Shown one piece after another: positions 1-39,828 of a stretch of 39,828 nt of DNA; positions within the stretch are counted from its first letter, which is position 1, and each line of letters starts with the position of its first letter. The DNA is from a virus (taxonomy: Duplodnaviria > Caudoviricetes). Under the pieces are notes generated by a model, which saw only the letters and a program-made list of their open reading frames with translations, searched no databases and was not told where the DNA came from. The position numbers and the translations under genes were made by a program. The stretch covers positions 1 to 39,828 of IMG/VR virus record IMGVR_UViG_3300050190_000042. One strand, given 5' to 3'.

Positions 1-222
1 GTTTTATTGTTAAGGCAACGGAGGGCGTTAATTATGTTGACCCTGCGCTTGACAGTCATATCGCAGGGATAAGAGCGGCAGGAAAGCCTTTTGGATTGTA
101 TCATTTTGTGTCAATTTCAAGTGACCCTGTTCAACAGGCAAATGATTTTAAAGCACAGCTCGCAAGGTTCCCCGATGCTGCATTTAGACCGGTAATAGAT
201 TCGGAAACAAATTGCGATGATA
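1..222. repeat. Terminal direct repeat, left copy (circular/permuted genome overlap)
   Basis: Matches 39607-39828 except C127 vs G39733. Confidence 0.95.
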
Positions 223-758
223 TTGTGAGTAGGACAAAAACTTTGCTTGACAGCGTTCCTAAATCTATACTTTATACTTATTCGTCATTTATCAGTGAGC
301 ACTTCGGAAACAATTTCATGGGGTACAAACTGTGGCAAGCTGATTACAGACGCGCACCGCAGGACTTTGCAGGGTATAACCGCATCGGCTGGCAATATCA
401 AGAGAACCCCGACCTAAATAATTTTAAGGAGGACATATTTATGAGCACTTTGCCAAAACACCTGCAGGTCGATATATGCGGTATCAAAACCATATCAATA
501 GCAGGATGGGCGACTGACCCAAGCGGCGTAGGCCGAATAGACATATACGCAGACAAAAAGTTTATTGCCACGACCTATACAGGCGGTTTAAGACCCGACG
601 TTGCGGCGGCTCTACATAGCGACGATGCGGCTAACTCTGGGTATGCATGTGATATTACGCTGAGCGCTCTGCCCCAAGGTGTAAAAGAAATATCGGTTGC
701 TTTGGTGCCGAAAGACGGAAGTACGGCGGAATGGAAAACTGTAGAATTTAACGGATAG
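1..758 (+). CDS. Endolysin, GH25 muramidase with C-terminal Ig-like putative cell-wall-binding domain, 3' part
   Basis: YHF, D-x-E (IDSE), LWQADY, WQY, DLN motifs; C-terminal GWA...RPDV...SGY domain. Confidence 0.9.
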   Translation, partial: FIVKATEGVNYVDPALDSHIAGIRAAGKPFGLYHFVSISSDPVQQANDFKAQLARFPDAAFRPVIDSETNCDDIVSRTKTLLDSVPKSILYTYSSFISEHFGNNFMGYKLWQADYRRAPQDFAGYNRIGWQYQENPDLNNFKEDIFMSTLPKHLQVDICGIKTISIAGWATDPSGVGRIDIYADKKFIATTYTGGLRPDVAAALHSDDAANSGYACDITLSALPQGVKEISVALVPKDGSTAEWKTVEFNG

Positions 759-770
759 GGGGAATGACAG

Positions 771-1136
771 ATGGAACCGATAAATGGCACACAGGAGCAG
801 ATCACTGCTAATATTATTGTATCTGCAGCCACGGCGGCGGCGAAAGCTGTAGCAGAAGCGGCATCAGCAGCAGCGACTGTTATGGCAAACGAAAATAGTA
901 CATCTTCAACCGCAATCGCCGTGTTGGAAAATAAAATGAATACGCTTCAAAATCAGCAGACTTCTTTCGAGGGCGAAGTAAATAGAAGAATGGATAAATT
1001 GGACTTAACATTTGAAAAAATATTTGCTGAGCTTAGAGAAATATCAAAAGGCCGCCCGTCTTGGGCAGTAACGGCAATTATAACAATTTTAACTGCGGCA
1101 TGCGGTATCTTGGCAACTATGGCGGTTTTACGCTAA
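771..1136 (+). CDS. Holin/XhlA-like membrane protein
   Basis: Coiled-coil plus C-terminal transmembrane helix, in the lysis cassette. Confidence 0.55.
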   Translation: MEPINGTQEQITANIIVSAATAAAKAVAEAASAAATVMANENSTSSTAIAVLENKMNTLQNQQTSFEGEVNRRMDKLDLTFEKIFAELREISKGRPSWAVTAIITILTAACGILATMAVLR

Positions 1137-1165
1137 AAAATATTTAATTTAAAGGAGAAAAAACA

Positions 1166-1408
1166 ATGGATGAAAACATGACAGCAGCCCCAATCACAGC
1201 GCCGGTAGTGGCGAAACAGTCAAGGTGGAAGTCCTCAATCCTTTGGACGGCAATCATAGCTCAGGTTATCGCTCTTTTGCAGTTGACCGGCGCTTTTAAA
1301 GCCATGGGGGTTGATGCCGGATACATAGGTAACATCGTAGCGTCTGTGCTGCAGTTGCTTGTTATTCTTGGAATCATAAACAATCCAAGTGACCCCACGG
1401 CATTATAA
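1166..1408 (+). CDS. Holin
   Basis: 80 aa, two hydrophobic helices, SRWKS...W and LGIINNP motifs typical of phage holins. Confidence 0.8.
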   Translation: MDENMTAAPITAPVVAKQSRWKSSILWTAIIAQVIALLQLTGAFKAMGVDAGYIGNIVASVLQLLVILGIINNPSDPTAL

Positions 1409-1420
1409 GAAAAACGCATA

Positions 1421-1448
1421 AAGCTCTGCTCTTCAGAGTGGGGTTTTA
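1421..1448 (+). terminator. Intrinsic terminator after holin
   Basis: AAGCTCTGCTC-TTCA-GAGTGGGGTT hairpin plus T run. Confidence 0.55.
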
Positions 1449-1475
1449 TATCCTTTTGTGAAAGAAGGGTTGAGA

Positions 1476-1679
1476 ATGGCAAGTTGTGAATCCTCAATTG
1501 GCAACGAAGATTGCAACAATTGTCATGCTTATAAGGGATTTTGTGAATATGTTGATAAGAAAATGCAAAAACAATGGTTAAAGAGTTTAAGGCAAGCTAA
1601 TAAAAACAGAAAAAGACTTGGCACAGACTTACCAAATCAATTAGATTATTCAAGCGAAACAATGATACCAGCCCTATAG
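1476..1679 (+). CDS. Small Cys-rich hypothetical protein
   Basis: ORF with GAAGGG RBS and CxxC motif. Confidence 0.5.
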   Translation: MASCESSIGNEDCNNCHAYKGFCEYVDKKMQKQWLKSLRQANKNRKRLGTDLPNQLDYSSETMIPAL

Positions 1680-1698
1680 GAAATACACGCCATACTTA

Positions 1699-1734
1699 AA
1701 GCCCCGCTTCCGTTTGGAGGTGGGGCTCTTTTTT
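1699..1734 (+). terminator. Intrinsic terminator
   Basis: AGCCCCGCTTCC-GTTT-GGAGGTGGGGCT followed by T tract. Confidence 0.8.
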
Positions 1735-1904
1735 GTAATAATTATCTGATTTTTTGTATAAGTTAGTTAAAAAGGGCAACATTATTTATAATTCTTTGTA
1801 AGAAATATTTGTTAATTTTCCCACCAGCTATTTCATTTTAACACAAGGGGTGTATAATTATGGACAAGAAGAAACGGTTTAAAATGATAAGGAGTGATAA
1901 GAGT

Positions 1905-2093
1905 ATGTATTCGGTAGCAACAAAAACACAAGGGGCAACTGTTTCTGACAAATTGTTAGAGTTACGAAATCGCGCAATTATTAGGATGAATTGTGCCGAT
2001 TTACGTCACACTCCCAATTTGCATGATATTACGCAGGCGAATGAAAATGCTGCGGATTTGGCAAAAGATCAATACAAGACAATAAAGGAGTAA
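1905..2093 (+). CDS. Putative antitoxin (unknown family)
   Basis: AAGGAG RBS; ends 7 bp upstream of a PemK/MazF-like gene. Confidence 0.45.
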   Translation: MYSVATKTQGATVSDKLLELRNRAIIRMNCADLRHTPNLHDITQANENAADLAKDQYKTIKE

Positions 2094-2100
2094 GTGACAG

Positions 2101-2520
2101 ATGAAATTACATAGGGGCGGAATATGGTATATTCATTTCCCTTATACTTTTGATGTAAATTATCCAAATGGCAAAAACAAATTCGTTTTAGTCTTGCAGG
2201 AAGGTGCCATTTTTAGAGATTATGATGCTGTAACCGTTTTGCTAATAACCACGGATCAAGACTGTAAAGATTATGATACGAATGTTACCATTGAATGTGG
2301 GACAACCAGAATGGCATCTGAATCGTATGCTGTTTGTGCTCAGCCATACACCATTTTAAAAAGTTATTTTGAAATAAACGGGGTATGGTGCGCTGGGAAA
2401 CTATCTCCGGAAAAATTAGATGAAGTTGATACGGCATTATATACAGGACTTTGCATGGGAGTAAATAGTCAAGCAGCAATAGAGGCAGCATATACCAGTT
2501 TCACCGGAACAATTAATTAA
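2101..2520 (+). CDS. PemK/MazF-family toxin-like protein
   Basis: RGGIWY...K..VLVLQ...V.VLLITT...S...C.Q.YTI.K...G.L...LDEVD.AL fits the PemK fold pattern. Confidence 0.7.
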   Translation: MKLHRGGIWYIHFPYTFDVNYPNGKNKFVLVLQEGAIFRDYDAVTVLLITTDQDCKDYDTNVTIECGTTRMASESYAVCAQPYTILKSYFEINGVWCAGKLSPEKLDEVDTALYTGLCMGVNSQAAIEAAYTSFTGTIN

Positions 2521-2541
2521 CCCTTAAAGTATGTAATACAT

Positions 2542-2580
2542 AACAGCCCACTCTCTTAATTGAGGGTGGGCTGTTTTTTT
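2542..2580 (+). terminator. Intrinsic terminator
   Basis: AACAGCCCACTCTC-TTAATT-GAGGGTGGGCTGTT plus T tract. Confidence 0.85.
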
Positions 2581-2609
2581 ATCGTTTTTATCAACTTGAA
2601 AGAAAAATC

Positions 2610-2847
2610 CGTAGTAACCCCGTAGTAACCGCTCTTTAATTGGCTTTAATTCCGTTTAATTTAAGACAATCATATAAAAATAACAGTAGCCTACAAACGG
2701 CTTAGATACGCCACCTGCAAACTATTACTTGCGGTTTGATTGATAAGGATTTTGTTAAGTTAACTTTGAATATCTTTCAAAATAGTTATCAAAATAACGG
2801 CTTAGATAGGCTGTTTATTCGGTGACGTGTAGTAACGGCGTAGTAAC
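2610..2847. other. Putative attP region with arm-type integrase sites
   Basis: Paired GTAGTAAC direct repeats at 2611/2622 and 2829/2840 (11-bp period), next to the integrase 3' end. Confidence 0.7.
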
Positions 2848-2851
2848 ATTT

Positions 2852-3868
2852 TTACGTCATTTTTAAGATAGCGGTTCTAAGTGTGTCAATATTTTGATGA
2901 ATATAAGTATTTGCGGTTTCATCATATTTTTCATGACCGGCAAGCGCTTGTATATCTTCCATCCTCGCTCCGCCCGCTGAAAGTCTGGTGGCGAAAGTGT
3001 GGCGTGTCGCATGAGGTGTTAATCTCCTTATGCCCATAGTGGTCAAGGCAGGATAATAATATTTTTGTCTGAATTGTTCTGCGGTCATTGGATCGCCGTT
3101 ATCGTCGGTTACTATTGTTTGTCCTCCGCGTGCCAACCAGCCTAAAAGAATCCGTTCTATTTTGGGATGAACAGGCACGACCCTATTCTTTCCCGCCTCG
3201 GTCTTTTTACCGCCTGTGAGGGCGTTATTCTCTCGGCTGTAACTGAACGGTGTGAGTTCCAAAAATTCACTTACCCTAAACCCTGTATAGCACATCATTA
3301 ATATAACATCCGCATACGGCACGGCTGCTTTCTCGATTTTGGATAGCTCCAATTCGGTGAAGCAGTCTTTTTTTATTTTTATGGTTTTTGGCAGAGTTAT
3401 AAATGAAGCGTAATTTTTATTCACAATATCATTTTCGGATCCGTAATCAAAAAGTTGTGTCAACAAAGATTTTGTCTTTTGGAGCGTGCTGCTTGACATG
3501 TTTGAGTATTGGTCGATAACCTTTTGCATCTGTCCTGTTCTCAACTCGCGAAACTTTATATCGTATAAGGTAGTAAGTTTTTGCCAGCATGCAGAATAAT
3601 TTTTCTGCGTTTGCGTCGAGATATTTCTATATGCTATTTCTTGCCATTCGGCGTGGAGCTGATTTAATGTGATATTTAATTTCGTTGTCGGGGTGCGCCT
3701 ATAATTTTCAAGCGCGTCCTTAGCCTCTTGTGCGGTTGCGTAGTGGCCTATAATTTGAGCGGGTACATTATCCTTTTCCGGCGTTACAGCGCACCACGGT
3801 CTTGCGTGCGTGTCAGAGCGCTTATATACGGAGCCCGTCCCATTCTCCCGCTTTATTTGTTTGCGCAT
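2852..3868 (-). CDS. int: Tyrosine integrase
   Basis: N-terminal RENGTGSVYKR arm-binding motif; TGFRVSE, K, HATRHTF, LAGH, terminal Y catalytic motifs. Confidence 0.95.
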   Translation of the reverse strand: MRKQIKRENGTGSVYKRSDTHARPWCAVTPEKDNVPAQIIGHYATAQEAKDALENYRRTPTTKLNITLNQLHAEWQEIAYRNISTQTQKNYSACWQKLTTLYDIKFRELRTGQMQKVIDQYSNMSSSTLQKTKSLLTQLFDYGSENDIVNKNYASFITLPKTIKIKKDCFTELELSKIEKAAVPYADVILMMCYTGFRVSEFLELTPFSYSRENNALTGGKKTEAGKNRVVPVHPKIERILLGWLARGGQTIVTDDNGDPMTAEQFRQKYYYPALTTMGIRRLTPHATRHTFATRLSAGGARMEDIQALAGHEKYDETANTYIHQNIDTLRTAILKMT

Positions 3869-3923
3869 GGTATCACCGCCCTTTAATTTTGCCCCTCACT
3901 GTGATGGTGAGAGGCAGTTTTTA

Positions 3924-4292
3924 TCAATCTGCAAATATTGTATGCTTGGATTTCCATTTTCTCAAAGCTATATTTAGCCATAAGCTATATATGCCTATCG
4001 TTATAATGCACAGGCCTAACCATTTCATCCACGTTCCGAACAGTTGCAAAGCTGTTCCATCGAATTTTAAACGATGCCCGTTTACTACCGTGTGCTTAGC
4101 CTCCCACCTATATTCCATGCAAAAAGCCCAAGGATAGCAAATGCTAAGCGTGAATAATGTAACGAAAAAGCCAAGTATGCTCCAGCCGATTAATTGCAAT
4201 AGCCCACCGTCAAAATAAGAATTTGCTACTTTAGAAACGACTTGTACCGGAATAGTTTGCTCTGAAATAGTGCTAACTGTCTGTGGTTCCAT
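3924..4292 (-). CDS. DUF898 (YjgN)-like membrane protein
   Basis: Internal duplication FDG...LQL.G...W..L...T.GI; AGAAGGAAG RBS before ATG 4292. Confidence 0.7.
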   Translation of the reverse strand: MEPQTVSTISEQTIPVQVVSKVANSYFDGGLLQLIGWSILGFFVTLFTLSICYPWAFCMEYRWEAKHTVVNGHRLKFDGTALQLFGTWMKWLGLCIITIGIYSLWLNIALRKWKSKHTIFAD

Positions 4293-4350
4293 TACTTTAC
4301 ACTTCCTTCTATATATTACCCTTTCGGGAAATACGCAAACAAATCTATAA

Positions 4351-4752
4351 TTATGCCTCCATTTCCGCCGCTGCAATTGCGTTTTTTAAAGCCTTATACC
4401 TTGCAAGCATTAACAGCTCTTCTCTATCTTCGCTACTGCATTCTTTATAACATTTGATAAGTTCTTTTTCATCAGTTTCGAGAGGGTTGGGCTTGTCATG
4501 GAGAGCAGAGTTGACCGCAGGAATAGCGTTAGGGGGTAGGGAGGCATCGAGACCTTGAAGCCATAACGGGTCAACATTTAATTTAATTGCGATTGCCGCA
4601 GCCGCATCAACTTTAGGGCTTCTTTGGCTCAGTACGTATCTATTGAGAGTTTGCGCCGGAACTCCTGTTATTTTTGATAAAATCTCATATGTCATGTCGT
4701 GATCCACCATATATTTTTTGAGCCGTTCAGAAAAATTTGAATTCTGTTTCAA
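4351..4752 (-). CDS. CI-like XRE HTH repressor
   Basis: FSERLK...LSKITGVPAQTLNRY...RSP...IA..LNV...WL HTH; TTG start after GGGAGTG; divergent from cro-like gene. Confidence 0.85.
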   Translation of the reverse strand: MKQNSNFSERLKKYMVDHDMTYEILSKITGVPAQTLNRYVLSQRSPKVDAAAAIAIKLNVDPLWLQGLDASLPPNAIPAVNSALHDKPNPLETDEKELIKCYKECSSEDREELLMLARYKALKNAIAAAEMEA

Positions 4753-4825
4753 TACAATCACTCCCAATTTCATAACCACTATATCATGTATTATCACCAA
4801 TTGCAATATATTTTTTAAAATATCA

Positions 4826-4854
4826 TTGACATTGTCTATGAACGGTGATAAAGT
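4826..4854 (+). promoter_or_regulatory. Early rightward promoter
   Basis: TTGACA-17-TAAAGT. Confidence 0.7.
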
Positions 4855-4860
4855 GTAGAT

Positions 4861-4876
4861 AACACCAAACGGTGTT
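4861..4876. promoter_or_regulatory. Repressor operator
   Basis: Palindrome AACACC-AAAC-GGTGTT; near copy at 5106-5121; half sites near 4792 and 4841-4850. Confidence 0.65.
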
Positions 4877-4896
4877 GAAAGGAGGCGATAAATAAC

Positions 4897-5148
4897 ATGG
4901 CAATTAATTCTAACTCGCTTCGTGCCAAGATTTACGGAAAATATGCAAGCCAAGCCGAGTTCAGCCGGCAGATTGACTGGGATATAAATAAAATCAACAA
5001 AATCATCAAAGGCAAACGAACCCCCGACGTTGACGAATGCGCAAAGATTTCAAATATCTTAGGGCTGTCTCGTGATGAATACTTTGATATTTTTTTGCCC
5101 AGTCTATCACCAAACGGTGTTAAGCAAGCAACCCCCACCAGCGCCTAA
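4897..5148 (+). CDS. Cro-like HTH regulator
   Basis: AAAGGAGG RBS; XRE-like HTH; first gene of the early operon. Confidence 0.8.
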   Translation: MAINSNSLRAKIYGKYASQAEFSRQIDWDINKINKIIKGKRTPDVDECAKISNILGLSRDEYFDIFLPSLSPNGVKQATPTSA

Positions 5149-5187
5149 CCATACATAGCAACAAATTAGGAAAGGAGATGAGAAAGA

Positions 5188-5349
5188 ATGACAAAGGAAA
5201 ATTTTGATAAAGCAGAAAGTGCATTACTGAAAGTAATCGGCGAAATCAGCGCAAAAGAGCAGGCCGCGAACTTCTCCGATAGGTTGAACGCGACCATTTA
5301 CGCTCTTATTTACTTAGACCTCAAAAGAACTGCACTTGTTAGTCCGTAA
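5188..5349 (+). CDS. Small hypothetical protein (53 aa, MTKENFDKAE...)
   Basis: GAAAGGAG RBS; ORF read by hand. Confidence 0.5.
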   Translation: MTKENFDKAESALLKVIGEISAKEQAANFSDRLNATIYALIYLDLKRTALVSP

Positions 5350-5485
5350 CTTCCAATTCCTTTATCGCCTTGAATACTGCATCAAGGAATTCAACCGTAT
5401 CTTCAGGATTAACCAAATTCCCCGCGTTTGCAAAAGCAACCGCGATCTCTTTCGTGTATTCAAGCGCTTTTGATGTATCAGCCAT
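5339..5485 (-). CDS. Small hypothetical protein (48 aa, MADTSKALEY...)
   Basis: Strong AAAGGAGG RBS; possible TTGTCT-17-TAAACT promoter upstream. Confidence 0.65.
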   Translation of the reverse strand: MADTSKALEYTKEIAVAFANAGNLVNPEDTVEFLDAVFKAIKELEVTD

Positions 5486-5586
5486 TATTATCCCCTCCTT
5501 TCGCCAACAGTTTACATTATTCGGGCGAAAAAGACAAGGAAAAAGCTCCTGTATCAGCAGGAGCAATGAACAAAATCTATACCGCT

Positions 5587-5615
5587 ATTATAAGCGGATT
5601 TGAGAGGAATGTCAA
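5587..5615 (-). promoter_or_regulatory. Antisense sigma-A promoter overlapping the rha RBS
   Basis: Perfect TTGACA-17-TATAAT on the minus strand. Confidence 0.65.
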
Positions 5616-5617
5616 TA

Positions 5618-6250
5618 ATGAACGAATTAGTTTTTGAAAAACAGGACAAGCCCATGACCGACAGCTTAAAAGTGGCCGAGTATTTCGGGAAACGGCACGA
5701 TCACGTGCTTAGAGACATAAAAGAGCTTGAATGTTCAGAAGAATTTCGACAGTCCAATTTTGGGGAGTCGAATTACATGAACGAACAGCGTCACAGGCAA
5801 CCCAAATATAACATGACCTTTGACGGTTTTATGTTCCTTGCAATGGGTTATCGCGGGAAAAGAGCGGCCTCACTCAAAGAAGCCTACATTAAAGAGTTTA
5901 ACCACATGGGCGACTTCATCCGTCAACTCGATACCGCCCGTCTCGACTTTCACGACTTCGCGCAGGCAATTAAGGAGGCTCACGACGAACCGCGCAGTTA
6001 TCACTTCTCGAATGAGTTTGACCTTATTAATAGAATAGTGCTCGGGACTTCCACAAGAAAATACAAAAGAGAGCACGGCATAGAGGCCAGCAGCATCAGA
6101 GAGTTTTTAACTCCCGAACAACTTGATGGGGTAATTAGATTGCAACGCTTTGACATGGGACTTGTTGTAACGGTGCCGGAATACGAAGACCGCAAGCAGA
6201 TATTGAGTAAATATTATGGGCGCATCCGGCAACTGGTATTAAAGGGGTGA
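5618..6250 (+). CDS. rha: Rha-family phage regulatory protein
   Basis: TDSLKVAEYFGKRHDHVLRDI...F...NF...Y...DGFMFLAMGY.G..A..LK..YI.EF..M. Confidence 0.9.
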   Translation: MNELVFEKQDKPMTDSLKVAEYFGKRHDHVLRDIKELECSEEFRQSNFGESNYMNEQRHRQPKYNMTFDGFMFLAMGYRGKRAASLKEAYIKEFNHMGDFIRQLDTARLDFHDFAQAIKEAHDEPRSYHFSNEFDLINRIVLGTSTRKYKREHGIEASSIREFLTPEQLDGVIRLQRFDMGLVVTVPEYEDRKQILSKYYGRIRQLVLKG

Positions 6251-6254
6251 GATT

Positions 6255-6458
6255 GTGATGGACACCCTCATTAATGTAAAGGACGCTGCTGAACAAATGG
6301 GAATTGCATTTCAGACATTGCAAATGGCTCTAAAAGCAAAGTTATACCCCTTTGGGGAGGCAATACCGTGCAAAAACAGATACAGGTATGTTATCATCCG
6401 CACCCGCTTTGAAGCATACATGTCAGCACAGGATATGTTGCCGGTCAGAATGATTTAG
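6255..6458 (+). CDS. Excisionase-like DNA-binding protein
   Basis: INVKDAAEQMG...L...YPFG.A...YVI...F..Y pattern. Confidence 0.55.
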   Translation: MMDTLINVKDAAEQMGIAFQTLQMALKAKLYPFGEAIPCKNRYRYVIIRTRFEAYMSAQDMLPVRMI

Positions 6459-6481
6459 GACAAGCCCCCAAAAGAAAGGCC

Positions 6482-6688
6482 GTGATTAAAATGTTACCTC
6501 TGCGCTGCCCCAGATGCCCTGAACATTGCCTAAACCGTGGTGCTGATATATGCCACACCATTGATTGTGAGGTCAACAAGAGCCAAAAGGAATGGTATAA
6601 GGCACGAACAGCCGAACGCCGCAAAAGAGTTGACATTGAAGTCTATTTTATTAGAAGTGCGATGCGCCACAATGCGATGGCGAGATGA
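6482..6688 (+). CDS. Hypothetical Cys-rich protein
   Basis: ORF with RBS in early operon. Confidence 0.55.
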   Translation: MIKMLPLRCPRCPEHCLNRGADICHTIDCEVNKSQKEWYKARTAERRKRVDIEVYFIRSAMRHNAMAR

Positions 6689-6897
6689 AAGAAGGAAGTA
6701 TAAAAATGTTTGATTTTATGGAGCTTTTCAGAAGCCATAAAGGCTATCACGGCAAATATAAAGGTTTTTTTAAAGCGGAGCGTTCGGTTGAAATGCAAAA
6801 GTTTTTGAAGAAATTAGCGAAAGAAAAACGCCAACGTCGATGTGAACGCAATTTAAGACTCGTTGAGTGCGGCGGCATGATAGCGACGGCGAGATAG
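6685..6897 (+). CDS. Hypothetical basic protein
   Basis: Translationally coupled ORF. Confidence 0.5.
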   Translation: MKEGSIKMFDFMELFRSHKGYHGKYKGFFKAERSVEMQKFLKKLAKEKRQRRCERNLRLVECGGMIATAR

Positions 6898-6905
6898 GAG
6901 GAAGT

Positions 6906-7073
6906 ATGAAAGGAATACACAATCCGAATTGCAGGGAATGCATTTGTTGGAAATGTGCAAAAGACTGTGTCGAATGTTGCAGTGAGCACCAAGACGATTT
7001 AACTTGCATGGACGATCTTGAAGAGGACGAGGCACAAGATTGCCCCGACTTCACACCAGAAACGGAGGAATGA
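6906..7073 (+). CDS. Small Cys-rich acidic protein
   Basis: AGGAGG RBS; multiple CxxC. Confidence 0.6.
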   Translation: MKGIHNPNCRECICWKCAKDCVECCSEHQDDLTCMDDLEEDEAQDCPDFTPETEE

Positions 7074-7075
7074 AA

Positions 7076-7312
7076 ATGTTTATCCAAAATATCAAAGGGT
7101 ATTTAAACAAAACTTTCACCGCACAGCCCGAAGAACCCGACGACAATGATTTTCAGGAAGAGTTTGAACCTTTGGACGTTAAAAAACTGCCGCACCTTTA
7201 CACGGTGAGTGACACAAAGGTTGAGGCGGTAAGGCGCAAGGCTAAAAACTGCACCGACGTGTTCGCGGCCGGCATGCTCAGGACGCTTGAATTGTTAGGG
7301 TTGCCGTCATGA
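7076..7312 (+). CDS. Hypothetical protein
   Basis: GGAGG RBS. Confidence 0.55.
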   Translation: MFIQNIKGYLNKTFTAQPEEPDDNDFQEEFEPLDVKKLPHLYTVSDTKVEAVRRKAKNCTDVFAAGMLRTLELLGLPS

Positions 7313-7398
7313 ATGAAATAGGCGTTATTTTAATTGCAATAATCTGTGTCATGGTGGTTTTAACTATCGGCGGTCTGATTTGTCGGGAAAAATGGTAG
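7309..7398 (+). CDS. 29-aa single-transmembrane peptide
   Basis: ATGA overlap; MNEIGVILIAIICVMVVLTIGGLICREKW. Confidence 0.4.
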   Translation: MNEIGVILIAIICVMVVLTIGGLICREKW

Positions 7399-7477
7399 AG
7401 CCGTGAAAGCTCTGAACTCTCACGGCCAAGGGAAAATGTCTAAGTAAATTATAACAAAATTAAAGGAGTTGTCAAGC

Positions 7478-7687
7478 ATGGCTAAATTAACTGTTTTTGA
7501 GCAAGACACCATTACCCTAATGAAACACTTAAAAAGATATTCAAAGAAGTACCGCAATACGCCGGACGGATACATAACCGCCTATGTGTTAGACGAAAAT
7601 GTCGGTATTGGGAACTCACCAAGTGAAGAAAACCATATTGATGCGCATTCTGCGAGGTTCCCTTACAAAGAGGCTTTAAATGGATAG
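7478..7687 (+). CDS. Hypothetical protein
   Basis: AAAGGAG RBS. Confidence 0.6.
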   Translation: MAKLTVFEQDTITLMKHLKRYSKKYRNTPDGYITAYVLDENVGIGNSPSEENHIDAHSARFPYKEALNG

Positions 7688-7922
7688 CAGTTTCGACCGC
7701 GCGCAAGTCCAGTATGAAAATAAGATGCCGGACGAACCTAAATGTCTATACGGTTTTTACATGGAGGACAGGGTAGCAGTAATAAAAAGAGGCTATTCCG
7801 ATTTTGGATTTGAGGGCGTTATCAAAGGGTTTGACGAGGGAGTTTTAAAGGTCGAGGTTTACGGCGACACAATGAAATGGATTGATTGGTTGCCGCCTGA
7901 GGATTTGAGGAGGGTGGACTGA
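7680..7922 (+). CDS. Hypothetical protein, SH3/KOW-like
   Basis: Coupled ORF; DRVAVI...EGVIKG...KVEV pattern. Confidence 0.55.
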   Translation: MDSSFDRAQVQYENKMPDEPKCLYGFYMEDRVAVIKRGYSDFGFEGVIKGFDEGVLKVEVYGDTMKWIDWLPPEDLRRVD

Positions 7923-8140
7923 TGGCTAAGAATGGCGTTGACTACTACACAGATGGCACGGCAACCGTCACAGTGCATTTCCCAGAGGATAGAACAGTTT
8001 GCCAATATTGTCCCTACTGTAGAAACGAGGACAGCCTGAAGCGTTGGAAGTGCCTGTTGACGGATGAATATGTCTTATACCCGTTTGTGAGCGTGGGAAA
8101 TAAATGTCCTATTATTTTTGAGGAGGTAAAAAAAGAGTGA
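7922..8140 (+). CDS. Cys-rich phage protein
   Basis: GAGGAGG RBS; CQYCPYC...C...CP. Confidence 0.65.
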   Translation: MAKNGVDYYTDGTATVTVHFPEDRTVCQYCPYCRNEDSLKRWKCLLTDEYVLYPFVSVGNKCPIIFEEVKKE

Positions 8141-8778
8141 GCAAGGTTATAGCAATTATTGGAGAGTCCGGAGCAGGAAAAACAACATCAATGCGCAATC
8201 TTGACCCTAAAATCACATTCTATTTTGATTGTGACAAAAAAGGTCTGTCGTGGAAAGGGTGGAAACAGCAGTACAATTCCACAAATAAAAATTATAAGGC
8301 GACAAGTGACGCTAAATACATACTGGCTGCATTGCACGGAATAAGCGAAAAAAGCCCACAGGTCAAAGTCGTTATTATCGACACAATTAACGGGATAATG
8401 ATTGACGATGAATTCGACAGGGCAAAAGAAAAAGGATATGACAAGTGGCAAGACCTCGCCGCCTCAGTATGGGGGCTTGTGAGCGAAGCACACAACCTAA
8501 GAGATGACCTAACGGTTATCTTTACAGCACACACGCAAACAGAGCGTGACGACAGCGGATTTGCTTTCACCCGAATTAAAACGTCAGGCAAAAAGCTTGA
8601 CAAGATTGTCCTTGAAAGTAAATTTACAACCGTGCTTATTGCAAGGGCTATTGATGGAAAATACATACTCGAAACTCACGCAAAAAACAGCACAGCAAAG
8701 TCACCTATGGGAAGTTTTACCGAAGACGAGATACCGAACGATATTGTCGATGTACTAAAGAAATTGGAGGAATATTAA
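8137..8778 (+). CDS. AAA ATPase, Sak4-like recombinase
   Basis: Walker A GESGAGKT, Walker B VVIID, AKSP motif; adjacent SSB-like gene. Confidence 0.8.
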   Translation: MSKVIAIIGESGAGKTTSMRNLDPKITFYFDCDKKGLSWKGWKQQYNSTNKNYKATSDAKYILAALHGISEKSPQVKVVIIDTINGIMIDDEFDRAKEKGYDKWQDLAASVWGLVSEAHNLRDDLTVIFTAHTQTERDDSGFAFTRIKTSGKKLDKIVLESKFTTVLIARAIDGKYILETHAKNSTAKSPMGSFTEDEIPNDIVDVLKKLEEY

Positions 8779-8779
8779 A

Positions 8780-9355
8780 ATGAACGAACCACAAGGATGG
8801 AATACAGCAGAAGCTTTTACAGGCGATTTTGAAACCTTACCGCTCGGCGGTCATGTCTGCATCATCAAGGGTGCAAGGATAGAAGAAACTGCAAGCGGCA
8901 GTGAGATGCTCGTAGTGGCGTTTGATATTAACGACGGGAATAAATATGACGGATATTTTAAACGTCAGCATGAGCATAAGAAGCAGTCCGTACCAGATGC
9001 AAAATGGCCTAACGGCGGCACATACCGCCAGTTTACCAAAAACAAAGACGGCACCGCAAACAGCTTTTTTAAGGGAATGATCACTTGCATTGAAAAGTCA
9101 AACGCTAATTTCAAATTTAATTTTGATGAAAAAACCTTGACCGGAAAACTGTTTGGCGGAGTGTTTGGACGTGAGCAGTTTGAGAGTGATGATGGCCTAA
9201 AATGGTCAACTAAATGCGTTTCAATTCGTTCAACCGAAACCATTAATAAGGGCGTTGAAATACCTGCGGACAAGTTGGTAAAGGGCGCTACACAGCCTCA
9301 AGGGTTGCCGGAGGGATATACGGAGATTGCGGGTGACGATGATCTTCCTTTCTAA
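8780..9355 (+). CDS. Single-stranded DNA-binding protein (DUF669-like)
   Basis: Acidic C-terminal DDDLPF; follows Sak4-like gene. Confidence 0.75.
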   Translation: MNEPQGWNTAEAFTGDFETLPLGGHVCIIKGARIEETASGSEMLVVAFDINDGNKYDGYFKRQHEHKKQSVPDAKWPNGGTYRQFTKNKDGTANSFFKGMITCIEKSNANFKFNFDEKTLTGKLFGGVFGREQFESDDGLKWSTKCVSIRSTETINKGVEIPADKLVKGATQPQGLPEGYTEIAGDDDLPF

Positions 9356-9398
9356 ATCAAACGCTATGGGCGGCTAATCCCGCCCGAAAGGAGCAAAC

Positions 9399-9902
9399 AT
9401 GAACGAGATTTGGGAAGACATCAAAGGATGCGAAGGGTTATATCAAGTTAGTGACAAGGGTCGCGTAAAAAGCTTTTGGTATGGGAGAACCAAAATACTT
9501 AAGTTAAGAACGCTTGGAAATTATTTTGGGGTTTCTTTGCGTAATGGAGCGAGTAAAAAGAATAAAACAATACACAGACTTGTGGCTGAAACTTTTTTAA
9601 AAAACGAAAACAGCTATCCGTGCATTAACCATAAAGATGAAAACAAATCAAATAATAATGCCACAAATCTCGAATGGTGCACTTATTCCTACAACAATGG
9701 ATATGGGACAAAACCAATCATACAAACGCTTAAAGTAGGAAAATCTATAAACCAGTATAGTAAAAATGGAACACGCATAAAAACATGGGATAGTATTTTA
9801 AGTGTCGAAAAAATATGCGGAATTAATAATTCCAATATCTCACAATGTTGCCAAGGAAAAAGAAAAACAGTTGGAGGATTTATATGGAGGTATGCCGAAT
9901 GA
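9399..9902 (+). CDS. NUMOD4-HNH homing endonuclease
   Basis: EIWEDIKG.EGLYQVSDKGRVKS; HRLVAETF...INHKDENKSNN...NLEW; NUMOD1-like C terminus. Confidence 0.9.
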   Translation: MNEIWEDIKGCEGLYQVSDKGRVKSFWYGRTKILKLRTLGNYFGVSLRNGASKKNKTIHRLVAETFLKNENSYPCINHKDENKSNNNATNLEWCTYSYNNGYGTKPIIQTLKVGKSINQYSKNGTRIKTWDSILSVEKICGINNSNISQCCQGKRKTVGGFIWRYAE

Positions 9903-10312
9903 TTGACGAGATTGAAAAGGCAATAGAAGTTTTTGAATCCGAGAAAAAATGTTGGGAACGTGAATGTTGTGATTGTAAAGCTGAGAACAAAGGGTGTTAC
10001 CTTTCCACAACTGATTTCATTTATGCCGAAGCTCGTGACGTTGCACTCCAAGTCCTCCGCTCCCAACTCACCCGTGAGAAGAATGAGCCGCTAACGCTTG
10101 AGGAATTAAAGGGGATGGAGAGATCGCCGATATGGACAATTACCAAAGGTGTGAACGGCTCTGGAAGGTGGGAACTGTTTGAATTTACAACATTGCGAAT
10201 TTGCCCTCTTAAAAAGGTTTTGACACTCATTAATTTAGACGAAGGTGCAACAGACTATGATATTGAAACATACGCCAAAACGTGGTTTGCCTACCGCAAG
10301 CCCAATAAATAA
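9899..10312 (+). CDS. Hypothetical phage protein
   Basis: GGAGG RBS; NEPLTLEEL...TWFAYR motif common in Clostridia prophages. Confidence 0.65.
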   Translation: MIDEIEKAIEVFESEKKCWERECCDCKAENKGCYLSTTDFIYAEARDVALQVLRSQLTREKNEPLTLEELKGMERSPIWTITKGVNGSGRWELFEFTTLRICPLKKVLTLINLDEGATDYDIETYAKTWFAYRKPNK

Positions 10313-10352
10313 TACAATCCGTATATTTCGGTGGAGGAATGGGGGGGGTTAA

Positions 10353-11228
10353 TTGAAAGTGGGCTTGTGGAATGACGATCATAATTTTCCCAATCTTGCA
10401 ACCATGAAATTGTCTGCTTATCACAAGGCAAAAGGTGACAAAGTTGAGTTGTTAGATCACCTGAATACATACGATCTTGTTTATTGCTCAAAAGTGTTTG
10501 ATTTTACAGCTGATGCGGAAGATGGTGCAATAATCAGGGCAGATAAGATTATTAGAGCAGGAAGCGGATATCACAACTATACTGACAATCTGCCCCCTGA
10601 GATTGAGCACCTTTATCCCGACTATGGGCTTTATCCGCAATATAAAGAGGCATATGGATATTTAACAAGGGGATGTCCGAGGGGATGCTCATTTTGTATC
10701 GTTGCAGATAAAGAGGGCAGAAAGAGTGTACACGTTGCAGATTTATCGGAGTTTTGGAGAGGGCAAAAGGAAATTAAGTTACTCGACCCGAACCTTTTGG
10801 CCTGTAAAGACCACGAGCGGATTTTAAAGCAGTTGGCTGATTGTGGAGCATGGATAGACATTACGCAAGGTTTTGATATCCGATTTGTAACTCCTGAAAA
10901 TATGCCACTTATAAACAAGATTAAAGTTAAAATGCTTCACTTCGCATGGGATAACCCAAAAGACGATCTGACAAAGCAGTTTGAATTTTTCAAAGCTCAC
11001 ACGGTTTTAGACTGGCACAAATTGAGAGTTTACGTGCTTGTCAATTTTAATAGTACCCACGAACAAGACTTATATCGGATATATAGACTGCGAGAATTAG
11101 GATTTGACCCTTTTGTAATGATTTTTGACAAGTTACACGCAAGCAAGCAAGTGAAGCAACTTGCGAGATGGGTAGACAATAAATGGATTTTCAGATCATG
11201 TGCAAAATTTGAGGATTACAAAGGGTAA
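10353..11228 (+). CDS. Radical SAM protein
   Basis: TRGCPRGCSFC (CxxxCxxC); FPNLA.MK N terminus. Confidence 0.85.
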   Translation: MKVGLWNDDHNFPNLATMKLSAYHKAKGDKVELLDHLNTYDLVYCSKVFDFTADAEDGAIIRADKIIRAGSGYHNYTDNLPPEIEHLYPDYGLYPQYKEAYGYLTRGCPRGCSFCIVADKEGRKSVHVADLSEFWRGQKEIKLLDPNLLACKDHERILKQLADCGAWIDITQGFDIRFVTPENMPLINKIKVKMLHFAWDNPKDDLTKQFEFFKAHTVLDWHKLRVYVLVNFNSTHEQDLYRIYRLRELGFDPFVMIFDKLHASKQVKQLARWVDNKWIFRSCAKFEDYKG

Positions 11229-11274
11229 AACCGTGCTAACAATTTATTTCAAACTGAATGGGGGTGATTAAAAT

Positions 11275-12039
11275 TTGCCAAACGAAGGGTACATAAAAGT
11301 ATACAGATCAACGGTAAACAATCCTATTTATACCCAGCCTCCGTTATATTTAAGAGTTTTTGAACGGCTGATAATGGAGGCAAATTATAAATGCGCAAGG
11401 ATACCATTTAATGGGGGAACAAAGTTAGTAAAAAGGGGAGAGAAAATTACTTCTATCCGTCAAATTGCCGAATGGGTTGGATGGTATGAAAGAGGAATTT
11501 TTAAGGTTTCAAATCCCAAAACCATATCAGAAATCTTGAATTGGCTCATAGAAAACAAGATGATTGAACTACTCGATAGAGGTAACGCCCAAGTAACACA
11601 CTACAACATAGTAAACTACTGCATTTATCAGTCGTCAGATAGCACAGAAGTAACAGTAGACGGAGCGGTAAGTATACAGTGGCTGGATACAAACAAGAAG
11701 GGTAATAAAGTAAAGAAGGTAAAGAAGGTAACTACTATACCCCCTATACCCCCTCAAAAATCTTCTTACGGCGAAAGCAAAAACATAACTTTGCTGGCGG
11801 TAGAGTTTGAAAAATTAAATACTGAATTTGGAGCAGACAAAACAAAAAGGGCAATTGAGTTTTTATCGTCTTACAAAATTGAAAAACCAAACTATAAAAC
11901 CGCAAGCGATTATTTGACAATGCGGAGATGGGTATTTAAGGCAATTGAAAAAGACGAAAAGGACAAGCCACAAAAAACCGACTACTCAAACCCTGACCGC
12001 TATAAAAATGCAGAAAGTGAGGATGATGCTTTTGGATAA
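11275..12039 (+). CDS. Phage replication initiator / replisome organiser
   Basis: EGYIKVYR N terminus, central low-complexity repeats, upstream of DnaC-like loader. Confidence 0.75.
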   Translation: MPNEGYIKVYRSTVNNPIYTQPPLYLRVFERLIMEANYKCARIPFNGGTKLVKRGEKITSIRQIAEWVGWYERGIFKVSNPKTISEILNWLIENKMIELLDRGNAQVTHYNIVNYCIYQSSDSTEVTVDGAVSIQWLDTNKKGNKVKKVKKVTTIPPIPPQKSSYGESKNITLLAVEFEKLNTEFGADKTKRAIEFLSSYKIEKPNYKTASDYLTMRRWVFKAIEKDEKDKPQKTDYSNPDRYKNAESEDDAFG

Positions 12040-12790
12040 TATTACATCTGAAACAATAGTGACTGATGAAAAATGTCTTGATTGCGGCAGACCCTTAGAA
12101 ATCGGCATACTCAATCTTTTTGGCAAAAAGCAGGAATATAAGATAACCTGCCAATGTGTCATTGATAAGCGAGAGGCCGAGAAAAAAGAGCAGGAAGCCG
12201 AGGATCGCCGCCACTACATATCAGATTTAAGGCACGACAGCGGATTGCCCTTGAAATGGCTAAGAGTATCGCTTGATAACTTTGAACCCCGCAACGGCAC
12301 AGAGAGAGCACACAAGGCGTGTTGCAATTATGCCGAGCAATTTTCGAGTTTGCAGAGCCGAGGAATAGGCATGTACCTTTTTGGGACAAGCGGAGGTGGT
12401 AAATCAAGGCTGGCCGCGTCGGTAGCAAATAAAATTATTGACAAGGGTATTTTGGTGCGCTGGTGGAACGTGACAAGCTTATATCTTACAATCCAAAGGA
12501 CATTCCGCAACGACTACAGAGACCCTGACATCTTAGAGGATTGCACGCGCGCGGGTCTTTTAATCCTTGACGACATGGGGGCTGAAAAGCCGTCTGAGTG
12601 GACTATGGCAACCATGTACGACATTATCAACAGCCGAATTGAAAACGTGCTGCCAACGATTATAACCAGCAACCTGACCTTTGAGGAACTCGAAAAGAAA
12701 GTTGACAGCCGCGTAATGAGCCGTTTGAGTGACAAGGATATTTTTCCGAGGATTGCAAATACGGCGGCAGACTACAGGAGGCAGAAGTGA
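12023..12790 (+). CDS. DnaC/IstB-like helicase loader ATPase
   Basis: Zn motif, GTSGGGKS, LLILDDMG.E, IIN.R, TIITSN, DYR. Confidence 0.9.
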   Translation: MMLLDNITSETIVTDEKCLDCGRPLEIGILNLFGKKQEYKITCQCVIDKREAEKKEQEAEDRRHYISDLRHDSGLPLKWLRVSLDNFEPRNGTERAHKACCNYAEQFSSLQSRGIGMYLFGTSGGGKSRLAASVANKIIDKGILVRWWNVTSLYLTIQRTFRNDYRDPDILEDCTRAGLLILDDMGAEKPSEWTMATMYDIINSRIENVLPTIITSNLTFEELEKKVDSRVMSRLSDKDIFPRIANTAADYRRQK

Positions 12791-12918
12791 TAACAGACGA
12801 GCAGATCACTGAGTGGACGCGCCGGAGTGTTGAACAGATTATAAATTGCAAGACCGAGGATTTAACACCGCAGGATGTGCTGAGGATTGCGGAGAGCAAG
12901 GCGAGAGGTGAGGAATAA
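12787..12918 (+). CDS. Small hypothetical protein (43 aa)
   Basis: AGGAGG RBS, GTGA overlap. Confidence 0.45.
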   Translation: MITDEQITEWTRRSVEQIINCKTEDLTPQDVLRIAESKARGEE

Positions 12919-13004
12919 CCCCGTCAGCCCCACCACAAGCCCCCACAGCAGATGAATTAGATAAAAGCATGGAACTACACCCTTAAAATTATATCGCCCA
13001 CAGC

Positions 13005-13322
13005 ATGGGCAGAAAGAAGTCACACATGATTTTTCACCTTGACGAACAAGAAATAGGCATAGCAATTAACGCCGCAGATACGTTTGCAGTTGTGACGGTC
13101 ACCGGATACCCTATGTACTTACGAAAACTTGAGCAATTAGCGGCGAAATATCCAGAGGCATATAAATTAACGCACGAAGAAACAGACGAAAATGGAGCGA
13201 TTTATTGCCGACAGTACCACGTTGAAAAGAAATACATAAAATTTGGCAAACCTGCGAGTGAAGCGAGAAAAGAAGTCGGGCGCAGACTTGCCGCAAACAT
13301 GCGGGCAAACAACGATGCATAG
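13005..13322 (+). CDS. Hypothetical phage protein
   Basis: ORF; start uncertain. Confidence 0.55.
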   Translation: MGRKKSHMIFHLDEQEIGIAINAADTFAVVTVTGYPMYLRKLEQLAAKYPEAYKLTHEETDENGAIYCRQYHVEKKYIKFGKPASEARKEVGRRLAANMRANNDA

Positions 13323-13421
13323 GCAATTGCGTGACCGTGGACGAGCTTAAACCCTAAAAGCATGGAAACTACACGGACAAGCAGTCCGAGGTCACACAGC
13401 GCACAAGAGGAGGCGATAGAC

Positions 13422-14261
13422 ACGTTAGTCGAAAATACTTTGTTTGGCGAAGTGGATAAGGTCAAGATTGCCATTGACAGGCTAAAAGCGTTTGAACCGC
13501 CCGAAGGATATTATTTAGCTTTTTCGGGTGGAAAAGATTCGCAATGCATTTATCATTTAGCGATTGAGGCAGGGGTAAAGTTCGACGCTCATTACAACAT
13601 CACCACGGTTGACCCGCCGGAGCTTATTTATTTTATCCGTGACAATTACCCGAACGTGAGCATGGACAGCAGTGGCACAACAATGTGGGAATTGATAGAA
13701 AAAAATGGGTTGCCGACTATGATAATGCGTTTTTGCTGCGCCCGACTTAAAGAGAGAGGCGGAGAGGGCCGAATTTGTGTTACTGGTGTTAGGCGGGAAG
13801 AAAGCACTCAACGCAAAAACCGCGGGCCATTTGAGGTAGTGACTAAGCGTAAACAAGATAAGGCATTATTTAATGACAACGATGAGGATAGACAATTGTT
13901 TGAAAACTGTACTGTCAAAGGTAAGCGAATTGTAAACCCCATTATTGACTGGCTTGAAACAGATGTTTGGGATTATCTGAATGGTCGGCACTTACCGCAT
14001 TGTTGCCTTTACGACCAAGGATATACACGTTTAGGATGTATCGGATGCCCTTTTTCAAAAATGTCAGGCAGATTAAGAGATTTTAAAAGAAACCCTAAAT
14101 TTCAGGATAGTTATTTAAGGGCGATTAAAAGAAACATCGAATATAGGAAAATGCGAGGTCTTAATGCTTTTAGAAATGGGAAAACCGCCGAAGAAATAAT
14201 GCATTGGTGGATTTATAACTCTGACAAAATAAAACAATGTGACGGTCAAGAAGAGTTTTAA
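13422..14261 (+). CDS. PAPS-reductase-family protein
   Basis: AFSGGKDS PP-loop, FCC..LKE, GVRREES..R, NPIIDW...DVW, RLGCIGCP; start uncertain (ACG 13422 or ATG 13362). Confidence 0.85.
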   Translation, partial: TLVENTLFGEVDKVKIAIDRLKAFEPPEGYYLAFSGGKDSQCIYHLAIEAGVKFDAHYNITTVDPPELIYFIRDNYPNVSMDSSGTTMWELIEKNGLPTMIMRFCCARLKERGGEGRICVTGVRREESTQRKNRGPFEVVTKRKQDKALFNDNDEDRQLFENCTVKGKRIVNPIIDWLETDVWDYLNGRHLPHCCLYDQGYTRLGCIGCPFSKMSGRLRDFKRNPKFQDSYLRAIKRNIEYRKMRGLNAFRNGKTAEEIMHWWIYNSDKIKQCDGQEEF

Positions 14262-14287
14262 TTTACTTTAGATTGAGAGGGAAAAAA

Positions 14288-14446
14288 ATGAATAAACCTA
14301 AATGGTGTCCATTTAGCAAACCGGAGGGAATGGTTTTATGCACAAGAGACGAATGTGCAATATGGGACGAAAAACGAGAGTGCTGCTCTTTTAAGACTAC
14401 GCCAAGTCAGATATTTAGCAGTGAAGCAAAGGAGGGCGCAAATTGA
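14288..14446 (+). CDS. Small Cys-rich protein (52 aa)
   Basis: GAGAGG RBS; CPF...C...C..W...CC. Confidence 0.55.
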   Translation: MNKPKWCPFSKPEGMVLCTRDECAIWDEKRECCSFKTTPSQIFSSEAKEGAN

Positions 14447-14823
14447 TACTATCAATCCCCGGCCAACTCCCCGGCCTGAACGAATACATACACGCCATAA
14501 ATAAAGACCGTCATATCGGGAACAAACTCAAACAAGATACTCAGCAAATTATTGAGTGGGAAATCAAAAGGCAATTACCGCACGTTGCAATCCTCATGCC
14601 TGTCAAAATATTATACAGATGGTATATGAAAGATAAGCGGCGTGACCTTGACAATGTATGCAGCGCGAAGAAATTTATAAACGATTCGCTTGTCGAAATG
14701 GGTGTTATCCCGGACGATGGGCAAAGGTGGGTTACTGCAATCCCTGATGAATTTTACATTGACAAGAAAAATCCAAGAACAGAAATTGAAATTGAAGAAT
14801 TTTTAGGAGGGCAAAATGATTGA
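14443..14823 (+). CDS. RusA-like Holliday junction resolvase
   Basis: RRDLDN...K...DSL...G.IPDD...NPRTEIEI. Confidence 0.85.
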   Translation: MILSIPGQLPGLNEYIHAINKDRHIGNKLKQDTQQIIEWEIKRQLPHVAILMPVKILYRWYMKDKRRDLDNVCSAKKFINDSLVEMGVIPDDGQRWVTAIPDEFYIDKKNPRTEIEIEEFLGGQND

Positions 14824-14998
14824 GAAAAATGGCGGCAAATATCATTTAGTTTGTGATAACTGCGGCGAGGAACATGACGAAGATTTTGATAGTTGGGATG
14901 AGGCGGTAGATTTTAAACGGGAAAGCGACTGGTTTAGTAAAATACATGGTGGCGGATGGGCAGATATATGCCCGAGTTGTGGAGGGGCAGGGAAATGA
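14816..14998 (+). CDS. Small zinc-finger protein
   Basis: CDNCG...CPSC; AGGAGG RBS. Confidence 0.65.
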   Translation: MIEKNGGKYHLVCDNCGEEHDEDFDSWDEAVDFKRESDWFSKIHGGGWADICPSCGGAGK

Positions 14999-15558
14999 TT
15001 AGAGGCGAACTATTCTCGCAGGATATGGTCAAGGCGTTTTTGGAAAATCGGAAAAGCAGGACAAGCAGACCCATTAAGCCACAACCAACAAGACCATATT
15101 GGTGTGGTATCGGTCATGGTTGGGATGATGGGCACGGATATGAGATTAAGCCCAAACACAGCGTCGGAGATGTCATTTATGTGAGGGAAACGTGGCAATA
15201 TGGGCCGGGAGAAAATGGGCCATACGTTTATAAAGCATCTCCTGAATTGTCACACTACAACCCAAATATACCAAACGATTATACATGGCACCCCTCTATC
15301 CACATGCCTCGTTCAGCCGCCCGCCTATGGTTCAAGGTGACAGATGTAAAGGTGCAACGGCTGGACGATGTGACCGAGCAGGACGCGGTTGAGGATGGGT
15401 TTGAGACCACCGCCGGAAAAGATGGAATTTCGATAGAATTTACCGCACTTATGAATTTTAAGCGTTTTTGGAAAGCGCAATATGGCCCCGATACAAAATG
15501 GATGTGGGTTTATTACCTACAGCCGGTCACAAAAGAGGAAGCGTTAAAGGATGAATGA
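14995..15558 (+). CDS. ASCH/PUA-like phage protein
   Basis: GDVIYVRETW...W.PSIHMPRSAARL...TDVKVQRL.DV...DA..DG. Confidence 0.75.
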   Translation: MIRGELFSQDMVKAFLENRKSRTSRPIKPQPTRPYWCGIGHGWDDGHGYEIKPKHSVGDVIYVRETWQYGPGENGPYVYKASPELSHYNPNIPNDYTWHPSIHMPRSAARLWFKVTDVKVQRLDDVTEQDAVEDGFETTAGKDGISIEFTALMNFKRFWKAQYGPDTKWMWVYYLQPVTKEEALKDE

Positions 15559-15775
15559 TGAACTTGATTGGGATGAAAAGATTTCAGCTTTTTTTCTTGA
15601 ATATGTGAAACCCCAAAAAGACGCATACACGCCAAATGGGAACTTAACATTTACGGCAATTCGAGTAGCTGTTAAATTGCTTTTGAAAGAAAACGTGTTT
15701 TCGTCGAAGAATGACATGAAATTTGAAGCAATGAAAGATTACAAGATCGTGCTACCGGAAACAATTTTTGAATAG
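15551..15775 (+). CDS. Hypothetical protein
   Basis: Coupled ORF. Confidence 0.55.
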   Translation: MNDELDWDEKISAFFLEYVKPQKDAYTPNGNLTFTAIRVAVKLLLKENVFSSKNDMKFEAMKDYKIVLPETIFE

Positions 15776-15785
15776 GAGGCCACCC

Positions 15786-16430
15786 ATGACAAGTAAAATG
15801 GCACCGGCAGAGATAGCGGAGAGGCTTGAATGGATTTTACAAAATGCAAATATCGCTGGTGTAATAGACGGTATTGACCGTATGGCTTTGTCGGAAGCCG
15901 CCGAGATAGTCAGAAAGGTTGAGCGGGGCGAACTGGTGGATATTGTGAGGTGCGGGAGCTGCAAACGTTATAATTCAACAAATTGCCCCGCATGGAACGA
16001 ATGTACAAAATCAACCGCAAATTATATGACGTTTTGCAATGCGGGCGAACGAAAGGACGGCGAAGAAAAGCTGAAAGACCACAGACTGTATAAGTTTTAT
16101 TACGGTGAGCAGTGCGTTTATTTGGGCAGAACCAGTCAAGATTTTAAGAACAGATTAAGAGGGCATTTTTTTAAAAAGCCGATGCACAGAGCGATTAACA
16201 TAAATTTGGTTACAAAAATCGAAACGGTTGTTTTGCCGACACAGGCCGACATGTTTTTGTATGAGATTTATTACATAAACAAATTAAGACCAGCGCTTAA
16301 CGTTGATGACAAAGCAATCGACGGCTTGGGCTTGACGGTTAATTTGCCGGAACTGGAGTTTCAAGAGTATAAATTAAATTTGCTTGATAAATGGAAATTG
16401 ATTTTAAAGGACGGTGACACCAATGTCTGA
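15786..16430 (+). CDS. Cys-rich phage domain fused to a GIY-YIG nuclease domain
   Basis: LYKFYY...VYLGRT...RL..H...E.YYI...P..N. Confidence 0.7.
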   Translation: MTSKMAPAEIAERLEWILQNANIAGVIDGIDRMALSEAAEIVRKVERGELVDIVRCGSCKRYNSTNCPAWNECTKSTANYMTFCNAGERKDGEEKLKDHRLYKFYYGEQCVYLGRTSQDFKNRLRGHFFKKPMHRAININLVTKIETVVLPTQADMFLYEIYYINKLRPALNVDDKAIDGLGLTVNLPELEFQEYKLNLLDKWKLILKDGDTNV

Positions 16431-16806
16431 CATCTTATCCCGCCTACAATCAGCCTACCAGCGCAATCCTGCCGAGGTACTTAATTTATTGCCTAAGTTT
16501 TTTGACAGCGTGGGGAAAACGGTGATTGAGATGCCATGTGAAGTGGGGGCAGACGCTTACATAATCAGTTCGAATTGCGAAGATAACCACAAAAAAGATC
16601 AAATGTGTTTCTGCTGGGGTAAATCATGTGATAAGTGTGAGAAATCTTATCCTGATATCTTTAAAGTCAAATATCCAACAGAAAGCATAAGAAAAATCAT
16701 CGAGAATATGGGGCTATGCGGAGAAAAAGGCGGATTCGGCAAGACCGTTTTCTTAACCGAGCAATCGGCGAAAGATGCGCTGGAAAGGGGCAAGGAAGAT
16801 GCCTAA
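16423..16806 (+). CDS. Hypothetical phage protein
   Basis: PCEVG...GKTVFLT..A motif common in Firmicute prophages. Confidence 0.65.
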   Translation: MSDILSRLQSAYQRNPAEVLNLLPKFFDSVGKTVIEMPCEVGADAYIISSNCEDNHKKDQMCFCWGKSCDKCEKSYPDIFKVKYPTESIRKIIENMGLCGEKGGFGKTVFLTEQSAKDALERGKEDA

Positions 16807-16963
16807 AACAGTTTATGGATTGATAAAAGAGGCAAGAGAAAATTTAAGGGTAGCAACCAAATATAATGACCCACAATGTGCTCTAATTGCATTTGAAACT
16901 CTCAATAAAGCCATAGATGCCATAGACAACGGCGGCAGCTTAGAAACGGTGGTGAGAAATTGA
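16799..16963 (+). CDS. Hypothetical protein
   Basis: Coupled ORF. Confidence 0.5.
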   Translation: MPKTVYGLIKEARENLRVATKYNDPQCALIAFETLNKAIDAIDNGGSLETVVRN

Positions 16964-17367
16964 CGGAACAAATAATATTTGTGCATCATGCCCCCACACC
17001 CTCACGCAAGCCCGCTTACGAGCCAATGCGCCATGCAACCGATAAAGATAAGACTGAGATAAAACGCCGCTACAGATGCGGAGATTGCCCCCTTGCGATT
17101 GCGTATGATTTAAACATTATGGCTGAGGACATCGAAAAAGTTTTAAAAATAGTGTTTTATCCTGACAAAAGGTTTGCAAAAAAATATTTACACTGTGACA
17201 TAAAACAAACAAGGCGGAAACCGATAACCCGCGAGCTTATCTCCCAAATGATGGATTTATACGGCAGCGGCAAAACATATACCGAGATCGGCAAAATACT
17301 TAAAATACGCCGCCCGACTGTCTACGAAAATATCAAAAAAGAGGCAAAGAAAGCCCCTCGTAATTGA
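16960..17367 (+). CDS. HTH DNA-binding protein
   Basis: C-terminal LY.SGKTYTEIGKILKIRRPTVY HTH. Confidence 0.65.
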   Translation: MTEQIIFVHHAPTPSRKPAYEPMRHATDKDKTEIKRRYRCGDCPLAIAYDLNIMAEDIEKVLKIVFYPDKRFAKKYLHCDIKQTRRKPITRELISQMMDLYGSGKTYTEIGKILKIRRPTVYENIKKEAKKAPRN

Positions 17368-17376
17368 GGGGGCTTG
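17350..17376. terminator. Terminator hairpin ending the early operon
   Basis: AAGCCCCTC-GTAATT-GAGGGGGCTT. Confidence 0.6.
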
Positions 17377-17481
17377 CATCTTAAAAGTTTTAGCAATATA
17401 ATTTAATCAATGATATGATATCAGCGGCTCTGGAGCAGTACACGGGGCTTGAGGGGTTGAGGTTGAAAGGGGATAACGCTC

Positions 17482-17724
17482 ATGAAATGGGTTGACGTAA
17501 AAATAGCCCTTGAAACAAACGGGAAATGCAGCATCAACAATTACATATTTACGCTAAATCAAAGAAAAGACAAAATCGGTAGAACTTTCACCAGAATTGA
17601 AATGCATGAGATTGACACTAAAATTCCAGGCTCTGATGAAAACTGGATTATGCTTTCTCCCGGGTTTAACTCATATGATAAGTTTAGGTATTGGCTTGCG
17701 CAGCATCAATACATAGAGGATTAG
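17482..17724 (+). CDS. Hypothetical protein (moron-like)
   Basis: GAAAGGGG RBS; between two terminator hairpins. Confidence 0.6.
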   Translation: MKWVDVKIALETNGKCSINNYIFTLNQRKDKIGRTFTRIEMHEIDTKIPGSDENWIMLSPGFNSYDKFRYWLAQHQYIED

Positions 17725-17781
17725 ATTAAAGGCAGTCTCTTAATTGAGGCGGTCTCTTTTTTATAAAGTAAAGACCCCCGA

Positions 17782-18156
17782 TTATTCGGAGGCCTTTAAA
17801 TGTTTCTCTGCATTTTTACGGGCGCATACTGCATCGCCAAAATCGTCAAAAAATCCTAAATAATGATTTTTCCCATCATGATAAATATAGGCTTGCCATT
17901 TCTTACTTTGAGTTGACCATCTAACTCCGATTACGCCACTTTTATTTCTTTTGCCAGGTTTACAATAAGGAGTTGTACTATTTTTTAGGCAACCGCAAGA
18001 CTTAGTATTGAGAGATACCAAGTCAACAGCAGGGATGTCAATCACATTTCCACAGTCACATTGGCATTTCCAAAAGTAGCTGCCCTGAGCTGTTTTTTTA
18101 CTAACCCTGTACAGCGCAACAAGATGTGTAAAACGCCGTTTTGTTAAATCTTTCAT
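17782..18156 (-). CDS. AP2-domain protein (HNH-AP2 family lacking the HNH)
   Basis: DLT..RF..L...WKCQCDCG...TKSCGC; NKSGVIGV.W...KWQAYI...YLG.F...A..AR..AE. Confidence 0.8.
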   Translation of the reverse strand: MKDLTKRRFTHLVALYRVSKKTAQGSYFWKCQCDCGNVIDIPAVDLVSLNTKSCGCLKNSTTPYCKPGKRNKSGVIGVRWSTQSKKWQAYIYHDGKNHYLGFFDDFGDAVCARKNAEKHLKASE

Positions 18157-18323
18157 TTTTTATATCTTTTATCTGTCGGCCACTCTGTACCCTCTGGTAT
18201 GAGCCAGTCACGGCCTATCTTTTGTGCTGCCGGTAATTTGCCACGCCTTATGATTGATCGCGCTGATGTATCACTGTGGCCGGTCTCAGCCGCCCATCGT
18301 GCGGTAGTGATTAGTTTACTCAT
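18153..18323 (-). CDS. 56-aa excisionase-type HTH DNA-binding protein
   Basis: Read by hand: MSKLITTARWAAETG...IRRGKLPAAQKIGRDWLIP; overlaps both neighbours. Confidence 0.75.
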   Translation of the reverse strand: MSKLITTARWAAETGHSDTSARSIIRRGKLPAAQKIGRDWLIPEGTEWPTDKRYKK

Positions 18324-18720
18324 TTATTAACGTCGCCTCGGCGCTGTCGCGGAGATAATATTCATCATCCTGCTCGCCTGTTTCGCTGTCCTCTTCATAA
18401 ACTTTATTGCCATCAAAATTTAATCGTTTACCATTGTCGATAGCCTTGTCACGGAGAGCTTCCCAAAACGATTCTACGGCTTCAATCGCGTTGTCGGCGA
18501 TAATATCACCGGTTACTAATTCAAGGCTCGAGTAACTATTTTTGTTTGTGCTTACAGATACTTCGTATTTCATGGTTTTATTTTCCTCCATCTCATTGAT
18601 TTTTTCGGCTTTTTTGACATAATCCTCGGCTTGCTCGGTTGTCGCAAATGCAAACATTTTTTTAATGCGTTCAGGGTCTGGGTGCTCCGTTGTTGCGCTA
18701 TAATTAATAACCTTGCTCAT
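18316..18720 (-). CDS. Hypothetical protein: YSATTEHPDPERIKKMF domain plus acidic C-terminal domain
   Basis: AGGAG RBS; internal GGAGG RBS with in-frame ATG at 18573. Confidence 0.7.
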   Translation of the reverse strand: MSKVINYSATTEHPDPERIKKMFAFATTEQAEDYVKKAEKINEMEENKTMKYEVSVSTNKNSYSSLELVTGDIIADNAIEAVESFWEALRDKAIDNGKRLNFDGNKVYEEDSETGEQDDEYYLRDSAEATLINE

Positions 18721-18768
18721 AATATACTCCTGTTGCCTGCCTCCCTTGCGGTGAGGACTTGCGGCTTG

Positions 18769-18993
18769 TTAGCCTAAAAAATGCTTAATTAATTCTGGTC
18801 TGTCTGCTCCACTTGTCAAAAAATCAACTTCGTCCGCTGCAAAATACTTTTTTAACTCGTTAATGGTACTTTTTACAGCGTCACACATTTTTGCACTATA
18901 ACCGACTTTTGCAGCGGCAACATGTGCGTCAAAAGCAACCTGAGCCTTTAAATAATTTGCGAGTGCGTCGGTCTGCTCTTTTGTTAAATCCAT
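18769..18993 (-). CDS. 74-aa hypothetical protein, first gene of accessory cassette 1
   Basis: AAAGGTGG RBS; downstream of promoter at 19037-19065. Confidence 0.7.
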   Translation of the reverse strand: MDLTKEQTDALANYLKAQVAFDAHVAAAKVGYSAKMCDAVKSTINELKKYFAADEVDFLTSGADRPELIKHFLG

Positions 18994-19036
18994 TATAAAA
19001 ACCACCTTTATTAATTTGTGTTTTGCTGATGCACTT

Positions 19037-19065
19037 ATACTATCACTGCACCGCCAACAATGCAA
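19037..19065 (-). promoter_or_regulatory. Promoter of accessory cassette 1
   Basis: TTGCAT-17-TAGTAT with extended -10 TG. Confidence 0.5.
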
Positions 19066-19310
19066 TAGGCAATTGATAATAATTGATAACTTTGTATGAT
19101 TGCACAAAAATATTTTTAAAAGTTGTGCAACATTAATTGAGGTGTTGCACAAAATGCGCAGGAGCATAACAGGGCTAAAGCCGCATAGATACAGGGTTTG
19201 TTTAAGATGGCATGTTAATAATGTTGTATGCCCGACAAAATTGTTGTTGCGTGCAAGAGATACGTACGATAGAATCATATTAGGCAATAAATTTATAGCG
19301 AGGTGAATAG

Positions 19311-19727
19311 ATGGCGAATAAAAGAGATTTAAAGTTGGATGAATACAATATCAGCAAATTCGCCTACCGCGAATTAAATAATTTCTGCCTGCAATATCCC
19401 GAGAAAAAGCAAAAGCTTTTAGACATGCGCAACCCTTTAAAAGCTCAACAATACTCGGACATGCCCCACGGCAGCGGCGTAAGCGACCCCACAGCAGCAG
19501 CGGCAATAAGGGCAGCAGCATTAGCCAAAGATACAGAGCTGATAGAACAGACGGCGATAGAGGCTGATGCAGGAATATATCAATACATAATCTTAGCCGT
19601 AACTCAGCAGGGCATAAACTATGAGATTTTAAGGGCTTGCAAAGACATCCCATGTGGGAGACGATATTTTTATATACGCCGCAGGCAGTTCTTTTATCTG
19701 TTGGCAAGAAAAAAGGGGATTGATTAA
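19311..19727 (+). CDS. ArpU/RinA-like late transcription activator
   Basis: YRELNNFCLQYP...DPT...IEQ...Y...RR.FF..LA; sits just before the packaging genes. Confidence 0.7.
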   Translation: MANKRDLKLDEYNISKFAYRELNNFCLQYPEKKQKLLDMRNPLKAQQYSDMPHGSGVSDPTAAAAIRAAALAKDTELIEQTAIEADAGIYQYIILAVTQQGINYEILRACKDIPCGRRYFYIRRRQFFYLLARKKGID

Positions 19728-19825
19728 AAGGGTAACCGCAAGGACATACAAAGGGTATAAAATACTATTATTAAAAGCGTTCGAGAAATCGGGCGCTTAT
19801 TTTTATGCCAAAAGAAGGTGCCGCA

Positions 19826-20029
19826 ATGAAACCGTTTAGCCCCTGCGAAATATGCGAACCGTCTGTCAAACCTTTATGTGTGCAGGACTGTCAGAACGTC
19901 TGCCCTGAGGTTATACGGCTTAGGCACTGCTATGATACAGATTGTAATAGTAGATCAGCAGCAAATCATTGCACAAATGCGTCATATAGTGATTTAACAA
20001 AATGCAAGTGGTATAAAAATGGACAGTAA
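19826..20029 (+). CDS. Cys-rich small protein
   Basis: GAAGGTG RBS; 9 Cys. Confidence 0.45.
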   Translation: MKPFSPCEICEPSVKPLCVQDCQNVCPEVIRLRHCYDTDCNSRSAANHCTNASYSDLTKCKWYKNGQ

Positions 20030-20130
20030 ACATCCGCATTATAAACCTGTTTGGGACGAGTATCTATTTGACATGATTTGCAGGGATGCGGATAAGTATT
20101 GGGCAGAGTGGAGAAAAAGGAGAAATCTTT

Positions 20131-20556
20131 ATGCTGACGGAACAAAAGGAAAAAGCAATAACAATGCTGATTAAGGGAGATAACCCGACAGTTATTTGTA
20201 AATTATTAGGCATAGCAAGGTCGACGGTATATGACTGGCAAAAAAATGATGAATTTAATAAAGAGTTAGAGGCCAGAAAAAAAGAGATAGTAAAGTCAGG
20301 AAACGATTTTATATTGTCAAAAACAGATAAATACTTAGAGCAGTTAAATTTAATAGCAATGACAAGCAATGATGATCGCTCTAAATTATCAGCTTTAACA
20401 TATTTATTAGATAGGTCGTTAGGCAAGATAGCACAAAGGTTTGAGGTTGAACCTATAGAGATGGCAAAGATACCATCCAGAGAAGAACTTGAAAGTGAGT
20501 TTGCACAGTATAGAGGCAGTGTAGTTATAGATGATAGGTTCGTGGATGATGTGTAG
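20131..20556 (+). CDS. terS: Terminase small subunit (HTH)
   Basis: AAAGGAG RBS; LTEQKEKAI.ML...I...LGIARSTVYDW...EF; YLLDR.LGK. Confidence 0.65.
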   Translation: MLTEQKEKAITMLIKGDNPTVICKLLGIARSTVYDWQKNDEFNKELEARKKEIVKSGNDFILSKTDKYLEQLNLIAMTSNDDRSKLSALTYLLDRSLGKIAQRFEVEPIEMAKIPSREELESEFAQYRGSVVIDDRFVDDV

Positions 20557-21243
20557 GGATGTAGGTTTATACCCACCTATACGGTTAATAGGGCATGTGT
20601 GAGTAGAGTTAAAATATATCTTCTAATTTATACAGATGTTTAATGTACAGGTATAAGTTAGAGCAAATATATGAGGGTAGAGTGGCTGAGGCTCACACGC
20701 TCGCCCACATTTATCTCCCACCTATATAATGCATTTATATACATTAATACTGCATAATTATACATGTATATATACAGATATAATTACTGTTAATCTGTGT
20801 ACAGTCTTAACAATGGTATAGGTATGCCATTAGTTGGCTGTTTACTGACCTTATCTGATTTAGACAAAAGAACTCTTTTGTATAGTACGATTGTATTTTT
20901 ATCATAGGGGGCTCCTTCTTTTTAGGAGGTGGCAGGAATGCCCACATTCACCCCAACAATTATCTACAACAGTTTCACAACTCATTAACAATATATGTCA
21001 GCACTCAATAGCGCTTAAAACACCTTCCTTACAATTATTTTTATAAAATTTTCAAAGCCTTTAAGTAGGACAAATTCTCCCTTCCGTGTACGAGTATCCG
21101 TAGTATGTATAAGGGAGTGACACACGAAAATATTTCCAAATGTTTAATTAATGGCTTAGGTATGCAACAATATAGGATTTTTAACGTTACATAAAAAGTG
21201 TGAGATTTTAACCAATTTATACATAAAAAGTGTAGGAGAAAAT

Positions 21244-21786
21244 ATGAGTAATAAAATGTTAAAAACAACTTCATATACAGATACTGAAACCGGATTAACT
21301 TCTGAAAGACAGCGGTATGTCGATGCGCAATTTAGTGAAGATGGATATTTGTTTTGGTGCAAAAAGAATAGCGTCAAGACCTTTGTTGATATACCGCTTC
21401 CTAATGCGTTTACATGGGCAGAGCGCGGGAGACTGACAGAGTTGCAACACTATATGCTTAAAGACAATCAGCTCATTGTTTACAGGTCTCACAGCGGGAT
21501 AAAGCCAATAGCGGTTGAAGACATGCGCAGGATATTTGAAATGTCGGACAGACAATGCAGAGTACTTATCGCTAAGGCCAAACAGCATAAGATTATTAAA
21601 GAGGTCAGCATAGACGGAATTAAATATTTTGCTTATAACCCCGTGTACGGTTTTAAGGGCAAGCGCATGAGTATTATAGTATTCATCTTATTTCAAGAGG
21701 AATTAAAGTCACTTATGCCGCCGTGGGTGGTTGAAAAGTTTATGAATGAGGCAGAGGAAATAAGACCGACAATCAGAATTATTTAG
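21244..21786 (+). CDS. Winged-helix protein, RepL-like
   Basis: DTETG N terminus, HTH-like centre, Y..NP.Y..KG C terminus. Confidence 0.45.
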   Translation: MSNKMLKTTSYTDTETGLTSERQRYVDAQFSEDGYLFWCKKNSVKTFVDIPLPNAFTWAERGRLTELQHYMLKDNQLIVYRSHSGIKPIAVEDMRRIFEMSDRQCRVLIAKAKQHKIIKEVSIDGIKYFAYNPVYGFKGKRMSIIVFILFQEELKSLMPPWVVEKFMNEAEEIRPTIRII

Positions 21787-21794
21787 GAGGCCAT

Positions 21795-22085
21795 ATGAAA
21801 AATTTTAAAATGATGGTAGCACAAGAGCAGATTGAGGAACTCACCACAGACCAACTAAAAAAGTTTAAAGAATTAACCGGAATAAGAACAAACCCAATAA
21901 AGGGCTTTATGCTTGCCGGAATAATTAGTTTGCTCGACGAATTGAACCCTGATGTCTTAATATCACTTGCTTTTGGTCAGGGGCAATATAAAGTTTATCT
22001 TGATGATGGTCACGACGATATTGAAAAGGGCTTAGGCGATAATGCCGTCGATGCGCTCTGGGAAGCGCTTAAAACTATGCTGTAA
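21795..22085 (+). CDS. Hypothetical protein
   Basis: AGGAGG RBS; DALWEA.K C terminus. Confidence 0.65.
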   Translation: MKNFKMMVAQEQIEELTTDQLKKFKELTGIRTNPIKGFMLAGIISLLDELNPDVLISLAFGQGQYKVYLDDGHDDIEKGLGDNAVDALWEALKTML

Positions 22086-22094
22086 GGTGACAAC

Positions 22095-23816
22095 ATGAAT
22101 GAAGAGGACAAGCAGAACCGCCAACTATTATATGCTGCGGTTTATCAAAGATACATAGAGGCAGGCGCAAGCCCGGCAGAAGCATCCGCCGCAACCGAGG
22201 GAATGATATTCAAACACATCAACAATTTATTTGGATTTCAAGGTCTTGCTTATCAGATGGGGGAGATCTCTTTCCCCTTCTTTTGCAAATACTTTCTTCA
22301 AGACACATTCATACCGAAAGAAAACAATGCCGCCCGCGAACTTGCGCCGGTGCATCTTGAGGTGTGGGACGAGCTCGACAGGATGTTTCTACGGGATGAA
22401 TTCGACAAAGAAGAATTCATACTTCCCCGAGGTTGTGCCAAAACAACAATAGTTGACTTTGCTTTGTCCGTGTGGTTGCACTGCTATAAAAAATCTACTT
22501 ACACATTAGTTTGCGGACGTACAGAGCAGGACAGTACAGAATTTCTCGCACAAACTCGGCAGGCCTTTGAAGAGAATAAATATATCCTCGATGCTTTTGG
22601 GAAGTTGGTAAATACTAAATTAACCGTCAACAAATTGGAGCTTGAACTATCCAACAAAACAAAAATACAGGCCATATCTTCAACCTCTTCAATGCGTGGT
22701 AAAAAGTATGACGGCAACCGCCCCAGCGTTATTATCGCAGACGATTATCAAGGGCGAATTGATATTATCACGCAGGAGGCAAGGGATAAAAAGTATAACA
22801 CCTGGATGGAAGACAGCGGGTATGCAGGAGATAAAGCGGTCTACCGCAAAAAAGTGAAGATTAAGCAGGCAACAAAATTTATTGTTTGCGGCACTATCTT
22901 ACATCGTGACTGCTTTATGTCGAGGCTCCTACTCAATAAGGATTATAAGCACGTTTTAAAAAGAGCGGTTAATTTTGATGTAGACGATTTCTTCCACGCT
23001 GAATTGTGGGAAGAATTTCGTCTTATTTATTTTAACGACAAATTACAAGACAGTGTTTCGGCTGCTAAAGAGTTTTATTATCAGCACGAGCCGGAATTGC
23101 AATATAAAACGATCTGGGAAGATAAATTTGATTGTCTTGACCTTGCGATAGACTATTATACCAACCCACAGGCATTTAAACAAGAGATGATGAACGATGC
23201 CTCAAAGATTGGCGAAAAATGGTTTAAGTCTAACCGTGCCGATGAGGATATTGAAAATCACACCTTTGTTAAGACAATGCTTTGTGTTGACCCCGCTTCA
23301 ACATCAACTCGTAATTCAGACAGTTTTGCTTTTCTTGTCGGCTCGCTTGCAGACAATGACTTTAAATATGTCCGCAAGGGCGAACTCCTAAAGATGGATG
23401 CCCGCACGGAGTTTGACAAATACATCGAGCATATTGTCAAACTTTTAAGGGATTATTCGGATATTACTTGCGTCTACATCGAGAAGAATACTTTTAACGG
23501 CTCCGACGCGAACCGATTAGAGCAGTTTATAGAAGCGGATCCGCTACTAAGGGGTAGAGGGATAACTATCATCAATGAGGCTACGAGGGCTAACAAGGAC
23601 GATAAGATAGCAAGTTGCGTCGCGGATGTAAACAACGGCAGGATTATATTTAATGCCGAGGACACAGATTTTATTCAGCAGGTTATGGACTTCGCGGGAA
23701 CAGATTTCACGCAACACGATGATGCGCCCGATATTTTGTCTGAATTTAGTAATCGCATTAGCAATATTATTACAATTGGTACAATCACATTTTTAGATAA
23801 AAAAGTCTTGTTTTAA
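22095..23816 (+). CDS. terL: Terminase large subunit
   Basis: PRGCAKTT Walker A, IIADD Walker B, GT, VDPA and HDDAPD nuclease motifs. Confidence 0.95.
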   Translation: MNEEDKQNRQLLYAAVYQRYIEAGASPAEASAATEGMIFKHINNLFGFQGLAYQMGEISFPFFCKYFLQDTFIPKENNAARELAPVHLEVWDELDRMFLRDEFDKEEFILPRGCAKTTIVDFALSVWLHCYKKSTYTLVCGRTEQDSTEFLAQTRQAFEENKYILDAFGKLVNTKLTVNKLELELSNKTKIQAISSTSSMRGKKYDGNRPSVIIADDYQGRIDIITQEARDKKYNTWMEDSGYAGDKAVYRKKVKIKQATKFIVCGTILHRDCFMSRLLLNKDYKHVLKRAVNFDVDDFFHAELWEEFRLIYFNDKLQDSVSAAKEFYYQHEPELQYKTIWEDKFDCLDLAIDYYTNPQAFKQEMMNDASKIGEKWFKSNRADEDIENHTFVKTMLCVDPASTSTRNSDSFAFLVGSLADNDFKYVRKGELLKMDARTEFDKYIEHIVKLLRDYSDITCVYIEKNTFNGSDANRLEQFIEADPLLRGRGITIINEATRANKDDKIASCVADVNNGRIIFNAEDTDFIQQVMDFAGTDFTQHDDAPDILSEFSNRISNIITIGTITFLDKKVLF

Positions 23817-23825
23817 AAAGCCTGC

Positions 23826-23969
23826 TTATTTAGCAGGCTTTAGGTATTCTTCAATTGCTTTTTCTATTATTTTGCTAATTGGTACCATAGTCTTTTCCGA
23901 ATAGTCTTTGAGCTGTTTCACTAAACCTATCGGCAAAGATGTCCCGATTCGCTCTTTATTTTTTAGCAT
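23826..23969 (-). CDS. Ribbon-helix-helix regulator (47 aa)
   Basis: LKNKERIGTSL...L..YSEKT.VP.SKIIE.AI; GAGGTG RBS. Confidence 0.8.
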   Translation of the reverse strand: MLKNKERIGTSLPIGLVKQLKDYSEKTMVPISKIIEKAIEEYLKPAK

Positions 23970-23987
23970 AATTATCACCTCAAAAAC

Positions 23988-24040
23988 ATTATACCACATA
24001 ACACAAGGTATTGACAAGTAACATAACTTTATGATATAAT
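23988..24040. promoter_or_regulatory. Divergent promoters for the RHH and GIY-YIG genes
   Basis: Plus strand TTGACA-18-TATAAT (24011-24040); minus strand TG-TATAAT at 23988-23993. Confidence 0.6.
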
Positions 24041-24058
24041 ATATATGAGGTGAAAAGC

Positions 24059-24889
24059 ATGGAAGAAGAGGCCAATAAGCCATATGGTTTTATTTATATT
24101 ACTACTAACTTAATCAATGGGAAAAAGTACGTAGGGCAAAAAACATATAATAATCGTTGGAAGTGCTACTTAGGAAGTGGGAAATACTTTAAACTTGCGG
24201 TTAAGAAACACGGCAGAGAAAACTTTGTAAAAGAAATAGTTGCTATTGCATACTGCAAAGATGAACTTAACAAGTTAGAAGCAGAATATATAAAAAAATT
24301 CAATGCCGTTCAGTCTGCCGATTATTACAATGTTGCTACCGACAGTTTCCCTTCGTACATCGGGCTAAAGCATACAGAAGATTATAAAATCAAAATGAAA
24401 ATACTTAATGAAGGCAAACTGATGAGCGAAAAGTCAAAAGAAAGAATGAAAGAAAATCATTATGATGTTAGTGGGGAAAATAACCCGAACTATGGGAAAC
24501 ATTGGTCAGAAGAATGGCGTACAAATCATAGCAAAGCAATAAGCGGGGAAAATAATGTTTTATTTGGAACTCACCGCAGTGAAGAAACCAAACGGAAAAT
24601 AAGTGAATCGAATAAAGGCAAAATTTTTAGTGAGAAACACTTGCAAAATTTAAGCAAGGCTCATAAAGGGAAGGAATTAGGAAGCAGTAATCCTAAAGCT
24701 AAAAAAGTAGTTTGTTTAACTGAAAATAAGATATTTGATACTTTAAAAGATGCTGCTGAATATTATAATTGTACAAGTTCAAATATTTCCATGTGTTGTA
24801 GTGACAGAAGCCGTAAGCATGCTGGTAAACTTTCAGATGGTACAAAACTGCAATGGATGTATTATAGTGACTATTTGCTGTTAGTCTAA
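24059..24889 (+). CDS. GIY-YIG homing endonuclease with NUMOD3 repeats
   Basis: GFIYITTNLINGKKYVGQ...YLGSG; NPNYGK / HRSEETKRKIS repeats; NUMOD1-like end. Confidence 0.9.
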   Translation: MEEEANKPYGFIYITTNLINGKKYVGQKTYNNRWKCYLGSGKYFKLAVKKHGRENFVKEIVAIAYCKDELNKLEAEYIKKFNAVQSADYYNVATDSFPSYIGLKHTEDYKIKMKILNEGKLMSEKSKERMKENHYDVSGENNPNYGKHWSEEWRTNHSKAISGENNVLFGTHRSEETKRKISESNKGKIFSEKHLQNLSKAHKGKELGSSNPKAKKVVCLTENKIFDTLKDAAEYYNCTSSNISMCCSDRSRKHAGKLSDGTKLQWMYYSDYLLLV

Positions 24890-24904
24890 AAATAAATAAC
24901 AATT

Positions 24905-24935
24905 AAGCACTCTCGGATGGGGGTGCTTTTGTTTT
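24905..24935 (+). terminator. Intrinsic terminator
   Basis: AAGCACTCTC-GGAT-GGGGGTGCTT plus T-rich tail. Confidence 0.7.
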
Positions 24936-24950
24936 AGGGGGAAAGCATAA

Positions 24951-26363
24951 ATGTTCGATGTGAATGTGAATAAAGAAATTCTTACTAAGGTTTTTGGAAA
25001 TTTTCAACTTTCTTATCACATCAATCTCAAAATGTACCTGTATTACATGGGGGTAACGGATGGAAATACTTTGGGTATTTCTACAAATGGTTCATATGAC
25101 GATTTGGTAATTAATGAGTTTAATTTGGATGCGGAAGGTGCAGGAAACTATAATTTCGTAAATGACAGATATGGAAAAGGAATATCTACCAATTTTATTA
25201 AAAAATTCATTAAAGAAGAGGTGTCTTATAGCGTCGGAAATGATATTACTTACACCAGTCACAAGGGCGATGATAAAATCATTGAACTGTTGAGGCAAAG
25301 CACAGCCCATTGGAAAGCTGACCATGATGCAAACTTGGCGAAAAATATGTTAGTTTATTCTGCTGCTTATGAATTGTACTACATTGATAAAGATGCTCAA
25401 TTTTGCAGCCGAGTAATCAGCCCAAGACACGGTATTGCCTATACTGATAGTTGCGATAATTTAATATTTTTTCTTCATATTTTCAGACAACGCTATGATA
25501 CCAAAATGTATGTTGATATTTATACCGACAGCGAAATTATACATTGTGATGAAACATTTAACGAATTAGGACGCACTTCTCATCCTTTTGGATGTGTTCC
25601 GATAGGTATTGCAACGGTAAGTGAAGAAGGATGGTTGGATAGCATTTATAGCGATATTAAATCTCTTCAAGATGCTTATTCCAGAAATTTGAGCGACATA
25701 TCAAGCGAGATAACCGAGTTTAGGAACGCTTATCTTGTGCTCAATAACCTCGACTTGCAAGACGGTGACCTTGCCACAATGAAAAAGCAGGGCATTATGA
25801 AAACCAAAGGCAAAGACGGCTCCGCTGGATGGCTTATCAAAACTATCAACGACACTTTCATCCAAAACACTCTCACAACCCTTGAAGATAAGATGTTCCA
25901 AATTTCTTGCCACATAAACAGCAACGAGAAAATGAGCGCCAACACTTCAAGTCTGGCACTGCGCGCGCGCCTCATATCTCTTGAGGAAAAATGTAAACTC
26001 AATCAAAAAGCCCTTGCAAATTGCGTAAAAACACGGCTTCAGATGCTACTTGTTTACATGAACGGACTGAAAAACACGTCTTACGATTACAGGGACATAA
26101 AGGTCAAGTTTACGCCGAATATTCCGTCAGATGATCTGACAAATAGCACTGTTGTCACCGCTTTGGGCGATAAACTAAGCACCGAAACCGCCCTGTCACT
26201 GTTCAGTTTCATCGACAACCCCGCAAATGAAGTCAAAAAGGCACAAGCGGAACAAAAGGCAAGTAGCGTGGGCGCTGCCATATTAGAAGCTGCGAAACAG
26301 AGTACACTTCCCGCTATGCCAATGGAAAAGCCCGCCATGCCTATGATGGGGGCTAAAATGTGA
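24951..26363 (+). CDS. Portal protein, SPP1 gp6-like
   Basis: NF..K...Y..G, HPFG.VP, I.SL.DAY....SD, S.LAL, F.PN.P, LSTETAL motifs; follows terL. Confidence 0.9.
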   Translation: MFDVNVNKEILTKVFGNFQLSYHINLKMYLYYMGVTDGNTLGISTNGSYDDLVINEFNLDAEGAGNYNFVNDRYGKGISTNFIKKFIKEEVSYSVGNDITYTSHKGDDKIIELLRQSTAHWKADHDANLAKNMLVYSAAYELYYIDKDAQFCSRVISPRHGIAYTDSCDNLIFFLHIFRQRYDTKMYVDIYTDSEIIHCDETFNELGRTSHPFGCVPIGIATVSEEGWLDSIYSDIKSLQDAYSRNLSDISSEITEFRNAYLVLNNLDLQDGDLATMKKQGIMKTKGKDGSAGWLIKTINDTFIQNTLTTLEDKMFQISCHINSNEKMSANTSSLALRARLISLEEKCKLNQKALANCVKTRLQMLLVYMNGLKNTSYDYRDIKVKFTPNIPSDDLTNSTVVTALGDKLSTETALSLFSFIDNPANEVKKAQAEQKASSVGAAILEAAKQSTLPAMPMEKPAMPMMGAKM

Positions 26364-26375
26364 ACAAGGGCAAGC

Positions 26376-26403
26376 AAAAGCCCCGGATTGCTCCGAGGCC
26401 TTT
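26376..26403 (-). terminator. Terminator of the crRNA-like transcript (possibly bidirectional)
   Basis: Minus strand AAAGGCCTCGGA-GCAA-TCCGGGGCTTTT; G-U pairs favour the minus strand. Confidence 0.75.
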
Positions 26404-26437
26404 ACTTGATGTTTGCGATGTCTAAAAACATGACTAT

Positions 26438-26465
26438 GTTTCAATCCACGCTTTTTTCAAGCGAC
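26438..26465 (-). CRISPR. Solitary type I-C-like CRISPR repeat
   Basis: GTCGCTTGAAAAAAGCGTGGATTGAAAC: GTCGC start, CGCTT/AAGCG stem, GCGTGGATTGAAAC end; no second repeat or cas gene seen. Confidence 0.8.
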
Positions 26466-26470
26466 AATTT

Positions 26471-26499
26471 ATTATATCGCTTGAATTTTAAATTGTCAA
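26471..26499 (-). promoter_or_regulatory. Sigma-A promoter of the solitary repeat
   Basis: Perfect TTGACA-17-TATAAT; repeat begins 6 nt after the -10. Confidence 0.85.
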
Positions 26500-26633
26500 C
26501 ATTTTTCTTCCTTGTTCTCTTTTAATATTAGGTATTCAATTTGTGCGCCCATGCTCCGACGCTCGTGCTCTGCCTGCTTCCGGAGCATTTCAAAGATTAG
26601 ATCGTCTAACCTAAAACTACGGTGTGCTTTCAT
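26496..26633 (-). CDS. Arc-like ribbon-helix-helix protein (45 aa), Aca-like candidate
   Basis: Read by hand: MKAHRSFRLDDLIFEMLRKQAEHERRSMGAQIEYLILKENKEEKC; GAAGGA RBS. Confidence 0.75.
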   Translation of the reverse strand: MKAHRSFRLDDLIFEMLRKQAEHERRSMGAQIEYLILKENKEEKC

Positions 26634-26646
26634 TTAATCATTCCTT

Positions 26647-26886
26647 CTACATGCCTTCTGCGTCGAGCGCAACTTTGAGCGCCATTTCTTCACCAAAATC
26701 TGCAAAAGCCTTTAATGTAGGCAATACCCTTGCCAAATACGCCTCGTTACCTAAACACCCACCTTTGCCTCCCCATCCCAATGCTCCGCGCGCTTCGGCA
26801 TCAAGGCAGCGTGCATTGTTGGCTTTTAACATTTTCAACTTTTTTTCGGCGTTGGCTAATCTTTTCGCAGTTTCGTAGGTTATCAT
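26647..26886 (-). CDS. 79-aa hypothetical protein (Acr candidate)
   Basis: AAAGGTGG RBS; directly upstream of the RHH gene. Confidence 0.65.
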   Translation of the reverse strand: MITYETAKRLANAEKKLKMLKANNARCLDAEARGALGWGGKGGCLGNEAYLARVLPTLKAFADFGEEMALKVALDAEGM

Positions 26887-26987
26887 TTTTAAAACCACCT
26901 TTTAATTATTCCCTTTCGGGTTGGACCCGAATCGGCTGTCCGGGCTATTAGCCGGTATTTGCGATTGTCTCCGTTACTGCGGAGGCA

Positions 26988-27185
26988 TTAAATTATAAAT
27001 ATTTTATGCTCATCATCAACTATATCGTCTATGTCATTGTCCCCATATGTCTCCTTGTATTTTTCGGCCGATGCGATGTAATCCTCGGCTTGCTTAAGTG
27101 TCGCGAATCCAAACATTTTTTTAATGCGTTCAGGGTCTGGGTGCTCCGTTGTTGCACTGTAGTCTTTAATGTTTTCTTTCTCCAT
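26988..27185 (-). CDS. 65-aa acidic protein with YSATTEHPDPERIKKMF domain (Acr candidate)
   Basis: AAGGAG RBS; paralogous to the N terminus of 18316-18720. Confidence 0.7.
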   Translation of the reverse strand: MEKENIKDYSATTEHPDPERIKKMFGFATLKQAEDYIASAEKYKETYGDNDIDDIVDDEHKIFII

Positions 27186-27245
27186 GATCTTCTCCTTGGC
27201 CCGATACTATTTTGCATCCGCGACCTATCTGTTTTCTATAATTAA

Positions 27246-27274
27246 ATTATATCACATTGTTATTACGATGTCAA
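27246..27274 (-). promoter_or_regulatory. Strong promoter of accessory cassette 2
   Basis: TTGACA-17-TATAAT with extended -10 TG. Confidence 0.85.
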
Positions 27275-27317
27275 CACATTTATTTAAAGTAATTAAAATA
27301 TTTTTGGAGGTGGCGGA

Positions 27318-27662
27318 GTGAATAAAGTTTATCAAAAAACCATTGAACAGATTAAAATTGACGGTGAAAATTACGCAAATGAGGGAATGAAAACCGTCTA
27401 TAAAGACCAAAAAGAGGCTTTAGACAAGGTTCATGCCTTTGTTGGAAAACTTTATATAAAATATGCGAAAGATGGCGTACTCAGTTTAACTTCAACGCAA
27501 AAATCAACCGTTACAGCCGAACTAAAAACCTTGTTAAAATCAATAGGCTCTGATTTGGCAAAGTCGGAGGTCGGAAAAACAACGGATATATTAAAAAAAG
27601 TATATGAAGATACTTATTACAAATCGGCTTATGTAATGGATACCGGAGGTAGTAAAAAATGA
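27318..27662 (+). CDS. Minor head protein (MuF/gp7), N-terminal part
   Basis: GGAGGTG RBS; helical; coupled to the next ORF. Confidence 0.6.
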   Translation: MNKVYQKTIEQIKIDGENYANEGMKTVYKDQKEALDKVHAFVGKLYIKYAKDGVLSLTSTQKSTVTAELKTLLKSIGSDLAKSEVGKTTDILKKVYEDTYYKSAYVMDTGGSKK

Positions 27663-28888
27663 GCGAGCCACAAATAAATACAAAATTTGATATTTTAAAG
27701 CCGGAATATGTTGATGCGGCGGTCAATGCAAAATACAAAGAAGAACTATTTAGTGACCGTATCTGGACGAATAAAGCGGATATGATTGACAAATTGCAAT
27801 CCTCAATAGTAGGTGCCATGAAAGGCGACGTAACCATTGACAAAATAGGCCAACAGATTTCAAATACATTTAATTCCACCGCTTATGAAAGTCAACGCTT
27901 AGTAAATACCGAGGTTGCAAGAGTGCAGACGCAGGCAAGCGAGGATATGGGCAGAGATACGGGCGTTGAACAGGTCATGTGGAGCGCAACACTCGAAAAT
28001 AACACATGCGACGAATGTGCGGCTTTAGATGGGAATACATATCCCATTGATGATGCGCCGGATTGCCCTGCCCACCCTGAATGTGTTTGCTGCCTTATAA
28101 ATGTGCCATATGAGGGATGGAGTCCCACAAGTCGGAAAGATAACGAAACCGGAGATATTATAGATTATACGAATTATACAGACTGGGCAAAAGAGAAAGA
28201 CGTTTCTGACAGTTTCGTAACTAACGCTTCCCAACTTCCGAAAGATGATCTTAAAATTATAGATAGCTATTCTCAGCAAGCGTATTCTCACATTAACGGT
28301 TATCTTAGAGGCGGATATGATAACCCTCCTGATTGGGTGGCCGGTTATGCCGACAAATTGGAGACAATTTTAAGCAAATCAAAATTGTCTGAAGATGTCA
28401 GTCTATATCGCGGAGGCTCTTCCAAAATATTTGGAGACCTTACTGATATTATAAAAAGTGACCCAACTCGTGCAATTGGAACTGAAATTACAGATAAAGG
28501 GTTTATGAGCACGAGTAAACAGACAGACGTCGCTGAAAAATTTGTCGGTAAACCTTCAGGTGCTGGCGGGAATCATATAATGTTGGAGATCAAAGCACCT
28601 AAGGGGTACAGTGGGTTGGAACTTGGCAAACTATCATTTCACAGCGAGGATGAAGTTATACTTAAAAATGGGACTAAAATAAAAATAACCGGTGTTGAAG
28701 ATACCCGAAAGACGATTATTCAGCAAAAAACAACTTATAAGGCAGTAAATGATTTAAGCAAACCATTAGGAAATACCCGTTTAAATAAAATGTTTGGTAT
28801 ACAATATGAACAAAAACAAGAAGCTACAATTACGGACGAACAAGTAAAGACTGGATATATTAAATTTATTGGGGAGGTGGTCAAATGA
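27659..28888 (+). CDS. MuF (SPP1 gp7-like) minor head protein fused to an ADP-ribosyltransferase toxin domain
   Basis: FSDRIW, RLVNTE.AR, TC..C..LDG, P.HP.C.C; then Y..IN.YLR, LYRG, KGFMSTS, EDEV (R-STS-ExE). Confidence 0.9.
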   Translation: MSEPQINTKFDILKPEYVDAAVNAKYKEELFSDRIWTNKADMIDKLQSSIVGAMKGDVTIDKIGQQISNTFNSTAYESQRLVNTEVARVQTQASEDMGRDTGVEQVMWSATLENNTCDECAALDGNTYPIDDAPDCPAHPECVCCLINVPYEGWSPTSRKDNETGDIIDYTNYTDWAKEKDVSDSFVTNASQLPKDDLKIIDSYSQQAYSHINGYLRGGYDNPPDWVAGYADKLETILSKSKLSEDVSLYRGGSSKIFGDLTDIIKSDPTRAIGTEITDKGFMSTSKQTDVAEKFVGKPSGAGGNHIMLEIKAPKGYSGLELGKLSFHSEDEVILKNGTKIKITGVEDTRKTIIQQKTTYKAVNDLSKPLGNTRLNKMFGIQYEQKQEATITDEQVKTGYIKFIGEVVK

Positions 28889-29052
28889 GCAAATATATTT
28901 ACGAAGAGGGGGACATATCCGTAAAATCTCCAAAATGTACAAGTTGTGAAGAATACAAAAAAGAGATGTGCAAGATATATGGTAAAAACATACCCAAAAA
29001 AATCAGATATGAATTTGCAGACTGCTCACACCATGTAAAGATAAAACAATAA
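28885..29052 (+). CDS. 55-aa Cys-rich protein, candidate immunity protein
   Basis: GGGGAGG RBS, ATGA overlap with the toxin; CTSC...C.IY...IP...C. Confidence 0.6.
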   Translation: MSKYIYEEGDISVKSPKCTSCEEYKKEMCKIYGKNIPKKIRYEFADCSHHVKIKQ

Positions 29053-29068
29053 AAAATATCAAATGATT

Positions 29069-29095
29069 AATCGCTCCAACAGGGGCGATTTTTTA
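29069..29095 (+). terminator. Intrinsic terminator
   Basis: AATCGCTCC-AACA-GGGGCGATT plus T tract. Confidence 0.7.
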
Positions 29096-29159
29096 TATCA
29101 AAAATTAATTATGCACTTCGCGGATTGATTTACGCGCAGGGCAAAAGGAGCTTATCAAA

Positions 29160-29726
29160 ATGGATATCGCAGAAGTACAGGCATTTTTAGACACCAACAA
29201 GGATTTGCCCGAAGTTAAAAGCTATATTGGGGGGCTTGTTTCACCCGATAGAGTAACAGCTTATTTGGACAGCGAGGACGGTAAAAAAATCCTACAACCG
29301 AGGCTTGACACATACCACGCTAAAAGTTTGAAATCATGGCAGGACAACAACCTATCAAAAATGGTTGACGAGGAAGTCACTAAACGCTTCCCGAAAGCTG
29401 ATCCGCGTGATGTGGAACTCGGCCAGGTTAAGTCTGACCTTGCAGCCATAAAACTGGATGCATTAAGGAAAGACCTGACAAACAAGGCCTTAAAAACTGC
29501 GCAGGATAAAAAGCTCCCGACAGATTTGATTGACTTTTTTGTGGGAAATGACGAGGAAACCACAAGCAAAAACCTTGAAAAGTTTATCACAACGATGGCC
29601 GCTCATGACGAGGCCATTAAAACCGAGTTTGCGAAGGGGAACAGTTACGTACCCCCGGCAGGCGACAAGTCTGCTCTTAACGGTGACGAAAAAGCAAGGG
29701 CAGAAATCAGTAAATGGATGAAATAA
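29160..29726 (+). CDS. Capsid scaffolding protein (DUF4355-like)
   Basis: Charged helical protein directly before the major capsid gene. Confidence 0.75.
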   Translation: MDIAEVQAFLDTNKDLPEVKSYIGGLVSPDRVTAYLDSEDGKKILQPRLDTYHAKSLKSWQDNNLSKMVDEEVTKRFPKADPRDVELGQVKSDLAAIKLDALRKDLTNKALKTAQDKKLPTDLIDFFVGNDEETTSKNLEKFITTMAAHDEAIKTEFAKGNSYVPPAGDKSALNGDEKARAEISKWMK

Positions 29727-29752
29727 TTTAAAAAACGAAAGAGGTAATTACA

Positions 29753-30676
29753 TTGAGTATCAATACGCTCGCATATGCAACCTTATTTATGCAGGAACTT
29801 GACAAGCAGGTCGTGGCGGGTGCTACATCCGGTTGGATGGAAGGCAATGCAGGACTTGTAATTTATAATGGCGGTCGAGACGTTAAAATCCCTAAGATCA
29901 GCATGGACGGACTTGGCAACTATGACCGTTCTTTAGGATTTCCTCAGGGCTCGGCTACTCTTGCCTATGAGACCAAAACAATGGGGCAGGACAGGGGCAG
30001 AACTTTCGGGCTTGATGCAATGGACGTCAATGAAACCAACTTTGTGGCGAACGCCTCCAACCTGATGGGCGAGTTTCAGCGCACAATGGTTATCCCCGAG
30101 ATTGACGCTTATCGCTACAGCACAATAGCGGCTCTTGCCCTTGCAGGCACCAGAGCAAGCGGTGGTTACACTCCTACCAAAGCAGACGTTTACAGCAAAC
30201 TCAAAGCCGACATCGCAGCCGTTCAGGATGCCATTGGAGCTGTGCCGCTCATAGTCACCATGTCTATCGCGACCTTAGCAATGCTCGAGGGCTCAACCGA
30301 GTTAGTCCGTCAACTCGAAGTCGGTGCCTTTGCGGGTACCATTCAGTCAGAAGTCAAACGGATAGACGAATGCCCAATAATCGAAGTACCGAGCTCAAGG
30401 CTCAAAACTGCTTACGTGTTTAATGATGGCACAACTGTTGACCAAACAATAGGTGGCTTCGTTCCGGCTGTCGGCGCAAAATCCATCAACTGGATTATCT
30501 GTGCTGCAACTACTCCTATCGCCATAAGCAAAACTGACAACATGCGCATCTTTGCGCCTGATGTTAACCAGTTGAAGGACGAGTGGAAACTCGACTACCG
30601 CAAGTATCACGACCTGTGGATTATGGACAACAAACTCCCGACCGTCTTTGTAAACATCAAAGAGGCGTTTGCCTAA
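29753..30676 (+). CDS. Major capsid protein
   Basis: INTL.YA..F..ELDK...GG..VKIP...DY.R...DRG..F..D.MD...PEID.YR...YR.YHD. Confidence 0.9.
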   Translation: MSINTLAYATLFMQELDKQVVAGATSGWMEGNAGLVIYNGGRDVKIPKISMDGLGNYDRSLGFPQGSATLAYETKTMGQDRGRTFGLDAMDVNETNFVANASNLMGEFQRTMVIPEIDAYRYSTIAALALAGTRASGGYTPTKADVYSKLKADIAAVQDAIGAVPLIVTMSIATLAMLEGSTELVRQLEVGAFAGTIQSEVKRIDECPIIEVPSSRLKTAYVFNDGTTVDQTIGGFVPAVGAKSINWIICAATTPIAISKTDNMRIFAPDVNQLKDEWKLDYRKYHDLWIMDNKLPTVFVNIKEAFA

Positions 30677-30807
30677 TGTTTGAACTTAAAAAGCTAAATG
30701 TTCACAGACTCGTGGAAACTGAACAGGAAAAAATAAAACTCTTGAAAGAGGGTTTTATCGAGGTTAAAGTCGAGCAGGAAGTTAAAGAAAAAAGGGGCAA
30801 GGCGTAA
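30676..30807 (+). CDS. Small capsid-adjacent protein (43 aa)
   Basis: TAATG coupling after the capsid gene. Confidence 0.6.
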   Translation: MFELKKLNVHRLVETEQEKIKLLKEGFIEVKVEQEVKEKRGKA

Positions 30808-30838
30808 AGCCTGCCCCTCCCTTTTTAGGAGGTGCGCT

Positions 30839-31198
30839 ATGGCAGCACTTGACGATGTAAAAACAATTTTAAACATATCCGACACAACGAAAGACATCTT
30901 ATTGACTCTTTATATCCGCAAGGGCGTCACCCTTATCACAGCATATATGAACGCCCCTGACCCGCCCGTCACAGACCCCATCACGTTGCCTATAGACGTG
31001 GCTACAGTCTATACTGACGCACTAATCGAGTACGTAGTCTTATGTTATCACAGGCGCGGTAACGAGGGTGTAAAGCAATATGCGCAGGGTTCGCGCAGCG
31101 GAACATATGAGGACGGCCTTGGGCAGAGCGTAAAAGACTTATTGCCGCCTCCCTTTATTCGCATGGCACGCGCAAGGGACGGCAATTATGTTTGCTAA
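30839..31198 (+). CDS. Head-tail connector (gp15-like)
   Basis: LDDVK.IL.I...D.LL...Y.N...RGNEG...QGSRS.TY. Confidence 0.8.
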   Translation: MAALDDVKTILNISDTTKDILLTLYIRKGVTLITAYMNAPDPPVTDPITLPIDVATVYTDALIEYVVLCYHRRGNEGVKQYAQGSRSGTYEDGLGQSVKDLLPPPFIRMARARDGNYVC

Positions 31199-31490
31199 TT
31201 ATACGGTGGGCGTGTGGAATAGGGCGGCAAGTACAAAGGTAAACGGCGTTACCATTCCGGGGGATTTGGCATGGGTAAGGGATATTGATGTAGACATGCA
31301 GCCGTATTCAACCGAGCTTTTAATCAAGTCATACGGTTACGATATTCCAGTCACAAAGCGGTTTTTTATTGAGGATATCGCAGACATAGCAATCGGTACA
31401 ATCTTAAAATATGGCTCAGATCAGCACGAAGTCAAGAAGATCATACCGTGGGATAATTACTATGACGTTATGACCCTGGAGGCGACCTGA
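31188..31490 (+). CDS. Head closure protein
   Basis: Size, position, DMQP motif. Confidence 0.65.
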   Translation: MFANYTVGVWNRAASTKVNGVTIPGDLAWVRDIDVDMQPYSTELLIKSYGYDIPVTKRFFIEDIADIAIGTILKYGSDQHEVKKIIPWDNYYDVMTLEAT

Positions 31491-31843
31491 TGCCGATAGA
31501 ATATAAAAGTTTTAGGGCTGAGGTCATGGCGGCTATGGCGGTGCATAAAAAAGAGTTTTGCGAGGGCGTGGGGGATTTAGCTGTTTCAGAAATTCAGTAT
31601 ATAACGCCCGTCAATAAGCTTCGTGTTCCCACTCGTGGCAATTTGAAAAAGTCAATAACCTTTGAGGTTATGCCCGACAATGCGGGCGTTACCGTGGGCG
31701 TTACCCCTGCAGCTCCGTATGGCTTATATGTCGAAAAAGGCATAGGGCAGACGGCTCAACCGTTTTTAGAACCTGGTGCAATGAACGCTATACCCAAAAT
31801 TACAGATGCTGCAATTCGAGTTTATAAGCAGATGGGAGGCTAA
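31490..31843 (+). CDS. HK97 gp10-like neck protein
   Basis: TPV...GNLKKSI...YG.YVE.G...AQPFLEP. Confidence 0.8.
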   Translation: MPIEYKSFRAEVMAAMAVHKKEFCEGVGDLAVSEIQYITPVNKLRVPTRGNLKKSITFEVMPDNAGVTVGVTPAAPYGLYVEKGIGQTAQPFLEPGAMNAIPKITDAAIRVYKQMGG

Positions 31844-31845
31844 AA

Positions 31846-32220
31846 ATGTTAGAACTTTACACGCTGATTTATAACATAATTGACCCTATTTGTACGGTTT
31901 TTGCCGACCATTATCCCGAAACCGAAACAAAAGTTTACCCTTATGCCGAGATAAAATTTCCGAATGTTTTATTGAACAATGAGTTTTCTGATAAAAACCT
32001 TTTGGAGGTCGACATTTGGGACGATAAAGGCACAGACATAACGGAGATTGAGGGCATAGCAGATGCAATCCACGCGGCATTAAACCGCTTGCAGTATAAC
32101 GATGCGGCTATGAATGTGTCTATCAACCGCAACACACCCTATAGGTTTGTTTTACCTGACCCGATCATCCATATACAGCGCAGGGAATTGCGCTACGTTG
32201 TCACAGTTTATAAAAAATAG
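31846..32220 (+). CDS. Tail completion/terminator protein
   Basis: YPY...VDIW motif; position. Confidence 0.75.
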   Translation: MLELYTLIYNIIDPICTVFADHYPETETKVYPYAEIKFPNVLLNNEFSDKNLLEVDIWDDKGTDITEIEGIADAIHAALNRLQYNDAAMNVSINRNTPYRFVLPDPIIHIQRRELRYVVTVYKK

Positions 32221-32230
32221 GAGGACTACA

Positions 32231-33109
32231 ATGAATAGTACAAATACAATCGGATTTACCACAAATACGCCTAATAATCTGCTTATTGATGCCGGAGCAG
32301 TCTATAAAAACTACGGTTTATCAACAGAGGCACTTATTGGTGCGACTTCCGGCGGCAATGAATTTGATGTCAAAATCAAAACCCGCGATGTCAAGGTTGA
32401 CGGGATTAAAGGCACTGCAAAAGGCTTGACGCGAATTATCAGCACTGATGTCACCCTTAAAGTCAATATGCTTGAAGTAACCACAGCAATATTACAGATG
32501 GCTTTAATGGCTAACGTAGATACCACCACAAACGCAGGATTTGACACTATCACAGGCAAAACCGAGATAGCACTATCCGATTACATTGACAATATTGCCA
32601 TAGTCGGAAGACTAAGCGGCAGTCTGCAGCCGGTTATAATCATCCTCAAAAATGCGCTGTCAAGTGACGGCATTAAATTTAGTTCCAAAGATGCTGTCGA
32701 CAACATCTTGCCGGTCACGTTCACAGGTTCAATTGACCCTGCAAGTCCAGCTGTTCAGCCTTTTGAAATCCGTTTTCCGCAGGTTGGAGCATTGGCGGCA
32801 TTCTATATGCTGGCAGCCCCGATTATAAACGGCGGCAAAGTCAGGATGGACTTTAGCGATATTGTGGGCTTAACAGTACCGATTACAGGGTTTACTGCAA
32901 GTCTGCTTGGCGTAGGTGATACAGTCACGGCAGCAATAAGAGACCCGAATGATCTGTCCGTGATTATCCTCACTCTCACCACAGCCCCCACAGCAGGGCA
33001 GGCGGTTACAATCTCTTATGCTCAACCCACACTTGATGCTAATAGAGTTAAGTCTTTGGCAGGTGGCTTGCTTGCAACATTCCCAATACTCAACGTGGTC
33101 AACAACTAA
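32231..33109 (+). CDS. Major tail protein with C-terminal Ig-like domain
   Basis: AGGAGG RBS; LLIDAGAVYKN...IGATSGG; C-terminal beta-rich extension (LTL...GQAVTISY). Confidence 0.8.
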   Translation: MNSTNTIGFTTNTPNNLLIDAGAVYKNYGLSTEALIGATSGGNEFDVKIKTRDVKVDGIKGTAKGLTRIISTDVTLKVNMLEVTTAILQMALMANVDTTTNAGFDTITGKTEIALSDYIDNIAIVGRLSGSLQPVIIILKNALSSDGIKFSSKDAVDNILPVTFTGSIDPASPAVQPFEIRFPQVGALAAFYMLAAPIINGGKVRMDFSDIVGLTVPITGFTASLLGVGDTVTAAIRDPNDLSVIILTLTTAPTAGQAVTISYAQPTLDANRVKSLAGGLLATFPILNVVNN

Positions 33110-33159
33110 GATATGCCGCCTTAACTGGCGGCTTTTCTTTTAAAAATGGAGGAATAAAA

Positions 33160-33489
33160 TTGATTAACACAAGTACAGCTTTTGATATGTTGCCCAGCGT
33201 GGTGGTGCTCTATGACAAATTGGACATAGATGGATACAGGAAAAAATTAGCTGAGAAAAACAAGGGAAAAACAGGCATGGATGCTGAAAAAATAGGCATA
33301 GACTTGTTTAAATATATTCTCAAAAACTCGGGGAAAATAAAGCCCGAAGTCTTTGAAATCGTAGCAACTTTTGAGGGAAAAACGGTTGAGGAAATCTCGG
33401 CGCAGAGCTTTATGGTAACTATAAATTCTTTGAAAGATATTTTTTCAGACAAAGAAACAATGGATTTTTTCAAACAAGCTATGGGATAG
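33160..33489 (+). CDS. Tail assembly chaperone (G-like)
   Basis: Between major tail and tape measure genes; slippery T TTT TTC near the 3' end. Confidence 0.75.
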   Translation: MINTSTAFDMLPSVVVLYDKLDIDGYRKKLAEKNKGKTGMDAEKIGIDLFKYILKNSGKIKPEVFEIVATFEGKTVEEISAQSFMVTINSLKDIFSDKETMDFFKQAMG

Positions 33490-33878
33490 GACTTTCACAG
33501 ACCCTTTACCTGCTCCATAGCCATTACGGGATAGACCCTACATCAAAATTGGAAACAAAAGCTGAGACAATTACCAAAAAATATGATAGCCAATGTAACT
33601 TAATTGAAAAAACAACTAAAATTGAAGAAAATAATACATCAAAAATGAGATTAAAAACGATAACGAAATTGCTTATTGACGCATATAAAAAAGATGCAGA
33701 GGATAAGCTCTGGCAACAGTGGTTAGTTCTCTTCTCGGGCATGGATAGAGATAATTTTATCAGTTTTGAAAAATATAAGAGCGAGTTTTTCAAACCGGAA
33801 TTAAAAAAGGCTGACGCGAAAACCGTCTTAAAAGATGCGGAAGAAATTAAAATGGCAGACCAGAGGGGAGGGACATAA
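33465..33878 (+). CDS. Tail assembly chaperone frameshift extension (GT-like)
   Basis: The -1 frame is open from 33465 to 33878 with no convincing RBS of its own. Confidence 0.7.
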   Translation, partial: FFQTSYGIGLSQTLYLLHSHYGIDPTSKLETKAETITKKYDSQCNLIEKTTKIEENNTSKMRLKTITKLLIDAYKKDAEDKLWQQWLVLFSGMDRDNFISFEKYKSEFFKPELKKADAKTVLKDAEEIKMADQRGGT

Positions 33879-35729
33879 ATGAACATTTTCAGTCTTTCGG
33901 GTGAGATATTGCTCAAAGATAATGGAGTAAGTTCTAAACTTGATGAAATAGATAAAAAAGGTCAATCTACCAGTAAAAGCATGGGCTTATCTTTTGGCAA
34001 CATAGCGAGTGCAGCCCTAAAGGTCGCTACAGTGCTTGGCTTAGGCATGGGCATAAAGGGTATGGTAGATGCCGCAAGTTTAGCAGAGGATAGGCTTGCT
34101 CAGATGGATGCTGTTTTGAAATCCACCGGCGGCGCGGCTGGTATGACTAAAGATCAGCTGATAGCCTTAGCCGATTCTCAGGGCAAATTGACAACCTTTT
34201 CCAAAGGTGCAAATGAAGAAACCGAAAACCTTTTATTGACATTTACGAGCATTGGTAAGAAAGTATTTCCTGATGCTTTAAAAACTGTAAATGACATGAG
34301 TCAGGCATTAGGGCAAGACACAAAATCATCCGCTATACAACTTGGCAAAGCCTTAAATGACCCTATAAACGGCATGACGGCTTTAAAACGTGTTGGTGTT
34401 AATTTTACAGATTCACAAAAAGAACAAATTAAAACCTTGCAAAAATCGGGTGACCTTATGGGAGCTCAAAAGGTTATCCTTGCCGAATTATCAAAAGAAT
34501 TTGGCGGAAGTGCCGAAGCGGCAGGGAAAACTTTTGGCGGTCAATTAGCAATACTTAAAAATCAAATAACTGGTGTTGGCACTTCGATAATGACAAACGT
34601 AATGCCGTATTTAAGCGGCTTTGTAAAAATGATAACTGACAATATGCCTAAAATAAAACAGACCATAACGGACACTATTAATTTTATAGTTCCTCTATTT
34701 CAGACTTGGATGAAACTTATAGGGCAAATTGTGTCTGAATTATTCCCCAACTTTGGGAAACAAGTGGACGGTGTTAAAGGCAAAGTAAGCGGATTTAAAG
34801 GGGTACTTGATGGCATAACCAATGTTTTAAAGTTTGTGAAAGATAATATAGACCTTGTAAAAGCGGCACTTGTGGCAATAGGTGTTATTTGGGTAATACA
34901 GACAGGCTTTGTAATTGCTCACAATATAGCGCTATTCGCTCATAACGTTGCACATGCAGCCGCAGCGGTGGCGTTAGGAGTAACTACGGCAGCGCAATGG
35001 CTATTTAATGTAGCAATAGGTGCTAATCCTGTAGGTGCGTTAATTCTTATACTTGTCGCTCTTATTGCTATCGTGATTTTGGTTGCCACCCATTGGAAAG
35101 AAGTAAGTGCAGTTATACAAACTGTTTGGAAAGCTATTGTATTTGCATTTGATACGTCAATCAACGCCATAGTCGGATTTTTTAAAGGTCTTTGGGACGG
35201 GATAACAGGTATATTTGGTGCGGTCGGAAAATGGTTCTCAGATATTTTTTCCGGCGCATGGAACGGGATAAAAACAGCGTTTTCGGCAGTAGCCGGATTC
35301 TTTTCGGGTATTTGGGACGGGATAAAAAGCGGTTTTTCTACCGCTGTCAATTTCATGATTAGTGGGCTTAACGGTCTTATAAAAGGCATTTTGCTACCAT
35401 TTAACGTAATTATAAAAGGCCTTGACTTAATCCCAGGCGTAAACATTCCACAACTGTCCTTAACAATCCCCAACATCCCTAAGTTTGAAGTTGGCACCCG
35501 CTATTTACCGGAGGACACACTTATCCAAGCACACAAAGGCGAAATGATAGTGCCGAAGTCCGAAAACCCTTATGCAAACAGCGGGGGAAAGACAATGCCG
35601 CAAAACACAGGCGATATGGTTTTTAACTTCGATATGGGCGGCGGCGTTGTAAAAACAGTCAGGCTCACATCCGAACAGATTGCGGCGCAGCAACGTCAAA
35701 GAACAGGCTTTAAGGCGGTGGTTGCATAA
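33879..35729 (+). CDS. Tape measure protein
   Basis: Ala/Gly-rich helical, LGKALNDP motif, hydrophobic segment, W/F 11-residue repeats. Confidence 0.9.
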   Translation: MNIFSLSGEILLKDNGVSSKLDEIDKKGQSTSKSMGLSFGNIASAALKVATVLGLGMGIKGMVDAASLAEDRLAQMDAVLKSTGGAAGMTKDQLIALADSQGKLTTFSKGANEETENLLLTFTSIGKKVFPDALKTVNDMSQALGQDTKSSAIQLGKALNDPINGMTALKRVGVNFTDSQKEQIKTLQKSGDLMGAQKVILAELSKEFGGSAEAAGKTFGGQLAILKNQITGVGTSIMTNVMPYLSGFVKMITDNMPKIKQTITDTINFIVPLFQTWMKLIGQIVSELFPNFGKQVDGVKGKVSGFKGVLDGITNVLKFVKDNIDLVKAALVAIGVIWVIQTGFVIAHNIALFAHNVAHAAAAVALGVTTAAQWLFNVAIGANPVGALILILVALIAIVILVATHWKEVSAVIQTVWKAIVFAFDTSINAIVGFFKGLWDGITGIFGAVGKWFSDIFSGAWNGIKTAFSAVAGFFSGIWDGIKSGFSTAVNFMISGLNGLIKGILLPFNVIIKGLDLIPGVNIPQLSLTIPNIPKFEVGTRYLPEDTLIQAHKGEMIVPKSENPYANSGGKTMPQNTGDMVFNFDMGGGVVKTVRLTSEQIAAQQRQRTGFKAVVA

Positions 35730-36553
35730 TGTATGGAGTAACTTTTAAAGGACTCACAAGTCAGTCTTTCGGGCTTTCCTTATTATCTGATAACCGCCAA
35801 GTGCTGGCCGATGTTGTTAGACAAACAAAGTTTGTACCAAACTATGGCACGGTGGATTTTGGAAACGATACCTATAATGAAAAAGCCTTGACGGTGACCT
35901 TGACATATTGTGCTTTAACCCTTGAAGCCATGCAGACACAGATGGAGCAGATCGGCGGTTGGCTTTACAATGACGGCTTATATCACGATTTGATTTTTGA
36001 TGATGCACCACTGCGAAAATACAAAGCCAAAGTCACAAGCAAAATCAATCTAAATCAGGGCGATTTAATCGGCGAGCTATCGGTTGAATTTACCTGCAAT
36101 CCTCCATACCCTTTTGCCCTTGACAATTCCACTGTCAGCCCCGCAGATGTAGCGGCTCGCCTCCTTTGGGACAACGCGGCAAATATCGGCGGTATCGAAT
36201 ACATCAAAGATCTCGTCGCTGACGGTGCATTTAAATTCACGGTTGGTGGTACTCATAATGTCCTGCCGAAAATCACTTTGGTTGGCAACATCCCCTCCGG
36301 TCTACAGCTCGCATACAACGGCATGTACTGGCAATATAACGCCGCCCTGCAATACGACGGCATGCTGATTGACTGCGCCGCACAGACCGTTACGCGCCTT
36401 TCAGATGGCGTTAATCTTTATCCGAATGTAGATAGTACAAATAAAACATATTTCTCACTCGAAACAGGTCAGGCCGAGATCGACATAGTCGGAACGGGCG
36501 GCGTTTGGCCGCTTGATTTTATAATGTCAGTCTCGTTTACACCTGTACCTTAG
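35729..36553 (+). CDS. Distal tail protein (Dit)
   Basis: F.G..S..FG...WL...LIFDD.P...Y.A...F.C.P; follows tape measure gene. Confidence 0.75.
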   Translation: MYGVTFKGLTSQSFGLSLLSDNRQVLADVVRQTKFVPNYGTVDFGNDTYNEKALTVTLTYCALTLEAMQTQMEQIGGWLYNDGLYHDLIFDDAPLRKYKAKVTSKINLNQGDLIGELSVEFTCNPPYPFALDNSTVSPADVAARLLWDNAANIGGIEYIKDLVADGAFKFTVGGTHNVLPKITLVGNIPSGLQLAYNGMYWQYNAALQYDGMLIDCAAQTVTRLSDGVNLYPNVDSTNKTYFSLETGQAEIDIVGTGGVWPLDFIMSVSFTPVP

Positions 36554-36563
36554 GAGGTTTTTT

Positions 36564-37979
36564 ATGGGAGCAACAATAACAGTTTTAAATAATGGGCAGC
36601 GCATGGCTACAACAGACCGAGCCTTTGACGACATTGAAACTAAAGAATTAATGCGCGAATGGACGCTTGAATTTAGTGTCACAAACCGTGATAATGCCCG
36701 CCAGTATGTGATTGACCCAGACGCTCAATTTGAAATTGATGGACAGATATTCGACACCAAAAGCTATAAGCAGAGCTCCGGCACGGATAACACAACGTCG
36801 GTCACAGCGTGGCATGTTTTAACCCGCATGAATAATTACATGATACCGGCAGGGTATGCGTTTGTCGGGACTATAGCCGCACTCATCCAGGACATTTTAA
36901 CGCAGTCTGGCGCGTCAGCAGAGTTTACCGTTGGCACCTGCGCGGCTGTGAGCGGTTCCTACAGCCCCGGCAATACTCAGCCTATAAACGCATACTCGGC
37001 GATAATGGGGCTTACAGCGTTGGGCGTAGAGCCGTCGTATGACAACTTTACCATTAATGCGCCGGTTAGGTGGGGTGCAGATACAGGCAAAGTCTTTAAA
37101 TTCGGGCGTGACCTTTGCAGTTTGGAACGCACATATGATAAGACAACGACGCCCGCGGCATATTCATACGGTATAGACATTGCGGATTTGCAGAGAATAT
37201 CGGGCGCGTCAGTTGAATTTGTCGAGGGTGACACGGTAGAAATACAAGACAGTTTAATTGGCGATGCTATAATAGGCCAGAGGATTATATCATACAAAAA
37301 GAGCCGTAGCGACCCCACGCAGGACAAAGTCACGATAGGCAATTTTATATCAGATTTATCCGACAGTTTGACGACCATGCAGGTGGATATATCGGCGACA
37401 ACCGCCGTGTCGAGTAATAGTGTACAGCAGGGGGATAAGTACAGCAACGTCAGCATAGACCATACCAATGGGTTTATGGCGGTAAACGCAGCCGGAACAG
37501 TTGGCGTTAAAATGAATGCCGATAACTGCTTTGCTGTGTACTCAATCAGCGGTGGAGTATGGACGCTAATGAGCGAACTTGATATTAACGGATTACAGGC
37601 AGGAACAATAAGGGCACCGGGGTCGTCCGTTTATGGTGTTATAGGACATGATGCGACTTACGGAGATGGGTTAATTTTGCACGATCCTGATAAAGGACTT
37701 GTATCTACGTTTTACCCGGGGGGATATATTGTCAACCCAAATGGTGATGTATGTTCTTCAAACTTTATCACTTCAGATAGCGTAATTGTAGGCAATAGAT
37801 CACAAACTATTAGGCTACAAATAAGTAATTTATTAGGGGATGCTCAACTTATTTGCGGGAGTAGTTGGTTAACCGTCGATAGCAGTGGGCTACGCTGCTC
37901 AAATGGATATACTACAAATATAGTAGCTGGTTCAAATACATATCATTTTGTACAAGGTATATGTACTGGAATGAATTAA
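36564..37979 (+). CDS. Tail spike / Tal-like baseplate protein
   Basis: Follows Dit; GDTVEI.D...RII...VTIGNF pattern; beta-rich C terminus. Confidence 0.65.
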   Translation: MGATITVLNNGQRMATTDRAFDDIETKELMREWTLEFSVTNRDNARQYVIDPDAQFEIDGQIFDTKSYKQSSGTDNTTSVTAWHVLTRMNNYMIPAGYAFVGTIAALIQDILTQSGASAEFTVGTCAAVSGSYSPGNTQPINAYSAIMGLTALGVEPSYDNFTINAPVRWGADTGKVFKFGRDLCSLERTYDKTTTPAAYSYGIDIADLQRISGASVEFVEGDTVEIQDSLIGDAIIGQRIISYKKSRSDPTQDKVTIGNFISDLSDSLTTMQVDISATTAVSSNSVQQGDKYSNVSIDHTNGFMAVNAAGTVGVKMNADNCFAVYSISGGVWTLMSELDINGLQAGTIRAPGSSVYGVIGHDATYGDGLILHDPDKGLVSTFYPGGYIVNPNGDVCSSNFITSDSVIVGNRSQTIRLQISNLLGDAQLICGSSWLTVDSSGLRCSNGYTTNIVAGSNTYHFVQGICTGMN

Positions 37980-38036
37980 AATTATCTTGACAAATTGAAA
38001 AATGTAGAATATACCATTGTTAAGAGGTGATATATT

Positions 38037-38624
38037 ATGTTTGCTTTTTTAAAAGGCATCGGAGGATATATAGGCGGTACAGTAGTGGGAAAAGTAATTG
38101 TTGTGGCAGTTGCAGCGGGTACTATTGCGACCGGTGGAATAGTTGCGGCAAATCAGCCCCACATGTCCGCTAATGTTGTGGAGAGTGAAAGTATGAGTAT
38201 ATCGGATGTAAGCACAATTCCAAGCAGTTCAACGGCTACGATAGATTCAAGCAGTGCGGTAAGCACGGTAAGTCAAACCAGTAGTGCTGAAACATCGCAA
38301 GCGCAATTAGTCGCAGTCGACTCATCCACAGGTGCAATAGTATTACCTGCACATGGAGCGACGGAAGGTTATTATGCAGTTATAAATCCCGACACTGGGG
38401 ATCCCGTTCCGACGACAGACACAAATTACGTAACCTGCAGAGCCGCGCTTGGTGGCGATGCCGGAACAGTTGACCCTGCAAAATCTACCGCAGTTGCAGC
38501 AGCGATGGCAAAAATAGCAGTGGCAAAAGCGGACGCAGCAAAAGCGGAAATAGCATCGGAAATAGCGAAAGTAGCGGCACAATCCGCAGCACAAGCGGCT
38601 TTGAGTTCATCCACTGCAAACTAA
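38037..38624 (+). CDS. Membrane-anchored or secreted Ser/Thr/Ala-rich protein (moron)
   Basis: N-terminal hydrophobic segment; TTGACA upstream at 37987; own terminator. Confidence 0.65.
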   Translation: MFAFLKGIGGYIGGTVVGKVIVVAVAAGTIATGGIVAANQPHMSANVVESESMSISDVSTIPSSSTATIDSSSAVSTVSQTSSAETSQAQLVAVDSSTGAIVLPAHGATEGYYAVINPDTGDPVPTTDTNYVTCRAALGGDAGTVDPAKSTAVAAAMAKIAVAKADAAKAEIASEIAKVAAQSAAQAALSSSTAN

Positions 38625-38644
38625 AAAATCAAATAGCACTTTTT

Positions 38645-38672
38645 AAGCCTCCCCTAATCGGGAGGTTTTTTC
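38645..38672 (+). terminator. Intrinsic terminator
   Basis: AAGCCTCCC-CTAATC-GGGAGGTT plus T tract. Confidence 0.75.
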
Positions 38673-38698
38673 ATGCCCAAAATTAAGGAGGCGATTTT

Positions 38699-39538
38699 AT
38701 GGCAGTAATTCATCTCGGACTTACAGACCTATTGCCGGATATAGTGGCAAAACAAAACAGTAATAATCTTTATATAGCAAACAACGTTGCTTATGCGCTG
38801 ACAGCAGGGACGGCGGCAGCAGGTTCAACACTTGAAAGCATATTAAAAACAGGGTGGAATTCGATAACTCAAACATTGACTTATTCTGCGGCTGATGTAC
38901 CGACTTTTACAGCAACGACCTCAGCAGACTTGACACCGTTTATATCAGTCGGTATGAAGATAAAACTCACAAATACAACAGTCAAGTATTTTATCGTGAC
39001 CGCAATTACGTCAAGTACCATAACCCTATACGGCGGTACGGATTATGCCCTCACAAATGTTGTAATCAGCGCAGTTTATTACAGCCCTCACAAGTCACCA
39101 TTTGGCTTTCCGCTCAACCCTGCTAAATGGAGTGTAATTGTTACAGATACAACCGCGCCATCTCAGGCATCACCGGTAAGCGGCACTTGGTATAATGTCG
39201 GCGGCACACTCTCACAAATTACGGCACCTATTGGCCTTTGGAGGTTGTCGTATAGTTGTGAGCATTATATACAAATGTCACCGTCAGCGTCTATGATACT
39301 CGAAACAGGTTTATACGATGTAGTTGCCGGTGCCATCGACCCCTCTTTTACTGCGCGGTCAGGTGTGAGTGGTGGAACGCTTTTAATCGACGTAATCTAC
39401 AGGAGCAAAATTATTAATCCCACGGTAAAAAGTTCTTATTATCTGGATATGCGTTCGCAAGTGGCATCCGCAAGTTCAATCGGTAGAAACAGCGTTGAAA
39501 CTCCTACAATTTTAATGGCAGAATGTGCTTATCTATAA
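38699..39538 (+). CDS. Putative tail fibre / receptor-binding protein
   Basis: AAGGAGG RBS; Thr/Ser-rich beta protein, last gene before the lysin. Confidence 0.55.
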   Translation: MAVIHLGLTDLLPDIVAKQNSNNLYIANNVAYALTAGTAAAGSTLESILKTGWNSITQTLTYSAADVPTFTATTSADLTPFISVGMKIKLTNTTVKYFIVTAITSSTITLYGGTDYALTNVVISAVYYSPHKSPFGFPLNPAKWSVIVTDTTAPSQASPVSGTWYNVGGTLSQITAPIGLWRLSYSCEHYIQMSPSASMILETGLYDVVAGAIDPSFTARSGVSGGTLLIDVIYRSKIINPTVKSSYYLDMRSQVASASSIGRNSVETPTILMAECAYL

Positions 39539-39548
39539 AGGAGGACAT

Positions 39549-39828
39549 ATGAACATTAGGGACTTATCGCATCATGACACAGGAGTAAAGTATAGTGCAT
39601 ATGAAGGTTTTATTGTTAAGGCAACGGAGGGCGTTAATTATGTTGACCCTGCGCTTGACAGTCATATCGCAGGGATAAGAGCGGCAGGAAAGCCTTTTGG
39701 ATTGTATCATTTTGTGTCAATTTCAAGTGACCGTGTTCAACAGGCAAATGATTTTAAAGCACAGCTCGCAAGGTTCCCCGATGCTGCATTTAGACCGGTA
39801 ATAGATTCGGAAACAAATTGCGATGATA
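39549..39828 (+). CDS. Endolysin, GH25 muramidase, 5' part (wraps round to position 758)
   Basis: AAGGAGG RBS, ATG 39549; MNIRDLSHHD...IVKATEG...GLYHF are GH25 motifs. Confidence 0.9.
   Translation, partial: MNIRDLSHHDTGVKYSAYEGFIVKATEGVNYVDPALDSHIAGIRAAGKPFGLYHFVSISSDRVQQANDFKAQLARFPDAAFRPVIDSETNCDD
39607..39828. repeat. Terminal direct repeat, right copy
   Basis: Matches 1-222; implies a 39,606-bp unit genome. Confidence 0.95.

Follow-up and report, generated by a model that had tools for sequence, protein, structure and literature searches.

RacrIC1, a lone type I-C repeat beside an acr gene, inhibits CRISPR–Cas systems of type I-C according to the accessible text of its report (PMC10651486). 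Cracr elements are described, in the available portion of a preprint (bioRxiv 10.1101/2024.10.29.618823), as viral loci in which a repeat-like and a spacer-like segment are followed by a rho-independent terminator, often beside acr genes, and CracrVA1 has exactly this arrangement of repeat, spacer and terminator. The same portion already reports type I-C and Bacillota candidates, and the systems it lists as tested for Cracr are V-A, I-E and I-F. Type I-C crlRNAs with one repeat and a 3' hairpin have also been published (bioRxiv 10.1101/2024.12.27.630466); as the available text of that preprint presents them, Cas5c cuts them to leave an 11-nt handle, their 3' end lies in the hairpin loop, and they repress varied defence promoters through ~16 bp in which positions 6 and 12 are free. 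Viral regulatory mini-arrays have been described as well (bioRxiv 2023.03.03.530964, in the part accessible).

The DNA analysed here (the window, all 39,828 nt of IMG/VR record IMGVR_UViG_3300050190_000042) is a whole temperate phage record with integrase, repressor, replication, head, tail and lysis genes. PHROGs annotation named no cas gene among its 68 ORFs, and a scan of the phage for a target of its own spacer-like segment gave a best score of 11/15, the same as the highest score among shuffles (these covered 13 kb of the window); both results agree with the sequence-only reading, which had seen neither cas genes nor a self-target. The minus-strand unit of interest begins with TTGACA (26499–26494), 17 nt, TATAAT (26476–26471) and a further 5 nt before a 28-nt repeat (26465–26438), and it closes with a stem-loop (26402–26377) that carries a GCAA loop at 26391–26388 and a U-rich tail reaching 26372 (Table 1). 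That reading had listed the promoter, the repeat with an intact handle, the segment after it and the hairpin with its U tail, and all were confirmed base for base; its assignment as a crRNA mimic of type I-C also holds, and the available crlRNA text provides a published one-repeat I-C RNA with a 3' hairpin.

Table 1. Positions of the small RNA unit, of the inserted cassette that contains it and of the flanking phage genes, in window coordinates.
Feature	Position	Strand	Remark
Portal gene, left flank of the insertion	24951..26363	+	
Terminator-like hairpin with GCAA loop and U-rich tail; its 11-bp core can extend to 16 bp	26372..26402	-	
Spacer-like segment of 35 nt, counted to the core stem of the terminator, 5' part AT-rich	26403..26437	-	
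11-nt 5' handle, predicted after Cas5c cleavage	26448-26438	-	intact
Solitary type I-C repeat-like unit of 28 nt with a 5-bp stem	26438..26465	-	
Small RNA gene promoter (TTGACA-17-TATAAT)	26471..26499	-	activity predicted
45-aa ribbon-helix-helix-like (RHH-like) protein, candidate Aca-type autorepressor	26496..26633	-	profile matches
ORF79, candidate anti-CRISPR protein with three helices, from a small family without a name	26647..26886	-	
Structured intergenic stretch	26887..26987	-	fold z -1.8
ORF65, small acidic orphan protein, candidate anti-defence protein	26988..27185	-	
Cassette promoter (TTGACA-17-TATAAT with TG extension), second perfect promoter	27246..27274	-	
MuF/minor head region, made up of two ORFs, flanking the insertion on the right	27318..28888	+	

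The promoter of the small RNA matches the consensus at 12/12 positions, making it one of three perfect sites among 46 promoter-like sites between 20000 and 33000, and the RHH stop codon shares bases with its -35 box. The pattern GTCGC-N6-16-GCGTGGATTGAAA occurred once in the window and in none of 100 shuffles. In the predicted fold the 5-bp repeat stem ends exactly at the 11-nt handle, directly 5' of it, and the 3' hairpin (-17.2 kcal/mol, z -3.96) accounts for most of the z of -5.5 that the whole RNA reaches against shuffles; a 7-bp hairpin between handle and seed is also predicted. The 3' hairpin, whose U tail is interrupted, was not reported by a terminator scanner, and an Rfam search gave no match at the RNA locus. 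As in the definition of Racr, the repeat mimic is single and intergenic and lies on a mobile element that has neither cas genes nor other repeats; as in the Cracr layout, repeat-like segment, spacer-like segment and terminator follow one another on a virus, outside cas loci. The mini-array layout of at least two repeats flanking a spacer was not found, the window having one repeat only.

We compared the unit with solitary type I-C units of bacterial cas loci. Two genome samples were used: one of Clostridia, with cas5d in 41/350 genomes (44 matches, 40 loci fetched), and one across the phylum, with cas5d in 81/301 genomes (83 matches, 80 loci fetched). A solitary I-C repeat followed by a hairpin was found in 16 of these 120 Bacillota I-C cas loci; one further candidate, in L465, was unconvincing and was dropped. 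All 16 host spacers have a TTC- or TTT-flanked site in their own locus that matches 13–15 of the 15 non-wobble seed positions, where the seven units of the Clostridia set had been picked by handle or by eye and the nine of the phylum set partly because they had a target. Each of these matches exceeds its shuffle maximum (11–13; 60 shuffles each). Several of the targets lie at the cas5 or cas3 promoter. In L287, L290, L303 and L312 the target is the cas5 leader and the GAA of the ribosome-binding site gives the PAM; the targets of L412 and L417 sit just upstream of a -35 box.

Some of these host loci have further features of their own. In L287, L290, L303, L305 and L312 the gap between cas3 and cas5 carries back-to-back promoters, with an antisense crlRNA aimed at the cas5 leader. 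In L417 (1–620) and L309 (8630–9980) the crlRNA targets are at promoters of small non-cas genes, which adjoin cas3 or lie between cas3 and cas5 and are candidates for CreTA- or CRISIS-like systems.

The geometry of the phage unit falls within that of the host units. The distance from the -10 box to the end of the handle is 33 nt, against 30–35 nt in nine host units, and its 5-bp stem compares with stems of 3–6 bp in 9 of the 15 host units folded. The GC content of the first 18 spacer nucleotides is 0.28 (0.17–0.44 in host spacers), and the ends of the phage repeat match I-C array repeats of Clostridia. Because host regulatory units show the same short stems, the short stem does not indicate decay. 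The measurements of a 28-nt repeat with a 5-bp stem in the earlier description stand, and since such dimensions are normal among host regulatory units, weight moves from a pure decoy toward a repressive guide. In its sequence, the phage unit is laid out like a host regulatory crlRNA gene. We give about an even chance to the unit encoding a Cracr-type guide that silences a promoter and also competes for Cascade, and we consider an anti-CRISPR function of either kind, Cracr or Racr, to be probable.

The decoy is possible, though we regard it as clearly the less likely case. As a Racr, the processed RNA would titrate Cas5c, Cas7 or Cascade, and the sequence of its spacer would be irrelevant. A perfect strong promoter is consistent with this, as are a seed predicted to pair with the handle and the precedent, in the accessible report of RacrIC1, of a lone I-C repeat beside an acr gene that inhibits I-C. 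Repeat length points the same way: our scan of IMG/VR for the repeat gave at least 124 loci, and among the matches listed, repeats of 29 nt or less made up 16/72 solitary entries versus 3/136 array entries, these entries not being independent and several of the 16 short ones coming from one phage family. Against a decoy, the geometry copies that of host regulatory genes that do have targets, and the host unit of L417 has a similar inverted repeat between handle and seed yet has a target. L008, L012, L033, L037, L039, L063 and their kin form a widespread phage family with a 25–27-nt solitary I-C repeat and a conserved downstream segment, and L054 has a nearly identical 29-nt repeat but was set aside for its unrelated context.

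No search produced a target for the phage spacer, which also agrees with a decoy. In the 120 cas loci the best site scored 12/15 and had no seed, and no host crlRNA with the phage seed was found beside cas genes, either in these loci or in a scan of JGI metagenomes. Matches to PAM plus seed numbered 17, 32, 4 and 7 in samples of 401, 149, 39 and 47 genomes, at or near control level, and none was judged by eye to precede a cas gene; a predicted target at the cas5 ribosome-binding site was looked for in the 149-genome order of G393 and not found (32 matches, 30 inspected). An absent target is weak evidence without the host, however, and because the host lineage was not located, the blank does not separate decoy from guide. 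The rule in the sequence-only reading that no match would support a Racr is therefore inapplicable here: the searches did not recover the host genome, and ~9–17 seed bases are enough for a regulatory guide. The full-length interference target which that reading had also envisaged was sought in JGI metagenomes, IMG/VR and the sampled genomes and was not found.

The same searches bear on two other kinds of guide. In one, the unit would be a one-repeat mini-array directed against competing phages or plasmids, acting by cleavage or repression. This is improbable: PAM plus 22 nt had 0 matches in JGI metagenomes, the 27 related phage loci contained no spacer match, and IMG/VR gave only four PAM-less 21-nt matches, with no distal match, and 44 matches to TTY plus 16 nt. 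These 44 agree with the spacer at 24/34 positions at most, include none BLASTN-similar to this phage and fall inside a rough chance range of 14–240 that assumes 60 Gb. In the other, Cascade would be redirected, either to a host promoter outside CRISPR or to genes of the phage itself. Spacer positions 14–19 read TAGACA, near a -35 box, and the I-C crlRNAs of the available preprint text repress varied defence promoters through matches of about 16 bp; the phage contains no self-target, however, and the genome-wide seed matches are indistinguishable from chance, so that we regard such redirection as very unlikely, the least probable of the readings considered.

Seed recurrence in other mobile elements argues against a spacer of irrelevant sequence and is consistent with a repressive guide. 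Scanning JGI metagenomes for handle plus seed yielded nine loci, of which five lacked repeat features, one is an array spacer, and one (L229) is a lone repeat after gyrB with no terminator. L224 and L227 are homologous phage-like contigs, each with two tandem repeat–spacer–terminator units, the second of which has its own TTGACA promoter. Their seeds equal the phage seed or differ from it by one base, and the first 10 spacer nucleotides, with position 6 free, are common to the phage unit and the L224/L227 units. The shared seed has nine specified bases, with a chance of 1 in 70,000–260,000 per handle. Because it comes from one independent family and from nine specified bases, it is suggestive only; it may be chance or may reflect the small handle–seed hairpin. 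In IMG/VR, the exact handle plus seed gave one match and a looser pattern eight, none with a repeat stem. The tandem units with variant spacers recall Cracr arrays as the available preprint text depicts them. As a separate observation, L245 and L254 contain, at about 1500–1520, a TTC-flanked 15-nt match to the second spacers of L224/L227, at the promoter or start of a transposase-like gene that we take from its motif to be an IS200/IS605 TnpA; this match may be chance.

The unit had been described as a stand-alone transcription unit. It does have its own promoter, but the description overlooked a larger inserted cassette, 954 nt long and on the minus strand, which separates portal from MuF and ends with this unit. 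The cassette runs from its promoter through ORF65, a structured gap, ORF79 and the RHH-like gene to the RNA unit. Our related set comprised 27 portal loci, 24 of which span the portal–MuF junction. The cassette genes and the repeat are absent from all 24 related junctions that reach MuF; portal and MuF are adjacent in 14 related loci, and the seven inserts read are unrelated. BLASTN of the cassette against INPHARED gave only short, weak matches. The cassette insertion is recent.

A further reading is a passenger or relic, in which a captured host regulator or repeat scar has no selected role and the hairpin is simply the terminator of cassette or portal. The cassette is present in 0/27 related loci. 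A search for the repeat in 15 virus records, mostly fragments, of 14 portal relatives and of the phage with an ORF79 homolog did not find it; these records hold one handle match, without a repeat stem, and L533 was rejected because it has no repeat stem and resembles chance. The hairpin is 9 nt away from the end of the portal gene and could act as terminator for both directions, so that it may also serve the convergent portal transcript. Against a relic stand the perfect promoter at the distance seen in host regulators and the intact handle and stem. The repeat region also occurs without differences in contigs of five other peat runs (X3, X4, X5, X6 and X7), and a 151-nt peat contig from run X5 holds a second copy behind a different promoter, TTTACA-17-TATAAT, with 35/38 positions identical from the -10 box to the handle. 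Eight listed peat-metagenome runs contain at least half of the cassette's words, and run X1 may be the source. One RNA run gave no contig, a result that bears neither way on transcription. We find a relic very improbable.

Several other features of the phage were noted in passing. Within the gap that separates ORF65 from ORF79, a stretch of 41 nt (26922–26962) recurs in other peat contigs with 3–4 differences, often at deeper coverage; it has no Rfam match and may be a small conserved RNA motif belonging to accessory operons of phages. The MuF/minor head region is split into overlapping ORFs (27318–27662 and 27659–28888, plus strand) that align in relatives as one collinear frame, and the second carries an ADP-ribosyltransferase domain (PF03496, E 2e-21) unmatched in related loci. 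Between terminase and portal (23826–24889) an RHH gene is divergent from a homing endonuclease gene, with overlapping perfect promoters, and L135 and L136 have similar RHH–endonuclease modules at other junctions. A MazF-like toxin gene with a small upstream ORF, a probable toxin–antitoxin pair, lies beside the integrase (1860–2520, plus strand). A second counter-oriented cluster of HNH, HTH and unknown ORFs (17782–19287, minus strand) has a strong hairpin at its end, at about 17765–17790.

The cassette has the layout of an acr–aca operon, with small genes and a gene for a putative DNA-binding autorepressor under a strong promoter. The RHH-like protein matches ParD_like at E 8e-5 and RHH families at E 0.01–0.06, all under curated cut-offs. 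RHH proteins can act as Aca, as the available text on Aca14 describes (bioRxiv 10.64898/2026.07.27.740549); because homing endonucleases of this phage group are likewise found with RHH genes, we treat the Aca reading as a lead only. ORF79 has four homologs among 1.84 billion representatives (57–66% identity), of which P0002 is fused to an RHH-like domain and P0008 to an HTH domain, and one homolog sits among small genes near RadC and DUF4314. In IMG/VR the single ORF79 sequence found no locus and an alignment found one, L230, whose complete record has no repeat. The predicted structure of ORF79 has three helices (pLDDT 86.5). Foldseek gave no match at E <=0.001, an Atlas search gave nothing usable, and the top VIA match (Z 8.1) was dismissed as a generic helical bundle. 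ORF65 had no homolog but itself in sequence search. No known Acr was matched by either protein, whether family, sequence or fold was compared. Racr units frequently lie less than 1 kb from acr genes, and the setting of the phage unit is Acr-like apart from this missing match. As candidates, ORF79 and ORF65 would be protein inhibitors delivered together with the RNA and autorepressed through the RHH protein.

The nearest named relative of the phage is a prophage in a Clostridium MAG, with 63% identity in terminase, 65% in capsid and 54% in portal. For this reason the host probably belongs to Clostridia or to a neighbouring Bacillota class. A portal scan of genome contigs found no match, the best portal match in the phylum sample was 50%, and the best match of a capsid scan (65%) was again the Clostridium MAG. 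The G295 family is not supported as host, with at most 44% across 69 genomes.

If the unit is a promoter-silencing guide that also competes for Cascade, we hypothesize that the strong promoter would drive an RNA from about 26465, which host Cas5c is predicted to cut at 26448; trimming in the hairpin loop would then leave a mature RNA of ~58–61 nt. Cascade loaded with this RNA might use a partial seed match to bind, without cleavage, the promoter of a host cas gene or of a guarded defence, and would simultaneously be withheld from immune crRNAs. More tentatively, and rather unlikely as a whole, the insert could be a two-armed I-C counter-defence cassette of Clostridia phages, in which ORF79 and ORF65 block Cascade or Cas3 while the RNA silences a Cascade-guarded toxin or defence promoter, the shared seed aiming at one conserved host promoter motif. 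In that arrangement ORF79 would be a candidate new Acr family that swaps stand-alone, RHH-fused and HTH-fused forms. If true, the silencing guide would be a clean type I-C case of a phage making a Cascade repressor of host defence, and an environmental Bacillota example; no tested case of this kind was found in the available portions of the literature on this class. The RNA has also served as the marker through which two candidate anti-CRISPR proteins, ORF79 and ORF65, were found. Solitary promoter-targeting I-C RNAs in at least 16/120 Bacillota cas loci suggest that the regulatory circuit is common in the phylum, and thus that the opening for phage mimicry is common too.

These comparisons with described systems draw on the parts of the cited sources that are available. 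Like RacrIC1, the unit is a solitary I-C repeat that a temperate phage carries downstream of small genes. Whereas RacrIC1 shares a transcript with acrIC5, the phage unit is served by a promoter of its own; its stem is shortened, and the 90% identity rule of SRUFinder would probably miss it. Two repeat-derived strings were absent from nine supplementary files of PMC10651486, and the unit may already be tabulated in supplements of related preprints. The Cracr candidates of the available text were defined by at least nine PAM-proximal bases in common with host CreR or CreA, and for the phage unit neither such a host element nor a target was found in the 120 cas loci or the genomes sampled. As in acr–aca operons of the kind described for Aca14, a strong promoter precedes small orphan genes with an RHH gene last; unlike those operons, the phage cassette has no known acr gene. 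Host I-C crlRNAs, in the text available, have a partial promoter match and a TTC PAM and reside in cas loci beside their targets, whereas the phage unit is carried by a phage without cas genes, and its predicted mature RNA of 58–61 nt compares with 49–50 nt reported for host crlRNAs. With CRISIS regulators (bioRxiv 10.1101/2024.12.27.630466) and CreR/CreA (bioRxiv 10.1101/2023.03.10.532045), as the accessible parts of their reports present them, it shares one repeat, an 11-nt handle and a hairpin replacing the second repeat. The class is already covered by Racr (2023) and Cracr, type I-C included, and its principle is published; the main value of this unit lies in the ORF79/ORF65/RHH cassette and in the shared seed.

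What the first reader, a model, noticed from the sequence alone, without database searches (positions are those of the whole stretch)
26496..27274. Anti-defence-like operon inserted backwards between portal and MuF: two small orphans plus an RHH regulator feeding the solitary repeat
Seen: consensus extended -10 promoter (27274-27246), a 65-aa acidic ORF, a 79-aa ORF, and a 45-aa Arc-like RHH whose stop codon overlaps the -35 of the repeat promoter. Established: acr genes are small, strongly promoted and followed by small DNA-binding aca genes (usually HTH), and such cassettes often sit among head genes. Inference: a combined protein + RNA anti-CRISPR locus with new Acr families and an RHH-type Aca.
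Basis: partly seen in the sequence, partly recalled or inferred. Interest (0 to 1): 0.82.

Follow-up and report, generated by a model that had tools for sequence, protein, structure and literature searches.

The report
Phage mimic of host CRISPR self-regulator
A bacterial virus from peat carries an inserted cassette whose last gene closely copies the small RNA genes found beside its likely hosts' type I-C CRISPR genes, so it likely turns that immune system down, and three small upstream proteins likely form a self-regulated counter-defence operon whose targets are untested; both tricks are already described in other bacteria.

Summary
The strongest part is the RNA. It is promoter, one shortened type I-C repeat, a 30-37 nt spacer-like stretch and a terminator. 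The same anatomy sits upstream of cas5c/cas3 in 20 of 80 Oscillospirales I-C loci, where 17 of 21 such elements match a PAM-flanked site in their own locus (4 of 1659 cross-locus). A model of these host elements finds only the phage element in 278 kb. So it is most likely a Cracr (viral CreR mimic), not a plain solitary-repeat Racr. Its own DNA target was not found. The proteins are weaker: no known family or fold, no known acr neighbour. The 79-aa family also occurs fused to an RHH or an HTH and in a small-gene array, which fits counter-defence. An RHH-type Aca (Aca14) is already published, and no operator is shared by the two promoters. Verdict: new member of known kinds; two possibly new Acr families remain untested.

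The parts
27246..27274 (-). Promoter P1, consensus sigma-70 type with extended -10
   Evidence: 12 of 12 match plus TG; not tested for activity
27237..27251 (-). 7-bp perfect inverted repeat (1-nt spacer) over the -10 of P1; candidate RHH operator
   Evidence: chance about 0.02 given local composition; binding inferred
26988..27185 (-). ORF65, acidic 65-aa protein; residues 8-45 shared with ORF134 of the second cassette
   Evidence: no relative beyond this phage; low-confidence model
26887..26987 (-). Structured intergenic stretch; 26922-26963 recurs in other peat contigs with different flanks
   Evidence: searches (loose ends in X4, X5; z -1.95), no Rfam family
26647..26886 (-). ORF79, three-helix protein of a small unnamed family; relatives stand alone or are fused to an RHH or an HTH
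26496..26633 (-). RHH45, Arc-like ribbon-helix-helix protein in the aca position, without a C-terminal antitoxin extension
26471..26499 (-). Promoter P2 of the RNA; -35 overlaps the RHH stop codon
   Evidence: -10/repeat junction nearly identical to host CreR genes L247, L249
26438..26465 (-). Shortened (28 nt) type I-C repeat with a 5-bp stem and an intact 11-nt handle
26401..26437 (-). Spacer-like guide (30 nt to the start of the extended terminator stem, 37 nt to its GC core); target not found
26371..26407 (-). Strong hairpin terminator, facing the convergent portal gene
   Evidence: (97-nt RNA, -37.8 kcal/mol, z -5.2)
17782..18993 (-). Second accessory reverse-strand cassette: ORF74, ORF134 (shares the ORF65 domain), HTH_17 protein of 56 aa, AP2/HNH-type protein
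   Evidence: absent from 5 related phage records searched and from the closest complete relative

Best explanation
This is an inserted cassette of a temperate phage whose last gene copies the anatomy of host type I-C regulatory RNA genes and likely makes a guide RNA that would load the host Cascade and steer it onto a cas or defence-gene promoter, while the upstream operon likely makes two counter-defence proteins under likely self-repression by the RHH. Shown by sequence: the insertion, both promoters, the shortened repeat, spacer-like stretch and terminator, and the near identity to host elements that match their own cas promoters. Inferred: P2 starts at about the first base of the repeat; Cas5c cuts at the base of the hairpin and leaves an 11-nt handle plus guide; the loaded Cascade binds a TTC-flanked partial match (about 12-18 nt) without cutting, represses transcription and is kept from immune crRNAs. 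Inferred more weakly: P1 fires on entry, ORF65 and ORF79 inhibit a host defence, RHH45 then shuts P1 off. My odds: RNA processed and loaded by I-C Cascade 0.8; it represses a host cas or defence promoter 0.55; proteins are counter-defence 0.55; at least one is an Acr 0.3; RHH represses P1 0.6, P2 0.15.
For: Insertion: 0 of 24 informative relatives carry it, 14 have portal abutting MuF. Host elements of the same build: 21 in 20 of 80 I-C loci, 17 of 21 with a PAM plus 12-nt or longer seed in their own locus, 4 of 1659 cross-locus; 3 of 3 closest ones lie between cas3 and cas5c with TTC plus 18-nt seeds. Model from 15 host elements: one hit in 278,146 bases, this element, E about 0.001. A separate 151-nt peat contig has the same -10 and repeat (35 of 38) behind another -35. 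Published I-C crlRNA with one repeat is cut by Cas5c to an 11-nt handle and represses a promoter (10.1101/2024.12.27.630466); CracrVA1 has the same promoter-repeat-spacer-terminator plan (10.1101/2024.10.29.618823). ORF79 relatives fused to RHH-like or HTH_3 domains and sitting in a 26-gene array of small genes. Aca14 has an inverted repeat over the -10, as P1 does.
Against: No target for the phage guide: best seed 8 nt in 80 cas upstream regions, no host element with the same seed among 11 GTDB pattern hits, 12 of 401 genomes with PAM plus seed, none beside cas genes and no more than the reversed-pattern control. The host is not identified. No known acr, ard or other anti-defence family among the neighbours of ORF79 relatives, and that phage has no I-C repeat. 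ORF79 is slightly basic. Reverse-strand RHH genes are common here as partners of homing endonucleases. No expression data.
Confidence: 0.58

Rival explanations
1. The RNA is a Racr-type decoy: it is processed and loaded but has no DNA target and works only by titrating Cascade.
For: No target found in any search; the Cracr paper itself files look-alikes without a 9-bp PAM-proximal match as likely Racrs; RacrIC1 lies beside acrIC5 (PMC10651486).
Against: The build is that of host elements that do have targets (17 of 21); the host is unsampled, so a missing target is expected; sequestration alone can derepress a CreR-controlled cas operon.
Confidence: 0.2
2. The RNA is a CreR mimic, but the three proteins are an unrelated accessory operon or act on a non-CRISPR defence; the two units merely share an insertion site.
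For: The RNA has its own promoter, like host CreR genes; ORF79 relatives occur in a phage without any I-C repeat; the ORF65 domain recurs in a second cassette with an HTH and no repeat.
Against: One contiguous 950-bp insertion absent from all relatives; stop codon and -35 overlap; no terminator found between RHH45 and P2.
Confidence: 0.3
3. The RNA is a one-spacer mini-array that aims host Cascade-Cas3 at a competing phage or plasmid.
For: Guide length is close to a full I-C spacer (33-36 nt in B. halodurans).
Against: Best viral match 25 of 35 among 36 seed hits; only chance-level hits in phage and plasmid collections; shortened repeat typical of regulatory elements.
Confidence: 0.07
4. ORF79 and RHH45 are a type II toxin-antitoxin pair.
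For: Best Pfam match of RHH45 is ParD_like, just under cut-off.
Against: Gene order is reversed for most such pairs (own knowledge); RHH45 ends right after the RHH fold; ORF79 relatives stand alone with no RHH beside them in 3 of 3 distinct loci or are fused to different regulators; no toxin family match.
Confidence: 0.05
5. The repeat is a chance by-product of a strong promoter of rRNA type.
For: P2 and the first 10 nt of the repeat resemble rRNA-operon promoters of two Clostridiaceae genomes, 81% over 52 nt.
Against: Those promoters lack the 14-nt repeat tail and are not hit by the host-CreR model (L074-L076); 0 of 100 shuffles.
Confidence: 0.03

Closest known systems
Cracr RNAs (viral CreR/CreA mimics; Liu et al., bioRxiv 10.1101/2024.10.29.618823)
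   Same: Single repeat-like sequence, spacer-like sequence and terminator under a native promoter, as in CracrVA1; often beside acr genes; I-C candidates were predicted.
   Different: Their I-C examples in the text read are two-spacer arrays for Neisseria; none was tested. Here the target and the matching host CreR are not found. Their Table S2 was not seen.
Host type I-C crlRNA/CreR genes (10.1101/2024.12.27.630466; 10.1101/2023.03.10.532045; the Oscillospirales elements found here)
   Same: Same plan and nearly the same -10/repeat junction (L247, L249).
   Different: Phage-borne, no cas genes, no target in its own genome.
RacrIC1 with AcrIC5 (Camara-Wilpert et al., PMC10651486)
   Same: Solitary I-C repeat downstream of a small protein gene in a prophage.
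   Different: [quoted passage not shown]
Aca14, RHH-type Aca (Feussner et al., 10.64898/2026.07.27.740549; PMC13551039)
   Same: Small RHH last in an operon, inverted repeat over the -10, a second unit right downstream.
   Different: Aca14 is 66 aa, from Pasteurella, beside known acr genes, with the same operator at both promoters; here 45 aa, no known acr, no shared operator. Sequence not compared.

Membership tests
Cracr | Encoded by a mobile element away from cas genes | tested here: met
   Phage genome with head, tail, integrase genes and no cas gene among ORFs inspected
Cracr | Repeat-like sequence keeps the hairpin and handle of the host type | tested here: met
   5-bp stem and 11-nt handle; model hit; near identity to L247, L249
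Cracr | Spacer shares at least 9 PAM-proximal bases with a host CreR/CreA or its promoter target | tested here: inconclusive
   Not found in 80 cas upstream regions, 3 closest host elements, GTDB exact pattern scan, 401 genomes; host unknown and probably unsampled
Cracr | Cas-dependent processing and seed-dependent repression | not testable with these tools
   Needs experiment; no RNA run listed
Racr (solitary repeat decoy) | Solitary repeat unit in a viral genome | tested here: met
   One copy
Racr (solitary repeat decoy) | Acts by sequestration with no DNA target | not testable with these tools
   Absence of a target cannot be shown without the host
Aca (incl. Aca14) | Small DNA-binding protein at the end of the operon | tested here: met
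   RHH matches, all under curated cut-offs
Aca (incl. Aca14) | Co-encoded with validated acr genes | tested here: inconclusive
   No close RHH45 relative found, so neighbours could not be surveyed; ORF65 and ORF79 are not known Acrs
Aca (incl. Aca14) | Inverted repeat in the operon promoter, bound and repressed | tested here: inconclusive
   7-bp inverted repeat over P1 -10, p about 0.02; not shared with P2; binding untested
Aca14 family | Sequence homology to Aca14 | not tested
   Aca14 sequence was not on hand
Acr proteins | Inhibition of CRISPR-Cas | not testable with these tools
   Needs plaque or plasmid assays
Acr proteins | Homology or fold match to a known Acr | tested here: inconclusive
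   No E<=0.001 match and only generic helical hits; ORF65 model pLDDT 64
Type II toxin-antitoxin | Toxin always paired with its antitoxin | tested here: not met
   ORF79 relatives lack an adjacent RHH in 3 of 3 distinct loci

The most novel reading that the evidence does not exclude
A three-layer type I-C counter-defence module of a Clostridia phage: two new Acr families that block immune Cascade, a CreR mimic that keeps the cas operon and CRISPR-supervised abortive systems shut while they act, and a new RHH-type Aca; ORF79, which swaps RHH and HTH partners, would be a new marker for finding such loci in Bacillota.
Probability: 0.25. Interest if true: 0.62.

Novelty: new member of a known kind. 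Interest (0 to 1): 0.4.

Why it matters
It gives a testable type I-C Cracr candidate from anaerobic Bacillota, where the papers read report no tested I-C example, and two untested small protein families as Acr candidates for the compact I-C system used in genome editing. The side result, that about a quarter of sampled Oscillospirales I-C loci carry a self-targeting regulatory RNA gene, explains why a phage of this group would need an RNA mimic beside protein inhibitors. The principles (Cracr, Racr beside acr, RHH Aca) are published, so surprise is moderate.

Tried and rejected
Rfam: nothing at gathering score in the window; only chance hits at E<=10 over the cassette. Pfam, PHROGs, NCBIfam, PADLOC, PDB sequences, ESM Atlas: nothing for ORF65 or ORF79. 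Fold searches gave only generic helices; an unlisted family is not excluded. Viral scans for the repeat plus guide start: 7 and 8 loci, arrays, other solitary repeats or chance. Guide against the window, IMG/VR, phage and plasmid collections, 401 genomes and 80 cas regions: chance level. Host search: head genes point to Clostridium prophages at about 59-64%, early genes to Oscillospirales at 65-74% DNA identity; no host fixed; 1 and 17 genomes were not scored. Locus scans with the ORF79 alignment stopped at 39 of 64 and 37 of 64 parts. Exact 23-nt scan for the intergenic element: 0. No RNA holder listed. RHH45 against the RHH of P0002: not related (E 5.7). A recalled likeness of one neighbour in L019 to Ocr was not supported. 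No complex prediction was run.

Full report
Setting. The window is a temperate phage genome with a 222-nt end repeat, integrase, SPP1-type portal and MuF. Near-identical DNA occurs in peat metagenomes: 8 of 13 holding runs have half or more of the sampled words, one may be the source. The host is not fixed: named portal relatives are Clostridium prophages at 59-64%, early genes match 12 of 401 Oscillospirales genomes at 65-74% DNA identity.

Observation. Every element named is present at the stated place. The cassette is an insertion. Of 27 portal loci, one is this phage and two end before MuF; of the other 24, 14 have portal abutting the MuF N-terminal gene, 8 have one forward gene there, 2 have an RHH/homing-endonuclease pair, and none has a hit to ORF65, ORF79, RHH45 or the repeat tail. 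In the closest long relative, window 26368-27317 has no counterpart.

The RNA. Five bases after the -10 of P2 comes a 28-nt type I-C-like repeat with a 5-bp stem and an intact 11-nt handle, then 30-37 nt, then a strong hairpin. To see what this build means I took 80 regions upstream of cas5c, out of 89 matches in 82 of 401 Oscillospirales genomes (some regions are cut by contig ends). A strict filter (repeat tail plus a -10 box, at most two per strand) gave 21 elements in 20 of 80 loci. 17 of 21 have a PAM plus a seed of 12 or more (every sixth base free) in their own locus, against 4 of 1659 cross-locus pairs; PAMs TTC 12, TTT 4, CTT 1. The three-PAM set was chosen after a first look; the first, looser test with TTC alone on 60 loci gave 10 of 41 against 2 of 328. 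These are host CreR-type genes. The closest ones (L247, L248, L249; 3 of 75 genomes) lie between cas3 and cas5c on the opposite strand with TTC plus 18-nt seeds 100-128 bp away, and two have almost the same -10/repeat junction as the phage. A sequence-only model from 15 host elements that I picked gave one hit in 278,146 bases, the phage element, E about 0.001, and missed three rRNA promoters; the tail match is partly circular because the host elements were found with a tail pattern. One 151-nt peat contig of depth 3 carries the same -10 and repeat (35 of 38) behind another -35. Against: no target for the phage guide was found anywhere (best seed 8), and the 5' half of the repeat with P2 resembles Clostridiaceae rRNA promoters.

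Mechanism. From the papers: Cas5c cuts I-C repeats at the hairpin base leaving 11 nt (PMC3890593, passages); a single-repeat I-C crlRNA of Neisseria is processed so, represses a defence promoter, and Acr action unleashes abortive infection (10.1101/2024.12.27.630466, passages); viral mimics repress cas promoters and compete with crRNAs (10.1101/2024.10.29.618823, parts 1-2 of 9 and passages; supplements not seen). I infer the same here. Processing, loading and target are untested.

The proteins. ORF79 folds as three helices (pLDDT 83). A full search of 1.84 billion representatives gave 4 relatives at 57-66%: two stand alone, one has a C-terminal RHH-like domain (DUF6290 E 9e-4, under cut-off) and one an HTH_3 (E 1.6e-15). 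Such swapping of regulators is noted for AcrIF25 in the Aca14 paper. In 3 distinct loci the family sits in a co-directional array of small genes; in the complete phage G1454 it has 26 genes, median 97.5 aa, 13 with pI under 5.5, with RadC/JAB, DUF4314, DUF3846 and a twister-like ribozyme. Reading that array as counter-defence is inference; no known anti-defence family was matched and G1454 has no I-C repeat. ORF65 has no outside relative; its residues 8-45 recur, 84% identical as DNA, in ORF134 of a second accessory reverse cassette that ends in an HTH_17 gene. RHH45 has only distant Arc-like relatives. P1 has a 7-bp inverted repeat over the -10 (p about 0.02), as Aca14 operators do (10.64898/2026.07.27.740549, part 1 of 7, passages and section 23). 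P2 has two 9-bp inverted repeats of other sequence, so joint control is not supported. A toxin-antitoxin reading is unlikely.

Known versus new. It works like a Cracr beside an acr-aca-type operon. Cracr membership is met for location and repeat, open for target. Racr beside Acr in type I-C is published (PMC10651486, passages), CreR-like elements were noted for I-C (10.1101/2023.03.10.532045, passages), and RHH Aca is published. Five answered literature searches on these themes showed no report of these protein families or of Oscillospirales I-C CreR in the listings, but the library is partial and supplements were not seen. Earlier AI notes of this scan report similar mimics in other genomes; they are unchecked and lower novelty rather than support the reading. 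Verdict: new member of a known kind, interest 0.40.

Noticed in passing
L167-L249 (Oscillospirales I-C loci): Self-targeting single-repeat regulatory RNA genes upstream of cas5c or cas3 in 20 of 80 loci; 17 of 21 match a PAM-flanked site in their own locus, 12 of 17 with a mismatch at position 6.
   Followed up: yes
window 18993-17782 (-): Second accessory cassette (ORF74, ORF134, HTH_17, AP2/HNH-type) with 10-bp and 8-bp inverted repeats upstream; acr-aca-like; ORF134 has an internal SD before Met50.
   Followed up: partly
window 27659-29052 (+): MuF fused to an ADP-ribosyltransferase domain (PF03496) that relatives lack, followed by a 55-aa Cys-rich ORF; looks like a polymorphic MuF toxin with a possible immunity gene.
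   Followed up: partly
window 26922-26963: Intergenic 42-nt element shared with other peat contigs, two possible crossing helices, no Rfam family; perhaps a ribozyme or regulatory RNA.
   Followed up: partly
window 23826-24889; L037, L043, L044, L045: Divergent RHH / homing-endonuclease pairs are common mobile inserts between head genes of this phage group.
   Followed up: partly
window 1860-2520 (+): PemK/MazF-like toxin (PF02452) with an unmatched 77-aa ORF upstream, between lysis genes and integrase.
   Followed up: no
L132 2562-12450 (G1454): 26-gene array of small unknown genes with twister-like ribozymes and repeated intergenic hairpins; a pool of counter-defence candidates.
   Followed up: partly
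L004-L007, L010: Other phage contigs carry solitary full-length type I-C repeats between head genes.
   Followed up: no
L074-L076: Clostridiaceae rRNA promoters begin with the same five bases as type I-C repeats.
   Followed up: partly
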